Position numbers and translations under genes: made by a program. Shown here one piece after another: positions 1 through 64,000 of a stretch of 64,000 nucleotides of DNA. The stretch covers positions 558,001 to 622,000 of the forward strand of contig NW_027590202.1 of assembly GCF_964213995.1 (NCBI RefSeq), written 5' to 3'. The notes beneath the pieces were generated by a model, which made no database searches, was not told the origin of the DNA, and saw nothing but the letters and a program-made list of their open reading frames with translations. This DNA comes from Mustelus asterias (taxonomy: Eukaryota). Each line of letters opens with the position of its first letter. Within the stretch, counting starts at the first letter, position 1.

Positions 1-890
1 GGTTTGCCCAGTTGAAGGAATACTGTACATTTGAGTCATAATTGTTGAAGCAGGGTGTTGTTTGAAAGCATCATAGATTCGAAGAATTAGTTTGGAAAGG
101 GAATAAAAATTAATTTAATTTGAACTGCCGTGTGTTTCTGTTTTAAATAAATTCAGACTGTACTAAAATGTGAAAGGAATGTATTTGGGTTTGAAATTAA
201 GTTGTTCAAGGTTAGAATTGTGAAGGCCAATTTGCTCCCAAAACACAAAGATAAGGCTGCAGTTTGGCAGCAAACCAGTTCCAACTTTCCAAAACATCTG
301 AGTTGAAATTGTTGAGATTCGGTTAACAACATATTTCACAAAGTATTTATTTCAACTTTGTTTAAGTGGCAAATATTGAAAATTGAAATTGGTGTTCAAA
401 AAAGGATAGACCAAAGAGATGAAATTTGAACAAAATTGAAGAAAATAACACGAGAGAAGTTTTTTAAATTATGTCAGTTGATGGAATTGCCAAGTTTCCC
501 CTGCCCACTCCCCGCCTCTCTCGGTTCCACAGAGAAGTTAACCCTTTCAGCAAACAGTCGATTTTTATAAATCTCCACACAGCCTTTGTTTTTTAATGTA
601 ACCTGTGATTGGACATATTAACTCACTGGGATCTTGGCCAGAGCCAGATGGATCGTTTGTGTTTTTTAAAGAGGTGATGATGTTTTCCAGCTCTGAGTGA
701 AGTCAACAGTTTTGAGAATTAAAGCAGAGAATAAAAGACTTTACTTTTCAGAAAACCACCAAGCCTGCTTAGGATACTGGAATTGATAAACATCTGACGT
801 GAGTTGCTATTTCAAGCATTGAAAATGGAAATCACCTGTTGTTTAAGGGAAAGAACAAAGTTGATAATGCCTGGAATCATTCACAGATTT

Positions 891-1193
891 GGGGCAGCAC
901 GGTGGCACAATGGTTCGCACTGCTGCCTCACAGTGCCAGGGACCCGGTTCGAATCCTGACTTGGGTCACTGTCTGGGCGGAGTCTGCACATTCTCCCTGT
1001 GTCTGCGTGGATTTCCTCCAGGTGCTCCAGTTTCCTCTCAGAGTCGAAAAGACGTGCTGGTTAGGTGCATTGGCCATGCTAAATTCTCCCGCAGTGTGCC
1101 AGAGTAGGCGCCGGAGAATGGCGACCGAGTGATTTTCGCAGTAACTTCATTGCAGTGTGAATGTGAGCCTACTTGTGACGAATGAATAAACTT
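891..1193 (+). mobile_element. tRNA-derived V-SINE (HE1-like head, alternative tail)
   Basis: A-box GGTGGCACAATGG, B-box GGTTCGAATCC and V-domain TCTGCACATTCTCCCTGTGTCTGCGTGGATTTCCTCC. The tail ends ...ACTTGTGAC..AATAAACTTT. Confidence 0.9.
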
Positions 1194-1211
1194 TGACTTC
1201 AAATATTCTTA

Positions 1212-1283
1212 AAGTTTTTAAGGTTTATTTATTAGTGTCACAACTAGACTTACATTAACACTGCAATGAAGTTACTGTGAAAT
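1212..1283 (-). mobile_element. Orphan 3' tail of the same SINE or of its partner LINE
   Basis: Reverse complement of the ~1133-1193 tail, with no head. Confidence 0.8.
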
Positions 1284-1454
1284 GTTCGGTTTCTTTTTAA
1301 AGTTATTATGAGTATATTTCATGTTTTAAAAGATTCTCCAGAACTCCGGAAAGTGTAGTTTAAAGGAATGCATACATTCGGGTACGGAACATTCTGGTAA
1401 AGGGGAAGTATAGACGAGGTAAATGAGGTGACAGCTTTTTCTTGGAGATATTTA

Positions 1455-1720
1455 AAGTTTATTTATCAGTGTCACAAGTAAGGCTTATTGCAATGACGTT
1501 ACTGTGAAATTCCCCCAGTCACCACATTCCGGCGCCTGTTTGGGACAATGCTCCTAACCAGCACGTCTTTCAGTCTTTGGGGGGAAACCGGAGTACTCGG
1601 AGGAAACCCACGCAGACACGGGGAGAATGTGCAAACTCCACACAGACAGTGACCCAAGCCGGGAATCAAACCCAGATCCCTGGTGCTGTGAGGCAGCAGT
1701 GCGAGCCACCGTGCCACCCC
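1455..1720 (-). mobile_element. V-SINE (alternative tail)
   Basis: Reverse complement of 891-1193 with small deletions. Confidence 0.9.
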
Positions 1721-2239
1721 TTGTTTGTTTCTTTGTCCATGGACTGTTTGAGAGAAGTGAATTTTGTAATCTGGTCGCCATCTGAGACATTGGGATTGTA
1801 CAGGGGGAAATAAGCAAATATGTTGAGATGGAAAACCCCTTTGACTCCGGCTTTTGACTTTCTTTTGAAGTTTCCAGCAGAATTATTGGATGGTGCATCC
1901 TTTGAAAGAGAGTGGAATTCAGGATGATGATTGGGAAAATACCCAGCACCATCGCTTTAGACCTGATAAACCTTTCACAAATACACAACAAGGATTTGTG
2001 GGAGAGGACAGAGAGATAACAACAAGCAAGACAAAGTACATGTCTGGTTAATAACAACAACATGAGAGACAACATTTAACATGTAGGGAAATGTGTGAAG
2101 ATGGCTTATGAATGTGAGACTCCAACAGAGAATTAAAGGAGGAATTGGAAGACTGATGTGAGATTGCAGAATTGGTTTGTAAGTTGTGAATGAACTAACA
2201 TCCGAGAGTGCACAGTGCAGCTGTATTGAAGAATGAAGT

Positions 2240-2562
2240 GTGGCACGGTGGCACAATGGTTAGCAGTGCTTCGTCACAGCACCAAGGACCCGGGTTCAAT
2301 TCTGGCCTCGGGTCACTGTCTGTGTGGAGTTTGCACAATCTCTCCGTATCTGCGTGGGTTTCCTCCAGGTGCTCCGGTTTCCTCCCACACTCCAAAGATA
2401 TGCAGGTTAGGTTGATTGGCCATAGTAAATTGCTTCTTAGCGTCAGGCGGACTAGCAGGGTAAATAAATGGGGTTTTGGGGATAGGGCCTGGATGGGATT
2501 GTGGTCGGTGCAGACACGATGGGCCAAATGGCCTCCTTCTGCACTGTAATGATTCTATGATT
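2240..2562 (+). mobile_element. HE1-type V-SINE (CR1-like tail)
   Basis: Same head and V-domain. The tail is GATGGGCCAAATGGCCTCCTTCTGCACTG...GATTCTATGATTC. Confidence 0.9.
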
Positions 2563-3529
2563 CAAATGGGACTTTCTCAGCTGCTTGACTAACAGCGTGA
2601 CATGAAATGGTTAATATGGCCTGAAGAGTAAGAAATCATTTTGAAATGATCAAGGCACTGACACAGACTCCAGAGAAACTGACTGGAAGAACAAATTAAA
2701 GTCAATGGAATTTTGGACTGGGACAAATAAAGGCGAGGGAGAAATAATACTGAATAAGAATTATTACAAGATGGAGCAGGTTAAGGAGCAGCTTGAGAAT
2801 CTTTTTGAATCTATGCAATTTATACAGCAATTATATGTTATCACTGCTTTTATATCCAATTATACTGCTTCAATTATATCTAAAAATTAGTTGTGAGAAG
2901 GAGATTGTAAAGGGAATGGAAGTTGGCTACCTTGGGCTAAGCCAATGAGGAAAAGGGGGAAAATGCCAGAGTGAATGAATAGATTTAGTAAAAGGGGTGA
3001 TAGATGTAACACCCCTGCATTAGAGTAAAATCACATGTTAATCAAATGCTCCACATCAAGGTTCTAATATCAGCAAGGTCGTTTATTTGTTTGAGGAACA
3101 AACAGTTTCTAGATTACAGACAAGTCTTTGGGTGAAGTTTTAATAATAAACCTACATAGGCAAGATAGGAATTTTTGAACAATGTTCTGTGTTCTGACTA
3201 ACAGTACAACATTTATACCTGTATTGTAGCTGAGAGCTGTGTTAAAATGCTCAGTGGGATTTGTGAGTGATCTTGGGCTTTGCAGGTTGGACTCTAGTTG
3301 TGGAGGTACTGAGTGCCCCTGGGGCAGGATTTTGGGAAATCGCCTTTGGTTCAGGACCCCGAGGAAGATTCATATTTCTACTTGGGGTGGTCACCCAATG
3401 GAGTTAGTGAAAGTCATCAGTGTTATTTATAATTTTACCTTTCTAAAAATAAACTTTGAAATGGGAATGGGAAAACGGGCTGTAGTCCAGAAGCCAGTGT
3501 TGAGTGTTGTGAGGTACTGAGGAGGGTAT

Positions 3530-4285
3530 CAAGGTCGCAGGAGTGTACCGGCAGACAGGAAGGTGGGTTGAAGTGTGTCTACTTCAATGCAAGGAACATC
3601 TGGAATAAGGCAGGTGAACTTGGAGTGTGGATTGGTACTTGGGACGACGATGTTGTGGCCATTACGGAGACATGGTTAGAACAGGGACAGGAATGGTTGT
3701 TGGAAGTTCTGGGGTATAGATGTTTCAGTAAGAGTAGGGAAGGTGGTAAAAGAGGTGGAGGAGTAGCATTGTTAATCAAGGATAGTTTAACGGCTGCTGA
3801 AAGGCAGTTCGAGGGGGATCTGCCGACTGAGGTAATATGGGCTGAAGTTAGAAATAGGAAAGGAGCGGTCACGTTGTTAGGAGTTTTCTATAGGCCCCCA
3901 AATAGCAATAGAGATGTGGAGGAAGAAATTGCAAAGCAGATTATGGATAGGTGTGGAGGTCACAGGGTAGTTGTCATGGGTGGCTTTAACTTTCCAAATA
4001 TTGATTGGAACGTTTATCGGTCGAATAGTTCGGATGGGGCAGTTTTTGTACAGTGTGTGCAGGAGGGGTTCCTGACACAATATGTGGATAGGCTGACAAG
4101 AGGTGGGGCCACATTGGACTTGGTACTGGGTAATGAAACAGGCCAAGTGTTAGATTTGTTTGTGGGAGAGCACTTTGGAGATAGTGACCACAATTTGGTG
4201 TCTTTCATTATTGCAATGGAGAGGGATAGGGCCATACGGCAGGGCAAGGCTTAGAATTGGGGGAGGTGTAATTATGATGCGATTA
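3530..4285 (+). mobile_element. CR1 LINE ORF2 AP-endonuclease fragment
   Basis: ORF 3568-4254 has the motifs YFNARN, ITETW, GGGVALL, YRPP, FNFP, LDLVL and SDHN. Confidence 0.92.
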
Positions 4286-4368
4286 TTTTGATGCAGCGAA
4301 TGGTAATGACCTGGAACTCGCTGCCTACGAGGGTGGAGGAAGTGGAGACAATAAACAATTACAAATGT

Positions 4369-4441
4369 GCCTGGCAAGCTCAGTCGGTAGAGCATGAGAC
4401 TCTTAATCTCAGGGTCGTGGGTTCGAGCCCCACGTTGGGCG
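4369..4441 (+). tRNA. tRNA-Lys(CTT), near-intact (C4T, T8A)
   Basis: 73 nt matching vertebrate Lys-CTT except at 2 positions, followed by a T7 run at 4448-4454. The invariant U8 is lost, so function is doubtful. Confidence 0.88.
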
Positions 4442-4467
4442 TTGTTGTTTTTTTCTGTGGTTTCTAT

Positions 4468-4592
4468 TGAGAGGGGTGTGGAGGGACATGGTCCAAGTGC
4501 AGATCAGTGGGACTAGGCAAAAAATGGTTCGGCACAGACAAGAAGGGCCCAAAGGCCTGTTTCTGAGATATAATTTTCTATGGTTTCTATGG
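4468..4592 (+). mobile_element. CR1 3' end
   Basis: GAAGGGCCCAAAGGCCTGTTTC stem-loop followed by a TTCTATGG repeat tail. Confidence 0.75.
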
Positions 4593-4875
4593 AAATTGGA
4601 TGGGCGTTTGGGGCATTTCAAAAATAAATGCTAACTAAATATCTCTGAACTTCCTAACACCCAGTCACTCTGTGAACCTTGTGAAATTTGAAACCAGGTA
4701 TTTGCAACAAGAGTCAAAGAGCATCAGCCCACTGGAGGCAAAGTTGTGAGACCGGCCAGTCCAACAGAAAGAAACCCTCCGACCCTCCCCATTGACCAAC
4801 TGTGAGAATGAACAAAATGCAGTCCCGGATGTAATTGAGAGCAGAAACAATAACAGCAGACTCTAATCCCCATAT

Positions 4876-5345
<470 letters not shown>

Positions 5346-5356
5346 TCTTCCCAGTG

Positions 5357-6880
5357 TGTTGTGCCTGATTCAATCGACAAACAGTTTATTGAGTTACGCC
5401 AGCGGGGAGAAGCCACAGGGACTGACCATGTGTAACTCCACCCAACAAAGAATATCATCAATTCTTATCCAGTTACTCAGCCCAACCCGGCTGGACACAA
5501 TCCAATCAGAATGGTGAAAGATTACACACATTATAGGTTCAATAAAATTAGTATCTGGGCATTATGGGGCTTTGTGATCATCTCATGGACAGGTGCCCCC
5601 ATCATGATGCTTTCCAGACCCCCCCCCCCCTTGGGGGGGTCTTTCTTGGGCTTTCTTTGTACTTAGTTAGAAATGGGGTGGATTAAAAGTTCTCAAATGG
5701 ACGTCAGCACTCTTCCTTTGTTTTAATCTAATGACCACATGGTCTGGGAACATTTCTTTTTAATACTCTCTCTTTTTAAGCTCTGTTCTTCAGTATCCAA
5801 TTCCAGAATTTTCCTTTTTATTGCATTACTTGCGTCAGGAATAAATCTTTGGACCTGACAGGAAGTTTAACCCAAGATCAATCCAACACAGGATTGGTCA
5901 GAATCATTTCACATGTGTCAAATTTTAAATAACCATTACAAATTAAAACTCTCATTCTCACATGGGTGAATTGTATCCGGATTAAAATTCCCACATGTTT
6001 AGTAAAATATCCTGGAATCCTGTCTCTGGCCAGTAAATATGGCTCCAGGTTCATAACTTCTGAACAAAAAAAGTTTTATTGATCAAACTTCCTTTTTTTA
6101 AAATCTGTTTGATTTAAATCACAGACAGAAAACCTCAAAGCTTGAAGCGTTCAACCCACAAATATCATCCACACACAAACAGAGAAGCTTAGCATGTGCT
6201 TTACAACAACAATAACCAAAATTAATTACTTAAGTGTTCTTGTGATCCTGTTTGTAAACTTCCAAAGATGCCTTTAATTAAAGACTCAAGATAAGGTTAA
6301 TTCCCCAGGAAAATAAACCTTAACAAATGTAGCCCAAAACAATGATAAAACACATCGACAAACATCCACATAAAACAAACAAAACACACACATTCTCACA
6401 GCTCGTAAATTTCAAACAATGAATCCTCAGCATTCTCTCTCGCAGCTATAGCTTCTTAAAGTGACAGAGCACTACAAGCTCACAACTCCTTGATTAAAAT
6501 AAGATACAAGATCCTTCATTATAACTTAACCTTTTTTAAGCCAACTTACAAGGACTGATTTTAGAGGCAACATCTTTGTTGATTTAAAATCCCAAACACG
6601 TTACACCCAAACACCAGCAAAATCTTTGTCCTTTATCTGGGGATAAAATTCTCAGTTATTCCATATTCCCCCAGGCTATGCTTAATATTTCCGCATTTAA
6701 CTTATTCCCAGAAATCCTCAATTATAAACTAAAATAGACACATGAGTTTCCGGGTAGTCACAGGAATATGGTCAAGATAGTCCAGTCCCACAATGCCTCA
6801 CATTCAATCTGCAGTCCTTCAATTATAACAGAATATGTGGCTGTATGTAGCTGCCTTGGCCATGGTCAACCCCAATCCCA
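5357..6880 (-). mobile_element. Possible LTR-element remnant truncating the zinc-finger exon
   Basis: Starts TGTTGT with TTTATT (polyA signal on the minus strand) about 30 bp in, like the retroviral LTR end at 46227. No coding motif recognised. Confidence 0.35.
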
Positions 6881-6954
6881 AGGGTGCCTTCTTGAACTGC
6901 TGCAATGCCTGAGGTGTACGTACACCCACAGTGCTGTTAGGAAGGGACTTCCAG

Positions 6955-8636
6955 TTACTGAGAGAGACAAGAGATGAAATTGCTGGGCCTCTCACAAAAA
7001 TCTTTGTTTCTTCATTAGACACAGGTGAGGTCCCAGAGGATTGGACGATAGCAAATGTGGTCCCGTTATTTAAGAAGGGTAGCAAGGATAACCGGGTAAT
7101 TATAGGCCAGTGAGCTTGATGTCCGTGGTAGGAAAATTGGTGGAGAAGATTCTTAGAGATAGGATCTATACACAGTTAGAACTGAATAATCTCATTAGCG
7201 ATAGACAACATGGTTTTGTACGAGGGAGGTCATGCCTCACAAATTTGGTTGAGTTTTTTGAGGAGGTGACAAAAAGGACTGACGAGGGAAGGGCCGTGGA
7301 TGTCGTCTGCATGGATTTTAGTCAAGCATTTGACAAGGTCCCTCATGGCAGGCTGGTGCAAAAGGTTAAATCTCACGGGATCAAAGGTGAACTAGCTACA
7401 TGGATACAGAACTGGCTTGGCCATAGAAGTGGAGATGCGGGCGTTGGACTGGGGTAAGCACAGTAAGAAGTCTCACAACACCAGGTTAAAGTCCAACAGG
7501 TTTTTTTGGTAGCAAATACCATTTGCTACCAAATATACCTGTTGGACTTTAACCTGGTGTTGTGAGACTTCTTACTTGGCCATAGAAGACAGAGAGTAGC
7601 AGTGGAAGGGTCTTTTTCTGATTGGAGGTCTGTGACTAGTGGTGTTCCGCAGGGCTCTGTACTGGGACCTCTGCTGTTTGTGATATATATAAATAATTTG
7701 GAAGATGTAGATAGTCTGATTCGTAAGTTTGCGGATGACACAAAGATTGCTGGAGTTGCGGATAGTGATGAACATTGTCAGAGAATACAGCAGGATATAG
7801 ATAGGCTGGAAAATTGGGCAGAGAAATGGCAGATGGAATTTAATCCAGATAGATGAGAAGTGATGCATTTTGTAGATCTAATGCAGAGGGGAGCTATACA
7901 ATAAATGGCAGAACCATCAGGAGTATAGACACGCAGAGGGATCTGGGTGCGCAAGTCCACAGATCCTTAAAGGTGGCAGCACAGGTGGAAAAGGTGGTGA
8001 AGAAGGCACATGGCATGCTTGTCTTTATTGGGGCATAGAGTATAAAAGTTGGCATATGATGTTGCAGTTATATGGAATGTTGGTTAGGCCACATTTGGAA
8101 TACTGCGTCCAGTTCTGGTCGCCACACTACCAGAAGGACGTGGAAGCTTTGGAGAGAGTGCAGAAAAGGTTTACCAGGATGTTGCCTGGTATGGAGGGTA
8201 TTAGCTATGAGGAGAGATTGAGTAAACTAGGGTTGTTCTGCCTGGAAAGACGGAGTTTGAGGGGCGACCTAGTAGAAGTTTATAAAATTATGAAGGGCAT
8301 AGATAGGGCGAACAGTTGGAAGCTATTTCCCAGGTCAGAAATGACAAACACAAGGGGTCACAAGTTCAAGGTAAGGGGGGCAAGGTTCAATACAGATATG
8401 CGGGGGGACGTATTTTACACAGAGGGTGGTGGGGGCCTGGAATGCACTACCAAGCAAGGTGGTTGAGGCAGACACGCCAAGACCATTTAAGACTTATCTA
8501 GATAGCCGCATGAACAGACTGGGAATAGAGGGATACAAACGGATGGTCTAGTTAGGAATACATGATCGGTGCAGGCTTGGAGGGCCGAAGGGCCTGTTCC
8601 TGTGCTGTATTGTTCTTTGCTCTTTGTTCTTTTTTT
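6955..8636 (+). mobile_element. CR1 LINE RT region and 3' end, degenerate
   Basis: VPEDW, QHGF, DFSQAFDKVPH, GVPQGSVLGP, FADD and RPHLEYCVQFW across frameshifts, ending in a TTCTTTG tail. Confidence 0.95.
7430..7574. mobile_element. Penelope-derived foldback stub with 14-bp TSD
   Basis: Matches the termini of the element at 16078-18042. Inverted arms are 7462-7517 and 7521-7576. TSD CTTGGCCATAGAAG lies at 7416-7429 and 7575-7588. Confidence 0.9.
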
Positions 8637-8654
8637 GTGTCTATTTTTCCCCAC

Positions 8655-9140
8655 TATCTCTGCCGCTTCTCCCTTTATGCACCTGCTGTCTCTCCCCCCT
8701 CTTTCCGTGTACTACTATCTTTCTACCCCCTCTCTCTCTCTGCCCCTCTCACTCTACCCCAATCTCTATCCTTCCCACTCACTCTGCTCCATGATGTATC
8801 TGTCCCACGCTTTCACTGCCCCACCTTCTCTCTGTACCTCTCTCACTGCCCCACGCTGTCAGTGCACCTCTCTCTCTTCCCACTCTCCCTCTGCCCCCTC
8901 TCTTTCTCTCTCTCCTCATTCCCAGCGCCCTCTTTCTCTCACTGCACCTTCTCTCTATCTGCCTCCTTCTCTGCCCCCTTTCTCTTTCTCTGCAACCCTC
9001 CCTGCCCTCCCTTCCCCCTCTCTCGCACTGCCCCTCTCGCTCCACCTCACTCTCCCCTTCTTTCTCTCTCTCTCGGTGTCTGATCCTATTGCTTTATTTC
9101 TATGCTCGATATCTCTCCCTCCCTCCCTCTCTCTCGCTGA
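8655..9140. repeat. CT-rich low-complexity tract
   Basis: Pyrimidine-rich imperfect repeats. Confidence 0.9.
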
Positions 9141-9254
9141 GACTGATTCTGGAGCCGCATGACCCTCTTGTCCCCCTTCAAGCTGCATTCCCATTTTGAC
9201 TCCAAATTGACAATGCAACATTTAACTCTGAACCCCAGATGTTTATGGAGGTGC

Positions 9255-9395
9255 CCTCTGTGACCTCACTTCCCTTCAGTTACCTCGTGCCCTCTACGTG
9301 ACCTCACTTGTTCAGGTCACCCCCACCGCTGCACTGCGGGAATTGTAGAACCACTTTCCAAGACGGTGATGTTTGGATGATTGCTGTCCAATCAG
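9255..9395 (-). promoter_or_regulatory. Probable relic promoter (ZNF143/THAP11-type motif plus CCAAT)
   Basis: 9331-9348 reads CTACAATTCCCGCAGTGC on the minus strand. GTGACCTCACTT occurs twice and CCAATC lies at ~9388. Confidence 0.4.
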
Positions 9396-9514
9396 AATGA
9401 AGCAGTGGGATAATGGGCAGCTGGAAGGGTGAATCGGAGAGGTGATATATCATTGTCATTGTTTTGCTGTCAAGTCAGAACAAGGCAGGTGGATATTGGA
9501 CAGTTGACCTAGCC

Positions 9515-10682
9515 AATGCGAGGGTCCAATTAATGTAGTTTATATGGATTTTAGCAAAGCCTTTGACAAGGACCCACATGGGGGAACTGATTGACAAGTT
9601 TAAAGGACATGGAATTCAGGGAAACTTTGCAATGCAGATCCAAAACTGGCTTCGTAATCGTAAACAAAGTATCATCAAAGAAGGCTGCTTGAGTGGCTGA
9701 AGCTGGTGTCTAGTGGCGTGCCACAAAGATCAGTGCAGGGACACATATTGTTTGCTATCTACACAAATAATAAGATGATAATGTAGAGGAATGATAAGCA
9801 AGGTTGGTGGGGTGGTTAAGAGTAAAGAAAAAGGCTGTAGTTGCCAGGAAGATATAGATGGGTTGGTCAGATGGCAGAGCAGTGGCAGATGGTATTTAAT
9901 CCTGATAAGTGCGAGCTGATGCCCTTTGGGAGAAGTAACCAGACAAGGGAGTATTTAATGAATGGCAGGACATGAGGAGGCTCAGAGGAACAGAGGGTTC
10001 TTGGGGTAATTATTCATAGATCCGTCAAGGCCGCAGAGCAGTTGAATATGATATTTAGGAACGCATACAGACACTTGCTTTTAACAGTTTTGGCAGAGAG
10101 TAGAGGAGCAAGGATAATGTTGGAGCTGTACAGAACACTGGTTAGGCCACGGCAGGCATATTGCGTACAGTTCTGGTCATCTCACAATAGGAAGGATGTG
10201 ATTCCACTGGTACAGAGGATATTCACCACACTTTTGCATAGAATGGAGCATTTGAGCAATAACGGGAGACTGGATAGGCTTGGATTGTTATTTTGTTCTA
10301 GAACAGAGGTGGCCGAGGAGACATGATTGAGGTAAATAAGATTATGAGAGGTATGGACATGCTGAATGGGAAGCAGCTATTCCCCTTGGTTGTGGATGAA
10401 TCACAAGAGGCGTAGTTTTGGGGCAAGGAGCAGGGGATTCAGAGGGGATTTGAAAAAAAAAACTCAGTGGATGGTGAGAATCTGGAATGCACTGCCTGTG
10501 AAGGTAATGGAGGCAGGAAATCTTACAACCATTAAAAAGTATTTGGATGAGAACATGAAACATCATAACAGTCAAGGATATGGGACAAGTGCGAGAGCAT
10601 GTAAGTGATGCGACTTGAGTGGTAGTTATTGTGGGTGCAGACTTGATGGACCGATTCTGCTGTACGACTGTATGAATCTATG
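9515..10682 (+). mobile_element. Old CR1 RT and 3' fragment
   Basis: Degenerate DFSKAFDK and YCVQFW motifs, with a TATGAATCTATG tail. Confidence 0.85.
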
Positions 10683-10775
10683 GAGATCCTGTCCTGGCTG
10701 TACCCTCCCCTTTCAGGAAATGTAAATGAAAATGAAAACAAAAATCTGGAAACTCTCAGTGGTTCAGTTCTTCCC

Positions 10776-11662
10776 TTAATGACATTGAGTAAAGGGATAT
10801 TTCATCACATTCTTCAACTGCTCCCTGAACTTAGTCTGGGTGACCGCATAAATAAAGGTATTTGTGCAGCAACTCAGGAGCTGCAGCATGAAGCCCAAGT
10901 CCCGAACAAAAATCGCACTGTATGGAGATGGATACACCAACCAGGACATCTGGAAAGATAAAATATCAATCATTAACGTTGACCATAACAGGATGAAACT
11001 GGCTGAAATAACAAACAGTAAAATGATGGACTTCCTTCGACTTTCTATTTCTGGATCTCTGAGACTCTCCCCATTGCAGTGAGCCCGGAGTCTCCTGCGG
11101 GCTCTGCTCATCACTAAAATGTGTCTGGCGGTGAGAACATTGAGCAGCAGAATCAGAACAAATGGGATACATGGGGTTAGAATGTAATGGAGGAACACAA
11201 TTGCTCCCCAAACTGGAGAAAACAGGACATCAAATGAGTAATTACAAAACCAAGGGTCGTTCATTAATACATACTGACGTGTTACCATAAAATACCAGAA
11301 AATATTCTTTAAGCAGCTCAGCGCAGTCACTGTTCCCAAGGCCACAGATGCCGTTTTCTCGCTGCAATATTTATTTTTCAGCTTCTGGCAACAAATGGCC
11401 ACAAATCGATCAAAGGTGAAAGTGATGGTGAACCAGACAGAACAGTCAGTGGCTGCATAAAGCAGGACGGCGTGGATATTACACACGGGGATGAATTTCA
11501 GGAAATGAAACTGTTCATCAAAAACAATCGGAATGTGTCTCAATATCAGGTCGAGGATAATAACCAGTAGATCCGCCAATGACATGGCCACCAGGTAATG
11601 AGTGATACATCTGGAGAGACCACAGTTTTTGCAGATGAGGATCACAATGGTGACTAAATTCA
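10776..11662 (-). CDS. GPR139/GPR142-like class A GPCR, exon 2
   Basis: Open frame with LADL (TM2), TFDRFVAIC (DRY variant) and NTFIY (NPxxY variant). Acceptor CCTTACAG is phase 1. Confidence 0.92.
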
Positions 11663-13716
11663 CTGTAAGGAAGGGAAATAAACAATGAGATCATACATCA
11701 TGCTGCTGGCAAAATTACCAGTTTGATTGAGGGGTTATTGAGATGTGCTTCTGCATGCTGTAATGTATTAATGTAATCAGACCTGATAGAACAAATGGGC
11801 ACGTCTGTGACACAATGGAAGGAATCTTAGATGAAATAAAATCAGGGTGCGTGGAAAAATGGTGAGGCAGGAATGACACAGGGAGCCAGAGGTGATGGAG
11901 AGATTCTCGAGTGATAAGGGATCCTGGGGTTCGTGGTGGGATGCAGGATGGTGCAGAACTCAGGAGTGATGGGTGTTGGGGTGATTGGGAGGAGCCACGG
12001 GTGATGGGCCTGTTAGGGACAGAGGAGCAATGTTGACAATTTATGTGTTTTCCAAATGATTTGAAACGATTTTTAAATGATTTTGATTTGGACGTGAAAG
12101 AGACTCCAGCATGGTATCTTGTCTTCCTGGTGCCAGGGTCCAGGCAGTCTCTGAACGGGCAGAAAGTATTCTGAAGGGAGAGGGTGAACAGCCAGTGGTT
12201 GTGGTACACATTCGTACTGACAATATAGGTAGGAAGAGTGATGAGGTCCTGCAGCAGCAGTGTAGGGAGTTTAGTCGAAAGTTAAAAAGCAGCACCTCTC
12301 GGGTTGTAATCTCAGGATGACTCCTATGCCACGTGCCAGTGAGGCTAGAAATAGGAAGATAGTACAGCTCAACACGTGGCTGAACAGCTGGTGTAGGAGG
12401 TAAGGTTTCAGATATCTGGACCATTGGGATCGCTTCTGGGGCATGTGGGACCTCTACAAGAAGGATGGGGTGCATCTAAACTGGAAGGGTATAAATATTA
12501 TGGCCGGGAGGTTTGCTCATGTCACACGGGAGGATTTAAACTAGTTTGGCAGGGGAGTGGGAACCAAAGCAAAGGTGAATTAACTGAAGGGGAACCAGAG
12601 AGTAGGGCCACTAAGACTCAGAGAAAGGGCTGTCAGGGTGTGGTTGCTCATGAAAGACGTGACTGAAATGCATTTGTTTCAATGCAACAAGTGTAACAGT
12701 TAAAGCAGATGAACTTAGGGCTTGGATTAGTACTTGGAACTATGATGTTGTTGCTGTTACAGAGACTTGTTTAAGGGAAGGACAGGATTGGCAGCTTAAC
12801 GTTGAGCAGATAGATGTATCAGGCTGGTTCGAGGGAGACATCAAAGGGATGGAGCAGTTAAGGATTAAGGAGAAACTCACAGCTGTACGGTGGGAGGACA
12901 GCCCGGAGGCCCATACAGCGAGGCAATATGGGTAGAGCTCAGGAATAGGAAGGGTGTAGTCACAATGTTGGGGTTTACAATAGGGCGCCCAACAGCCAGC
13001 GGGAGATAGAAGAACAAATATGTAGGCAGAATTTGGCAAGGTGTCAAAGTAACATGGTTGTTGTGGTGGGAGGTTTTAACACACCCCATATTGACTGGGA
13101 CTCACTTAGTGCTAAGGGCGTGGATGGGGCAAGGTTTGTAAGCAGCATCCAGGAGGGCTCCTTGAAACAGTATGTAGAGAGTCCAACCAGGGAAGGGGCC
13201 GTACTGGACCTTGTATTGGGGAATGAGCCCGGCCAGCGAGTCGACGTTTCAGTGGGGGAAGAGTTCTGCAACAGTGACCACAATTCAGTAAGATTTAAGG
13301 TACTGATGGATAAAGATAAGTGTAGTCCTCAAGTGAAGGTGCTAAATTGGGGGAAGGCTAATTACAACAATATTAGGCAGAAACTGAAGAATGTAGATTG
13401 GGGGCAGATATTTGAGGGCAAACCAACTCTTGGCATGTGGGAGGCTTTCAAATGGAAGTTGATAGGGATTCAGGACTGGCACATTGCTGTAAGGATGAAC
13501 GATAAGAATGGTACGTTTTGGCAAATTTGGACAACGAGAGATATTGTGAGCCTATCCAACGAGAAAAAGCAAGCATTTGTCGAGGCTAGGAGGCTGGGAA
13601 GACACAAAGCAAGTGTGAATACAAGGAAAGTGGAACGAAACGTAAGCAAGGAGTAAGGGTTAAAAGGGAAAATCATTGGCCAGCAGGATTAAGGAAAATC
13701 CCAAGGCTTTTTATAC

Positions 13717-15328
13717 AAAGAACAAAGAACAATACAGCACAGGAACAGGCCCTTCGGCCCTCCAAGCCCGCGCCACTCCCCGGTCCAGGATTGAATCCTG
13801 AATCCAGGATCCCGGCCCAGTTTTCCAGCCTATCTACATCCTAATATCCTATCCAGCGAGCTGTCCCTCACAGCTACGATGCTTTGTTCATCACAACCTA
13901 TTAACTCACCCCCACCCCCCCATTCCAGACCATGTGATCTCCAGGGAGAGGCGAAAACCCAGAGTGAAAACCCCAGGGCCAATATGGGGAAAATAAAAAT
14001 CTGGGAAATTCCTCTCCGACACCCTGAGGCGATCGAAACGAGTCCAGGAGATCACACTGGCCCTGATCAGAAAATGCTTCCCAACCCTATTCATTTCCAC
14101 TTCTGCTTTACGAACACCATCTGAATTCCCTGCCCCCGAGACAGGTTCCCAACTATCCGCAGTCTCGCTCTGTACTGGCACCAGCAAGATGATCATAGAA
14201 TGAAGCCTTGAAACGAGAAACAAAGAACAATTCGCCCGCGCCGCTCCCTGGTCCAAACTAGACCACTCTTTTGTATCCCTCCATTCCCACTCCGTTCATA
14301 TAGCTGTCTAGATAAGTCTTAAACGTTCCCAGTGTGTCCGCCTCCACCACCTTGCCCGGCAACACATTCCAGGCCCCCACGACCCTCTGTGTAAAATATG
14401 TCCTTCTGATATCTGTGTTAAACCTCCCCCCCTTCACCTTGAACCTAAGACCCCTCGTGAACGTCACCACCGACCCGGGGAAAAGCTTCCCACCGTTCAC
14501 CCTATCTATGCCTTTCATAATTTTATACACCTCTATTAAGTCTCCCCTCATCCTCCGTCTTTCCAAGGAGAACAACCCCAGTTTCCCCAAGCTCTCCTCA
14601 TAACCAAGCCCCTCCATACCAGGCAACATCCTGGTAAACCTCCTCTGTACTCTCTCCCAGGCCTCCACGTCCTTCTGGTAGTGTGGCGACCAGAACTGGA
14701 CGCAGTATTCCAAATGCGACCGAACCAACGTTCTATACATCTGCAACATCAGACCCCAACTTTTATACTCTATGCCCCGTCCTATAAAGGCAAGCATGCC
14801 ATATGCCTTCTTCACCACCTTCTCCACCTGTGACGTCACCTTCAAAGATCTGTGGACTTGCACACCCAGGTCCCTCTGCGTCTCTACACCCTTTATGGTT
14901 CTTCCATTTATCGTGTAGCTCCTCCCTACATTATTCCCACCAAAATGCATCACTTCGCATTTATCAGGATTGAACTCCATCTGCCATTTCTTTGCCCAAA
15001 TTTCCAGCCTATCTATATCCTTCTGTAGCCTCTGACAATGTTCCTCACTATCTGCAAGTCCTGCCAGTTTTGTGTCGTCCGCAAACTTACTGATCACCCC
15101 AGTTACTCCTTCTTCCAGATCATTTATATAAATCACAAACAGCAGAGGTCCCAATACAGAGCCCTGCGGAACACCACTAGTCACAGGCCTCCAGCCGGAA
15201 AAAGACCCTTCCACTACCACCCTCTGTCTTCTATGACCAAGCCAGTTCTCCACCCATCTAGCCACCTCCCCCTTTATCCCATGAGATCCAACCTTTGTCA
15301 CTAGCCTACCATGAGGGACTTTGTCAAA
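13717..15328 (-). mobile_element. Young 5'-truncated CR1 with a long 3' UTR
   Basis: Uninterrupted RT C-terminal frame 14258-15328, a ~540-bp 3' UTR and a (TTCTTTG)n tail. ATAC is repeated at both junctions. Confidence 0.93.
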
Positions 15329-16136
15329 TACATATATAAAGAGCAAGAGGGTAGCAATGGAAAGGGTTGGCCCACTCAAGGACAGGGGAGGGAATCTGTG
15401 CGTGGAGCCAGAGGAAATGGGCGAGGTATTAAATGAGTACTCTGCATCAGCATTCACCAAAGAGAAGGACTTGGTGGATGATGAGTCTGGGAAAGGGTGT
15501 GCAGATAGTTTGAATAATTTTGAGATTAAAAAGGAGAAAGTATTGGGGTTCTTGGGAAATACTAAGGTAGGCAAGACCCCAGGGCCTAATGAGATTTACC
15601 CCTGAATATTGAGAAAGTCAAAGGAGAAAATTGCTGGGGCCTTGAAAGAAATCTTTGTATCCTCACTGGCTACCGAAGAGGTCCCAGACGATTGGAGAAT
15701 AGCCAATGTTGTTCCTTTGTTTGAGAAGGGTATGAAGATTCCAGGTAATTACAGGCCTGTGAGCCTTACGTCAGTGATCGGGAAATTATTGGAGAGGATT
15801 CTTCGAGACAGGATTTACTCCCACATGGAAATAAGTGGACGTATTAGCGAGAGACAACATAGTTTTGTGATGGGGCCGTCGTGTCTCATTAACTTCATCG
15901 AGTTTTTCGAGGAAGTGACGAAGATGATTGATGAGGGTAGGGCAGTGGATGTTGTGTACATGGACTTCAGTAAGGCCTTTGACAAAGTACCTCATGCCAG
16001 ACTTGTGCAGAAGGTGACGTCGCATGGGATCAGATGTGACCTGGCCAGGTGGATGCAGAACTGGCTCGTTCATAGAATACAGTAAGACGTCTCACAACAC
16101 CAGGTTAAAGTCCAACAGGTTTATTTGGTGGCAAAA

Positions 16137-16182
16137 GCCACTAGCTTTCGGAGTGCTCGCTGCTCTTTCGTCAGGTGAGTGG
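16137..16182 (-). ncRNA. Minimal type I hammerhead ribozyme motif
   Basis: CCACTCAC-CTGACGA-stem II-GAAA-GCTA-GTGG. Confidence 0.75.
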
Positions 16183-17900
16183 GAGATGTGTTCACAAACA
16201 GGGCATATAAAGATACAAACTCAATTTACAAAATAATGGTTGGAATGTGAGTCTTTACATGTAGTCAAGTCTCAAAGGTGCTGACAATGTGGATGGAGAG
16301 AGCGTTAAGCACAGGTTAAAGAGATGTGTATGTCTCCAGACAGGACAGTTAGTGAGATTTTGCAAGCCCAGGCAAGTCGTGGGGGTTACAGATAGTGTGA
16401 CATGAACCCAAGATCCCGGTTGAGGCCATCCTCATGCGTGCGGAACTTGGCTATCAGTTTCTGCTCAGCGACTCTACATTGTCGTGTGTCATTAAGGCCA
16501 CCTTGGAGAACGCTTACCCGAAGATCAGAGGCCGAATGCCCGTGACCGCTGAAGTGTTCCCCAACAGGAAGAGAACAGTCTTGCCCCTGGTGATTGTCGA
16601 GCGGTGTTCTTTCGTCTGTTGTCGCAGCGTCTGCATGGTTTCTCCAATGTACCATGCCTCAGGACATCCTTTCCTGCAGCGTATCACGTCGACGTTGGCC
16701 GAGTTGCAAGAGTATGGACCGTGTACCTGGTGGATGGTGTTCTCACGTGAGATGATGGCATCCGTGTCGATGATCCGGCATGTCTTGCAGAGGTTGCTGT
16801 GATCGGGTTCTGTGGTGTCGTGGTCACTGTTCTCCTGAAGGCTGGGTAGTTTGCTGCAGACAAAAGATCTGTTTGAGGTTGTGTGGCTGTTTGAAGGCAA
16901 GAAGTGGGGGTGTGGGATAGCCTTGGCGAGATGTTCATCTTCATCAATGATGTGTTGAAGGCTCTGCAGAAGATGGCGTAGCTTCTCCGCTCTGGGGAAG
17001 TACTGGATGATGGAGGATACTCTGTCCACCGTGTCCCGTGTTTGTCTTCTGAGGAGTCGGTGCGGTTTTTCGCTGTGGCGTGTCGGACCTGTCGGTTGAT
17101 GAGGTGAGCGCCATATCCTTTTCTTAAGAGGGCATCTTTCAGCCTCTGGAGGTGTCTGTTGCGATCCTCCTCATCAGAGCAGATTCTGTGTATACGGAGC
17201 GCTTGCCCATAGGGGATGGCTTCTTTAACGTGTTTAGGGTGGAAGCTGGAGAAGTGGAGCATCGTGAGGTTATCCGTGGGCTTGCAGTGTCATCATATAG
17301 TGGTTTCAATGATTGTTCACCATGAGTCCAAAGGAAGAAAATGTCATCGATGTATCGAGTGTATAGCGTTGGTTGCCCCCACGATGATGGCATCACTGAT
17401 ACGCTGCAGGAAAGGATGTTCCGAGGCATGGTACATTGGGGAGACCATACAGACGCTCCGACAATGGATGTATGAACACCGCTCGACAATCACCAGGCAA
17501 GAGTGTTCTCTTCCTGTTGGGGAACACTTCAGCGGTCACGGGCACTCGGCCTCTGATCTTCGGGTAAGCGTTCTCCAAGGCGGCCTTCACGACAACACAA
17601 CAACGCAGAGTCGCTGAGCAGAGACTGATAGCCAAGTTCCGCACACATGACGACGGCCTCAACCGGGATCGTGGGTTCATGTCACACTATCTGTAACCCC
17701 CACGACTTGCCTGGGCTTGCAAAATCTCACTAACTGTCCTGTCAGGACACAATGCACAAATCTTTAACGTGTGCTTAACGCTCTCTCCACTCACATTGTC
17801 TGAACCTTTGAGACTTGATTAGCTGTAAAGACTCGCATTCCAACCATTATTTTGTAAATTGAGTTGGTGTCTTTATATGCCCCGTTGGTGAACAGAATTT

Positions 17901-17946
17901 CCACTCACCTGATGAAGGAGCAGCGAGCGCTCCGAAAGCTGGTGGC
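17901..17946 (+). ncRNA. Minimal type I hammerhead motif with a mutated cleavage triplet
   Basis: CCACTCAC-CTGATGA-AGGAGCAGCGAGCGCTCC-GAAA-GCTG-GTGG. Confidence 0.75.
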
Positions 17947-20774
17947 TCTTGCTACCAAATAAACCTGTTGGACTTTAACCTGGTGTTGTGAGACTTCTTA
18001 ATGTGTTTAGCCCAGTCCAACACCGGCATCTCCACATCATGCCGGTCATAGAAGACAGAGGGTAGCAGTGGAAGTGTGCATTTCTGAATAGGGGGCTGTG
18101 ACAGGTGGCGTTCCTCAGGGATCAGTGCGAGACCTTTGCTGTTCGTAATATATATAAATGATTTGAATGAAAATGTAACTGGTTTGATTAGTAAGTTTGA
18201 AGACGACACAAACGTTAGTGGATATGCGAATAGTGATGAGGACCATCAGATGACAGAGTGGGATATACATCGGTTGGTGACTTGGGCAGAGAGATGGCAG
18301 ATGAAGTTTAACCTGGACAAATGTGAGGCAATGCATTTTGGCAGGTCCAATTCAGATAGTAAATATGCAATAAATGGCAGAACCGTTCAGAGAATTGATA
18401 AGCAGAGGGATCTGTGTATACAGGTACACAGGTTACTGAAAGTGGCAATGCAGGTGGAGAAAGGAGTCAAGAAGGCATACGGCATGCTTGTCTTCATCGG
18501 CTGGGGCATTGAGTTTAAAAATTGGCAAGTCGTGGTGCAGCTTTACAGAACCTTAGTTAGGCCGCACTTGGAATAGAGTATTCAAATCTTGTCACCACCC
18601 TACCAGAAGGATGTGGAGGCTTTTGAGAGGGTACAGAAAAGATTCATCAGCATGTTGCCTGGTATGGAGGGAGTCAGCTCTGAGGAGAGGTAGGAGAAAC
18701 TTGGTTTGCATTGGAACGATGGAGGTTGAGGGGTGACCTGATAAAGGATTATGAGGGGCATGGACAGAGTGGATAGTCAGAGGCTTCTTCCCAGCGTGGA
18801 AGAGTCAATTACTTGGGGGCACAGGTTTAAGGTGCGAAGAGCAAGGTTTAAAGGAGATGTATGAGGCACGTTCTTTACACAGAGGGTGGTGGGTGCCTGA
18901 AACTCGCTGCCAGGGGAGGTAGTGGAAGCAGATACGATAGTAGCTTTCAAGGGGCGTCTGGACAAATACATGAATAGGATGGGAATAGAGGGATATGGTA
19001 CCTGGAAGGGTAGGGGGCTTTCGTTCAGTCGGGCAGCATGGTCGATGCAGGCTTGGGGGGCCAAAGGGCCTGTTCCTGTGTTGTAATTTGCTTTGTTCTT
19101 TTTTCTTTTACTTATTCACTGCAATTAGATGCAATTGTGAGAAGAAGTATTTAAACCCATCAGGGGAGTGATTTTTGAGAACTGTCAAAAAACAGGCTTT
19201 CATAGGATAAACATTTATTGATTGCAAAACGTTGGAAATGGAACAATCACTTACTCCTGAAACCCACAGACACGCCCATAAGAAAAGCTGATTTCCATAA
19301 AATTAACATGCACTTAAATTATTAGAAATGCAGAACAGAAAAGATCACGGGGGCTATTGTTCAAAAACATTCTAAGCGTTAAATTCACTGCAAAACTGGA
19401 ACAAATCCTGCTGGTGTTTTCAGTGGGAGTTTCAAAACGAATCGCCAACACTCTGTGCACTCCAGAGAGCCCAAATGTGCTTCACGCTGAAATCAGTATT
19501 CCCACCAGAGAGGCCGCCAGCATGACCATCAGTAGGCCACTGCACGTGCATCGATCTGTCAGTGCTGATATCGGCCCACGTGAAGTGGCCTGCACTGCCA
19601 GCCTCCCGATCGCTGGCCAGCTCGATACTAAAAAATAGCAGTGCGGATACTGAAAATTTAGAATGAAAACAAAAAATGCAGGAAAAGCATAGGAGCTCTT
19701 GCAGCATCTGTGCAGAGTGAAACTGAGTTAACGTTTCAAATCAGTCTGACCTTATCCTTCTGGATGGAAGTGGTCGTGGGTTTGGAAGGTGCTGTGAAAG
19801 GATCTTTGTTGAATTGCTGCAATGCATCTTGTAGATGGTACACACGGCGGCTGCTGAGTTTATCCTCTTTTACCCATGCTTTTACTTGTCTGCTCTTTTT
19901 TTTGTATATGTGGAGGCGCTGCGCGTACGGAACATACTAAATGAACTGTATTGTCTTCCTCCTGTCCGTTTCCATGTTTATATATGGGGAAATCATCAAG
20001 CTGTACTGGACCAGGTTTGAGGGTGTTGCATTATTCGTAAAAATGCCAAAACTTCAATGAAAATATATTTTAAAAATAACATTCGAGGGACGTTCCTCGT
20101 GTTGCTGAACACATGCCCTGCTGAAAGTGACTAACACAGGCGTTCAGTGGACAGGTACAGACCAAGTTACAAAGAAATGTGTCACAGCTGTTAAAACATC
20201 CCCTCCAACATGGATACCACACCGGAGGCAGCGGGAAGTAAATATAAGAGCTTCCCACTTCATTCTCTTTCTTCTGAGCTTCTTTAAGCTGGCAACTTTG
20301 ACCATGTGGATGTAAATATCACAGACAGGTGGGAGAACGAAATTCATTTCATACAGGGAATTGGACAAATCCTGAAGGGGAAGGATTTGCAGGAATCTGG
20401 GGAATGGACAGAGGAACGGGATTAGTTGCAGCAGTAAAACCAAGAATGAGAATATTAGCACGGAGATGAAGGCTTATTCAACGGATGGGCTGGGCTGAGG
20501 CAGAAGTGGGGATGTCTGATATCATTGAGGTGTCTGAAGAAGTATTTGGGATGGAGAGAATATGGGGTTGGAAATCCAGTCAGGATCAAAGGGAGATTGT
20601 AGGTTGTGAGCAGCCTCTGATAGCAACCAAAGCGGTGCGTAGAGCAGCGGGATATGGAATGTAATGAGTGACTGGAGCTGAAGAGAATGAATTCATTCTT
20701 TCCAAAGTGTAAATAACCAGAAAAATAATGCAGTCTGACGCAGTTAGAATAAATAACTGGATAGAGAAACTTAC

Positions 20775-20949
20775 CAGGGACACCAACAATAGCCAGGACG
20801 GGATAATATCCCTCTTGAATACGTATCAGTATATCGTTGATCTGGTAATCCCATGGTCTCTGAACGTCAATGGGCTCGACAACGTTCAAGAGGAAATCGC
20901 CATCGAATGTTGGAAGATTCCAATCTATTGTTCTGAGATTCTGATCCAT
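20775..20949 (-). CDS. GPR139/GPR142-like GPCR, exon 1 (N-terminus and start of TM1)
   Basis: MDQNL...YYPVLAIVGVP followed by G|GTAAG, a phase-1 donor. It joins exon 2 as GVP-V-NLVTIVIL, giving 1062 nt and 353 aa. Confidence 0.88.
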
Positions 20950-21397
20950 TGTTGTAACGTTCCAATCTATTCTCAGATTCTGATCTCTCCTCCCCCTATC
21001 ACTCGAGCTGTGAGTGCCGCAGTTTATGCTCCCATTGAAAAGAATCCCTTATTAATAGAAGAGGGAAACTCTACAGTGACACAGTTGGGATCCATGGAGG
21101 CTGCCATTTATTACACTCACTAAACAAACAAGTTCAGTTAACTCCTTCCAATCCAAAACATTTTGTATCACAATCAAGTCAAACATTTACACGGTATGGG
21201 TTGGATGTATGAGGTTGACTGATGACTGAATGGTGGAAATATCAGATATACTGACCATAATATTTCAATCCTCCTTGGATATGGGAGTGGTGCCAGAGCA
21301 CGGGAGAGCTGTAAATGTTCCATGTTTACAAAAGGAGAAAGGGATAAACCATTGAACCAACAAAGCAGTCAAGGTGAAATGAGCGGGGGGGAAAAGG

Positions 21398-22085
21398 GGG
21401 TTTTCCAGTGTAAAGTGTTGTCCCTGACCGAATGTTGCAGACTGACACATTCCAGAGTCCAGGGCTCCGTGCTGAGGGATGCACTAAAGCTTGGGGCGTC
21501 CACCCCAGATGTGCAAAGGGGTAAGGTTGCTGTGTAAGTCCTTTCAGCCATTGTTATTTGAGGGTGGGGAAACGTAAAGAACCCCTCGGGCCTGATGATT
21601 CACATAGAATGTACACGGTTCATGTCACATGTATCACAATTAACTGAAGCAATCAGAATGCAACTTGATTTTTGCAGACCACTCCAATATTCGTGCACTT
21701 TGTGTGATGGCCATTTTGTTCCGAATGTTCTTTCATATGTTTTCCCAAAAAAAGAATCTTTGCAAGAATAACCATCGAGCAGAGTGAGTGAATAGAAGGG
21801 ACAGGAACCAGCAACTAGGAGAATGGGTGAAAAGAGGACCTGGATGCCGTCACCACCATTTAGAATAGAGTGTACTGAACTGAAATACCTTTGTACCATT
21901 CGTAATGACCATTTTCTAATGTCTGCAATGTTTCTTTGACTGTATTGAAGCGCCTCAGATTGCAACATGATATATTCAGAGAAACTGTATATTATTGCAC
22001 TTTGTGTAATGTCCACTTTGAAATGTTTGGAATGTTCTTCCAGATATTTAACAAATGAAGCATATTTTTGCAAAAACAAAAAAAG
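21398..22085 (+). mobile_element. Tx1/L1-clade LINE 3' end
   Basis: VFQCKVLSLTECCRLTHSRVQGSVLRDALKLG C-terminus, an AT-rich UTR and an A-rich end. Confidence 0.6.
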
Positions 22086-22424
22086 GATTTGGATCTGGAA
22101 GGTCAGGACCCTCATTGACAATCCCAAAAGGGACAAACCAGAATGGTGTACTGCTGTCATTGCCTGGGAGCTCAGGCGTTTCGACATTGACATTACGACT
22201 CTAAGTGAATCCCGGTGGGCTGGGCGAGGCCAGCTAAAGGAACAAGTTGGTGGTTAAACTTTCTCCTGGAAAGGTAAACCAGAAGAATATCGCTGGCTCT
22301 ATGGGGTTGGCTTTGACATCAAAAATAAACGAGCCTGCCATCTCCGAGACACGCTTTGTGGGATAAATGAATTCCTCATGAACATCGGGTCAACGTCGCC
22401 CAGAACCAGTGTGCTGGTTCCAAT

Positions 22425-23145
22425 GTGAAAGCATCGTTTCTTGTGCTGTAGAGTCAAACATACCGTTCATAGTGTAAAGAGGGGAAAATGAAAAGGAGAG
22501 AGTGCAGAATATACAGTTACAGTCATACCTCGGGTGAAGAGAAAGATCAGATTAATAAAAGATAGGAAAATTCAAAAGACTGATGGCAGCAGGTAAGAAG
22601 CTGTTCCTGACTTGTTTGGTACGTATTTTCAGATTCTTGCACCTTTTTTTCCCGATGGAAGAGAGTATATCCGGGATACATGGGGAGCTTGATTATGCTG
22701 GCTGCTTTTCTGATGCAGCATGAAGCGTGGACGGAACCAATCATGGGAGGCTAGTTTGTGCAATGGACTTGGCTCCGTTCGCAACCTCTTGCAGCCTTGG
22801 TCAGAGCAGGAACCATACCAAGCTGCGATATATTCAGAACGGTTGCTTTCTATGGTGCATCTGTAAACAATGGAGAGAGTCGTAGTGGACAACCTGAATT
22901 TTCTCAGCTCCCTGAGAAAGTGGAGGCACTGGTGCGCTTTCCTAACTACACCGTCAGCACGGAGTGACCAGGGCAGGTTGTTGGTGATTCTAACATTTGG
23001 AAAATTGAATATCACCACCATCTCCACTTCATCACCGTTGATGTAAACAGGGACATGTTCTCCACTACGTTTCCTGACGTTGACGACTAGCTCCTTCGAT
23101 TTACTGACATTGAGGGAGAAATTATTGTCCTCGCCCCATTTCACA
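22425..23145 (-). mobile_element. Rex1/Babar-type LINE 3' fragment
   Basis: LNVSKSKELVV...KAHQCLHFLRELRKF...YRCTIES...WYGSC. Confidence 0.85.
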
Positions 23146-23446
23146 ATGAAATTAACCAGCAACTCTATCCTGTTCCTGACAAAACGCCTGGAACACGGCC
23201 TTGTCACAGCCAACACCTTGTTCCGTCAGAGATACATGGCGACACACTATTTCCAACTGAAACCTGTCCAACTATGTCACTGTCTGAGCGAGCGACCGTA
23301 AGGACGTGCGTTATCATCCCCGCCATGGCAGGAGCCAAAGACTGCCGGGCAAACTGCTGTGCAATCCGCTCTGTGATCAGCATCAATGTCGGCCAAAGCA
23401 GCGACAGAAACAGAACCAATACCGCAGAAAAAACAACGCTCAGGTG

Positions 23447-23748
23447 AGGCACAGTGGCACAGTAGTTAGCACTGCTGCCTCACACCGCCGTGGCCCCAGG
23501 TTCAATTCCCGGCCTGGGTCATTGTCTGTGCGGAGTCTGCACATTCTTCCCATGTCTGCGTGGCTTTCCTCCGGGTGGTCCGGTTTTCGCCCACAGCCCG
23601 AAAGACGTGCTGGTTAGGTGCATTGGCCAAGTTAAATTCTCGCTCAGTGTACTCGAATTGGAGTTGAAGTGTGGCGACTGGGGAACTTTTACCGTAAATT
23701 CATTGCAGTGTTAATGTAAGCGTACTTGTGACATTAATAATTAAACTT
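23447..23748 (+). mobile_element. V-SINE (alternative tail)
   Basis: Homologous to 891-1193. Confidence 0.9.
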
Positions 23749-23941
23749 TTTAAAAAACTTTGCTGAGAGAGCCCTATTTAGCCAACACCCCACTGACAAC
23801 CCGATGAATCCTGGTGACCCAGAGATGCAGAGTGTCCACAGTGCCTGTTCCGCCCTCAAGACCTCCAAAGAGACGCTTGGTCACTTGGCCAGGAAACACC
23901 AAGACTGCTGAATGAACGATCGGAGATCCAGCAGCTGGTAA

Positions 23942-24262
23942 GGGCGCAGAGTGGCACAAGGATCCAGGTTCGAGGCCGGCTTTGGGTGACGGTGTGGAGT
24001 TTGCACAGTCTCGCCATGTCTGTGTGTGTTTCCTCCGGGTGCTGTGGTTTCGTTCCAAAATACAAAGATGTGCAGGTTAAGAGGATTGGCCATGCTGAAT
24101 TGCCATCCGTGTCCCAAGCTCTCTCGGTTAGGTCGAATGGCCATGGAAACTGAGTGGGGTTACTGAAAATGGCGGGGTTGAAGTGGGCCTGTTTAAGGTG
24201 CTGAGTCAGTACAGACTCATGAGGCTGAATGGCCTCCTTCTGCACTGTAGGGATTCTATGGT
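23942..24262 (+). mobile_element. HE1-type V-SINE
   Basis: Homologous to 2240-2562. Confidence 0.85.
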
Positions 24263-26502
24263 TCTCAGCATTAAGTTCAAGGCGTTTCGGAACCTGCAGG
24301 AGCAGCACAACTCGAGAACAAAACGTAGCTCTACAGCCTAACGTCCATAAAAAAAAGACTTGAAGAACAGATGCTGCGTGGAGAAAGAGCAGGAGATCCA
24401 GCAGTTAACTGGCAACTGTGATAGCTAGGGCTTCTTTACCGCAGTTGAGATCACCTGCAGCCGAAGAACCCAAGGTTCCACTCCATTGTTGGCCAAGAAG
24501 GGGGAGATGTTCATCAAGAAAATGGAAGCAGTCAGCACCCGTTGGAAGGGTCTCCTTAACACAGATTGTAACTTCAAAGTGCGTGTCCTTGACTCCATCC
24601 CACAACATGCTATCCATGACCATCTCAGCACAAACATAACCGGAACAAGGTAGAAAAGGCCATTCAACAGCTAAAGAACAACAAGCCATCTTGAGCAGAT
24701 GATGTCCCTTTTAAAGAATTAGAACATGGCGGAAAAGCACTATTGTTGTCAATACACGACCTGACTTCCATTCCCCGGAAGGAAGAAAACGTGCCAGGAG
24801 ATCTTAAGTACACCACAATCATGACCATCTTCAAGAAAGGTGAAAAGTCCGACTTCTGTAACTACAGAGGAATTTCCCTGCTATTGGCCAAAGGGAAGAT
24901 CATCATAAGAATCTTCCTTATTCGTCTTCTCCCTGTGGCTGCAACGCTCCTCCCAGAGACCTGACGTGGATTCCGTCCACTCAGGTGTACAATGGATATG
25001 ATCTTCACTGTGCCGCATCTGCAGATGACAGCGTCAACCTTTGTATGTGGCTTTCTGTAACTCCACAAAGCCCTTTCACACTTTTAATCGCCAGGGATTA
25101 TGGAAAATTATCCTCCACCTTGACTCCTCCAAAGGTTTTTCCCCAACATCCATCTGCTCCACGATGACATGGAAGCTCTAATCCTGATCAACGGAACCAC
25201 CACAGACCCAATTCATGTTCAGATGGGTTCAAAAAAGGCTGTTTCATCACACTAACCCTCTTCTTATTCTTGCTGCAATGCTCCATCTGACTCTCAGCCA
25301 GATCCCTGCTGGAATTGAGTTGAACAACAGAACAACTGTGTCTGCTGTTCGTTTTTCCAGTTTACTACTGTCAGGAAAACAGCGGTAATGATCAATATTT
25401 GCATTGTTAAATAGTAGAAGTAAGGAATAGCTTAAAGTGGGTTTAATTTCGTGTTTCTGTGTAAGAGGAATAAAACTCTAACTGGATTCATGCTGGACAA
25501 GGGTGTTTGTATCTGTGGGATTTTTGGTCAGTTCAAACTGTGTTTCTCCTGTGCTTAGAGAGGGTAAAACGTAAAAGGTAAACACGCTGGGAGAAGTAAA
25601 AGTTGTTGCTGACAAACCAGGTGCACCTTTCGGGTGTCATTTTTAGATAATTTAACAACACTTGCTTTTAGAAAGCTGGAGAGCGAACAGCTCTCTGTTT
25701 TGCTGGATAAAAAGCCATACAATGGAGTAATTGCTAATGAATGATGGAAAGCGTCAGATTTTCTGAGATTGAAAATACTCATGTGACAATCATCTGGGGC
25801 AGTTTGAGGAGAAAACCACTAAAGATTGGTTGATTGGCACAGGCCATTTAATTTCAGAGTGCGGTGTTACCTTTGAAAACAGTACGCATTTGTGAAGCTG
25901 AGAGGGGAGTAAAGGAGTATTGTACTATAATCAAACGTTTAATGTTTAAGAAATGCTTTTTCTGTTAAAAAATTATTAGCAGCCCAATGACTCTGTTCCT
26001 CATGTTATCTAAGAAAAAAGAAAAACGTAAAGTCCTGTAAGCTTCCAACCAGTAGTAGTAACATAAGTTGGGGTTGTGACACTTCTGAACCCTTTATATT
26101 CAGCTGTTATAATCCGGGCCAGAAGCGCCAAGGTGTTTTATGAAGTCAGCCCAGAGCAGAAGTTTTGCACCTTGAATCTGGCACGGATAAGCATAAAATA
26201 TTTCGCTCCAGGTAGGATCCAAATGTCCCTCACGGGACCTTTTACCAAACAAAGTTTACTTAAGTACACAGTTAACAGATAATACAGAAATCAGCATAAC
26301 TTTTACCAATTACAAAAAAAAAACAACCATGATCTTGGATAAGCCTCAACAGCTAAATATACTGTCCCAAACTAAACAGCACCCACAACCATATATCCTG
26401 TTCAAGGCTGAGCAAATTAAGCAAGTATGCTCACATGATGCAGCATTTTGCAGTTTCGTAACACCTGCTGCGAATTAGTCCTGTGGAAATGGAATTGAGA
26501 GA

Positions 26503-27442
26503 GAATCACAGAATCACAGAACACTGCAGTGCAGGAGAGGGCCTTTGGCCCATCGAGTCTGCAATGACGGAAGAAATGCCCTGATCTGCCCACCTAATCC
26601 CACTTGCCAGCACTTGGCCCATAGCCTTGAATGTTCTGGCTTGCCAAGTACTCATCCAGGTAATTTTTAAAGAATGTGAGTCATCCCGCCTCTACCCCCA
26701 CCCCTCTGCCCTCCGCCCAGGCAATGCATTCCAGACTGTCACCACCCTCTGAGTAAATAACGTTTTCCTCAAATCTCCCCTAATCCTCCCACCCCTCACT
26801 TTTATCCTATGTCCACTCGTCACTGACCTTTCAACTAAGGGGAACAGCTACTCTCCATCCACATTGTCCATGCCCCTCATAATTTCCAACGCCTCAATCA
26901 GGTCGCCCCTCAGACTTCTCTGCTCCAACAAAAGCAACTCAAGCCTATACAGCCTCTCTTTATAACGTACATGTTCCATCCCAGGCGGCATCCTGGCAAA
27001 TAACCTCTGCACTGCCTCCAGTGCTTTCACATCAGTCCTACAATGTGGCGACTAGAGCTGCACGCAGTCCTCCAGCTGTGGGTTCACCAAAGTTCGATGC
27101 AACTCCATCATGACCTCTCTGCTTTTGTAATCTAGACCCCGATTGATAAAGGCGAGTGTGCCATGTGCCTTTTTCAACACCCAATTAACCTGCATTTCCG
27201 CCTTAAGAGATCTATGGACGAACACGCCAAGGTCCCTTTGTTCTTCGGAACTTCCCAGTGTCGGGCTTTTCATAGCACATTTCCTTGTCAAATTACTCCT
27301 TCCAAAGCGCATCACCTCACATTTTTCAGGGTTTAATTCCATCTGCTACTTATCCACCCATTTGGCCATCTCGTCTATATCATCATGTAACCTAAGACAC
27401 TCAACCTCATTGTTAACCACCTGGCCAATCTTTGTGTCATCG
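26503..27442 (-). mobile_element. CR1 RT and 3' fragment
   Basis: NPEKCEVM, QRDLGV and LRGDLIE motifs, with a GATTCTGT repeat tail. Confidence 0.9.
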
Positions 27443-27599
27443 GGAAACCGGGAGGTTTTCTGGCCCTGGAACAATTAGCACAATTCGAGGCAGAAACATT
27501 AGTTGCTCTAGCTTTCAGCTAACCAGCCACCCACAGCAGAATTTCCAACACCAGGAACAGAGACAAAAAAACATTGTTTTCAGCCTGCAGTCCAAACAG

Positions 27600-28170
27600 C
27601 TTCTCTGTATTTCTCTCTCTATCTCTTTCTCTCTGTCACTTTATCTCTGTCTCTGAATCTGCATGTCTCCCTCTGTGTTTCTCTCTCTCTGTCTCTCTCT
27701 CTGTATCTGTGTGTCGCTCTCTGTATTTCTCTGTGTGTGTCTCTCTCTCAGTATTTCTCTCTTTGTATCTCCCTGTATTTCTCTCTGCCTTTCTCTCTCT
27801 GTATTTCTCTGTCCTTGTCTGTCTCTGTATCTGTGTGTGTCTCTCTGTATCTGTGTGTCTCTTTGTATATGTGTGTCTCTCTCTCTCTCAGTATCTGTGT
27901 GTCTCTCTGTATCTGGCTGTCTCTCTGTATTTCTCTCTGTCTCGCTCTATATTTTTCTCTGTCTGTCTGTCTCTCTGTTTTTCTCTCTTTCTATTTCTCT
28001 GCAATTTTTCTCTCCTTGTCTCTCTCTGCATCTGTGTGTGTCTCTCTCTGCATCTGTGTGTCTCTCTCTCTCTGGATCTGTGTGTCTCTCTCTGCATCTG
28101 TTGTCTTTCTCTGTATCTGTGTGTCTGTCTCTGTATCTGTGTGTCTCTCTGCATCTGCGTGTCTCTTTGG
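27600..28170. repeat. (CT)/(GT)/CTCTGTAT compound microsatellite
   Basis: Low-complexity tandem motif. Confidence 0.92.
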
Positions 28171-28305
28171 ACTGTGTGTCCAAAGCCCATCGACACCGCT
28201 CTATTTTCCCTATTACACGGTTTCCCCCTTTTCCCAGACAGGGATTTTTCGCCAATCCTGCCTGGGATCTGTTTGAACTCAAGACTCTTCAATGAAAGAG
28301 TCACT

Positions 28306-28320
28306 GCGCCATCTAGCGGC
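28306..28320 (-). promoter_or_regulatory. CTCF-binding motif
   Basis: GCCGCTAGATGGCGC on the minus strand closely fits CC(A/G)SYAGRKGGCRS. Confidence 0.6.
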
Positions 28321-29076
28321 CTATCCGTCTAACGACAGCTTTACCGCTGCCTTTTTCCGATGAACTCCAGAGACAGAATGATTGAACAGCCAGAAGAACC
28401 TCGGTGATTTCACCCATAAACTGTTCTGTCACTGTCGAGTGACGGGTAGTTCTCAACAACAAAGGCTCTGCTTCATCAAAGGCCGATACAGCACAGTATA
28501 TGGGAGAAGAAAGTTTATTTTGCACTGTCCCACCCTAACACTGCAAAGATCGCTGCAGCACAGGTTATCAGAGCAATTTTCTCTCCCCATTGCCCGATTA
28601 AATAGTTCGAAGCCAGGTTTGCAACCGGCCAGATATAAAACTCGGTTAGAACAGTTGGGTATTAACCATGAGAGACTGGGATGTTTTCCGCAAAAACATG
28701 CAACGAGTACACATTTCCAATGATTGTCAGCAATTGGGGCCTATGAGATATACTAGGGGAAAACACGCAGAAATTCGGAGATCCTGGGGTCAATCTGAAA
28801 CAACAGATAAACGGAGATTATTGGAAATGGTCCCAGAGATTTCGGTTTAATCTGATACAGAGACTCCCGCTTCTCAATTTCTCTTAAACACATAAATAGA
28901 TGTTTTGCCCCCATGTTCTGTTAGAAACGCACACGCTCCGTTTTCTGATGAACACACAGCGACTCTCTGCTTCAAACTGTCCGCTTTGCACGAATTAACA
29001 CTACTCCACTGACTCCATTTCGATGATGCATTATCCCCAATAGACGCCATCCCCTCTGATTCCATCCCCGGAAATC

Positions 29077-29556
29077 ATAGGGTCATAGAGGTTCACAGCA
29101 TGGAAACAGGCCCTTCGGCCCATCTTGTCCATGCCTCCCTTTTTTTTTTAAACCCCTAAGCTAATCCCAATTGCCCTCATTTGGCCCATATCCCTCTATA
29201 CCCATAGTACCCATGTAACGATCTAAATGCTTTTTAAAAGATAACATTGTACCCGCCTCTACTACTACCTCTGGCAGCTTGTTCCAGACACTCACCACCC
29301 TCTGTCTGAAAAAAATGCCCCTCCGGACACTGTTGTATCTCTCCCCTCTCACCTTAAACCTATGCCCTCTACTTTTAGACTCCCCTACGATTGGGAAAAG
29401 GTATTGACTATCTACCTTGTCTTTGCCCCTCATTATTTTATAGACCTCTACAAGGTCACCCCTCAGCCTCCTACGCTCCAGAGAAAAAAGTCCCGGTCTA
29501 TTCAGCCTCTCCTTATAACTCAATCCATCAAGTCCCGGTAGCATCCTAGTAAAAAT
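29077..29556 (-). mobile_element. CR1 3' fragment inserted in a minisatellite
   Basis: ORF 29161-29562 (FTRMLPG..RGDLVEVYK), with AATCA at both junctions. Confidence 0.9.
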
Positions 29557-29935
29557 AATCACTGAACATCACTCCAGGGATCCTCTCTCCCTGCTTCATT
29601 CCCTCTGACTCCATCCCCCTGAACCTGAACTCACTGAACATCACCCCAGGGATCCTCTCTCCCTGCTTCATTCCCTCTGATGCCAACCCCCGAAATCACT
29701 GAACATCACCCCAGGGATCCTCTCTCTGCTGCATTCCCATGATACCCTCTGATACGATCTGATACCATCCCCCGGATCTCCCTGAATATCACCTGAAGGA
29801 TATTCTCTCCCTGTTCCATTCCCTCTGACTCCATCCCCCTGAACTCACTGAATATCACCCGAGGGATTCTCTCTGCCTGCTTCATTTCCTTTGCTGCCAT
29901 AACCCTGAACCCACTACATATCACCCCAGGGATCT
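29557..29935. repeat. ~60-bp minisatellite, about 6 units (partial unit also at ~29045-29076)
   Basis: Repeating ATCACCCCAGGGATCCTCTCTCCCTGCTTCATTCCCTCTGA..CCATCCCC. Confidence 0.9.
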
Positions 29936-30742
29936 ACCAGTGCCATTCCAAACTTTCATGCCCTGACCTTTCTGTCCACCTCCGTCTCATCATGTTCTTC
30001 TACAGGCTGTGGATGATATCAACATTTCCTGAGGATTCTGGTCTAGTTCTTTGTATGTTCCAACATTCCTGAAGCTGAGAAGTTTTCATTCTAAAGTTCT
30101 GGATTTCAGCTCCGAGATTTGATTTGCTTACATGTCATATCAACTTCAGGTAGAGAAGAATGAACGGCTTGCATGCGAGTTCAAAAGCACTTCTCTGAAT
30201 GGGTACAGTTGAAAATTAAGTTCCTTTCTGCTCGAATCTCTAATACTCACCATGTGCACCGCCCCACGCAGCCAAGGGCCGACCCTTCCTCACTCTCTTA
30301 CTTTTACCTTCAGTCGGTATGATTCCCCATCTCGATGTACTTTCCCCAGGATCGGGAGGTCTCACGTTGGTCAGGGCGACCGTTTGTTACTCACGCATGC
30401 GGTACTGAATCTGAGAATGAGTGATTGGATAATGTAGAGGGAGATTTGTACTGCATCACACCTATGCCATACCTGTCCTATAATGTGACACCAGATTGTA
30501 GAGGGAGGTTTTAATTCTATCTGTGCTTAACCTATTGGACTTCATGACATGCTTTGCTGATAACCAGTATATACACACACACACATGCGCATGCGCGCAC
30601 ACACACACGCATACATTTTTGTTGTTATGAGTCTTTGCTGGTTAGGGCGATGACAAGATTCTATTCACAACAAATTATTAATACAACCTTACGAAAGATG
30701 GAATTATTAATAGGAATAAAATTTAACAATTTGGTTAAAGTA

Positions 30743-30830
30743 CCCCAAGTGGTCTCGGAGTATGATTCCTGCTGTTGGTATTTGAGATCAAATGTGCATG
30801 AAATGCTGAGTTCAAATCCCGGACATGCCC
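30743..30830 (+). pseudogene. tRNA-Pro pseudogene with a 16-nt intron-like insert
   Basis: GGTCTCGGAGTATGATTC ... GTTCAAATCCCGGACATGCCC matches the Pro D-arm and 3' end. The insert is 30779-30794. Confidence 0.7.
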
Positions 30831-31074
30831 TGTGATGTTGTTTCCTATTGCCCAATTCGCAGGTTCTGTTCATTTCTTCCCGCTACAGACGGGGGGATTG
30901 GTTCACATGGGGCTTGGTTTGAGAATTTGAGTACAAACTGCAGGGAATCTATCATCACAACACGCTCACTCGAAAACAGCTTTCAAAAGGGTTGACTTGG
31001 AAGGAGACATTCATTTTATCATCATTCACCTGTTCAAGAGACCCCACAATTGCCCATTCAGGCAGTTGAGGCAG

Positions 31075-31540
31075 TTGGCTGGATGTTTCTGTTTATTCAT
31101 TGACGAGATGTGGGTGTCTCTGGCTCGGCCGGCATTTATTACCCATCAGTAATTCCCTTGAAAAGGTGGCGGTGAGCTGCATTCTTGAACTGCTGCAGTC
31201 TATTGGTATAGATACATCCATAGTGCTGTTAGTGGCGGGGGAGCGGTTATTCCAGGACCTTCTTCCAATGACGATGAAGGTTCAGCGATACATTTCCAAG
31301 TCAACATTGTGATCGGCATGGAGGGGATTCTCCTCGTGATAACGGTCTTGGGTTTGCAAAGTGCTGTCTAAGGTGTATTTGGTGAGTTCCTGCACCGATC
31401 AGGCAAGTGGGGTGTATTCACTCACATTCCCGAGTTGTGCCTTGTAGATGGTGGACATGTTCTGGGGAGTCAGGTGAGTTATTCGCCGCAGGATTCCCAG
31501 CCTCTGACCTGTTCTTGTGACCACTGCACGAATTGATAAA
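31075..31540 (-). mobile_element. L2-type LINE remnant (inverted paralogue at ~43690-44175)
   Basis: The paralogue translates AQVRSAIEYSPLV, an L2-like RT C-terminus. Confidence 0.55.
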
Positions 31541-31947
31541 ATGTGTGTTGAGTCAAAATAGGAGCATCACTTTTCCTGCTCAGTGTGCAGTGGATACTCA
31601 GCACTTCTATTTCATTTTTTTCTGAATGCATATTGAGGCATATGTAAGAGCTAATGTCATATGCATGCACAGTATTACATTCAAGTAATATTCGAGTGTT
31701 GATTCTCTGAGGGGAATGGTTACTGGTTTGGCAGTCTTATAGTCTTTGGACAGCAGTTTGAATTCCACCACGGCGGGTTAACTCAGCAACTCAATTCAAG
31801 GGCAATTAGAGGTGATTGTAAATGAAGGAAGACAATCTCAATGATGGACCTTTTCCTCACAAGTAAACGCAAAATTTTGACAAAGTTTCTACCTGAAACT
31901 TTCGAAACGTCGGGCCAATATGCAACAACTGTCATATTTTCACATGT

Positions 31948-32020
31948 GGGCCAGTGGCGCAATGGATAATGAGTCTGACTACGGATCAGAAGATTCCAAG
32001 TTCGACTCCTGCTTGGCTCG
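31948..32020 (+). pseudogene. tRNA-Arg(ACG), mutated
   Basis: 5 differences from the 43191 copy, disrupting the D, T and acceptor stems. Confidence 0.88.
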
Positions 32021-32148
32021 GTGCAAACGTTTAAATGATGAGTACAGAGCAAAGATAAAATTGCTGTAAAACCGAGATTTGAGTAATATTCAGCAACTAA
32101 CTAAAATCGTATAAATGACCCACACTATACATGAGAATGCTTAATTAA

Positions 32149-32212
32149 TGTTTCGGCCCAGTTTCAAACCGCGGACTTTTCGTGTGTTGGGCGAACGTGA
32201 GAATCACCACAC
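32149..32212 (-). pseudogene. tRNA-Val pseudogene, 5'-truncated
   Basis: Aligns to the reverse complement of Val-AAC. Confidence 0.75.
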
Positions 32213-32762
32213 TTATCTTTTAAACAAAATCAAGTACCTTTAAAAGGAACAGATTTAAGAATGATCTACCAGTTATAGTCGATGCCTCTTTATTCTGTCT
32301 GTGAAACATTCTGGCGCCTAAATCTCGTTCATCTATCGGAAGTCCAGCAGGTCCGCACTGATTCTCGATTTCCTCATCGGTCTGAATGGTTTTTACTACT
32401 TCTTTATTGCGAAGAGAAATTCTAAAAAGATGCGTGTGGGAAATGTGCACCATTTACGATTTCAATTATGTCTGTCTTTTTGAGCACACAATACTATTAG
32501 ACATGTTTCAGATGGTGATTAACTATGTTGGTCTTCAACTATAAACACATTAAATTCTTTTGTGGACAGAACGAGTTGCGAATACGTGTAAAAACAAGTC
32601 ATTTATTTCCAGCCATTGCTTCCCAAAATGCGGCATTTCTGATTCTCCGAAATTGATTTGAGGCCGATGGCAAAGGCAACATAACATTGGATTCGCATGA
32701 GGTTGAGCAATGAACATACACCATGCAGACTTTTCTCACGCTTCATGAGAAAGATCCAACAG

Positions 32763-32835
32763 TGTTTCTGCCCGGTTTCGGGCCGGGGATCTTTCGTGTC
32801 TAAGGCGAACGTGATAACCACTACACTACGGAAAC
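32763..32835 (-). pseudogene. tRNA-Val pseudogene
   Basis: The 5' half GTTTCCGTAGTGTAGTGGTTATCACGTTCGCC is intact, but the anticodon and B-box are mutated. Confidence 0.88.
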
Positions 32836-33108
32836 AGCTAACAGCAAGCTACAGCAGATATAAATCGGCCTGTTTGCGATGTTCAACTTCGCTGTGTTGC
32901 TGCAGGTTCCAATGGTTAGACTGAGAGTCCATGTCACTTTATTCAGGAAGATAACCGTGACTTTAAATCTGAATGCTCAACTTATCTTGAACTTCAAAAT
33001 TTAAAAGGGCTCGCCTCGCAAATATCTAAGGGAGCAATGATTTCTGCCCATTCATTAATGCATAATTCTCATCTTCCTTCCAATAATTTCAAACAATTGT
33101 ACTCAGTA

Positions 33109-33250
33109 ATAAAAGCAAATTGCTGCGGATGCTAGAATCGGAAACCAAAACAGAAAATGCTGGAAAATCTTACAAGGCCTGGCAGCTTCAGTCAGGAGAG
33201 AAAAGAGCAGATGTTTCGAGTCCAGATGACACTTTATCAAAGCTCATTGT
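33109..33250 (-). mobile_element. Short Penelope-type terminal stub with a decayed hammerhead (paralogue at ~34481-34616)
   Basis: 16-bp TSD ACAATTGTACTCAGTA at 33093-33108 and 33251-33266. TTGATAA-stem-GAAAC on the minus strand. Confidence 0.65.
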
Positions 33251-33946
33251 ACAATTGTACTCAGTATTTGTTTCAATATTTAATATCAATGCATAATTTA
33301 ACACATATGTCTTCATTATGAATTGAATATCTCTGAAATTGAACATCACTGAATTGCAAACATAACTGACCAACAGAATGAAGCGAATCACCGGGTAATA
33401 CAGATCGCAAATTTGAGATTGACTATGGTCAGCTTTTAAACAAAGTCAACTCCATTTAAATGGAGGAGAATCAAAAATTATCTGTTCGTGACACTTGAGC
33501 CTTTTTTATTATGGGTGTGAAACATTCAGGCGCATAAATTCCGGCCCTTTACAGGAAAGTCCAGTAGATCCGCGCTGAGTCTCGGTTCCCTCATCTGTCT
33601 GAGTGGCTTTTCCTGTTTCTTAGTGACGAAAAACCATTTAAAAAAAGATTCTTCTGTGAAATGTGCGCCATTTCCTCTAGTTCACTTACAGTAACACTTG
33701 TATCTGTCTTTTTGAACACACACTACTATCAGATATTTCAAATGGTGATTAACCATATTAATCTGCATCTATAAGCCCATTAAATTCTGTTGTAGTCTGA
33801 ACGGGATGCGAATAAGTGCTCGGTGTCAAAATCGAACTTTCCTGTCAGTGCGTCAGAAAAAGTCGTTTCGTATTTCACAGAAAACACTTGAGAGTGATGC
33901 CAGAGCAGTGATAACATGCCTTGAACATCGGGTTTCGGATAATGTT

Positions 33947-34104
33947 GTAACTATGACTCTCTTAGAAGGGTCTCACTAGAGAGTCATCTCTGGGTAGTTA
34001 CCTCTGTGAATGTTATTGGCGTGTTTTGGCATTCACAGTGAAGTTGTGCCTCCTCGCGGCCCCGTCGGTAACCTTGGTGGCTTGCCACCAAGGGCTAAAC
34101 AAGC
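33947..34104 (+). ncRNA. R2 retrotransposon 5' fragment: 28S target sequence plus HDV-like ribozyme
   Basis: GTAACTATGACTCTCTTA (the 28S R2 site), then the P3/L3 core GCC-TCCTCGC-GGC, P1 3' strand CCCGTC, GG, a P4 hairpin, GCTAA, and P2 TTGT/ACAA. Confidence 0.88.
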
Positions 34105-34140
34105 AATTTTCCCTTACCTGACCTGAGAAAGCTGAATGAA

Positions 34141-34213
34141 TGTTTCTGTGCGGTTTCGAAGCGGGAACTGTTTGCGTGTTACAGGAACGTGATAACCACG
34201 ATACTACAGAAAC
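34141..34213 (-). pseudogene. tRNA-Val(AAC) pseudogene
   Basis: 73-nt alignment with many substitutions. Confidence 0.85.
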
Positions 34214-35382
34214 AGCTTAAAACAAGTTAGAGTAAATCTGCCTGTCTGCAATGTTCAACTCCGCTGTGTTGCTGCAGGTTCCGATGGTGAGACTGAGAGC
34301 CCATGTCACTTAATTCAGGAAGATAACCGTTACTGTCAATCTAATTGCTCAGCTTATCTTAAACATCAAAATTTAAATGGGTTCGTCCCGCAAATATCTA
34401 AGGGAGCAATGATTTCTGCCCATTCATTAATGCATTATTCTAATCTTCCTTCGAATAATCTGAACCATTTGTACTCAGTAATAAAAGCAAATTACTGCGG
34501 ATGCTGGAATCGGAAACCAAAAGAGAAAATGCAGGAAAATCTCACAAGGTCTGGCAGTAAGGATAGAAATTAGCTGACATTTCGAGTCCAGATGAGACAT
34601 TGTCAAAGCTCATTGTACAATTGTACTCAGTATTTGTTTCAATATTTAATATCAATGTATTATTTAACACACATGTCTTCATTATGAATAGAATATCTCT
34701 GAAATTGAATATCACTGAATTGCAAACATAACTGACCAACAGAAGGAATCGGTTCACCGGGTAATACAGATCACAACTTTTTTGATTGACCATAGTCAGC
34801 TTTTAAACAAAGTCAGCTACATTTAAATGGAAGGGATTGAAAAGATATCTGTTAGTTACGCTTGAGCTTTTTTATTATGGGCGTGAAATATTCAGGCGCA
34901 TAATTTCCGGCCATCTTTTGGAAAGTCCAGTAGATCCGGACTGAGTCTCCATTCCCTCATCTGTCTGAGTGTTGTTTCCTATTTCTTTGTTATGAAGAAC
35001 GATTTTAAAAAAGATTCTTCAGGGAAATATGCTCCATTTCCTCTCGTTCACTTGCAGTATCACTTGTGTCTTTCCTTTTTAGCACACCCTACGATTGGAC
35101 ATGATTCAGATGGTGATTAACGATGTTAGTCTGCACCTATAAACCCATTCATTTCTGTTGTAGACTGAACATGGTGCTATTATGTGCATTGCGTCAAAAT
35201 CGAAACGTTTCTTTCCTGTCAGTGCGTCAAAAATAAATCGGCATTTCTTATTTTACAGAAAACATTTGAAGCCGAGGTCAGAGCAATGATAATATGGTTG
35301 TAAGGTCGAGATTCGGATAATGTTCAGCAACGTACTGAAATCATACCGATTCCCCCCACCCGACATGAGAAAGCTTAATGAA

Positions 35383-35455
35383 CGTTTCAGCCCGGTTTCG
35401 AGCCAGAAACTTTGCGTGTGTTCAGCGAATGTGATAACCACTACACGACAGAAAC
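35383..35455 (-). pseudogene. tRNA-Val(AAC) pseudogene
   Basis: 73-nt alignment with many substitutions. Confidence 0.85.
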
Positions 35456-36262
35456 AAGAGACAGTACCACGCCTCCAATTCGCCTGACTACAATGTTCAA
35501 CTCCACTGTTTTGCTGCAGGTTCTCATGGTTAGATTGAGAGCCCATGTTACTTAATACAACAACAACTCCGTTACTATCCACCTGATTTCTCAACTCATC
35601 AAAATTCAAAAGCGTTCTTCTGGGAAATGTCTATGGGAGAAATGATTCCTGCTAAATCATTAATGCATCATTATCATCTTCCGTCGAATAAAAATTATCC
35701 AGTATTTGTCGTTATTCAACATTTTATATCAAACATAACTGACCAACAAAAGGAATCGAGTCACCGGTTAATAGATGTAACTAACATTCAGGCGCTTAAA
35801 AAATTCTGTCCATCTATAGGAAAGTCCAATAAATCCGCACTAAGTTTCGATTTTCCCATTTGTCTGAGTGTCTTTTTTCTATTTCTTTATTATGAAGAAC
35901 GATCTTTAAAAAAGAAGGCTCCTTCATTTCACTTACAGCATCACTTGTGTCTGTCTTTTTGAGCACGCACCACTATTAGACATGTTTCAGATGGTGATTA
36001 ACTATGTTAGTCTGCATCTATTAAACCAACTAAATTCTGTTGTAAACTGAAGCAGATGCTAATATGTTCACGGTGTCAAAATAGGAACGTTTCTTTCCTG
36101 ACATTGCGTCATAAAATTCAGCATTTCTGATTTTAGAGAAAGCATTTGAGGCCGAGGTCAGAGCAAAGATAATATGGCTGTAACATCGAGATTCGGATAA
36201 TATTCAGCAAGAAACTGAAATCAGACAGACTTACCTCACCCTACATGAGAAAGTTTAATGAA

Positions 36263-36336
36263 TGTTTCTGCCTAATTTCAAACCGGGATCTTTTTTGCGT
36301 TGGAGGCGAACGTGATAACAACTACACGACTGATAC
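36263..36336 (-). pseudogene. tRNA-Val pseudogene
   Basis: Degenerate alignment in the same repeat context. Confidence 0.8.
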
Positions 36337-37878
36337 CGCAGGCTGCCGGTGTGTTGAAAAATGTCTGTTTGGATTTTCTGGCCGAGTCAGTGTTTTAGAG
36401 CAGGGGAAGAACCCCTGGAAATTAATTCACTTAATTCAGGATGTGAAAGAGAGTTTCACAAACTCGACCAATATACGATGCCACCACCGGGTGGCGTGAC
36501 TTTCATTACGAAGTTTTCAAGTTGGCGCCTGAGAATCAATAAATGTCTTTTCTATTTGTCTCATTCAGTGAATTCATAGTGAGCAGAGAGCATGAGGATG
36601 CCACAGTAACTATGAAGCGGACAGATGAAGTCAGCAATACCCATTGAAGGTCACTTGTGTTCCCTGCTGTTGCATTGGCTGGAAATAGATATTGTTCAGC
36701 TAACATAAGGAGAGATGGAATTAGGCGCTTTGGAATCACAGAAAAATAGGCAGAGGAATCGACAGAAATGCAAGGACAATGACAAGTCAGTGAGAGAGTT
36801 AAGCGGAGACACAGTGAGAAAAATAAATAGACAAAGGGAGAAGCAATGGCTGAGATGGCAGCAGAAATTCAAGGAATATATGAAGTCAACAATATAAAGT
36901 ACAATCTGATATGGGAAAGGTTTATCCTGAAACATCTACTCGATTGAACTGTGATTGTAGAGCATCAGGCCACTGGTTCATTTAAATAAGTTTAAATTTG
37001 GGGCACAGGTAAGGGCCCAGTTGGCTATGTAGAGAGTGGTCATCATTAACAATGGAATTTGATCAATGTAACAGAGTCAAAAACAAACATAGTGATCCCC
37101 TAACAAGTAAGGCAAATTATAAGGATGTTTGCAGATTTCTGAATTGGTGACTTATGATGAGAATAATGAAAGTCCTCATTCCCCAGTGCCATGCGACTTC
37201 TTGATTGATTAGTTGCAGTGGTCATGAATACGTGATGCATGAGCTCCCTCTGTTGGTGCTGAGTGGTAAATGGCCTTCTTTCTGGAGATTCAATGTATTC
37301 ATTATATTTTCAAAATATGTTTCTGCCAAATCTTTCCTGATTTGTATTATTGTTACTGTGATGCAACCTGTAGATTTTACGACTCCTGTGAAATTGAATG
37401 CGAGTTGTTTTCTACACAGATAGCTTTGAAATTTGCTGTTGAGTGCAATGACGGTGGGTTCAATGCCTGTAACGTTTTGAGAACTGTCCCCAATTAACAA
37501 AGAAGGCTTTTATTCCCAACCGTTGTCGCAGCCAATTGAAACATTCCCACGACCAGGACATTAATTGTGTTGCAGCTTGAGGTATTTCCATTCACTGGTA
37601 TCCAGCTCACCACCGACTGGTGGAGCCAGACCAGAAAAGTGGCATGATTGTCTTTTGGAAGAATGAGTCGAGTATGGTTCTGTGCTGGATCTGCCTGACA
37701 GATTGGATTCTGCAGTTTGTTTTCTCCATTGCGGCTGGAAAGAGTTAGGTGTCAATTGCATCTGCGGTTAACTTGGTTTCCTCTGTTTGTGTTTGAGCGG
37801 CCGAAAACTCACTTAACATCTGGCCATGAGTCTCAGCAATCCTTAGTCGCCACGGGCTCACATCTCCAGTGTTAAGCA

Positions 37879-37917
37879 GGTTTCTGAATGAGAGTGAGCC
37901 TTCTTTCTATCTCTGTG
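37879..37917 (-). promoter_or_regulatory. 23-bp-spacer recombination signal sequence
   Basis: CACAGAG, 23 bp, TCAGAAACC. Confidence 0.9.
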
Positions 37918-39558
37918 AGTCTGGACGCGCAATGATAAACGGCAGCATCAGTCAGGCTCAGATCAAATATACTTAAACTCATGAATTTGTACGAGGTCTG
38001 GAGGTAGACGTAGAGTCATGAAGTCATAGAGTTAACAGCATGGATCCAGGCCCTTCGGCCCAACTTGTCCATGCCGCCCTTTTTTTAAAAAATCCAAAGC
38101 TAGTCCCAATCGCCCGCATTTGACCCATATCCCTCTATACCCATCTTACCCATGTAACTGTCGAAATGCTTTTTAAAAGACAAAATTGTACCCGCTTCTA
38201 CCACTACCTCTGGCAGCTTGTTCCAGACACTCACCATCCTCTGTGTGAAAAAAACTGCCCCTCTGGACACTTTTGCATCTCTCCCCTCTCACCTTAAACC
38301 TATGCCCTCTAGTTTTAGACTCCCCTACCTTTGGGAAAATATATTGACTGTTTAGATGATCCATGCCCCTCATTATTTTATAGACCTCTATAAGATCACC
38401 CCTCAACCTTCTACGCTCCGGAGCAAGATTTCCCAGTCTATCCAGCCTCTCCTTATAACTCAAACCATCAAGTCTCGGTAGCATCCTAGTAAATCTTTCC
38501 TGCACTCTTTCTAGTTTAATAATGTCCTTTCTATAATAGGGTGTACAGAACTGTACACAGTATTCCAAGTGTAGCCTTACCAATGTCTTGTACAACTTCA
38601 ACAAGACGTCCCAACCCCTGTATTCAATGTTCTGAGCAATGAAACCAAGCACGCTGAATGTCTTCTTCACCACTCTGTCCACCTGTGGCTCCACTTTCAA
38701 GGAGCTATGAACCTGTACCTCTAGATCTCTTTGCTCTGTAACTCTTCTCAATGACCTACCATTAACTGAGTAAGTCCTGCCCTAGTTCAATTTACCAAAA
38801 TGCATAACCTCGCATTTATCTAAATTAAACTCCATCTGCCATTCGTGAGCCCGCTGGCCCAATTTATCAAGATCCCGTTGCAATCCGAGATAACCTTCTT
38901 CACTGTCCACTATGCCACCAATCTTCGTGTCAACTGGAAACTTCCTAAACATGCCTCCTTTTTTCTCACCCAAATCATTAATATAAATGACAAATAACAG
39001 TGGACCCAGCACTGATGCCTGAGGCACAACGCTGGTAACAGGCCCCCAGTTTAAAAAACAACCCTCTACAACGCCCTGTGGCTTCTGTCATCAAGCCAAT
39101 TTTGTATCCATTTTTAGCTACCTCCGACAGAGCGATATTAGCTACATAGAAGCGACTTTTAAAAACATCTGCTTTGTTTTCATAACTATCAGTATCTTTC
39201 CGCACTATAAACACGGGCTGCGTGTCTGGATGTTGTCGGTACCAGTGCAGCCGATAGTCGCTCTCTGCTCCTTAAAAGTGGAGTCACAGGTGGACAGAGT
39301 GGTGAAGAAGACATTCAGCGTGCTTGGTTTCATTGCTCCAGGTTAAAGTCACGATCTCGCCTTCTCTCTTAACATCTGATGTGAGCGGCTGGGTGACAGA
39401 ATCTCCATGTCTCAAATATGGAAATAACAACACAGAAAATGGTCAGAAGGGCGTATGATTAATTTGTGGTCTGGAACCAAGCTTGGGAAACGTGTGAAAC
39501 AGTGCAATGTTTTTTGCACGTAATTACCTGTCAGGAATGATCCCCACAGCAGCTGCAT
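37918..39558 (-). pseudogene. TCR alpha/delta-type V gene segment, disrupted
   Basis: Leader 39528-39558 (MQLLWGSFLT-G|GT), then GDSVTQPLTSDVKREGEIVTLT, DYRLHWYRQHPDTQPVFIV..SRF and LSLTDAAVYHCASR. The acceptor reads CAT, the first Cys is lost and a CR1 is inserted. Confidence 0.9.
38012..39125 (-). mobile_element. CR1 RT and 3' fragment inserted in the V exon
   Basis: ORFs 38173-38751 and 38782-39027, with a CTATGACT-type tail. Confidence 0.93.
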
Positions 39559-40129
39559 TGCCGCTGTCGCTCTGTAAAAGGGGAGCTGCGTGTTTGATTT
39601 TATCCGGTCTAATCCCAGCCTTCAATAATCAGCTTCCTTTTTTCGTATGTTCTCAGCTCCCTCCCTTCTGTCTCCAGTGGTGCTGTGTGACGCCCAGGTG
39701 GTGAGATAGCAGACAGTAACAAGACGCACCGTGAGCTGGATTAATATAATCAGCCTTACAGAGAGAACGTACACATTTAGCGATTGACTTGGGGAAGAAT
39801 GTAGAAAAATGGGGTACAGGAACATGGGAACAGCAGTAGGCCATTCTGTCCTTCGATTCTGCTTCGTCATTCAGTTAGATCAGGGCTGATCAGCCTGAAC
39901 GCAACTTTCCCGCGCTATCTGCATCGCGCTTAATGCCATTAGGCTCCCAAAAGCTGTTGATTTTTTTGAACATGCTCAATAATTGACATTCCACAAAAAA
40001 ACCCTTATTTTCTTACTGTGACCCGGAAGCTAATGGAGGCTAAATAGTTCTGTCCTTGTTTTTTTTTTCTCAATACGTCCATTAGCCTTATTATCAGGAC
40101 AGTTTTAACAGTGATTCCCGTGAATTGTT

Positions 40130-40420
40130 TCTGTGTGTGGGACATGGATACCACTAGTTGTCCATCGGTAGTTGAGATCAACCACATTGTTTTGGCTTTG
40201 GAGTCACGTGTAGGCCAGACCAGGTAAGGACGGCAGATTTCATTCCCCAAAGTACATTAGTGAACAAAATGGGTTTTTCCGACAATCGACAATGGCTTCA
40301 TGGTCGTCAATAGATTCTTAGTTGTCGATATTGTTTTAGTTGAATCGGGTCCGCGCAACATTCGCTGAGTTTCTGGATTAATAGTCTCAGGATAATACCC
40401 CCTCGGCCATCGCCTCTCCT
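40130..40420 (-). mobile_element. Second tRNA-derived SINE family (Deu/SacSINE-like), degenerate
   Basis: tRNA-like head at ~40370-40418 and a conserved body AAATCTGCCGTCCTTACCTGGTCTGGCCTACA on the minus strand. Confidence 0.55.
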
Positions 40421-40543
40421 GTTGTGAATATCAGCAATACCGAAAATGTATAGAAGCACCACAGAGTGAATCATGCTCTATTTATAGCCCAATATTATTA
40501 CCATTCTCTGGTCCGTTCATCTTGTCACTCTGGGGCATTGGTT

Positions 40544-40780
40544 TTTTTTCATACCAGGCTCCCTCTGGTTTCTGTCACCGCGTCTCTCAGTCCACAGTAA
40601 TACACCGCGCTGTCCGACAGCCGCAGCTCACACATGCTGAAGTTCCCCTCGCTTTTCGACCTCTCGATATATGCAGAAAATAGTGTTCCCACACCCTTTG
40701 CACTGGGAATATCTCCATAATAAGAGATATAGATCAAGAAGATGGGGGCTTTCTCCGTTCTTTTTGCTGGGAACCTTCTC
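40544..40780 (-). pseudogene. 3' half of a second TCR alpha/delta-type V segment with a dead 23-RSS
   Basis: APIFLIY...LRLSDSAVYYCGLR, then heptamer CGCGGTG (40576-40582), a 23-bp spacer and ATGAAAAAAAACC. Confidence 0.88.
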
Positions 40781-40844
40781 CCGGTCCTGGCGATACAATT
40801 GAATGTAATATGCACCAGCTGGTGCGCAGTTAACCTATTGGTCA

Positions 40845-41788
40845 CCGGGGCATTGAGTTTAAAACATGGCGAGTCATACTGCAGCTTTATAGCACGTTAG
40901 TTCGGCCGCACTTGGAATATAATTTTCAATTTTGGTCGCCACACTACCAGAACGATGTTGAGGCTTTGGAGAGGCTGCAGAAAAGATTTACCAGGATGTT
41001 GCCTGGCATGGAGAGCATCAGAATCATAGAAACCCTGCCGTACAGAAGGAGGCCATTCGGCCCATCGAGTCTGCACTGACCACAATCCCACCCAGACCCT
41101 ACCCCCACATGTACACGTTAATCCCTCAAACCTACGCATCTCAGAACTCTAAGGGGCAATTTTAGCATGACTAATAAACCTAACCCGCACATTTTTGGAC
41201 TGTGGGAGGAAATCCGAGCACCTGGAGGAAACCCACGCTGACACGAGGAGAATGTGCTTACGCCACAGACCGTGACCAAAGCCGGGAATCAAACCCAGGT
41301 CCCTGGAGCTGTGAAGAAGCAGTGCTAACCACTGTGCTACCATGTCGCCCATTAGCTAAGAAGAGAGGTTGGAGAAACTTGGTTTGTTCTCACTTGAACG
41401 ACGGAGGTTGAGGGACGACCTGATCCAAGTCTACAAGATTCTGAGGGGCATGGCTAGAGTGGATAGTCAGAAGGTTTTTCCCAGGGTGGAAGAGTCAATT
41501 ACTAAGGGGCATAGGTTTAAGGTACGAGGGGCAAGGTTGAAAGGAGATTAATGAGGTAAGTGTTTTACATCGAGTGTGATGGGTGCCTGGAACACGCTGC
41601 CGGGGGAGGTAGTGGAAACAGATACGATAGTGACATTTAAGGTGCGTCCGGACAAATATATGAGTAAGGTGGGAATAGAGGGATATGGTCCCCGGAAGGA
41701 TAGCGGGTTTTAGTTCAGTCGGGCAACATGATCGGTGCAGGCTTGGAGGGCCTAAGAGCCTGTAACTTTCTTTGTTCTTTGTTCTTTG
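40845..41788 (+). mobile_element. CR1 3' fragment with a nested SINE
   Basis: RPHLEY, FTRMLPG and RLRDDLIQVYK motifs, with a TTCTTTG tail. Confidence 0.9.
41019..41350 (-). mobile_element. HE1-type V-SINE
   Basis: Reverse complement of 2240-2562. Confidence 0.9.
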
Positions 41789-43190
41789 AGTCCCATTAAA
41801 TGGAATGGGTTCAATCTATAATTGTTTGGGTGAAGATATTTACATGTATTTCCGGTCTCTCCAGCGATTGGTTAATTCCCAAACGAATCAACTGGTGACG
41901 TCCAATCATGTCCCTGATTCTCCAATTCATCCAATCAGCTCACAGAGCCTTTGTTCTCCAGTTTATTACGTCAGAGCAGGGCCAGTGAATCAATGAAGTT
42001 GTTTTCCCCACAGCGGGACCGAAACGAGGATTCACCGCAATGTTGGCCCTTTAGCCAAGACAGCTTCTGAGGTGGTGACAATGAGGTAAATGGTTAATGC
42101 TGTCCTTGTAACAATGTCGGGAGTTCCCATTCAACAGTCTGAATATTTTGCATATCCTTTTTCACGTTATATGAACTTGAAAATATCTACAACGAAGAAC
42201 GAATGTTCCAAAATACCATTTTTGATTTTGATGCCCTTGCATTTAATATCAGCGGGGTTCTTGTCAAACATTTTGGAGGGCCGAAGGGCCTGTTTCCTGT
42301 GCTGTACTGTTCTCAACAGTGGGTGGGGGCGGTGGCCGGGGAAGGGGTGTGCTTCCACAGGTTGATCTTCAGATTCAATGTCACCGAGGAGATCCATCTA
42401 CCTGCCTAAAGAATGTTCCTGGAGACCCATCTTCTTTCTCAGGAGGTCCATGTCCACCTCAGAATTTCTATTACCGAAATTGACCTCATCCAAAACTCTC
42501 GGAGGCAATGAGTTCCAGGTCCTGAGCACTCGCTGTGGAAAAGATGTTGCTTCCAAATCTTCTTCGCCCCCGCCTTGCCCAATATCTTAAAAATTGCCCC
42601 TCCCCCTCTAAACTTGCCCTAATCTTGTCCACCTCGATTAAATCGCTCCTCAATCTCCTTCGCTCCAATGGACAACAATCCCAGCATCACAAACCAGAAA
42701 CCTCTGGCTAATTTGAACTTTTCAAAACTAAACTTACTCCAAAGAAATTCCTCCATCTGATTTAACTGAAATTTGTCAACTTTTAAAAAACATTTCTGTG
42801 TATTTTGCTTCTTAAAATTAAACATGTTTAATCAGAGTTCATCAACGTTTTAGAAAATGTTTTCACTATTTTGAAAAACGTAATGTTTCCACGTATTTTT
42901 CGAGAAATTTCCAACTTTTTAAAAGGTAGCTTAAACTTGCTAACATATTTCCCCGAATACTTTAACGAGAATTCGTCATTTAAATAAACTATTTTTTAAA
43001 AAAAAACTTAATTGAACTTTATCAGTATTTTTTTCTTAAAATAGTCAACATTTTTTTGAACAATCATTGGCTAAGATAAATTTCATCACAGAAGCTGACT
43101 GCATTTGGTCAACATTTCTCTGAATTGGTCAACACACATTTTTCACCCACACGAATATGGAGTTTGTGAACTACTGTTAAATTATTACAC

Positions 43191-43263
43191 CGAGCCAGCC
43201 AGGAGTCGAACCTGGAATCTTCTGATCCGTAGTCAGACGCGTTATCCATTGCGCCACTGGCCC
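43191..43263 (-). tRNA. tRNA-Arg(ACG), consensus sequence
   Basis: GGGCCAGTGGCGCAATGGATAACGCGTCTGACTACGGATCAGAAGATTCCAGGTTCGACTCCTGGCTGGCTCG. All stems and both A and B boxes are intact; only T3 lies immediately downstream. Confidence 0.97.
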
Positions 43264-44570
43264 ACAGCAAAGCCGCATGCAGCAATGTTTACATATCGGT
43301 CCGAGGCTTCAAAATCGGCAGAAACATGGTCAAAACATTTTAATGAGGAAATGTTGCATAATTAAATTTTTCTCTACTCACTTACAGTAATTCTACTTTG
43401 CCTTGAATTGAGTTAACCTGCTGTGTTGGAATTCGAACCCTGGTTCCCAAAGCTTCAGCCTGCTTCTCTGCGTTATCAATCCAGCGTCAACAACGTGACT
43501 CGAAACCGTACCCCTCCCGCCAGTGAATCCACGATTGAATATTACCTGAATGTAGTATCTTACAATCATATGACATTGGCCCTTACTTGAGCCACAAAAT
43601 ACATTCAGGAAAAGAAAAAAGTGCGGAAAATTCACGACAAACTGAGCAGGAAAGAAGACACACCTATTCTGACTCAGCACGCATGTTATCAGTTTATTCA
43701 GTGGCTAAAAGAGCAGGGCAGAGGATGGGAATCCTGTGGGAGTAACTCACCTCCCGACTCCCACAAAACAGTCCACGATCGACGTGGCACAAGTCAGGAG
43801 TGCGATAGAATATTCTCCACTTGTCTGCATGATGCAGGAATCCACCAAAGGCATTTTAGACAGCATCTCCCAAACCCAAGAGCGCTTCCACCTGGCCCCT
43901 GCCACCCCCCCCCCCCGCCCCCTCTCCCCCCCTCCCCCCTCCAACGCCACACAGCCAACACCACACTCAATTCCCTCAGCATTCTGATTTGGAAATATAT
44001 CGCCGTTCCTCCACTGTCATTGGGACAAATTCGTGGAATTCCCTCCCTAACAGCACTGTAAGTGTACCTGTACAAATGGATTACAACGTTTCAAGAAGGC
44101 AGCTCACCACTACTTTCTCAAGGCTAAATACTGATGGGCAGTGCATGCTGATCTAGCCAGCGACACCCACATGAACAAAAAGAATCATCCAGGCAGCTCA
44201 CTGAACCCATAATCATGGGGCCAGCTGAAGAGGTGAATGGAGATAAAATGAATGTCAAGTTACATAGCCAACCCTGTTGATCATATATTTATTTTCGAGC
44301 GAGTGTGTTGTGCTGATAGTTTCCGCACAGTTTGTGCTCAGGTTCTCAAACGAAACCCCATGTGGACCAATCCCAATGTCTGCAATGCAAAGAAAAAAAC
44401 AAAACCTGCAGCTCATGAAATCTGATCAAATCTTCGTGGGAGAGGGCGGCACAGTGGCTAATTCTGCTGGCTCACAATACCAGGGACCTGGTTTCGATTC
44501 TGGGGTTAGTCACTGTCTATGTGGATGGAGATATACAGCTTTTTAAAGTTGCAGCAGTAGCTCACCGATA

Positions 44571-44643
44571 GTCCCAGTGACCTAACGCGTAAGGCACTGG
44601 CTTCCTAAACCAGGGAGCATGTGTTCGAGGCACTTCTGGGATG
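44571..44643 (+). pseudogene. tRNA-Arg(CCT) pseudogene
   Basis: CCCAGTGACCTAA..TAAGGCACTGGCTTCCTAAACCAGGGA, with a degenerate T-arm. Confidence 0.8.
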
Positions 44644-44729
44644 CGGCTTATTTTAACACTTAGGTGTCCAACATTGGCAAATGCATTTCTTGCCAACTAA
44701 TCCTGGCTATTTCTGGGCAGATATGTTTT

Positions 44730-45048
44730 GGGTGGTACATTGGTTAGCACTGCCGCCTCAAAACGCCAGGGTCCGAGGTTCAAATCTGGCATCGGGTCGC
44801 TGTCTGTGTGGAGTTTGCACATTCTCCCGTGTCTGCATGGGTTTCCTCCGGGTGTTCCGGTTTCCTCCCATTGTCCAAAGATGTGCGGCTAATGTTGATT
44901 GACCGTGTTAAATTGGCCCTAGTGTCAGGGGTATTAGCAGGGTGAATGCATGTAGTTACAGGAGTGGGGCCTGGATGGGATTGTGGTCAGTACAGACTTG
45001 ATGGGCCGAATTGGCCTTGTTCTGTACTGCAGGGATTCTATGATTCTA
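44730..45048 (+). mobile_element. HE1-type V-SINE
   Basis: Head, V-domain and GATTCTATGATTCT tail. Confidence 0.9.
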
Positions 45049-45396
45049 ATGGAACCTTATAACATTCTGACCGGGTGAAACAGGGTAGATTCAGAAAGAA
45101 TATTCTCGTTAGTGGGGAGTCCAGAACTCGGGATAATAGTTTGAGGATAACGGCTGAGATGATGAGACTTCCTTCAGCCAGAGAGTGGTGAATCTGCAGA
45201 GTTCACTCCCACAGAAAGTAGTTGAGGCCAAACACTATGATTTCAAGAGAAGTTTAATATAGCTCTTGGGGCTAAATGGCGGATCAGGGTATTGAATTTG
45301 ATTATCAGGCATGACAACAATGAATGGTAGATGATGTTCCAATGACCTACTCCTGCTTTCGATGTTTTGATGTAACAGGGATAAGAAGAAACAGTA

Positions 45397-45477
45397 GGGC
45401 TAGTCTCGGATTTCAACTCGGGATCTCGGTGGTTAAGGCATACCAAAATGCGATTCATACCCCTGCATCAAGGAGCC
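45397..45477 (-). pseudogene. tRNA-Pro pseudogene with extra bases 3' of the anticodon
   Basis: GGCTCCTTGATGCAGGGGTATGAATC...GATCCCGAGTTGAAATCCGAGACTAGCCC, 81 nt versus 72. Confidence 0.7.
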
Positions 45478-45741
45478 TATAAGCAGCCACTGATTGAAAG
45501 AAAATATGTTCTCTTGGCCATTCACAGCCGATCAGATAACTGCAGCGAAGGCGGAAGATGCTGCAGAAACCTAGGAATTCAGGCAGAATTTGTTGACAGG
45601 GAAACAAATCTCATCTTTTACATCCATGGCCTTTCATTACAACAGGAAAAGGTGAAAAATGTGGGAATTTGAAACGACTGAAACTCAGGAGGGAGGAAAT
45701 GTAACAACAGGAATAGTCTGGAAGTCAGGAGAAATGAAACG

Positions 45742-46226
45742 ATTAGTTTTATTTATTATTGTCACATGTATTAGTATACAGTGAAAAGCATTTTTTCTTG
45801 CGCGCTATACAGACAAAGCGTACTGTTCATAGAGAAGGAAACGGGAGCGCAGAATGTGGTATTACAGTCACTGTCAGGGTATAGACAAAGATCAACTTAA
45901 TGCAAGGTAATGTCCATTCAAAAGTATGATGGCAGCAGGGAAGAAGCTGTTCTTGAATCGGCTAGCACGTGACCTCAGACTTCTGTATCTTTCTCTCGAA
46001 GGAAGAAGATGGAAGAGAGAATGTCCGGGGTGCGTGGGGTCCTTAACAATGCTGGCTGCTTTGCCGAGGCAGCAGGAAGCGTAGACAGAATCAGTGGATG
46101 GGAGGCTGGTTTGAGTGATGGATTGGGCTCCATTCACGACTCTTTGTAGTTTATTGCGGTCTTGGGCAGAGCAGAAGCCATATCAAGCTGTGATACAACT
46201 TGAAAGAATGTTTTCTATGGTGCACC
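45742..46226 (-). mobile_element. Rex1/Babar-type LINE 3' end
   Basis: KAASIVKDPTHPGHSLFHLLPS..RFKNSFFP, homologous to 22425-23145. Confidence 0.88.
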
Positions 46227-46906
46227 TGTTGTAGGTAAAAAACCTCTGACACTGTTAGTGGTTCAAAATGCAGTGTTTATTTTCACAATTGTGGGAGAAG
46301 TGAGGTTCCTAACAGTGAACCCCCAGCCTTCTCATCGAACACAAGTAAGAACAGAGTTTATATATGTCCCGGGCCCCGCCCTCATTACATTGCAAAACCT
46401 GAGATGGCTGTCATTGTTCATGGTGAGATTCTTGTTGTTTTAGCAGTGTCTTCCTCTGCGTAGTTTGTCCGATCTCCAAGGCCACGATTGTTCGTCATTT
46501 ATATTCTTGAAACAACATCACAGGTTTTGCACAAACAAGTTAACTAATCTACATACAGATTTGTATAATACTTTATATCAGGATAAGATGAATAACGTAT
46601 GATGAATATATATATATATATATGAATCTATGGTCATACAAAGACAGAAGGTATACATGTCAACTCCATCGTGTTAAACAAAGGTACATAAAAATGGAGA
46701 CTGTTTAGCTTATTTCGAGCTGGGTTAATCGCATTTCTTGATAACAAATGGAGACAGATGAATAGCTGTTCCTTTTATCTGGCACAGACATGAAAAACAC
46801 CGAACTCTGACAAAAACATGGACTCTGCAGTGTTCTCAACAAAATTACAGAGTTTGGGTCTTAATGCTTAAGTGTGACAAAGTTCATTAACCCATTCCCG
46901 ACTGCA
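46227..46906 (-). repeat. 3' LTR (680 bp), preceded by PPT AAAAGGGGGGAG at 46907-46918
   Basis: About 97% identical to 54465-55139 by manual count. Confidence 0.95.
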
Positions 46907-46957
46907 CTCCCCCCTTTTGGTCGGATGCCAGGTCCAAACATGGCATTTATGACCAAC

Positions 46958-48380
46958 TCAGAACCACATGTTTTCGGGGAATGGGCCTAGCTCCTTAGTT
47001 GGGAGGTCTGCCCCCTCCACCTGTACACTTGCGACTGTCATAATTCGCGCTGTTACTGTTTTGCAACAGGCATTCAATAATGCCATACAAACACAGCAAG
47101 TAATTACAATTACAATTAATACAATCAATCCATGCATCAGGTATGAACCCCACGACCCAACCATTGCCCCAGCCAGCCAGGAGGGTTATACTCATGATAT
47201 TGGTTCCCTTCTTCCTGTATTGCTTTTGCTACTTGTTTAATATGATCTGCTAAGCGAGTTATATTCTCCGAAGCTTCGGGAATATACGTACAGCATTCGA
47301 AGCCAGCTATGGCACATGTTCCTCCTTGGGAGGCTAGCACATAATCGAGTTCCAATCAGTTCTGTAACGCCACAGTCCGAATAGCTACGACCTCTGCTGA
47401 CATTTCAGAGATGGCCGTGCTCACCTCCTCGAACCCATCCTTAGTCTTATTTGCAACTTTCTCTAGGGTTGAGGCCATCCGTATCAGTTCCTGTGCTGTC
47501 TTTGCCGTCCCAAAAAATTGGTAGGCTATCATGAAGAACCGTTCTGTCTCACTAATGGCTCGCTTAGCCCTAAGCAGGTGTATTTCGGGGTGGTCCCATA
47601 AGTCAGTGTAATGGTGAATATAAGGCACCACATATGCCAAATAACACGATCCTGTCCAATTCCAGGGAAGCCACGGATAGGCATTGTTTCCACAGACAAA
47701 ATAGGTACCATTATATGCAGTCATCTCGCTTACATAAGCGGAGGAGAGGCTAACCGGGACAGTGGCTATGGGGCACTGGATTGTGACCTGTATCATGGCC
47801 TCAGCGTCATCAGTGATATCAATCTGTTGTATACAGTAGCTACGGCCAACAGGTATGGTTCCATTTCTTGTCAGGCAGATAACTTCCCTCTGTTTATTTT
47901 TCACAACAAAGTAGGGTGGGGATCCTGATCTGTCGTAGCCGGGCTGGTAATTCTTCTTAAAGGACGATAAAGTGCACCCTCCGCCCCCTAGCCTTGAAAC
48001 AACATCACTGTTGCTGATACCCTGCATAGTGGTACCCGATGGGGTTTTAAATGTCAGTTGCATTGTCCCTTTCTGGGTTCCATTCTGATTTAAAACCCAT
48101 TCAATTACTTCTAGAGCTGATAAATGGATAGGAAATAAGGGAATTCCTCCCTTTCCTCCATGCATGGGAATGTGTGAACAGACCCAGCACTTGGTCAGAT
48201 TCGATTGTGATGCTCTCCTGGTACCAGATAAGACATATACACAAAGATGTTCATACAATAGACAGAGTCATCGTTACAGAGATGATCATTGTGCTTCATC
48301 CCTAACTCCTCATAATTCAATTTATATTCTCCTGCTATGGCTAACAGGGCCAGGGTCGTGAGCATCAGCATGAGAAGCAT
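46958..48380 (-). pseudogene. env: Retroviral env, disrupted
   Basis: Signal peptide MLLMLMLTTLALLAIA, CWVC, furin site RAKR, ISD LQN*LELDYVLASQGGTC, CX6CC and a TM helix. One stop and frameshifts. Confidence 0.93.
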
Positions 48381-48689
48381 CTTATCACTTACTAATATCC
48401 CGCCCGACCGTTATACAATGGTCCAAAGGCTATATCGCCCACGCACAACACCGCGGATCCGCGAACCCGTTCAGCTTGCTTGGAGGTCACTTTGTTTGCT
48501 TATATCTGTAAGTGGAGTATATCACATATTTTTCCAATTAATTTCAGCATATTCAATTGAGTATATACAGGCACAGATATCTCCACTAATTATAACTTCA
48601 TGCGGCTCATTTCATTTTTGTACAAGCCCTGATTTGTTAGGTAATATTTTTACTTGGACATCCCACTGTTGGGACTGTCAGGGAGCATG

Positions 48690-48980
48690 TCAAGCTCTCT
48701 CTGCATCTCTTATTTCTTGATTGTCTTTTACCGATTTATGCATCCCTTTTAGTTGGGTGCTTAGTTCCAAAACATATCTCTTGATTTTATCTTTTAGTGG
48801 ACCTACATCGGTCCCACCTGTTATGGTGCTTTTTGGTAATTGCATCGTCCGTCCTGTCATTAGCTCATAAGGGGTTAATCTGGTTGTTTGGTTTGTAGCA
48901 ACCCTTAAACTCATTTAGTATGGTGGGCAATACCTTCATCCACGTTTTTTTCCCGATGTCTGTATGGCCTTCGCCAGTGC
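48690..48980 (-). pseudogene. pol: Integrase C-terminal fragment (second copy)
   Basis: TTRLTPYELMTGRTMQLP..DVGPLKDKIKRYVLELSTQLK. Confidence 0.85.
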
Positions 48981-51634
48981 AAAGTAGTTTTGCCCAATGT
49001 AATTAATTGTGCTATGCTTTAAGCTAATTTAAGCTCATTTGGCCTCGGCAGCTTGGAATTCTGAGTCCAATTAGAAACTTAGCTGAATTCTCTGAAAGTA
49101 CAATGTAAGGTAAACAAACTTTCTCATGGCCAAGTTGTTAATGTCGCTGGAGACTGCTTGTATGCAATAATAATATCTAATTTAGTTATGCTTTAGAAAC
49201 AGATGTTTTGTTTTGTTCAATCTCAGGCTGGTTTTTGGTTGCTCTCTTTCCCTCTCCTTTCTCTAAAATAACCGTTATTTCGAAAACAATGCTTAAAGAA
49301 AGGCATATTTACTTCAGATCAGTCAAGTTTATTCTGAAGAAATAAACAGACCCTTCAGTTGGCTTAGTGCGAATCACACAACACTTTGCACTGGCTGCAG
49401 CCGGACATTCTATCAAAAGGCATCGCTTTTCTCATTTAAATCACATACCATACAACTCTGATCGTTATATGATGTATTTTTACATTATATCTAATTTGAT
49501 CATTTGTTTGTCCACATTTGAAAGTGCAATGTTTCAGCAGAAATGATCCTTCTATAGACAGATTGTCTCACAAGGTAAACACCAGTGTTTCGTGGTCATA
49601 GATGCCAATAGTTTATGCTGTCAGACACCGCTCTTTAAAAACACAGATAACCGAATAAGCAGTTTGTTGTGGGCAGTCGAATGCTGCAAGATTTTTGAGT
49701 CTGGCTGCAAAGCCAGTCTCCAACTCTTTTTCTCTCTCTCTTAAGTAATCCGGTTTCACTTCCTGTCATGTTAATGTTAATTGTGCAAGCTATTACAAAT
49801 TATGGCAAAGAATGGTGACATGTTTGGAATAACTAGCCTTTTTTTCACAGACTTATGTTTTTATCAATACACAACATATATTATATCGGGTCTCTCAAAA
49901 CCCTCTTAATTTAATTTTAAATTAATCTGTTTCCATTTTTAAACTGAGCTCCAGATCAGAATTCCTTGCACTTTCAGAACAGTAACAAGCACAATACATG
50001 TAACAATAACAAGAGTTACTTGATTAGAAATGTTTTGGTTTGCTTCCTAGCTGGCTAGGTTCTAAGCTTTGCAGTGTTCTTAGATTTGGAAAACCTTGAA
50101 CAATAGATAGAACAATTCCAATGGCAGTGTATAATTTTAACTAGTTACACTATCAGAACTATAATCAATGTGAGATGATTTAAATGATGTAATTTGTTGC
50201 ATGTTATCGGAACATCACACAAGTCTTGAATTTCATATCGGTAACTAACTGGCAACACAAGTTCCAATAATTCATGGTGTTCAATGGTTGGCATCAAATG
50301 CAAATTAAAAATACTCAAGGACAACGTCTTTATTTGTATTCACAACTGAGGTTTTAACTGATTTAATCTCCTGCTGTAACTTGGGATAATCGGAACTACG
50401 ATTCATTGATTTGATAGACTTTAAACTGACTCATAGACAGTATATTCACCTCATTCTTTTGTTCCTGCTTTTCCATTTTTCACCAAATTACTTATGATTT
50501 TTTTAACTTCTCAACTACACTCTTATAATTTCAACTTCAAGACAAGGAAAGGCCACATGGTCCTTCCAAGGTTTAACTCCTTTCTCAACATTAAAACGAA
50601 CAACAACAAAACATTCACGCAATCACGTTGTTAAACACACAGATACACACAGACACACATGGAAGCTTCCAACATTTATTCAGACTTAACATCTTAAACT
50701 GGGATGGAAGTAAAACATTTAAGAATACAGACCGTTGATTAACAGTCGCTTTTATGCTGCTGCCTTCCAAGCTGTAATTCAACTCAAAACAGAAGTAAAT
50801 TCAAGAAATCTTATCACTTTAATCTTTAACCGTTTGTAACAAATACTTCCCCAGCATTTTCTTATCTCATTATTCCACTGAATTATTTCCCTCATCTCTA
50901 ATTATATTAATTTGTCAATTTGGTATTATAGGCGGGCACTCCCTTTTAGCCCGTCTGTCTTTTAATACAGTTTCATGGTTGATCCATGTAACACATTTTA
51001 ATTAGAATGCATTATGGCAGTATAATAATTCCCAGTATGACACACGCACTCCCATTCTATCTTATGTAACTCCCTTCTCTGTTAAATTTTGACTATAATC
51101 TTAAAATTACTGCAAGTCTTATAACTCAGAGGAACATAAACAAGTGATTAATCATCATTTCAAATACGCAGGAATAAGTTATTTATCTTTTCAACTTCAG
51201 TTCTATCAAAAATACATTTTCAAATTTAACAAAAGCCTGATCCAAATAATCCATTTATTTTATCACTTTTAAATATCCCTCCTAAAATAATTATCTTTCC
51301 ACAGGCAGATGCAGTAACTCTCCTTACGACTCTTCAGATGTAACCTAATGCTATTATTCCCACATTCCTCAAATCTCTGTCCGATGCATTATCGTAAAAT
51401 TTACTGGGGAACGTAATTTATTAAACTCGCATTGATCTGCTATACCCCATTCCACCGCATGAGGCTCTCGATCGCAATTACATCTTACATCTCTCTCTCT
51501 CTCTCCCTCCCTCGAGTGAGAGAAACTTACAACCTGTTTGTTTTCTTTTAACCCTTTATTCCCCTTTTAACTGTTTTGTTGCGGTAATTGGTGTATTCCT
51601 TTAACTGAGTCCAATGCTTCCAGACACCCCGACC

Positions 51635-52780
51635 TTACATATCGATGCAGGCACAGGTGTCTCCACTGATAATGACCTCATAGGAGCCTTTCCATTTGGG
51701 GGCAAATCCAGGTTTTCCTGGTAGTGTTTTTACCATAACCTTGCTGCCCGCCGGGGGTACCTCCGGGGTCTGTTCTAGTTTATTTTGCTCATCTATCACT
51801 ATTTGTTTGTCCCATACTGTTTTCCGCATATCTTTCAATTGGGAGCTTAACTCTGATACATATCGTCTAATCCTGTACCGTAATGGGCCTACATCTGCAC
51901 ATTTCCGTGATCCATCCACAAACAGGACCAAATATGGTGCCTCCAGGGGCGCATCTTTTATTCTACTCTCCTCTACCTCTTCGTCTACGTCCCCACATGA
52001 GTGGGGAGACCCTTCACCTAACATTCCTTCTGCGGGGTTCATTCCCATGTCTCGTACAATGGTGATGGACTTAGTGGGTGGGAGAAGCACTGCCTCCCAC
52101 TTCGCCCCTCTCATGTTTGAGACAGACCGCAATTTTCCTGTGTTCAGCATTTCCACCAAAGTATGTTTGGTGTGTAAAACAATCTTCCCCGTCATTATGA
52201 TGGGCTCGCTGACCTTTACTGCCCATGCCGCGCAATCTAGTGCGGCTATACATCTGGGTAACCCGGTTACTACGGGGCCCTCCGCTGTGGAATAATAACA
52301 CACGGGTCGCTGTTTGTCCCCATGGACCTGTGTGACTACTGCCGAATAAAACCCCCCTTCGTGATTACAATAGATAGGAAAATCTTTACTAGCGTCAGGC
52401 AGTCCAAGTCCTGGAGCCTTCATTAGTTCTACTTTTAGTTTACTCTGTGCCCTTTCCTGTTCTGATCCCCATTCGATAACTTCTAGAACGGGTTTCCCCC
52501 CTTTTACTAGCCTTTGTATTGGTTCGGCTAGCCTTGCGAATTCTGGTATAAAGTTGCGGCTGTAATTAAACAGTCCCAAAACCTTCCTTACCCCTCGGAC
52601 GGTTACTGGTCTTGGCATTTGCTGAATGGCTGTTTTCCTGTCCAGTGGCATTTCTTTGGTCCCCTGGGATATCAGGTGTCCCAAATATAACACCTGCGCT
52701 TTCCCTATTTGGGCCTTCCTGGGGCTCGCCTTTAGTCCCTGTTCGTCTAAGTGTTTCAGGACTGAGTATAGTGCCGTCTG
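51635..52780 (-). pseudogene. pol: pol remnant: RT C-terminus, tether and start of RNase H fused to an integrase tail
   Basis: YLGHLIS, VLGLFNYSRNFIPEFA and LFVDGS, then directly DVGPLRYRIRRY..APKWKGSYEV. Confidence 0.92.
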
Positions 52781-52899
52781 GTGATTATCTACACTGGGTC
52801 AATTCCACCACTCCTGTTCATTCGTATCGGGAATTTGGAACAACATTGGCAAGCCAGATACCTCTTTATCTTTCCTTTGATTCTCACATTCACTGATCC

Positions 52900-53432
52900 C
52901 TCTTCTTAATTGTTTTATTGTGGTAATTCTGCTCCAATAAGTGGGAGCATTCCCTCATACTCTCTGAATCTCTGTTTTACACTGGGTGACGGGTTTATAA
53001 TTTTGCTTTTGGCCGTGCACCAGTTCCCCTCCGGGTTACTGGTGCTGAGTTGTATTCTAGCACTTCCCACTCCTCAGGAGGAGCGGTGTGGTCCCTGTGT
53101 GGACTCATTAGGAGGTAGAGGAACAGTTTCCTCTCTCTATTGTTTTTCTTCGAAGACTTGGTTTTGTTTCTCCAATTCTCTTATTCTGAATTCTAGTTCT
53201 CTAATCTTTTTTCTATCTTGCTCAATTAGTCCAGCTAACTGATGTATTAACAATACTCCTATCTTCTTTGCCTCATTTCTCTTTTCTTTATATATCCACA
53301 TTTTCTGCTACTCTAAGGTCTGAGACGTATCCCAGCCATCCTTTTGCATCCTCTTTATTAATGCTTTTTTCTTTGATAAGTACACGTCAATGAGAGGACC
53401 TGCAGATTCCCTCATCCTTCATTATCTGCCAT
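52900..53432 (-). pseudogene. gag: gag N-terminal remnant
   Basis: ALIKRMQKDGWDTSQTLE*QKMW..AKKIGVLLIHQLAGLIEQ plus a coiled coil, with stops. The rest of gag-pro is deleted. Confidence 0.7.
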
Positions 53433-53615
53433 TTTGCAGATTTCACTACCCCCCTTTGGAGCCCTACAGTGCCTGACAAAGTGACCCAGTTTCCTACAAT
53501 TATGGCACGCACCCCTTGGTTTAGCTCCTCCACTGTTTGCACGAACATTTTCCTGTTTTATTTGTAGGTATGGTTTCTCATCTGGTCCATCTCTAATTCC
53601 AGATGCCCAATTCCA

Positions 53616-54074
53616 CTAATTCATCATAGATCTGGGTATTGAGAACTCCCATTTTAAGGATGTTTTGGTGAGCTGGCGACAGCCCGTCTTTAAATGCTTG
53701 TAAAAAGGCTCTATCTGTTCGGGCAGTTTCGGGTACTCCCCAACATTCTTGGTATATTCTAAAGAGTCGCTCCCCAAATTCGGAGGCTCTTTCACCCCTT
53801 TGTTGATTAACATTTTAATTTTTTCTTTGACATCAGCCCATTTCTTACCCGAGACTGAAACCTGTTCAATTAATCCAGCCAATTGATGAACTAAGAGAAC
53901 TCCAATTTTCTTAGTTTTGTTTTTCTTTTCCTCTTCCAGCCATTTTTGTTGTTGGTCTAGTGGATGGTCTAAATCCCATCCCGCTGTTATCATCTGTTTT
54001 ATGAGTCTGTCCCTCTTAGTCATAAATTCATTTATCAGGGACCCAGGGGGTCCCCACTGTCTTTGTCCCGCCAT
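53616..54074 (-). CDS. Open 152-aa pre-gag ORF paralogous to the Gag N-terminus
   Basis: ATG-to-stop ORF sharing GWD..W..KKIGVLL(V/I)HQLAGLIEQ with the downstream remnant. Confidence 0.65.
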   Translation of the reverse strand: MAGQRQWGPPGSLINEFMTKRDRLIKQMITAGWDLDHPLDQQQKWLEEEKKNKTKKIGVLLVHQLAGLIEQVSVSGKKWADVKEKIKMLINKGVKEPPNLGSDSLEYTKNVGEYPKLPEQIEPFYKHLKTGCRQLTKTSLKWEFSIPRSMMN

Positions 54075-54444
54075 AACACTGATAAGTTTATACTCACCAC
54101 CTGGAGTGACTTATTCTCCCTTCTTGCTCTCCCTCTCCCAGGTCGCTCTGATCGGAGTCCGGTGATACCTGTAAGGGTTGATCAGATCCCTCCGTACCAC
54201 CGCTTATACTATTTTTTTTAAGCCGGCTTCTCCTTAGAAGGCTTTTCCTTCTAACTCTTACACATGAAGGCTTTTCCTTCAAACCCCGGCGATCACTCAG
54301 ACAGTCTCTATCTCACTCACGTCTAAACATCACACACTCTTATCACAGATGATTACCCACTGCATTTTGACCCACTCTATTTAGAGTTCGATAATCTATT
54401 CCGGTGTCCCGGTCGTGGCCATTCGACTGGACCGTAAACAGATT

Positions 54445-54462
54445 ATCCCGGACGAGCCCCCA
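54445..54462 (-). promoter_or_regulatory. Primer binding site for tRNA-Pro
   Basis: TGGGGGCTCGTCCGGGAT, an 18/18 complement of the tRNA-Pro 3' end, 2 nt from the 5' LTR. Confidence 0.96.
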
Positions 54463-54464
54463 AT

Positions 54465-55139
54465 TGTTGTAGGTAAAAAACCTCTGACACTATTAGTGGT
54501 TCAAAATGCAGTGTTTATTTTCACAATTGTGGGAGAAGTGAGGTTCCTAACAGTGGAGCCCCAGCCTTCTCATCGAACACAAGTAAGAACAGAGTTTATA
54601 TATGTCCCGGGCCCCGCCCTCATTACATTGCAAAACCTGAGATGGCTGTCATTGTTCATGGTGAGATTCTTGTTGTTTTAGCAGTATCTTCCTCTGCGTA
54701 GTTTGTTCGATCTCCAAGGCCATGATTGTTCGTCATTTATATTCTTGAAACAACATCACAGGTTTTGCACAAACAAGTTAACTAATCTACATGCAGGTTT
54801 GTATAATACTTTATATCAGGATAAGATGAATAACGTATGATGAATATATATATATATGAATCTATGGTGATTCAAAGACAGAAGGCATACATGCCAACTC
54901 CATCGTTTTAAACAAAGGTACATAAAATGGAGACTGTTTAGCTTATTTCGAGCTGGGTCAATCGCATTTCTTGATAACAAATGGAGACAGATGAATAGCT
55001 GTTCCTTTTATCTGGCACAGACATGAAAAACACCGAACTCTGACAAAAACATGGACTCTGCAGTGTTCTAAACAAAATCACAGAGTTCGGGTCTTACTGC
55101 TTTAGTGTGACAAGGGTCATTAACCCATTCCCGACTGCA
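54465..55139 (-). repeat. 5' LTR (675 bp)
   Basis: Direct repeat of 46227-46906. Confidence 0.95.
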
Positions 55140-55289
55140 CAGCCCTTCAGATGGTGAGCCATATGAGAAATAATGGGTATTATTTTGGCTGTCGATATAT
55201 AAATGGAAATGCAAATGTCTTTCAGACAATCCAGAGAATGTTTGCTTAACGATTTCCAGTAATGAGCGGGTTGCCTTATGGAAATATTT

Positions 55290-56735
55290 GGACAGGGTAG
55301 ACACATACATACTGGAAGTTCGAATAGTGTGAGACGTCTTAATGGAAGAGTTTCAGATCTTGAGGGATGTTGACATTGTGGATGTGCACAGAATGTTTCC
55401 GCTTTCGGGGCGAATCCAAAACCCAGTGAGAATGTTTTAAAATAAGGGGTCACTCATTGAAGCCAATGATGAGGAACATTTTATCTCTCAGATCGTCGTA
55501 TGAACAATCAAAAGAGGAACATGCGTAGGCCATTAAGCCCTCGAGCCCGCTCCTCCATTTCATCACTTTTCTTCTAACATCAAATTTGCAATCCACGTAC
55601 ACCTGATCACCAATCAGTATGACTCAGCAAAACCTTATCTACATTTACCTTAAAAATAAGTAAAGTTCTGCTGCCATCGCTTATTGAGAAAGAGAGTTCC
55701 AAAACATGAGGACCAAAAAGACTATAAGGAATAGGAACAAGTGTAAGTCGTTCAGCCCTTCGTGCCTTTTCAGCCATTACTGGAATTGTATAGGGCATTG
55801 GTGAGACGAACGACACCGGGAATATTGTGTTCAGTTTTGCTGTCCTTATCTGTGGAAGGAATTCCTTGCCCGAGAGGGAGTTCAGTGAAAGTTTACAGGC
55901 TTATTCCTGGGATGGCATATGAGGGATTAGCATTACATTCACTCTAGTTCAGGTGACTGAAAGGGGACTCATCGCAACTTATCATATTCTAACAGGGTTA
56001 TACAGGGTAGATTCAGAAAACACAATGTTCCTCATCGCCTCGCATTCTTCTAATCTCCAGTAAACTTCAGCCCAATTTATTCACCCTCTCATCACAGGAC
56101 AACTCCCTCTTCCCAGGGACCAATCTGGTGAACCTTGTCTGTATCGTTTCCAACGCAAGCATGTCCTTAACTAAATGTGGATATCATAACTGCACAGAAT
56201 ATTCAGGATGTGGTCTCAACTAAACGGTGTACAACTGCAGCAACTCCTCGTTATTCTTGTACTCCAGTTTGCCATGAATCAAGACCAAACTGTAACGCCC
56301 CTTCCGAGTTATTTGCTACACATAGATGCGAGCTTGTACGAACACATCTATTTTGTTTTGAATATCAACACATTTTTCACTTTTTCAAATATCACAATGA
56401 TTAGATATTCTTTTCTTCGTAAAAATAGGTAGAGCAGGACATATTTGAAAAAGTGACGGCAGATTTAAAACTAAGATGACGGGAAACTACTTCTCGCAGT
56501 GGGTGGTGAATTGGTGGAACTCGCTGCCCCATTGCGCGGTGGAGTCTGGTTCGTTGAATGGTTTCAAGAAGGGACGGATATATTTCTGATAAAGAAAAAC
56601 GCATGAAAGGAGAACAAATGGGGAGGTGGATTGCCGACAAGGGAGAGATCAACCTGGATCTGATTGAATGGTGGAGCAGAATCAAAGGGCTGAATTTGCC
56701 TACATCTTTTCTCAGTTCCTATGTTCCTATGCTTC
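55290..56735. mobile_element. Jumble of old CR1 3' fragments in both orientations
   Basis: Decayed RT C-terminal and 3' UTR motifs, with a CCTATGTT tail at ~56720. Confidence 0.65.
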
Positions 56736-57166
56736 TTTGAAAGTGTTACTTTCAATTTTCAAAGACCACCAAACTCATCACTGTGGTTCTGTTTCAGTCT
56801 ATGTACAATACATCCTCTGGTTTCCCCTTCACCCACAACACATGTGAGTCCTGCAAATAACTTTGTAATCACCTCATTCTGTGGTGTAACCATTCTGTTA
56901 TTCTATGTTTCCCCCATTTATTTTCTCCTGACTTCCACCCTACCAGATGTTGTTATGTGTCCTCCCTGCCGGATTTCATTTGTTTTAAACTTCCTACATT
57001 TCTAACCATTCCCAGTGATAATGAAAGGTCATGGAGGTGAAAGTTAATTTCTGTTTCCCTATGCATACAAGCTGACGGACTTCCTGAGTTTTTCCATCAT
57101 TATCGCCATTCAGTGAAGATGGCTGATCCGCTTTGGATGGCAAAGCTGACATATTTCCATACAAAT

Positions 57167-57255
57167 GGCTTTTTGGTCGAGGGGTATGAATCTCGCTTTG
57201 GGTGTTAAAATCCGCAACTTTGTGAGAGGTCATGGTTCAAGACCCTGTTAAGGTC
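57167..57255 (+). pseudogene. tRNA-Pro(TGG) pseudogene with an 18-nt intron-like insert
   Basis: GGCTTTTTGGTCGAGGGGTATGAATCTCGCTTTGGG|TGTTAAAATCCGCAACTT|TGTGAGAGGTC..GGTTCAA. Confidence 0.8.
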
Positions 57256-58045
57256 TCATTTAGCTGTTGTTTCGTATTGGGCAAGTCATGGATTTCATTC
57301 TCCTATTTCCCGTGCAAATGCTGGGATTGGCTTTCATGGGGTCTGATTTGAGAACCGGACCACACACTGCAAGGCTTCTGTTCGCAAAATACTCACAAAG
57401 AATCAGGGCATTTTCAAATGTTGAATCTGTTTACAGACATGAACTTAATCCAATTCAGAGGACACCATATTCAGACGGCTGTTGTGTGTATATTGGGATG
57501 TGGATCTCTAACCTTGTTCAGTCGCAATATACCTGTCTCAGACTCTTTCACTCAGTCAGTCTCTCGCTCTGTGAATCAATTACTATTCCCTCTTTTGCTC
57601 TTTGCTCCCTCTAATTTCTCGCTGTCTATGTTTAACCGAGGTTCACTGCATTGGTTCTTGTGACGAGGCCATTGTCCTGGGGAGACAGATTCGGTGGGAT
57701 GAGTCTGCCTTGTCTGTTGATTAGAATGATGAGAGGTGATCAGATTGAAAATTCTGAAAATAGGGAGACAATTTGCCTTCGGACATACTGACACGCTGTT
57801 TCCCCACCTGGTTTGAGTATTTAGATAAAAAAAATTAAGGTTTGCAATGTTTGGAAGGAGGTGCAGCTAAGAAGTGAAAGATGTGAATGAAGTTATTGAT
57901 GATTGAGAGGAATGCATTCTAACCTCAGGGATTCTGTAGGTTGATCAATTGTAAACATTGTAACCAAAACAAGCTGAGACACCAGATGGAAAAGCTATAT
58001 TTATCTCCACGCATGTTAGGATATTGAGTGCCGTCTCCTATATGT

Positions 58046-58105
58046 GTCGGGCTAGCTGAGTCGCTAGAACATGCGATTCTTACTCTTCGAGCCCCACGTT
58101 GGGCA
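58046..58105 (+). pseudogene. tRNA-Lys(CTT) pseudogene with an internal deletion
   Basis: GCTAGCTGAGTCGCTAGAACATG..TTCGAGCCCCACGTTGGGC, with T5 downstream. Confidence 0.8.
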
Positions 58106-59101
58106 CTGCTGTTTTTAAACTTTCCCCTTTCCTGGGTGAACTCCAAATCTCCATTCCTCCGGCAGTGTCATCGCTCACACTGAGTCTTTCTCCCTCCCGC
58201 GTTGTTAATCCCACAGTTACTGGTTTCTGAGTTAAACCGATCTCTGCTTCCATGGAAGTGGAAGAGTTTACTGCTTAATTCAGCGAGAAGTTTTCTACTG
58301 ATTTTCGCGAAATTTGAACCCAGATCGGGGAGATTGTTTCAGTGGAAACTATAATTTCACCCATTGTCATTCAATCACTCCAGTCTTACATCCTATCACA
58401 TGCCTTCCTCCTCTCGCCCTCTATTTTCCTTGACTCTGTATTTGCTCGTAACCCATTTAATCTCTAATTTCTTTCAGTATGGATAAAAGGTCAGTGACCC
58501 GAAACATTCACGCTGTTTCCATCTCTATAGACGCTGGTTAACCTGCTGAGTTTTTCCAACATTTTCTGTTTTGAGATGGGATTTGCATTAACTGCAGTAT
58601 CATTTTTTTCTGGTTCAATTTGGATCAGTTTTCTTTGACTGAGCCTTACCTGTTGAAATCGTTAAAGGGGTGAGTTTTTAAATAATAAGATACAAGGATA
58701 TGTCACCCTGTTTGACATAAATTGAAACAAAATGAGGATTAATCATTTTAGAAGATGTAACTAATTCAATATATATTTTGCAGGGGGTCCACTTACGGCT
58801 GCCATTCACTTTCATCTATCCCAATTTAAGCAAGAAGTGGGACGGCGAGACTCGAGTGCTAAGAGTTACACCATGAAACCAACAACAATCTGACCTAAGA
58901 GACCTCTAGCCTTTCTCACAAAGCACATAGGCCTTTCTCCCAATACACACACACACACACACACACACGCACTTGCTCAATAATTGCCAGTCTCCAGTCG
59001 AATAGTTGTTGTTGCGTGACACTAACTGAACCTTTCTTTCAAAAGAGGAGTTAAAGAGTAGCGAAAAGATGGAAAAAAACATTGATGTTGCAGGCATCTG
59101 G

Positions 59102-60441
59102 AAAGCTCTGGAAAAGAATGGTTCAATCAAGCAGGTGCAGCATGGATTCATGAAGGGAAAGTCATGTTTGACTAATTTACTGGAATCTTTAGAGGATATA
59201 ACGAGTGCGGATGACAGAGGGGAACCGGTGGATGTGGTGTATTTAGATTTCTCGATGGCATTCGATAAGGTGCCTCACAAAAGGTTGCTGCATAAGATAA
59301 AGGCACACGGAGTTGAGGAGTGTTAGCGTGGATTGAGGATTGGCTATCTAAGAGAAAGCAGAGAGTCGGAATAAATGGGTGCTTTTTCAGTTGGCAATTA
59401 GTGACTAGTGGCGTGCCGCAGGGATCGGTGCTGGGGCCTCAACCATTTACCATATACATAGACGATCTGGAGGAGGGGACCGAGTGTAGGGTAACAAAGT
59501 TTGTGGATGACACAAAGATGAGTGGGAAAGCAAATTGCGTGGAGGACACAGAGAGTCTGCAGAGAGACTTGGATAGCCTAAGTGAGCGGGCACGGATCTG
59601 GCAGATGGAGTATGACGTTGGTAAGTGTGAGGGTATCTACTTTGAAAGGAATAGGAGTAAAATGGACTATTATTTAAACGGTGAAAAATTACAACATGCT
59701 ACTGTGCAGAGGGACCTGGGGCTCCTTGTGCATGAATCACAAAAACTCAGTTTGCAGGTGCAGCAGGTAATCACGAAGGCAAATGGAATGTTGGCCTTTA
59801 TCGCGAGAGGGATGGAGTATAAAAGCAGGGAGGTCTTGCTGCACCTGTACAGGGTACTGCTGAGGTCGCACCTCGAGTACTGTGTACAATTTTGGTCCCC
59901 TTATTTAAGAAAGGATATATTAGCTTTGGAGGGGGTACAGAGAAGGTTCACCAGGTTGACTCCGGAGATGAGGGGGTTAGCTTATGAGGAAAGATTGAGT
60001 GGACTGGGCCTGTACTCATTGGAGTTTAGAAGGTTGAGGAGAGATCTTATAGAGACATACAAGATAATAAAGGGGCTAGACAGGGTAGAAGCAGTGGGTT
60101 ATTTCAACTTACAATGGAAACAAGAACTCGGGGCATAGCCTCAAAATACGGGGGAGTCAATTTGGAACAGAGTTGAGGAGGAACTTCTTCTCCCAGAGGG
60201 TGGTGAATCTTTGGAAATCTCTGCCCAATGAAGCAGTGGAGACTACCTCGTTAAATGTGTTTAAGTCACAGATAAATAGATTTTTAACCACTAAGGGAAT
60301 TAGGGTTTTGGTGAGCGGGCGGGTAAGTGGAACTGACCCCACTATCAGATCAGCCATGATCTTATTGAATGGCGGAGCAGGCTTGAGGGGCTAGATGGCC
60401 TATTCCTGCTCCTATTTCTTATGTTCTTATGTTCTTATGTT
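59102..60441 (+). mobile_element. CR1 RT and 3' end with a 7-bp TSD
   Basis: ORFs 59069-60138 and a (TTCTTATG)n tail. CATCTGG lies at 59095-59101 and 60442-60448. Confidence 0.95.
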
Positions 60442-60773
60442 CATCTGGCGCCAGAGGCTCAGCAACGTGCAATGTAAGAGAAGTTGAACTGGCTGACAAA
60501 CTGTCCTCCAGATTCCTACTTCATGAGAAATTTAAACAATAGGTCGCTCAACAAATCAATCCTCAGTAATTGGAAAGAAGAGCAAGCATCCAACTAAACT
60601 TAAACCTGGTTCGCTGGTTTCAGAGTGCTCTCCATTAGACCAGAAAACCGATAACATAGCAGTCAGCTGTAAATGGTCACTCAAAGCATTTGACCCACGA
60701 TTGTTGCTGTCACATTGAATGGAAAAAGGTCACATGCTTTGAGTCAATAATTGCATGAGGCGGCTCTCTTCCT

Positions 60774-60845
60774 GGTTCTGTGGTGTAACAGTGAGCACTC
60801 TGGGCTCTGAATTCAGTGATATGAGTTCAGATCTCGGTGAAACGT
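60774..60845 (+). pseudogene. tRNA-Gln(CTG) pseudogene
   Basis: 72-nt alignment to the Gln consensus. Confidence 0.85.
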
Positions 60846-61044
60846 TGCTTCTATTTGCTAAAGCCGGTGACTGGTTTGCTGAAGGACATTTTATTTGAAA
60901 TTCTGAGAAAGCGAATTTTTGACTCTGAGGATATTTCAGCAAAATCCACCGCAATCACATTGCAGACGATGCAGCGGATGATTCTCCTGGTTTCATTGTT
61001 TCAGCCCCAGAGGACGATAGCTCAAGAATGCAAAGAGCTCGGAT

Positions 61045-61353
61045 CATAAAATCCGTACAGTTCAGAAGGAAGCCATTCGGCCCATCGAACCTACACAGAC
61101 AACAGTCCCCCCCCACCCCTCCCCCCACACCCCCAGACCCTATCCCCATACACTTACCCTCTTTGTCCCCCAGACAGTACGGGAAATGTAACATGGCCAA
61201 TCAACCTACCCGCACATCTCTGTATTGCGCACCGCGTGCAAGCTTCCTTCGACACACGCAGACACGCGGAGAATGTGCAAACTGTAGAGAGTCACCCGAG
61301 GGCAGAATTGAAACCCGGTCCCTGACACTGTGATGCAGCATTGCGCCACTGCG
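61045..61353 (-). mobile_element. HE1-type V-SINE, degenerate
   Basis: Reverse complement of the V-domain and tail. Confidence 0.8.
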
Positions 61354-61445
61354 CCAGAAAAGCCACAGAGGGCAGGGGTTCCCCAACCGGAATCATGCAC
61401 TGAGTCCTCTCTGCCAATTTAAACAAACTTAGAACGAAAGGAAAA

Positions 61446-61515
61446 AGGCTCTACGGAGATTCAAACTCAGTTTGCTTGATTCCCAATCCAGACGCTAACC
61501 AGTTCACCATAGAAC
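61446..61515 (-). pseudogene. tRNA-Gln pseudogene, heavily decayed
   Basis: GAGATTCAAACTC B-box and CACCATAGAAC 5' end, read on plus. Confidence 0.65.
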
Positions 61516-61674
61516 AGAAAGGCCGCTTGCTTAACACAAGCAGGCCATTTCCCCAGATGTTTCTCTTACTCACACACACACACACATTTTCTCTGCAATG
61601 TGCATTGCCATTGCAGCTGAACTGGCTCTCAAATTGTCCTCTCGATTAATACTTTGTGAGAAAGTCAAACATCG

Positions 61675-62012
61675 GTTGCCTTGGCAAAGCAGCTGACATA
61701 ATTAAGGACCCCGCGCACCCCGGACATTCTCTCTTTTACCTTCATCCGTGGGGAAACAGATAGTCTGAGGTCACGTACCAACCGACTCAAGAACAGTTTC
61801 TTCCCTCCTGCCATCAAACTTTTCAATGGACCTACCTTCCATTAAGTTGACCTTTCCCTCCACCGTGGCTATGACTGTTACATTGCATTCTGCACTCTTT
61901 CGTTTCCTTCTCTATGTACGGTAAGCTTTGTCTGTATAGCGCGCAAGAAACAATACTTTTCATTGTGTACAAATAGATGTGACAATGATAAACCAAATCA
62001 AAATCAAATCAA
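61675..62012 (+). mobile_element. Rex1/Babar-type LINE 3' end
   Basis: Homologous to 45742-46226, with an (AAATC)n tail. Confidence 0.85.
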
Positions 62013-62057
62013 ATATCATCGAGCAAATCAATCATCAGAATTGGCAATGAAAAAACA

Positions 62058-62129
62058 ATGTTCCACCGAGATTCGAACTCAGATCGCTGGATTCAGACTC
62101 CAGAATGCCCACAATTTCACCAGAGAACA
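62058..62129 (-). pseudogene. tRNA-Gln(CTG) pseudogene
   Basis: TTCCACCGAGATTCGAACTCAGATCGCTGGATTCAGA on plus. Confidence 0.85.
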
Positions 62130-62171
62130 AAATGCGTTTGGTGACGATTTGCAGGGAGCGCCCGTGTTTCC

Positions 62172-62230
62172 GGTTGTGTCGTGTAATGGTGAGCATTCTG
62201 AACACTAAATTCATATCTCGGTGGAGGCTT
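62172..62230 (+). pseudogene. tRNA-Gln pseudogene with an internal deletion
   Basis: GTGTAATGGTGAGCATTCTG..ATCTCGGTGGAG. Confidence 0.7.
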
Positions 62231-62430
62231 GCTTTTCTTTACCAAAGCCGATGATTGGTTTGCTGAAGGGTATTTTATTTAAAATTGTCAGAAAGTGGAA
62301 TTTTAAACTCTGAAGAAATTTCAGCAAATTCCACCGCAATCACATTGGAGTCGATGCAGAAAATGATTTCCTCGCATAACGGTTTCAGGCCTAGAGGACG
62401 ATTGCTCAAGAATATAAAGAGCTGGAAGAC

Positions 62431-62729
62431 AGAATCATAGAACCCAGATAGTGCAGAAGGAAGCCATTCGGCCCATTTAGCCTGCACCAGCAGCAATCGC
62501 ACCCAGGCTCTATCCCCATAATCCCACATGTTTACCCTGTTAGTCCCCTGATTCTAAGGGCAACGGAACATGACCAATCAACCTAACCCGCACGTCATCG
62601 GATTGTGCGCCGGGTGCTCGGTTTTCTTCCACACACGCAGAGAATGTGCAAACTGCACACCGTCACCCGAAGCCAGAACGAAACCCCGGGCCCTTGTATT
62701 GCGATGCAGCAGTGCTGACCACTGTGCCA
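62431..62729 (-). mobile_element. HE1-type V-SINE
   Basis: Reverse complement of the tail and V-domain, at the same position in the repeat unit as 61045-61353. Confidence 0.85.
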
Positions 62730-62810
62730 CAAAAGGCACAGTGAATCTACCGATATCATTCGCTGAGGTACGTGTTCTAAGTTAAGCAAGAGTTGGGGCG
62801 TTGAGAGCAG

Positions 62811-62882
62811 TGGTTGCATCGAGATTCGAACTCGGATTGTTGGATTCAAAGTGCAGAGTGCTCACCGTTACACCATGGAACC
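62811..62882 (-). pseudogene. tRNA-Gln(TTG), best-preserved Gln copy but with stem mismatches
   Basis: GGTTCCATGGTGTAACGGTGAGCACTCTGCACTTTGAATCCAACAATCCGAGTTCGAATCTCGATGCAACCA. Confidence 0.85.
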
Positions 62883-63182
62883 AACGGGGGAGCGGTTTAA
62901 GGCAGGAGGTATTTCACACAGATCTCACACATACACACTCTTGCTCAATTATTGCCAGACTCCAGTCGGATTGTTGTTGTTTGACACCAACTGCTCCTTT
63001 GATTGACAGAGCGTCAAAGAGCAGCGAAAACTGAAAAAAGAAAAACACAGATGCTGCAAGCATCTGGCGCCAGAGTCTCAGCAATGTGCATTGACAAATT
63101 GTCCTCTCGATTCGTACTTGGTGAAAAATGTAAACGAAATGTCCTTCAGAAAATCAATTATCAACATTCGTAAAGGAAAGCA

Positions 63183-63254
63183 AGGTTCTGCCGAGGTTAC
63201 AACTCTGACCGCGGGATTCAAAATCCAGGGAGCTCAGCATTACACCACGGAACA
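63183..63254 (-). pseudogene. tRNA-Gln(TTG) pseudogene
   Basis: 72-nt degenerate alignment. Confidence 0.8.
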
Positions 63255-63493
63255 CAAAATACAGCAAGCGGCTGCAAATGTCCTGTGAAATATGACTATT
63301 TCTGGAGATATCTCCCGATACGTCGAGCAATGAAATGATTTGCTGTAAATTTGGGCACTCTGTCTTCTGAGCTTTTCTGCTATCAACGGTGGCGCATAAC
63401 GACACATTGTTATCACACTTGCTGTTGCTGTCACATCGAATGAAAGATATCAAATTCTTCGGGTGACCATTTGCCGGCGCTGGGCGTGTTCTG

Positions 63494-63565
63494 TGATCTG
63501 TGGTGTACCAGTGAGCTCTCTGGAATCTGAATCCAACAATCCGAATTCGTATCATGGCAGAGCCT
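63494..63565 (+). pseudogene. tRNA-Gln(CTG) pseudogene
   Basis: 72-nt degenerate alignment. Confidence 0.8.
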
Positions 63566-64000
63566 TGCTTTTTTTTTGCTAAACCCAATGATGGGTTTGC
63601 AGAAGGGCATTTTAGTTTAAATTGTCAGAAAGTGGAAATCTAAACACTGACGAAATCTCAGCAAATTCCACGGCAATCAAATTGCAGACGCTGCAGCGAA
63701 TCTCTCTCCTGGCGTCATTGCATCAGCCCCAGAGGATGATTGCTCACGAATACAGAACGCTGAGAGGCAGGGAAGCCACAGGAGGCAGGGGGGGTCCAGC
63801 TTCATGTGTCGTGTCATTCACTCACTCATCTGTCCCAATTTAAACAAGAGTTCGGAAACGAAAGGCCAGAATGCGATCCGCTGCACCATGGAATCGACAG
63901 CACTGCACACCGAAGACACTAGACTTCTCTCCCAAAACACACACGCGTACCTACACACACACTCTCTCTCAAACACACACACACACACACGCACACTTGC

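What the first reader, a model, noticed from the sequence alone, without database searches (positions are those of the whole stretch)
7416..18053. Two independent Penelope insertions hit the same site of two different CR1 copies: a LINE-targeting Penelope?
Seen: both insertions of this Penelope family interrupt CR1 RT at the W-L-G-H-R|R-Q-R-V codons. Copy 1 has TSD CTTGGCCATAGAAG (7416-7429 and 7575-7588). Copy 2 has TSD CG(T/G)TCATAGAA (16067-16077 and 18043-18053). The boundaries agree within 1-2 nt. The host CR1s are visibly diverged, the inserts are 145 bp versus 1965 bp, and the complete terminus (...GGCATCTCCAC) is on the left in copy 1 but on the right in copy 2, which argues against one duplicated event. 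The homologous site in the young CR1 (~15222-15245) is empty. Known: GIY-YIG Penelope elements are generally regarded as having only loose target preference. Inference: sequence-specific targeting of an abundant LINE as a safe harbour, entered from either strand. The sample is only two events.
Basis: partly seen in the sequence, partly recalled or inferred. Interest (0 to 1): 0.82.

Follow-up and report, generated by a model that had tools for sequence, protein, structure and literature searches.

The report
Penelope insertion hot spot in CR1
A shark Penelope-like retroelement has landed independently, again and again, at one particular codon of the reverse-transcriptase gene of CR1 LINEs, which points to a real sequence preference of its nuclease, although most of its copies lie elsewhere.

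Summary
Two inserts of one Penelope-like element (PLE) family, 145 bp and 1965 bp, split two CR1 reverse-transcriptase copies at the W-L-G-H-R|R codons. Both are flanked by target-site duplications.

They are separate events:
- The host CR1s differ by K2P 0.31.
- Host A groups with an empty CR1 rather than with host B.
- The PLE arms differ by only 0.02-0.095.

The site recurs outside this window. Contigs of three public runs join PLE ends to CR1 at this nick. Four short ENA open reading frames run from CR1 '...NWLSHRS' straight into the PLE tail peptide, in different CR1 variants and with two different tail starts. First readers noted the same CR1 site in at least six other windows of this genome; I could not check those notes.

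The element is not a dedicated LINE-targeter:
- Only 1 of 16 sampled tail-bearing flanks is this site.
- 800 contigs of one run carry other flanks.

My reading is a moderately sequence-specific GIY-YIG nuclease, possibly a dimer. It nicks both strands about 12-14 nt apart at a quasi-palindromic CTGGCTT-N8-AAGACAG site that CR1 conserves and multiplies. The fold-back shape and one-sided 'tail' are standard PLE anatomy. Safe-harbour adaptation is not shown.

The parts
6960..7429 (+). Host CR1 copy A, the RT part upstream of the insertion. It ends ...AACTGGCTTGGCCATAGAAG.
   Evidence: tblastn of CR1 RT fragments P0053 and P0049 onto 7119-7436.
7416..7429 (.). Left copy of the target-site duplication of copy 1 (CTTGGCCATAGAAG).
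   Evidence: Identical to 7575-7588. The first two letters, CT, could also be read as PLE sequence at the right junction, so the duplication is 12-14 nt.
7430..7516 (-). Copy 1, arm carrying the complete terminus (the tail lies at about 7430-7461).
   Evidence: 93% identical to 17949-18034 of copy 2. Alignment of the four arm ends.
7517..7574 (+). Copy 1, tail-less arm ending ...GAGACTTCTTA. With the arm before it, it forms a 145-bp fold-back.
   Evidence: 98% identical to 17949-18000. Arms 96% alike. Inverted self-match.
7575..7588 (.). Right copy of the target-site duplication of copy 1.
7589..8400 (+). Host CR1 copy A, downstream of the insertion.
14409..15329 (-). Younger CR1 copy, 5'-truncated, with the target site empty at 15224-15245. 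The nick position lies between 15228 and 15229.
   Evidence: 84% identical to host A. Alignment. 0-mismatch pattern match. Joints of public contigs end at 15228.
15611..16077 (+). Host CR1 copy B, upstream part. CR1 ORF2-like sequence continues back to about 15330.
   Evidence: 74% identical to host A.. tblastn.
16067..16077 (.). Left copy of the target-site duplication of copy 2 (cgttcatagaa). Its limits are ambiguous.
16078..17396 (-). Copy 2, long inverted arm without the tail. It carries the C-terminal RT part (YIDD at 17354-17343), the linker, the GIY-YIG nuclease and the 3' untranslated part.
   Evidence: ORFs. Inverted repeats. Homologues from sharks, with Pfam PF01541 on P0023 and PF00078 on P0029. 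tblastn map.
16142..16181 (-). Hammerhead-like core (CTGACGA ... GAAA) in the left arm.
   Evidence: Seen in the sequence. Not reported by Rfam.
17397..18042 (+). Copy 2, short direct arm with the complete terminus (tail 18001-18042).
   Evidence: 610-bp inverted repeat with the left arm, 91%.
17900..17945 (+). Hammerhead-like core (CTGATGA at 17909-17915, GAAA at 17934-17937) in the right arm.
   Evidence: Seen in the sequence. No hammerhead family in Rfam at E up to 10. Most public contigs lack 4 nt at 17922 (table 4).
18043..18053 (.). Right copy of the target-site duplication of copy 2 (cggtcatagaa).
18054..18851 (+). Host CR1 copy B, downstream part.

Best explanation
One family of endonuclease-bearing Penelope-like elements of a shark genome inserted twice, independently, at the same place in two old, diverged CR1 LINE copies.

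Proposed mechanism:
- The element's GIY-YIG nuclease nicks both DNA strands about 12-14 nt apart.
- Each 3' end primes reverse transcription on element RNA at one of two nearby internal start sites.
- One arm therefore carries a 32-42-nt 'tail' and the other does not, and the two cDNAs meet head to head as a fold-back. In copy 1 both arms are about 55-85 nt. In copy 2 they are 1.3 kb and 0.65 kb.

Why this site: the nuclease has a real but moderate sequence preference. The CR1 codons N-W-L-G-H-R-R-Q offer a near-palindromic site, CTGG^CTT-N8-AAG^ACAG. Selection on the LINE's RT keeps this site and the LINE multiplies it, so it becomes a recurrent hot spot. It takes a few per cent of insertions, not all of them.

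Shown: the anatomy, the duplications, independence of the two events, and recurrence at the same nick in other data.

Inferred: nicking by a symmetric dimer, the extent of the recognised motif, and that the preference lies in the protein.
For: Independence of the two events:
- K2P between hosts A and B is 0.31 over 900 sites. A versus the empty young copy is 0.17.
- Three-taxon sites: A+young 153, A+B 68, B+young 43. With a fourth copy as outgroup: 36, 10 and 10.
- The PLE parts differ by only K2P 0.02-0.095.
- The tail is on opposite sides in the two copies.

Recurrence in public contigs:
- A joint from the PLE tail end (18041) to 15228 of the young CR1, exactly the nick position, stands in runs X15 (depth 1811) and X1 (depth 370).
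- The tail-less end (18000) is joined to the CR1 duplication at 18043 in X15 (4 contigs), X1 (1) and X4 (1).
- A variant has CTTAGC+CATAGAAG.

Recurrence in proteins:
- Of 17 representatives found with the window ORF 17955-18209(-), 16 carry the tail peptide.
- 1 of those 16 (P0042) reads CR1 sense '...NWLSHRS' directly into it.
- A search seeded with P0042 gave 8 proteins. Three more (P0049, P0050, P0051) break at the same codon, in other CR1 variants and with two different tail starts.

Symmetry of the site:
- The 7 outer positions on each side of the two nicks are complementary at 6 of 7.
- Only 125 of 63978 22-mers of the window do as well.

Published anatomy and mechanism:
- An inverted truncated copy and a 30-40-bp tail at one end are standard (PMC8557442, passages).
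- Cleavage and extension of both strands, two RT start sites that bound the tail, and a predicted dimer are reported for a lizard PLE (PMC11167929, section 3).
Against: - Most insertions are elsewhere. 15 of 16 sampled tail flanks are not this site. 800 contigs of X15 leave the tail-less end at 18000 into unlike sequence, with agreement 0.36.
- The non-CR1 flanks do not show the full palindrome. They show only a weak positional signal: Gly or Trp at -6 or -7 in 8 of 15 flanks. The single-position p of 0.005 does not survive correction for 12 positions.
- The published lizard PLE prefers AT-rich ATT sites, not a site like this one (PMC11167929).
- Contig depths are sums of word depths and give no copy numbers.
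- The protein sample is small, comes from unnamed ENA and JGI contigs, possibly of other species, and favours flanks with open frames.
- The copy 2 duplication limits are ambiguous, so 'same stagger' is not exact.
- The palindrome was noticed after the fact.
Confidence: 0.7

Rival explanations
1. Dedicated LINE-targeting. The family has evolved to recognise this CR1 sequence as a safe harbour, as R2 does with 28S rDNA.
For: - Both copies in the window (2 of 2) are at the site.
- The site recurs in contigs of three runs and in four ENA reading frames.
- At least six unchecked first-reader notes describe the same thing in other windows.
Against: - Only 1 of 16 tail flanks is at the site.
- 800 contigs carry other flanks.
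- There are insertions at another CR1 codon (P0054) and in another repeat (P0052).
- A first-reader note reports recurrent hits at a zinc-finger gene splice acceptor (unchecked).
- 3 of 5 CR1 sites in the window are empty, including the best match to the motif.
Confidence: 0.15
2. One composite event. A single CR1 copy received the PLE, and the composite was later duplicated, retrotransposed by CR1, or spread by gene conversion. Internal deletion of the palindrome would give the 145-bp form.
For: - Same site and similar duplication length.
- Inverted repeats are prone to deletion.
- The high word depth of the junction contigs (1811 in X15) could partly reflect amplified composites elsewhere in the genome.
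Against: - The hosts differ by K2P 0.31, while the inserts differ by 0.02-0.095.
- Host A is closer to an empty copy than to host B.
- The tail is on opposite sides, and each tail-less end abuts the duplication directly. This would need two separate deletions ending exactly at the insert borders.
- P0042 and P0050 share a CR1 variant but differ in tail start.
Confidence: 0.04
3. Coincidence. The family inserts nearly at random, and two hits at one CR1 position fell together by chance in a genome full of both repeats.
For: Both families are very abundant (summed word depths in the millions). The finding was picked from many windows.
Against: - About 4e-4 per insertion from the window's own numbers (my arithmetic).
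- An independent sample again gives 1 of 16 at the very same codon.
- Junctions at the same nick stand in three runs.
Confidence: 0.02
4. RNA-guided or microhomology-driven choice. The site is selected because the nicked DNA end pairs with the element RNA near the start sites, not because the protein reads the DNA.
For: - The tail-less junctions show 2-4 nt shared by target and element: CT in copy 1, ACAG/CTGT in copy 2.
- The element carries CTGTGCTT next to its inner start site, which resembles the half-site CTGT^CTT.
Against: - The tail junctions show no shared letters (GAAG|TGGAG).
- 2-4 nt of overlap is weak evidence.
Confidence: 0.09

Closest known systems
Canonical endonuclease-bearing Penelope-like elements (Penelope/Poseidon, Neptune clades)
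   Same: - C-terminal GIY-YIG nuclease after the RT.
- Heavy 5' truncation.
- An inverted truncated copy forming inverted repeats.
- A 30-40-bp tail at one end only.
- A hammerhead-like core near the end.
- Target-site duplications (PMC8557442 passages, PMC3846280 passages).
   Different: Published target preferences are moderate or AT-rich, or favour microsatellites. A recurrent hit at one codon of a LINE was not found in the papers I searched. The clade of this family was not determined.
PAc, the Poseidon element of Anolis carolinensis studied in vitro (PMC11167929)
   Same: Both strands are cleaved and extended. Two adjacent internal RT start sites bound the tail. A dimer is predicted. This explains fold-backs with the tail on either side.
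   Different: PAc prefers a 5'-ATT-3' context in AT-rich DNA. Here the recurrent site is CTGG^CTT...AAG^ACAG inside a coding LINE sequence. Nothing was assayed here.
PLE-X families of spike mosses that insert at one position of 28S rDNA (PMC8557442)
   Same: A Penelope-like element with a precise, recurrent insertion position in a multicopy conserved sequence.
   Different: Those families lack the GIY-YIG nuclease and appear restricted to the rDNA site. This family has the nuclease and inserts mostly elsewhere.
Site-specific non-LTR elements such as R2 in 28S rDNA and Tx1L in the Tx1D transposon of Xenopus
   Same: A retroelement using a fixed sequence inside another multicopy element or gene.
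   Different: Those elements are close to exclusive for their target and use a different nuclease. Here the site takes a minority of insertions.

Membership tests
Penelope-like element, endonuclease-bearing | GIY-YIG nuclease domain C-terminal to the reverse transcriptase in one reading frame | tested here: met
   - Minus-strand frames of 16386-17366 give YIDD, then a linker with CKTC, then ...VIRCRKGCPEAWYIGET....
- Shark homologues carry precomputed Pfam PF01541 (P0023) and PF00078 (P0029). They align to 16389-17366.
- The window copy is broken by frameshifts.
- There was no match to solved structures by sequence.
Penelope-like element, endonuclease-bearing | Inverted 5'-truncated copy and a 30-40-bp tail at one end only | tested here: met
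   Inverted arms of 610 bp in copy 2 and about 55 bp in copy 1. The tail is 32 nt in copy 1 and 42 nt in copy 2, on one side only. This matches the description in PMC8557442.
Penelope-like element, endonuclease-bearing | Hammerhead ribozyme in the terminal repeat | tested here: inconclusive
   A CTGATGA...GAAA core with a 5-bp helix II is visible at 17909-17937 and on the minus strand at 16174-16146. Rfam reported no hammerhead family at E up to 1 over 7000-19000, or up to 10 over 17860-18045.
Penelope-like element, endonuclease-bearing | Telomerase-like RT phylogeny | not tested
   Only the C-terminal part of the RT is present. No tree was built.
CR1-type LINE (the host) | Non-LTR reverse transcriptase reading frame | tested here: met
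   The RT motifs ...FDKVPHGRL... and ...FADDTK... align among five copies. P0053 carries Pfam PF00078 and matches 7119-7427.
CR1-type LINE (the host) | 3' end without poly(A), ending in a short tandem repeat | tested here: inconclusive
   Downstream of the young copy the sequence runs ...GTGCTGTATTGTTCTTTGTTCTTTG with no A run. This fits CR1-type ends as I recall them. Clade assignment (CR1 against L2 or Rex1) was not tested by phylogeny.
Site-specific retroelement (R2-like sense: nearly all copies in one target) | Large majority of insertions at the one target | tested here: not met
   1 of 16 tail flanks is at the site. 800 contigs in X15 have other flanks.

The most novel reading that the evidence does not exclude
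This shark family may be the first endonuclease-bearing Penelope-like element with a defined, extended recognition site of about 22 bp with dyad symmetry. A dimeric GIY-YIG/RT particle would cut it on both strands with a fixed 12-14-nt stagger.

The CR1 RT codon would be its optimal natural target, and the dispersed insertions would be relaxed off-target events. That would give a natural handle on how PLE nucleases read DNA, and a candidate for sequence-directed RNA-templated insertion.
Probability: 0.3. Interest if true: 0.8.

Novelty: new variant of a known kind. Interest (0 to 1): 0.55.

Why it matters
How Penelope-like elements choose targets is poorly understood. The papers I read report only 'moderate' preference, AT-rich or microsatellite bias, and one rDNA-specific family without a nuclease.

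A natural, recurrent, base-precise hot spot gives three things:
- a concrete DNA substrate for nicking and priming assays;
- a way to test the two-strand, two-start-site model on hundreds of genomic events;
- a marker for dating PLE activity against CR1 subfamilies in sharks.

It also warns annotators that CR1 copies split at this codon are a systematic feature of the genome and not an assembly error.

Tried and rejected
Approaches that gave nothing:
- An exact 27-nt PLE pattern found nothing in metagenome contigs or viral contigs.
- A degenerate protein-pattern scan of metagenome contigs matched 203 stretches, but none passed tblastn.
- The only raw-read run offered (X20) is another organism. 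Only 33 reads were laid, so it gave no copy numbers.
- Much was cut. 1389 joints, 444 between-letters rows and 8894 loose ends were not shown, so I could not tabulate all CR1-PLE joints or the orientation ratio.
- The word-based protein search with the junction ORF gave only 2 of 4 candidates.
- Rfam did not confirm a hammerhead.
- The PDB sequence search gave nothing.

Readings I considered and rejected:
- A single duplicated composite.
- Chance.
- Reading the 'CT' that begins the loose-end consensus at 18000 as target sequence. It is more simply the element's own next letters.

Limits on what I can claim:
- The Gly/Trp signal in flanks is kept only as a lead.
- Supplementary files of the papers were closed. 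Fig. S1B and S2 of PMC11167929 (genomic homing sites) and supplementary fig. S5 of PMC8557442 may bear on target preferences, and I did not see them.
- That a LINE-codon hot spot of a PLE is not in print rests on the listings, and on passages or sections of three papers (PMC8557442, PMC11167929, PMC3846280). Subscription journals are not covered.


Full report
**What is there**

The window holds only two places with this Penelope-like (PLE) family, at 7430-7574 and 16078-18042 (blastn of both inserts against the window). Both lie inside CR1-type LINE reverse-transcriptase sequence.

Copy 1 is a 145-bp fold-back.
- One arm (7430-7516, minus sense) ends with the long terminus ...CTTCTTACTGTGCTTACCCCAGTCCAACGCCCGCATCTCCA.
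- The other arm (7517-7574) stops at ...GAGACTTCTTA.
- The insert is flanked by a perfect 14-nt duplication, CTTGGCCATAGAAG.

Copy 2 is 1965 bp.
- A 1.32-kb minus-sense arm (16078-17396) carries the RT C-terminus (YIDD), a linker, the GIY-YIG nuclease and the 3' untranslated part. It lacks the last 35-40 nt.
- A 0.65-kb plus-sense arm (17397-18042) carries the full terminus.
- The arms share a 610-bp inverted repeat at 91% identity.
- Its duplication is cgttcatagaa / cggtcatagaa.

**Check of the observation**

Both inserts break the CR1 frame at TGG CTT GGC CAT AGA AG|A CAG.

One caveat concerns copy 2. On the left, ACAG can be read as CR1 or as the PLE end. On the right, CGG can be read as target or as the end of a small hairpin in the tail. 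The duplication is therefore 8-14 nt, and its left limit agrees with copy 1 only to within 0-5 nt.

Five CR1 copies in the window cover the site: host A, host B, a younger copy at 14409-15329(-), and two old ones at 38359-39111(-) and 59258-59519(+). Two of the five are occupied. The younger copy is the only perfect match to CTGGCTT-N8-AAGACAG, and it is empty.

**Independent events**

Over about 900 aligned sites:
- hosts A and B differ by K2P 0.31;
- A and the empty young copy differ by 0.17;
- B and the young copy differ by 0.36.

Three-taxon site patterns give A+young 153, A+B 68 and B+young 43. With a fourth copy as outgroup the informative sites are 36, 10 and 10. Host A is thus closer to an unoccupied CR1 than to host B.

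The PLE parts differ by only K2P 0.02-0.095, within and between copies. The inserts are therefore far younger than the split of their hosts.

The tail is on opposite sides, and each tail-less end abuts the duplication directly. A single composite ancestor is excluded for these two copies.

**Recurrence elsewhere**

*Public contigs.* I laid four runs on 14400-18900. The raw-read run was another organism (33 reads) and is useless. The three contig runs, labelled as three different organisms, gave the following.
- A joint from the tail end (18041) to 15228 of the young CR1, with one letter between, stands in X15 (depth 1811) and X1 (depth 370). Position 15228|15229 is exactly GAAG|ACAG on the CR1 sense strand.
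- The table does not state the strand of this joint. Read on the same strand, it reproduces the left junction of copy 1. Read on opposite strands, it would be a junction without the duplication, which I think less likely.
- The tail-less end (18000) is joined to the CR1 duplication at 18043, with CT between, in X15 (4 contigs), X1 (1) and X4 (1). A variant has CTTAGC+CATAGAAG.
- These depths are summed word depths, not copy numbers.
- Most rows of the tables were not shown.

*Protein collections.* The window ORF 17955-18209(-) is CR1 antisense followed by the tail read as HDVEMPVLDWAKHIKKSHNTRLKSNRFIW. Searched against 1.84 billion representatives, it gave 17 hits.
- 16 carry the tail peptide.
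- One of them (P0039) is CR1 antisense with the site uninterrupted.
- Of the 16, one (P0042) reads MDFSKTFDKVPHGRL...NWLSHRS directly into the tail. That is sense CR1 RT broken at the same codon, which the query could not have favoured.

A search seeded with P0042 is biased towards such junctions. It gave 8 proteins:
- P0042 itself;
- P0049 (...WIQNWLSHRS|HDVEM);
- P0050 and P0051 (...NWLSHRS|GDAGVGLG, the form of copy 1);
- P0053, an empty site in another CR1 variant;
- P0055, which ends before the site;
- P0054, with the tail after ...MHFGRLNQ, a different CR1 codon;
- P0052, with the tail after an unrelated repeat.

P0042 and P0050 share a CR1 variant but differ in where the tail starts. 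They too are separate events.

*Earlier notes.* First readers of this scan noted the same CR1 site in at least six other windows of this genome. I could not see those windows, so these notes remain leads.

**How specific is it**

It is not exclusive.
- 15 of the 16 sampled tail flanks are not this site.
- In X15, 800 contigs leave the tail-less end at 18000 into sequence that agrees only 0.36 with its own consensus.
- Taking about 25 as the depth of single-locus contigs of X15 (table 8), and one copy per loose-end contig, the displayed CR1 joints at that end amount to a few per cent. This is a rough figure resting on assumptions I cannot check.
- The protein sample has biases in both directions. 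Open CR1 frames are more likely to be called as genes. Clustering at 50% merges similar CR1 flanks.

**The target**

In copy 1 the top strand is nicked at CATAGAAG^ACAG and primes the tail-bearing cDNA. The bottom strand is nicked at GGCCAAG^CCAG and primes the tail-less cDNA.

The site therefore reads CTGG^CTT-N8-AAG^ACAG. Six of the 7 outer positions are symmetric, and only 125 of 63978 22-mers of the window do as well. I noticed this symmetry after the fact.

In copy 2 the roles of the two nicks are swapped.

Two further sites can be read at DNA level from homologous empty copies in the window:
- P0052's flank family at 46021-46140 gives ...ATTGGGC TCCATTCACGAC|;
- P0054's CR1 codon gives ...TTTTGG TARATTGAACCAG|.

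Both have TGG about 13 nt before the tail junction, as CR1 has ACTGGC.

Among the 15 non-CR1 flanks, Gly or Trp (GGN, TGG) stands at -6 or -7 from the VEM anchor in 8 of them. The single-position p is 0.005 and is not corrected for the 12 positions tested.

**How it most likely works**

The anatomy is that of ordinary PLEs. An inverted 5'-truncated copy and a 30-40-bp tail at one end are described as typical (PMC8557442, passages; PMC3846280, passages).

For the lizard element PAc, purified protein cleaves and extends both strands. Reverse transcription starts at two adjacent internal sites whose distance is the tail, and a dimer is predicted (PMC11167929, section 3 read in full).

Applied here: two nicks 12-14 nt apart, two primings, and two cDNAs meeting head to head, with the tail falling on either side.

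The new element is the site. I take it as the best natural match to a moderate sequence preference of this family's nuclease. It is made frequent because CR1 conserves these codons and exists in very many copies.

- Shown: duplications, junctions, independence of the events, recurrence.
- Inferred: the dimer, the length of the recognised motif, and recognition by protein rather than by RNA pairing. The tail-less junctions share 2-4 nt with the element, so a role for pairing is not excluded.

**Comparison with what is known**

This is a canonical endonuclease-bearing PLE by domain content and insertion anatomy.
- The hammerhead core is visible, but Rfam did not recognise it.
- The PLE clade was not determined.
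- The host is a CR1-type LINE by its RT and by a 3' end without poly(A). Its clade was not tested by phylogeny.

Known PLE target biases in the papers I read:
- AT-rich ATT (PAc);
- 'moderate' preference (D. virilis Penelope);
- (TA)n, (CA)n and (C)n microsatellites (Naiad, Chlamys, Neptune);
- one position of 28S rDNA for nuclease-less PLE-X families.

One PLE inside a non-LTR element is mentioned for a rotifer, without any claim of preference (PMC3846280).

Four full-text searches listed no paper describing a recurrent PLE hit at a LINE codon. Supplements were closed and subscription journals are not covered.

**Verdict**

The site is a genuine hot spot seen in several data sets.

'LINE-targeting safe harbour' overstates it, because the site takes a minority of insertions. 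I rate it a new variant of a known kind.

It is of moderate to good interest for people working on retroelement targeting, because it offers a defined substrate for a poorly understood nuclease.

The decisive genome-wide count could not be run.

Noticed in passing
window 46021-46140 and 22667-22851: These are copies of another repeat family. Its translation matches the flank of P0052, an ENA reading frame in which the same PLE tail follows ...DGLGYIHD.

The window copies are uninterrupted and read ...ATTGGGCTCCATTCACGAC|TCTTTG, with TGG about 13 nt before the homologous junction.
   Followed up: partly
window 7870-7886, 14927-14945(-), 18340-18357, 38785-38800(-): A second CR1 RT position (...EVMHFGRLNQ|) is occupied by the PLE tail in P0054. 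It is empty in all four CR1 copies of the window that cover it.
   Followed up: partly
window 18023-18045: CCGGCAT-CTCCACAT-CATGCCGG forms a 7-bp hairpin that spans the end of the copy 2 tail and the first three letters of the presumed duplication. It may correspond to the stem-loop in which reverse transcription starts in the lizard PLE. It makes the right border of copy 2 ambiguous.
   Followed up: partly
window 7500-7530: The apex of the copy 1 fold-back lies within about 2-6 nt of where a hammerhead of this family would cut (GAAAGCTA|GTGGC in the copy 2 left arm). Both short arms may be run-off cDNAs of ribozyme-cleaved RNA.

Public contigs show other, shorter apex positions, so this is not general.
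   Followed up: partly
window 17922: Most public contigs lack 4 nt here, inside helix II of the hammerhead-like core (depth with the gap is 1.05 of 1.53 million in X15). Copy 2 therefore carries a private insertion relative to the family (table 4).
   Followed up: no
window 16103-16129 joined to 17901-17971: Many public contigs join the two arms at these positions, skipping 1776-1861 nt. These are short fold-backs like copy 1, and they appear to be the commonest form of the family. The best supported is 16103 to 17901 with TTTC between, at depth 4619 in X15.
   Followed up: no
window 13715-13800 and 14215-14260 (minus strand): Two CR1-type 3' ends (...GGACCRGGGAGYGGCGCGGGC...) lie about 450 bp apart. 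The downstream one ends in GTTCTTTGTTCTTTG without poly(A), and the upstream one appears truncated or interrupted.
   Followed up: no
window 33947-34104: A first-reader note on this window reports an orphan R2-type HDV-like ribozyme with its 28S target sequence outside rDNA. I did not look at it.
   Followed up: no
proteins P0031-P0048 (not in the window): The tail peptides fall into two groups. One stops after ...NRFIW, as in the window. The other reads on as ...NRFI(W/L)NHELSE.CSF(V/I)K. This suggests two PLE subfamilies. The four CR1-site junctions whose group can be read belong to the first group.
   Followed up: no

What the first reader, a model, noticed from the sequence alone, without database searches (positions are those of the whole stretch)
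33947..34104. Orphan R2-type HDV-like ribozyme with its 28S target sequence, outside rDNA
Seen: one unit of the tRNA-Val tandem repeat carries ~160 bp absent from sister units (compare 35310-35370 and 36190-36250). It starts with 18 nt identical to 28S rRNA just upstream of the R2 site (GTAACTATGACTCTCTTA). It then has the HDV-fold elements in order: P2 TTGT 34044-47, P3 GCC 34048-50, L3 TCCTCGC, P3' GGC, P1 3' strand CCCGTC 34061-66, GG, P4 CCTTGGTGG-CTTG-CCACCAAGG, J4/2 GCTAA (candidate catalytic C 34095) and P2' ACAA. J1/2 has three clean helices, two pairing back onto the 28S bases (GTAACTA/TAGTTAC and TGACTCTCT/AGAGAGTCA). Known: R2 elements release their RNA from rRNA co-transcripts with a 5' HDV-like ribozyme that can cut upstream within 28S. 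CCCGTC is complementary to 28S GGCGGG, 28 nt upstream of the R2 site. Inference: this lineage has or had an R2, and its extreme 5' end was captured ectopically. The first 7 nt (GGCGGGA) are missing, so this copy is probably inactive in cis. Ordinary truncated retrotransposition leaves 3' ends, so a 5'-only piece suggests RNA-templated repair, template switching or a non-autonomous ribozyme-bearing family.
Basis: partly seen in the sequence, partly recalled or inferred. Interest (0 to 1): 0.9.

Follow-up and report, generated by a model that had tools for sequence, protein, structure and literature searches.

The report
Stray R2 ribozyme fragment, shark genome
A 156-base piece from the front end of an R2-type jumping gene, holding most of its self-cutting RNA fold, sits in a tRNA-related repeat of a shark genome, probably pasted in while a DNA break was mended, and it lacks a strand it needs, so it is most likely inert.

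Summary
One unit of a decayed tRNA-Val-like tandem repeat carries an insert at 33947-34102. That is 156 nt, not 158, and it is absent from three sister units.

The insert starts with 18 nt of the 28S sequence upstream of the R2 site. Rfam gives only a sub-threshold HDV_ribozyme match: 19.9 bits against a gathering score of 50.

It is not an orphan. Contigs from two individuals and from a second species match 33947-34102 end to end and then run on unlike the window on both sides. A longer parent therefore exists.

- **Activity:** the window copy lacks the 5' strand of P1, has no substitute upstream, and stops 4 nt into the 3' strand of P2. It is almost certainly dead.
- **Junctions:** 16 nt of target are replaced, with no target-site duplication, no element 3' end, and 1-nt and 3-nt microhomologies. 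This fits capture at a DNA break, not target-primed insertion.
- **Known background:** R2 in sharks and -28-cleaving R2 ribozymes are already published.
- **Not shown here:** the parent's 28S flank and its ORF.

This scan had already noted six similar 28S-headed ribozyme pieces on other DNA of this genome. I saw only their titles.

The parts
33947..33964 (+). 28S rRNA-derived leader, running from about position -21 to -4 relative to the R2 site. The 7 nt that would form the 5' strand of P1 are missing upstream.
   Evidence: Read. It occurs once in the window. It matches 28S strings printed in PMC3774820. The parent contigs' match begins exactly at 33947.
33965..34043 (+). Element-encoded J1/2 region. 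It holds two segments complementary to the leader (33978-33986 and 33995-34001) and a hairpin of its own (34004-34012 / 34030-34038).
   Evidence: 16 of 18 leader bases are covered by complementary words; 6 of 20,000 shuffles reach this.
34044..34047 (+). P2 5' strand (TTGT).
   Evidence: Perfect complement of 34099-34102. Only 4 bp are visible because the fragment ends there.
34048..34060 (+). P3 (GCC/GGC) with L3 (TCCTCGC), the catalytic core.
   Evidence: Aligns to the HDV_ribozyme consensus letter for letter, with one unfilled L3 position. It differs at one letter from CCUCCUCGUGG, called the most conserved R2 ribozyme sequence in PMC5035012. At that letter it reads C, as the HDV antigenomic ribozyme does (PMC3774820 Fig. 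6 legend).
34061..34068 (+). P1 3' strand CCCGTC, then GG for P1.1.
   Evidence: Forms 6 pairs, one of them G-U, with the 28S motif at -28; duplex -12.1 kcal/mol. The two differences seen here in the second species, 34062 C>T and 34065 T>C, both keep pairing with G (table 3).
34072..34093 (+). P4 hairpin: 9 perfect pairs with loop CTTG.
34094..34102 (+). J4/2 GCTAA, with candidate catalytic C at 34095, followed by the first 4 nt of the P2 3' strand (ACAA). The fragment ends at 34102. CAA at 34100-02 is shared with the target.
   Evidence: GGCUAA aligns to the HDV model. All three parent contigs stop matching at 34102. Empty-site contigs resume at 34100.
33857..33946 (.). Left flank: spacer of the tRNA-Val-like repeat unit, continuous with the sister units.
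   Evidence: (family D12).
34103..34139 (.). Right flank: spacer of the same unit. Relative to paralogues, 16 nt of target between the two flanks are gone.
   Evidence: table 5c: 16 letters lie between 33947 and 34100 in 2 contigs of X1 and 2 of X3.
34140..34212 (-). Decayed tRNA-Val-like pseudogene of the host repeat unit. It is not part of the element.
   Evidence: Aligned with the sister units. ARAGORN and Rfam do not call it. The name Val rests on my recall of the tRNA-Val sequence.

Best explanation
The stretch 33947-34102 is a dead fragment, cut at both ends, of the 5' end of an R2-type retrotransposon RNA or its DNA copy.

**What it contains**
- 18 nt of 28S leader.
- The structured J1/2 region.
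- The HDV-like ribozyme core, through the first 4 nt of the 3' strand of P2.

**How the parent works (inferred from the family)**
The ribozyme would cut a co-transcript 28 nt upstream of the R2 site. It does so by pairing CCCGTC with the 28S letters GGCGGG.

**Why this copy is inert**
The seven letters that hold that 5' strand are missing and P2 is cut short, so this copy cannot fold or cut.

**How it arrived (inferred)**
It was not placed by target-primed reverse transcription. A piece of nucleic acid was joined into a chromosome break in the spacer of a tRNA-Val-like repeat. The join used 1 nt and 3 nt of microhomology and cost 16 nt of target.

**Likely source**
Both ends fall at the limits of the ribozyme domain: 7 nt inside the processed RNA's 5' end, and inside the last helix. 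I therefore favour a cDNA of the stable ribozyme-containing 5' part of processed element RNA as the source. A DNA source is not excluded.

**Age**
The event is young relative to the repeat.
For: **Identity**
- The 28S leader and the core motifs lie in HDV order.
- The only Rfam family matched over the core is HDV_ribozyme, spanning model positions 1-89 of 89, with L3, P3 and GGCUAA aligned.
- E = 2.2 is for 4,227 families. By my arithmetic that is about 5e-4 for the one family named in advance.
- The P1 3' strand pairs with 28S at -28. PMC3774820 calls -28 the most frequent R2 cleavage site, including in a vertebrate.

**A parent exists (table 8)**

| Run | Record | Contig length | Differences over 33947-34102 | Runs on unlike the window |
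|---|---|---|---|---|
| X1 | 4 | 409 nt | 0 | 251 nt downstream |
| X3 | 11 | 425 nt | 0 | 125 nt upstream, 144 nt downstream |
| X6 (another species) | 26 | 998 nt | 9 | 46 nt upstream, 796 nt downstream |

**Dead copy**
- No 6-bp partner for CCCGTC, G-U allowed, lies in 33300-34047.
- Only 4 bp of P2 are present, where the family has at least 5.

**Repair-type junctions**
- Sister units and empty-site contigs carry 16 nt that the window lacks.
- They share G at 33947 and CAA at 34100-02 with the insert's ends (tables 5 and 5c).
- There is no duplication of target, no poly(A) and no element 3' end.
- This matches the structure described for endonuclease-independent L1 insertions in PMC1920257 (abstract and section 11 read).

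**Young event**
- The insert shows 0 of 156 differences from the parent contigs, and all 5 CpG are kept.
- Its flanks are only 80.7% and 86.1% identical to the neighbouring units.
Against: - The covariance-model score is far below Rfam's gathering score: 19.9 against 50. Nothing passes at gathering.
- I never saw the parent contigs' flanks. That the parent has 28S upstream and an R2 ORF downstream is inference only.
- No RNA run holds the stretch.
- The letters CAA of the supposed P2 3' strand could come from the target. Only one letter of P2' would then be certainly element-derived.
- In the second species, 34068 G>A would break one P1.1 pair unless L3 changed too. Three of that contig's 9 differences were not listed.
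- Contigs spanning the two junctions of the filled site were not among the rows shown, so reads have not confirmed the junctions.
- RNA versus DNA origin rests only on where the ends fall.
- The depth figures are not copy numbers, as the tool itself warns.
Confidence: 0.7

Rival explanations
1. The same fragment came directly from DNA. A broken piece of an element-bearing locus (rDNA or elsewhere) was ligated into the break, or copied in by synthesis-dependent repair, with no RNA or reverse transcriptase involved.
For: The junction features (target loss, microhomology, no duplication) are those of end joining whatever the filler. PMC1920257 section 11 describes DNA-templated filler at such sites.
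Against: A random DNA piece has no reason to begin 7 nt inside the predicted RNA 5' end and to end inside the last helix of the ribozyme. This is an after-the-fact argument from one locus and is weak.
Confidence: 0.2
2. A longer member of the family, full length or about 1 kb and internally deleted, first inserted here by reverse transcription with a nearly complete 5' end. A later deletion then removed everything from inside P2 to 16 nt into the right flank.
For: A 5' end within 7 nt of full length, joined by 1 nt of microhomology, is typical of completed non-LTR insertions. That is my knowledge of the field and is not tested here. Titles of earlier notes speak of 1,072-nt and 1,201-nt 28S-headed elements outside rDNA in this genome. 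I have not seen or checked them.
Against: It needs two events within the time in which the 156 nt gained no difference from the parent. No trace of a target-site duplication is left.
Confidence: 0.12
3. The roughly 160-nt ribozyme module is itself a small mobile, non-autonomous unit that inserts as such, near tRNA genes.
For: Titles of earlier notes list further pieces of 158-166 nt, two of them in a tRNA repeat or tRNA spacer (unchecked).
Against: - The three contigs that hold the module all continue 144-796 nt beyond 34102, so the common form is longer.
- The window copy has no duplication of target and loses target letters.
- The similar lengths in the notes may only reflect how readers delimited the ribozyme.
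- Copies in tRNA repeats may be duplicates of one event, spread with the array.
Confidence: 0.05
4. The insert is an assembly chimera inside a hard-to-assemble tandem repeat.
For: No contig shown to me spans either junction of the filled site. The flanks are highly repeated, with summed depths up to about 22,000 in X1.
Against: Both junctions fall at microhomologies with a clean 16-nt replacement. That is biological in look, not a read-overlap artefact.
Confidence: 0.03

Closest known systems
R2 5' HDV-like self-cleaving ribozyme of the type that cuts at -28 in 28S (Eickbush, Burke and Eickbush 2013, PMC3774820)
   Same: - The order of helices matches.
- The P3/L3 core sequence matches.
- J4/2 has a C in GCUAA.
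- A long structured J1/2 holds the 28S bases.
- The P1 3' strand pairs with 28S at -28.
   Different: - Here it is only a fragment: there is no P1 5' strand and P2 is cut after 4 nt.
- It lies in a tRNA-like repeat, not at the head of an R2 in 28S.
- Most of the leader (16 of 18 nt) is paired to element-encoded antisense segments. I did not find this described in the sections I read.
R2 SIDEs, short internally deleted non-autonomous R2 derivatives of Drosophila (PMC3414825; abstract and outline read)
   Same: A ribozyme-bearing R2 5' end without the ORF.
   Different: - SIDEs keep an R2 or R1 3' end.
- They sit at the R2 or R1 site in rDNA.
- They have junctions typical of target-primed insertion.
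- This copy has none of these three.
Endonuclease-independent (non-classical) L1 insertions at DNA breaks (Sen et al. 2007, PMC1920257)
   Same: No target-site duplication, loss of target DNA, microhomology at the joins, and an incomplete element.
   Different: - The element is of a different family, R2-type with a restriction-like endonuclease.
- The captured piece is the extreme 5' end only.
- The pre-insertion state is inferred from paralogues, not from an orthologous empty site.
Hepatitis delta virus ribozyme, Rfam RF00094
   Same: L3/P3 and GGCUAA align letter for letter, apart from one unfilled L3 position.
   Different: The score is 19.9 bits against a gathering score of 50. P1 is not formed by adjacent sequence. 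J1/2 is about 100 nt where the model has 9 positions.

Membership tests
HDV-like ribozyme, R2 type | P3 with L3 core close to CCUCCUCGUGG, plus two G for P1.1 after the P1 3' strand | tested here: met
   34049-34059 reads CCTCCTCGCGG, one letter off the published string. At that letter it reads C, as the HDV antigenomic ribozyme does. GG is at 34067-68. The region aligns to RF00094.
HDV-like ribozyme, R2 type | P1 of 6-7 bp whose 5' strand starts at the cleavage site; for -28 types this strand is 28S sequence | tested here: not met
   The 3' strand is present and pairs with the 28S motif (6 pairs, -12.1 kcal/mol). The 5' strand is absent from this copy, and there is no 6-bp substitute in 33300-34047.
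HDV-like ribozyme, R2 type | P2 of at least 5 bp closing the fold (PMC3774820) | tested here: not met
   Only TTGT/ACAA, 4 bp, are present. The match to the parent ends at 34102. The parent's own P2 could not be seen.
HDV-like ribozyme, R2 type | Catalytic C in J4/2 after P4 | tested here: met
   GCTAA at 34094-98 follows a 9-bp P4. The C at 34095 aligns to the C of GGCuAA in RF00094. Catalysis itself was not tested.
HDV-like ribozyme, R2 type | Passes a curated covariance model | tested here: not met
   19.9 bits against gathering score 50, E = 2.2. No ribozyme passes at gathering. I saw no R2-specific ribozyme family among the matches. That Rfam has none is my recall.
HDV-like ribozyme, R2 type | Mg2+-dependent self-cleavage | not testable with these tools
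   This needs a bench assay.
R2 retrotransposon | Single ORF with zinc-finger/Myb, reverse transcriptase and restriction-like endonuclease domains downstream of the 5' UTR | tested here: not met
   The insert ends after 156 nt. Among the 10 longest-type ORFs of the window scanned, only AP-endonuclease-type LINE and retrovirus-like reverse transcriptase pieces were found. The parent's ORF was not seen.
R2 retrotransposon | Insertion at the R2 site of 28S rDNA | tested here: not met
   No rRNA match in the 64-kb window. The flanks are tRNA-like repeat spacer. The parent's location was not seen.
R2 SIDE (non-autonomous) | Ribozyme joined to an R2 or R1 3' end, with junctions of target-primed insertion | tested here: not met
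   Nothing follows the ribozyme. There is no target duplication, and 16 nt of target are lost. No Rfam R2 3' element was found in the window.
Break-repair capture (endonuclease-independent-like insertion) | No target-site duplication, target deletion, microhomology at the joins, incomplete element | tested here: met
   tables 5 and 5c. The empty state is inferred from paralogues: 3 in-window units, plus 2 contigs in each of X1 and X3. It is not from a proven allele or orthologue.

The most novel reading that the evidence does not exclude
The parent may not be a classical rDNA-bound R2. It may be a family of 28S-headed, ribozyme-capped R2 derivatives that spreads outside rDNA in sharks.

**Why this could work**
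Cleavage at -28 leaves the whole ribozyme, its P1 5' strand included, on the RNA. Every full-length copy could then cut itself out of any host transcript, which would free the family from rDNA.

**Where the window copy fits**
It would be one abortive by-product of that activity.

**Hints**
- Six earlier notes of this scan report such pieces on other DNA of the same genome. Two describe elements of 1,072 and 1,201 nt 'outside rDNA' (titles only, unchecked).
- The X3 and X6 contigs run 125 and 46 nt upstream of 33947.
- If Logan's graph uses 31-letter words (my recall), a contig should not get that far into sequence shared with the many uninserted 28S genes.
Probability: 0.3. Interest if true: 0.65.

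Novelty: new member of a known kind. Interest (0 to 1): 0.35.

Why it matters
By itself this is a dead scrap of a known kind of element, and R2 in sharks is already published.

It has modest value in three ways:
- **A natural example of capture.** The ribozyme-containing 5' end of a site-specific retrotransposon was captured at a break in a vertebrate germline, with both ends at the limits of the compact RNA fold. This fits the idea that the HDV-like fold protects the R2 RNA 5' end (discussed in PMC11331408).
- **An unusual leader.** The J1/2 region holds antisense segments that pair with 16 of the 18 leader bases. This could be tested for an effect on folding or on 5'-junction formation.
- **A possible family.** Together with the other notes on this genome, it flags a possible R2-derived family outside rDNA. 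If real, that would bear on how site-specific elements lose their site dependence.

Tried and rejected
**Chance resemblance: rejected.**
- The 18-mer and the 13-mer core each occur once in the window, 84 nt apart. Chance expectations for the whole window are 0.06 and 0.38, even with mismatches allowed.
- The same 156 nt recurs in other individuals and in another species.

**A cis replacement for P1: rejected.** None is found.

**Fetching the parent through a protein: no result.**
- The 45-aa open frame across the insert was searched against 1.84 billion representatives. It gave 1 hit (E = 1.2e-4, 28 residues at 48% identity).
- That hit is an 801-aa protein of immunoglobulin V-set repeats and is unrelated.
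- The other open frame is 31 aa, too short for the search for homologous proteins, and stayed unsearched.
- No frame of the insert looks coding.

**Fetching relatives by DNA pattern: no result.**
- The core pattern in viral contigs gave 1 match, in G+C-rich coding-looking DNA with no leader. I take it for chance.
- Leader plus core, with gaps of 70-100 and 25-55, gave 0 and 0 matches in metagenome contigs.
- The genome-contig collection holds bacteria and archaea only, so I did not scan it.
- These blanks say nothing about sharks, which the collections do not cover.

**An R2-like ORF in the window: not found.** 10 of the 24 ORFs of at least 150 aa were scanned.

**Papers on 5'-only R2 ribozyme pieces outside rDNA: none found.**
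- Searches listed nothing on this in their titles or abstract starts.
- That is not proof of absence.
- Supplements that may bear on this were closed: Figure S2 of PMC3774820 (vertebrate ribozyme structures) and Tables S2 and S7 of PMC13188248 (shark R2 sequences).

**Depth as copy number: not used.** The tool warns against it.

Full report
**What is there**

Window 32.4-36.4 kb holds a decayed tandem repeat with units of about 880-1,370 bp. Each unit ends in a tRNA-Val-like sequence on the minus strand. Only the copy at 32763-32835 is still called a tRNA, and ARAGORN calls it Leu-TAG. The name Val rests on my recall of the tRNA-Val sequence.

Aligning the unit that holds the finding with three sister units shows a block present in this unit only. 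The left edge is sharp. The flank runs to 33946, and the 18-mer GTAACTATGACTCTCTTA starts at 33947.

Laid contigs fix the right edge. In 3 of the 4 runs laid, a contig matches exactly 33947-34102 and then continues with letters unlike the window. The fourth run, a small one, has no depth there. The insert is therefore 156 nt. It is unique in the window.

**Is it an R2-type HDV-like ribozyme?**

- P2 5' strand: TTGT.
- P3 and L3: GCC-TCCTCGC-GGC.
- P1 3' strand: CCCGTC.
- P1.1: GG.
- P4: 9 bp.
- J4/2: GCTAA.
- P2 3' strand: ACAA.

Rfam gives nothing at gathering thresholds. A permissive scan of 33700-34400 gives HDV_ribozyme as the best of three listed matches and the only one lying on the ribozyme core. 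It scores 19.9 bits against a gathering score of 50, with E = 2.2 over 4,227 families. It spans the full model, with L3/P3 and GGCUAA aligned and P1 unpaired. Below-threshold scoring is expected when P1's 5' strand lies far upstream or is absent. It remains a failed membership criterion.

The published literature supports the assignment:
- PMC3774820 (Results read in full) shows that many R2 ribozymes use 28S letters as the P1 5' strand.
- It shows that -28 is the commonest cut site, including in zebra finch.
- It gives P1 as 6-7 bp and P2 as at least 5 bp.
- It prints 28S strings that contain 17 of the 18 leader letters.
- PMC5035012 (passages read) gives CCUCCUCGUGG as the most conserved R2 ribozyme string. 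The window has it with one change, to the letter of the HDV antigenomic ribozyme (PMC3774820 Fig. 6 legend).

CCCGTC forms six pairs, one of them G-U, with the 28S motif.

In the second species' contig, 6 of the 9 differences were listed. Two lie in this strand (34062 C>T, 34065 T>C), and both keep pairing with G. One difference, 34068 G>A, would weaken P1.1.

The J1/2 region pairs back onto the leader. Complementary words cover 16 of the 18 leader bases, and 6 of 20,000 shuffles reach that. The whole 158 nt folds better than all 200 shuffles, z = -3.0.

**Not an orphan**

| Run | Record | Contig length | Depth figure | Differences over the 156 nt | Extension beyond the match |
|---|---|---|---|---|---|
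| X1 | 4 | 409 nt | 343.6 | 0 | 251 nt past 34102, 2 nt before 33947 |
| X3 | 11 | 425 nt | 27.8 | 0 | 125 nt upstream, 144 nt downstream |
| X6 (another organism by its code) | 26 | 998 nt | 21.9 | 9 | 46 nt upstream, 796 nt downstream |

A longer parent therefore exists in this species and in a relative.

I could not see the contigs' flanks. The loose ends at 33947 and 34102 were not among the rows printed, and read laying allows only one call. That the parent lies in 28S and encodes an R2 protein is thus unshown.

Sharks are known to carry R2. R2Sqj of an angel shark is named in PMC5035012. Full-length R2s in Chondrichthyes are reported in PMC13188248 (passages read). That the genome is a shark's I know only from the titles of earlier notes.

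**Why the copy is dead**

- The seven letters that would hold the P1 5' strand are missing.
- No six-base partner, G-U allowed, lies in the 650 nt upstream.
- The fragment ends four letters into the P2 3' strand.
- No RNA run holds the stretch.

**How it got there**

Empty-site relatives, in 2 contigs of X1 and 2 of X3, read flank-G, then 16 letters, then CAAGC... (tables 5 and 5c). The three in-window sisters have the same 16-17 letters.

The window has lost those 16 letters. The insert's first letter, G, and last three letters, CAA, coincide with target letters. There is no target duplication, no poly(A) and no element 3' end.

This is the signature of joining at a break. It is like the endonuclease-independent L1 insertions of PMC1920257 (abstract and section 11 read).

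The insert spans almost exactly the ribozyme domain: from 7 nt inside the predicted processed 5' end to inside the last helix. I therefore favour a cDNA of the stable 5' part of the processed RNA as the filler. PMC11331408 (passages read) discusses the fold's stability. This is an inference from one locus, and a DNA filler remains possible.

The event is young. The insert shows 0 of 156 differences from the parent contigs, with 5 CpG intact. Its flanks are 80.7% and 86.1% identical to the neighbouring units. An X3 contig that carries the empty site differs from the window's right flank at only 2 of 178 positions (record 13).

**What remains unexplained**

- The X3 and X6 contigs extend further upstream than I would expect if the upstream sequence were ordinary 28S shared with uninserted genes. 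This rests on my recall that Logan uses 31-letter words.
- Summed depth over 33947-34011 is higher than over the core: 711-1,162 against about 365 in X1.
- Six earlier first-reader notes report like pieces on other DNA of this genome, two of them as elements of about 1.1-1.2 kb outside rDNA. I saw titles only.
- Together these leave room for an R2-derived family outside rDNA, which I could not test.

**Verdict**

It is dead, not an orphan, and probably a break-repair capture. Interest is modest unless the dispersed family proves real.

Noticed in passing
window 33947-34011 against 34012-34083: Summed contig depth is 2-3 times higher over the leader and its antisense hairpin than over the ribozyme core. 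In X1 it is 711-1,162 against about 365; X3 shows the same trend. There may be further copies or a second subfamily sharing only the first 65 nt or so.
   Followed up: no
window 34065: In X1, one contig (depth 25.2) reads C instead of T in the P1 3' strand, the same letter as in the second species. The family has at least two variants in this species, and the window copy carries the commoner one.
   Followed up: no
window 32400-36400: Decayed tandem array of tRNA-Val-like units, with spacings of 1,230, 1,368 and 881 bp. Only the 32763-32835 copy is still called a tRNA, as Leu-TAG. Laid contigs show the spacer is a very abundant repeat in both species.
   Followed up: partly
window 4368-4442, 31947-32021, 43190-43264, 44571-44643, 62058-62129, 62810-62882: Other tRNA genes lie across the window (Lys-CTT, two Arg-ACG, one found by Rfam only, Gln-CTG, Gln-TTG). 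The window lies in a tRNA-rich region.
   Followed up: no
window 10776-11663 (-): A 295-aa ORF matches the rhodopsin-family 7-transmembrane receptor profile (7tm_1, E = 2.5e-15). It is a possible intronless receptor gene or pseudogene.
   Followed up: no
window 47356-48258 (-) and 51635-52693 (-): ORFs match a retroviral envelope profile (TLV_coat) and reverse-transcriptase RNase H profiles. They are pieces of an endogenous retrovirus-like element. I only named them and did not analyse them.
   Followed up: no
window 3568-4254 (+), 13033-13656 (+), 14258-15574 (-), 59320-60138 (+): AP-endonuclease-type and reverse-transcriptase ORF pieces of LINE elements. None is of the restriction-like-endonuclease (R2) kind.
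   Followed up: no
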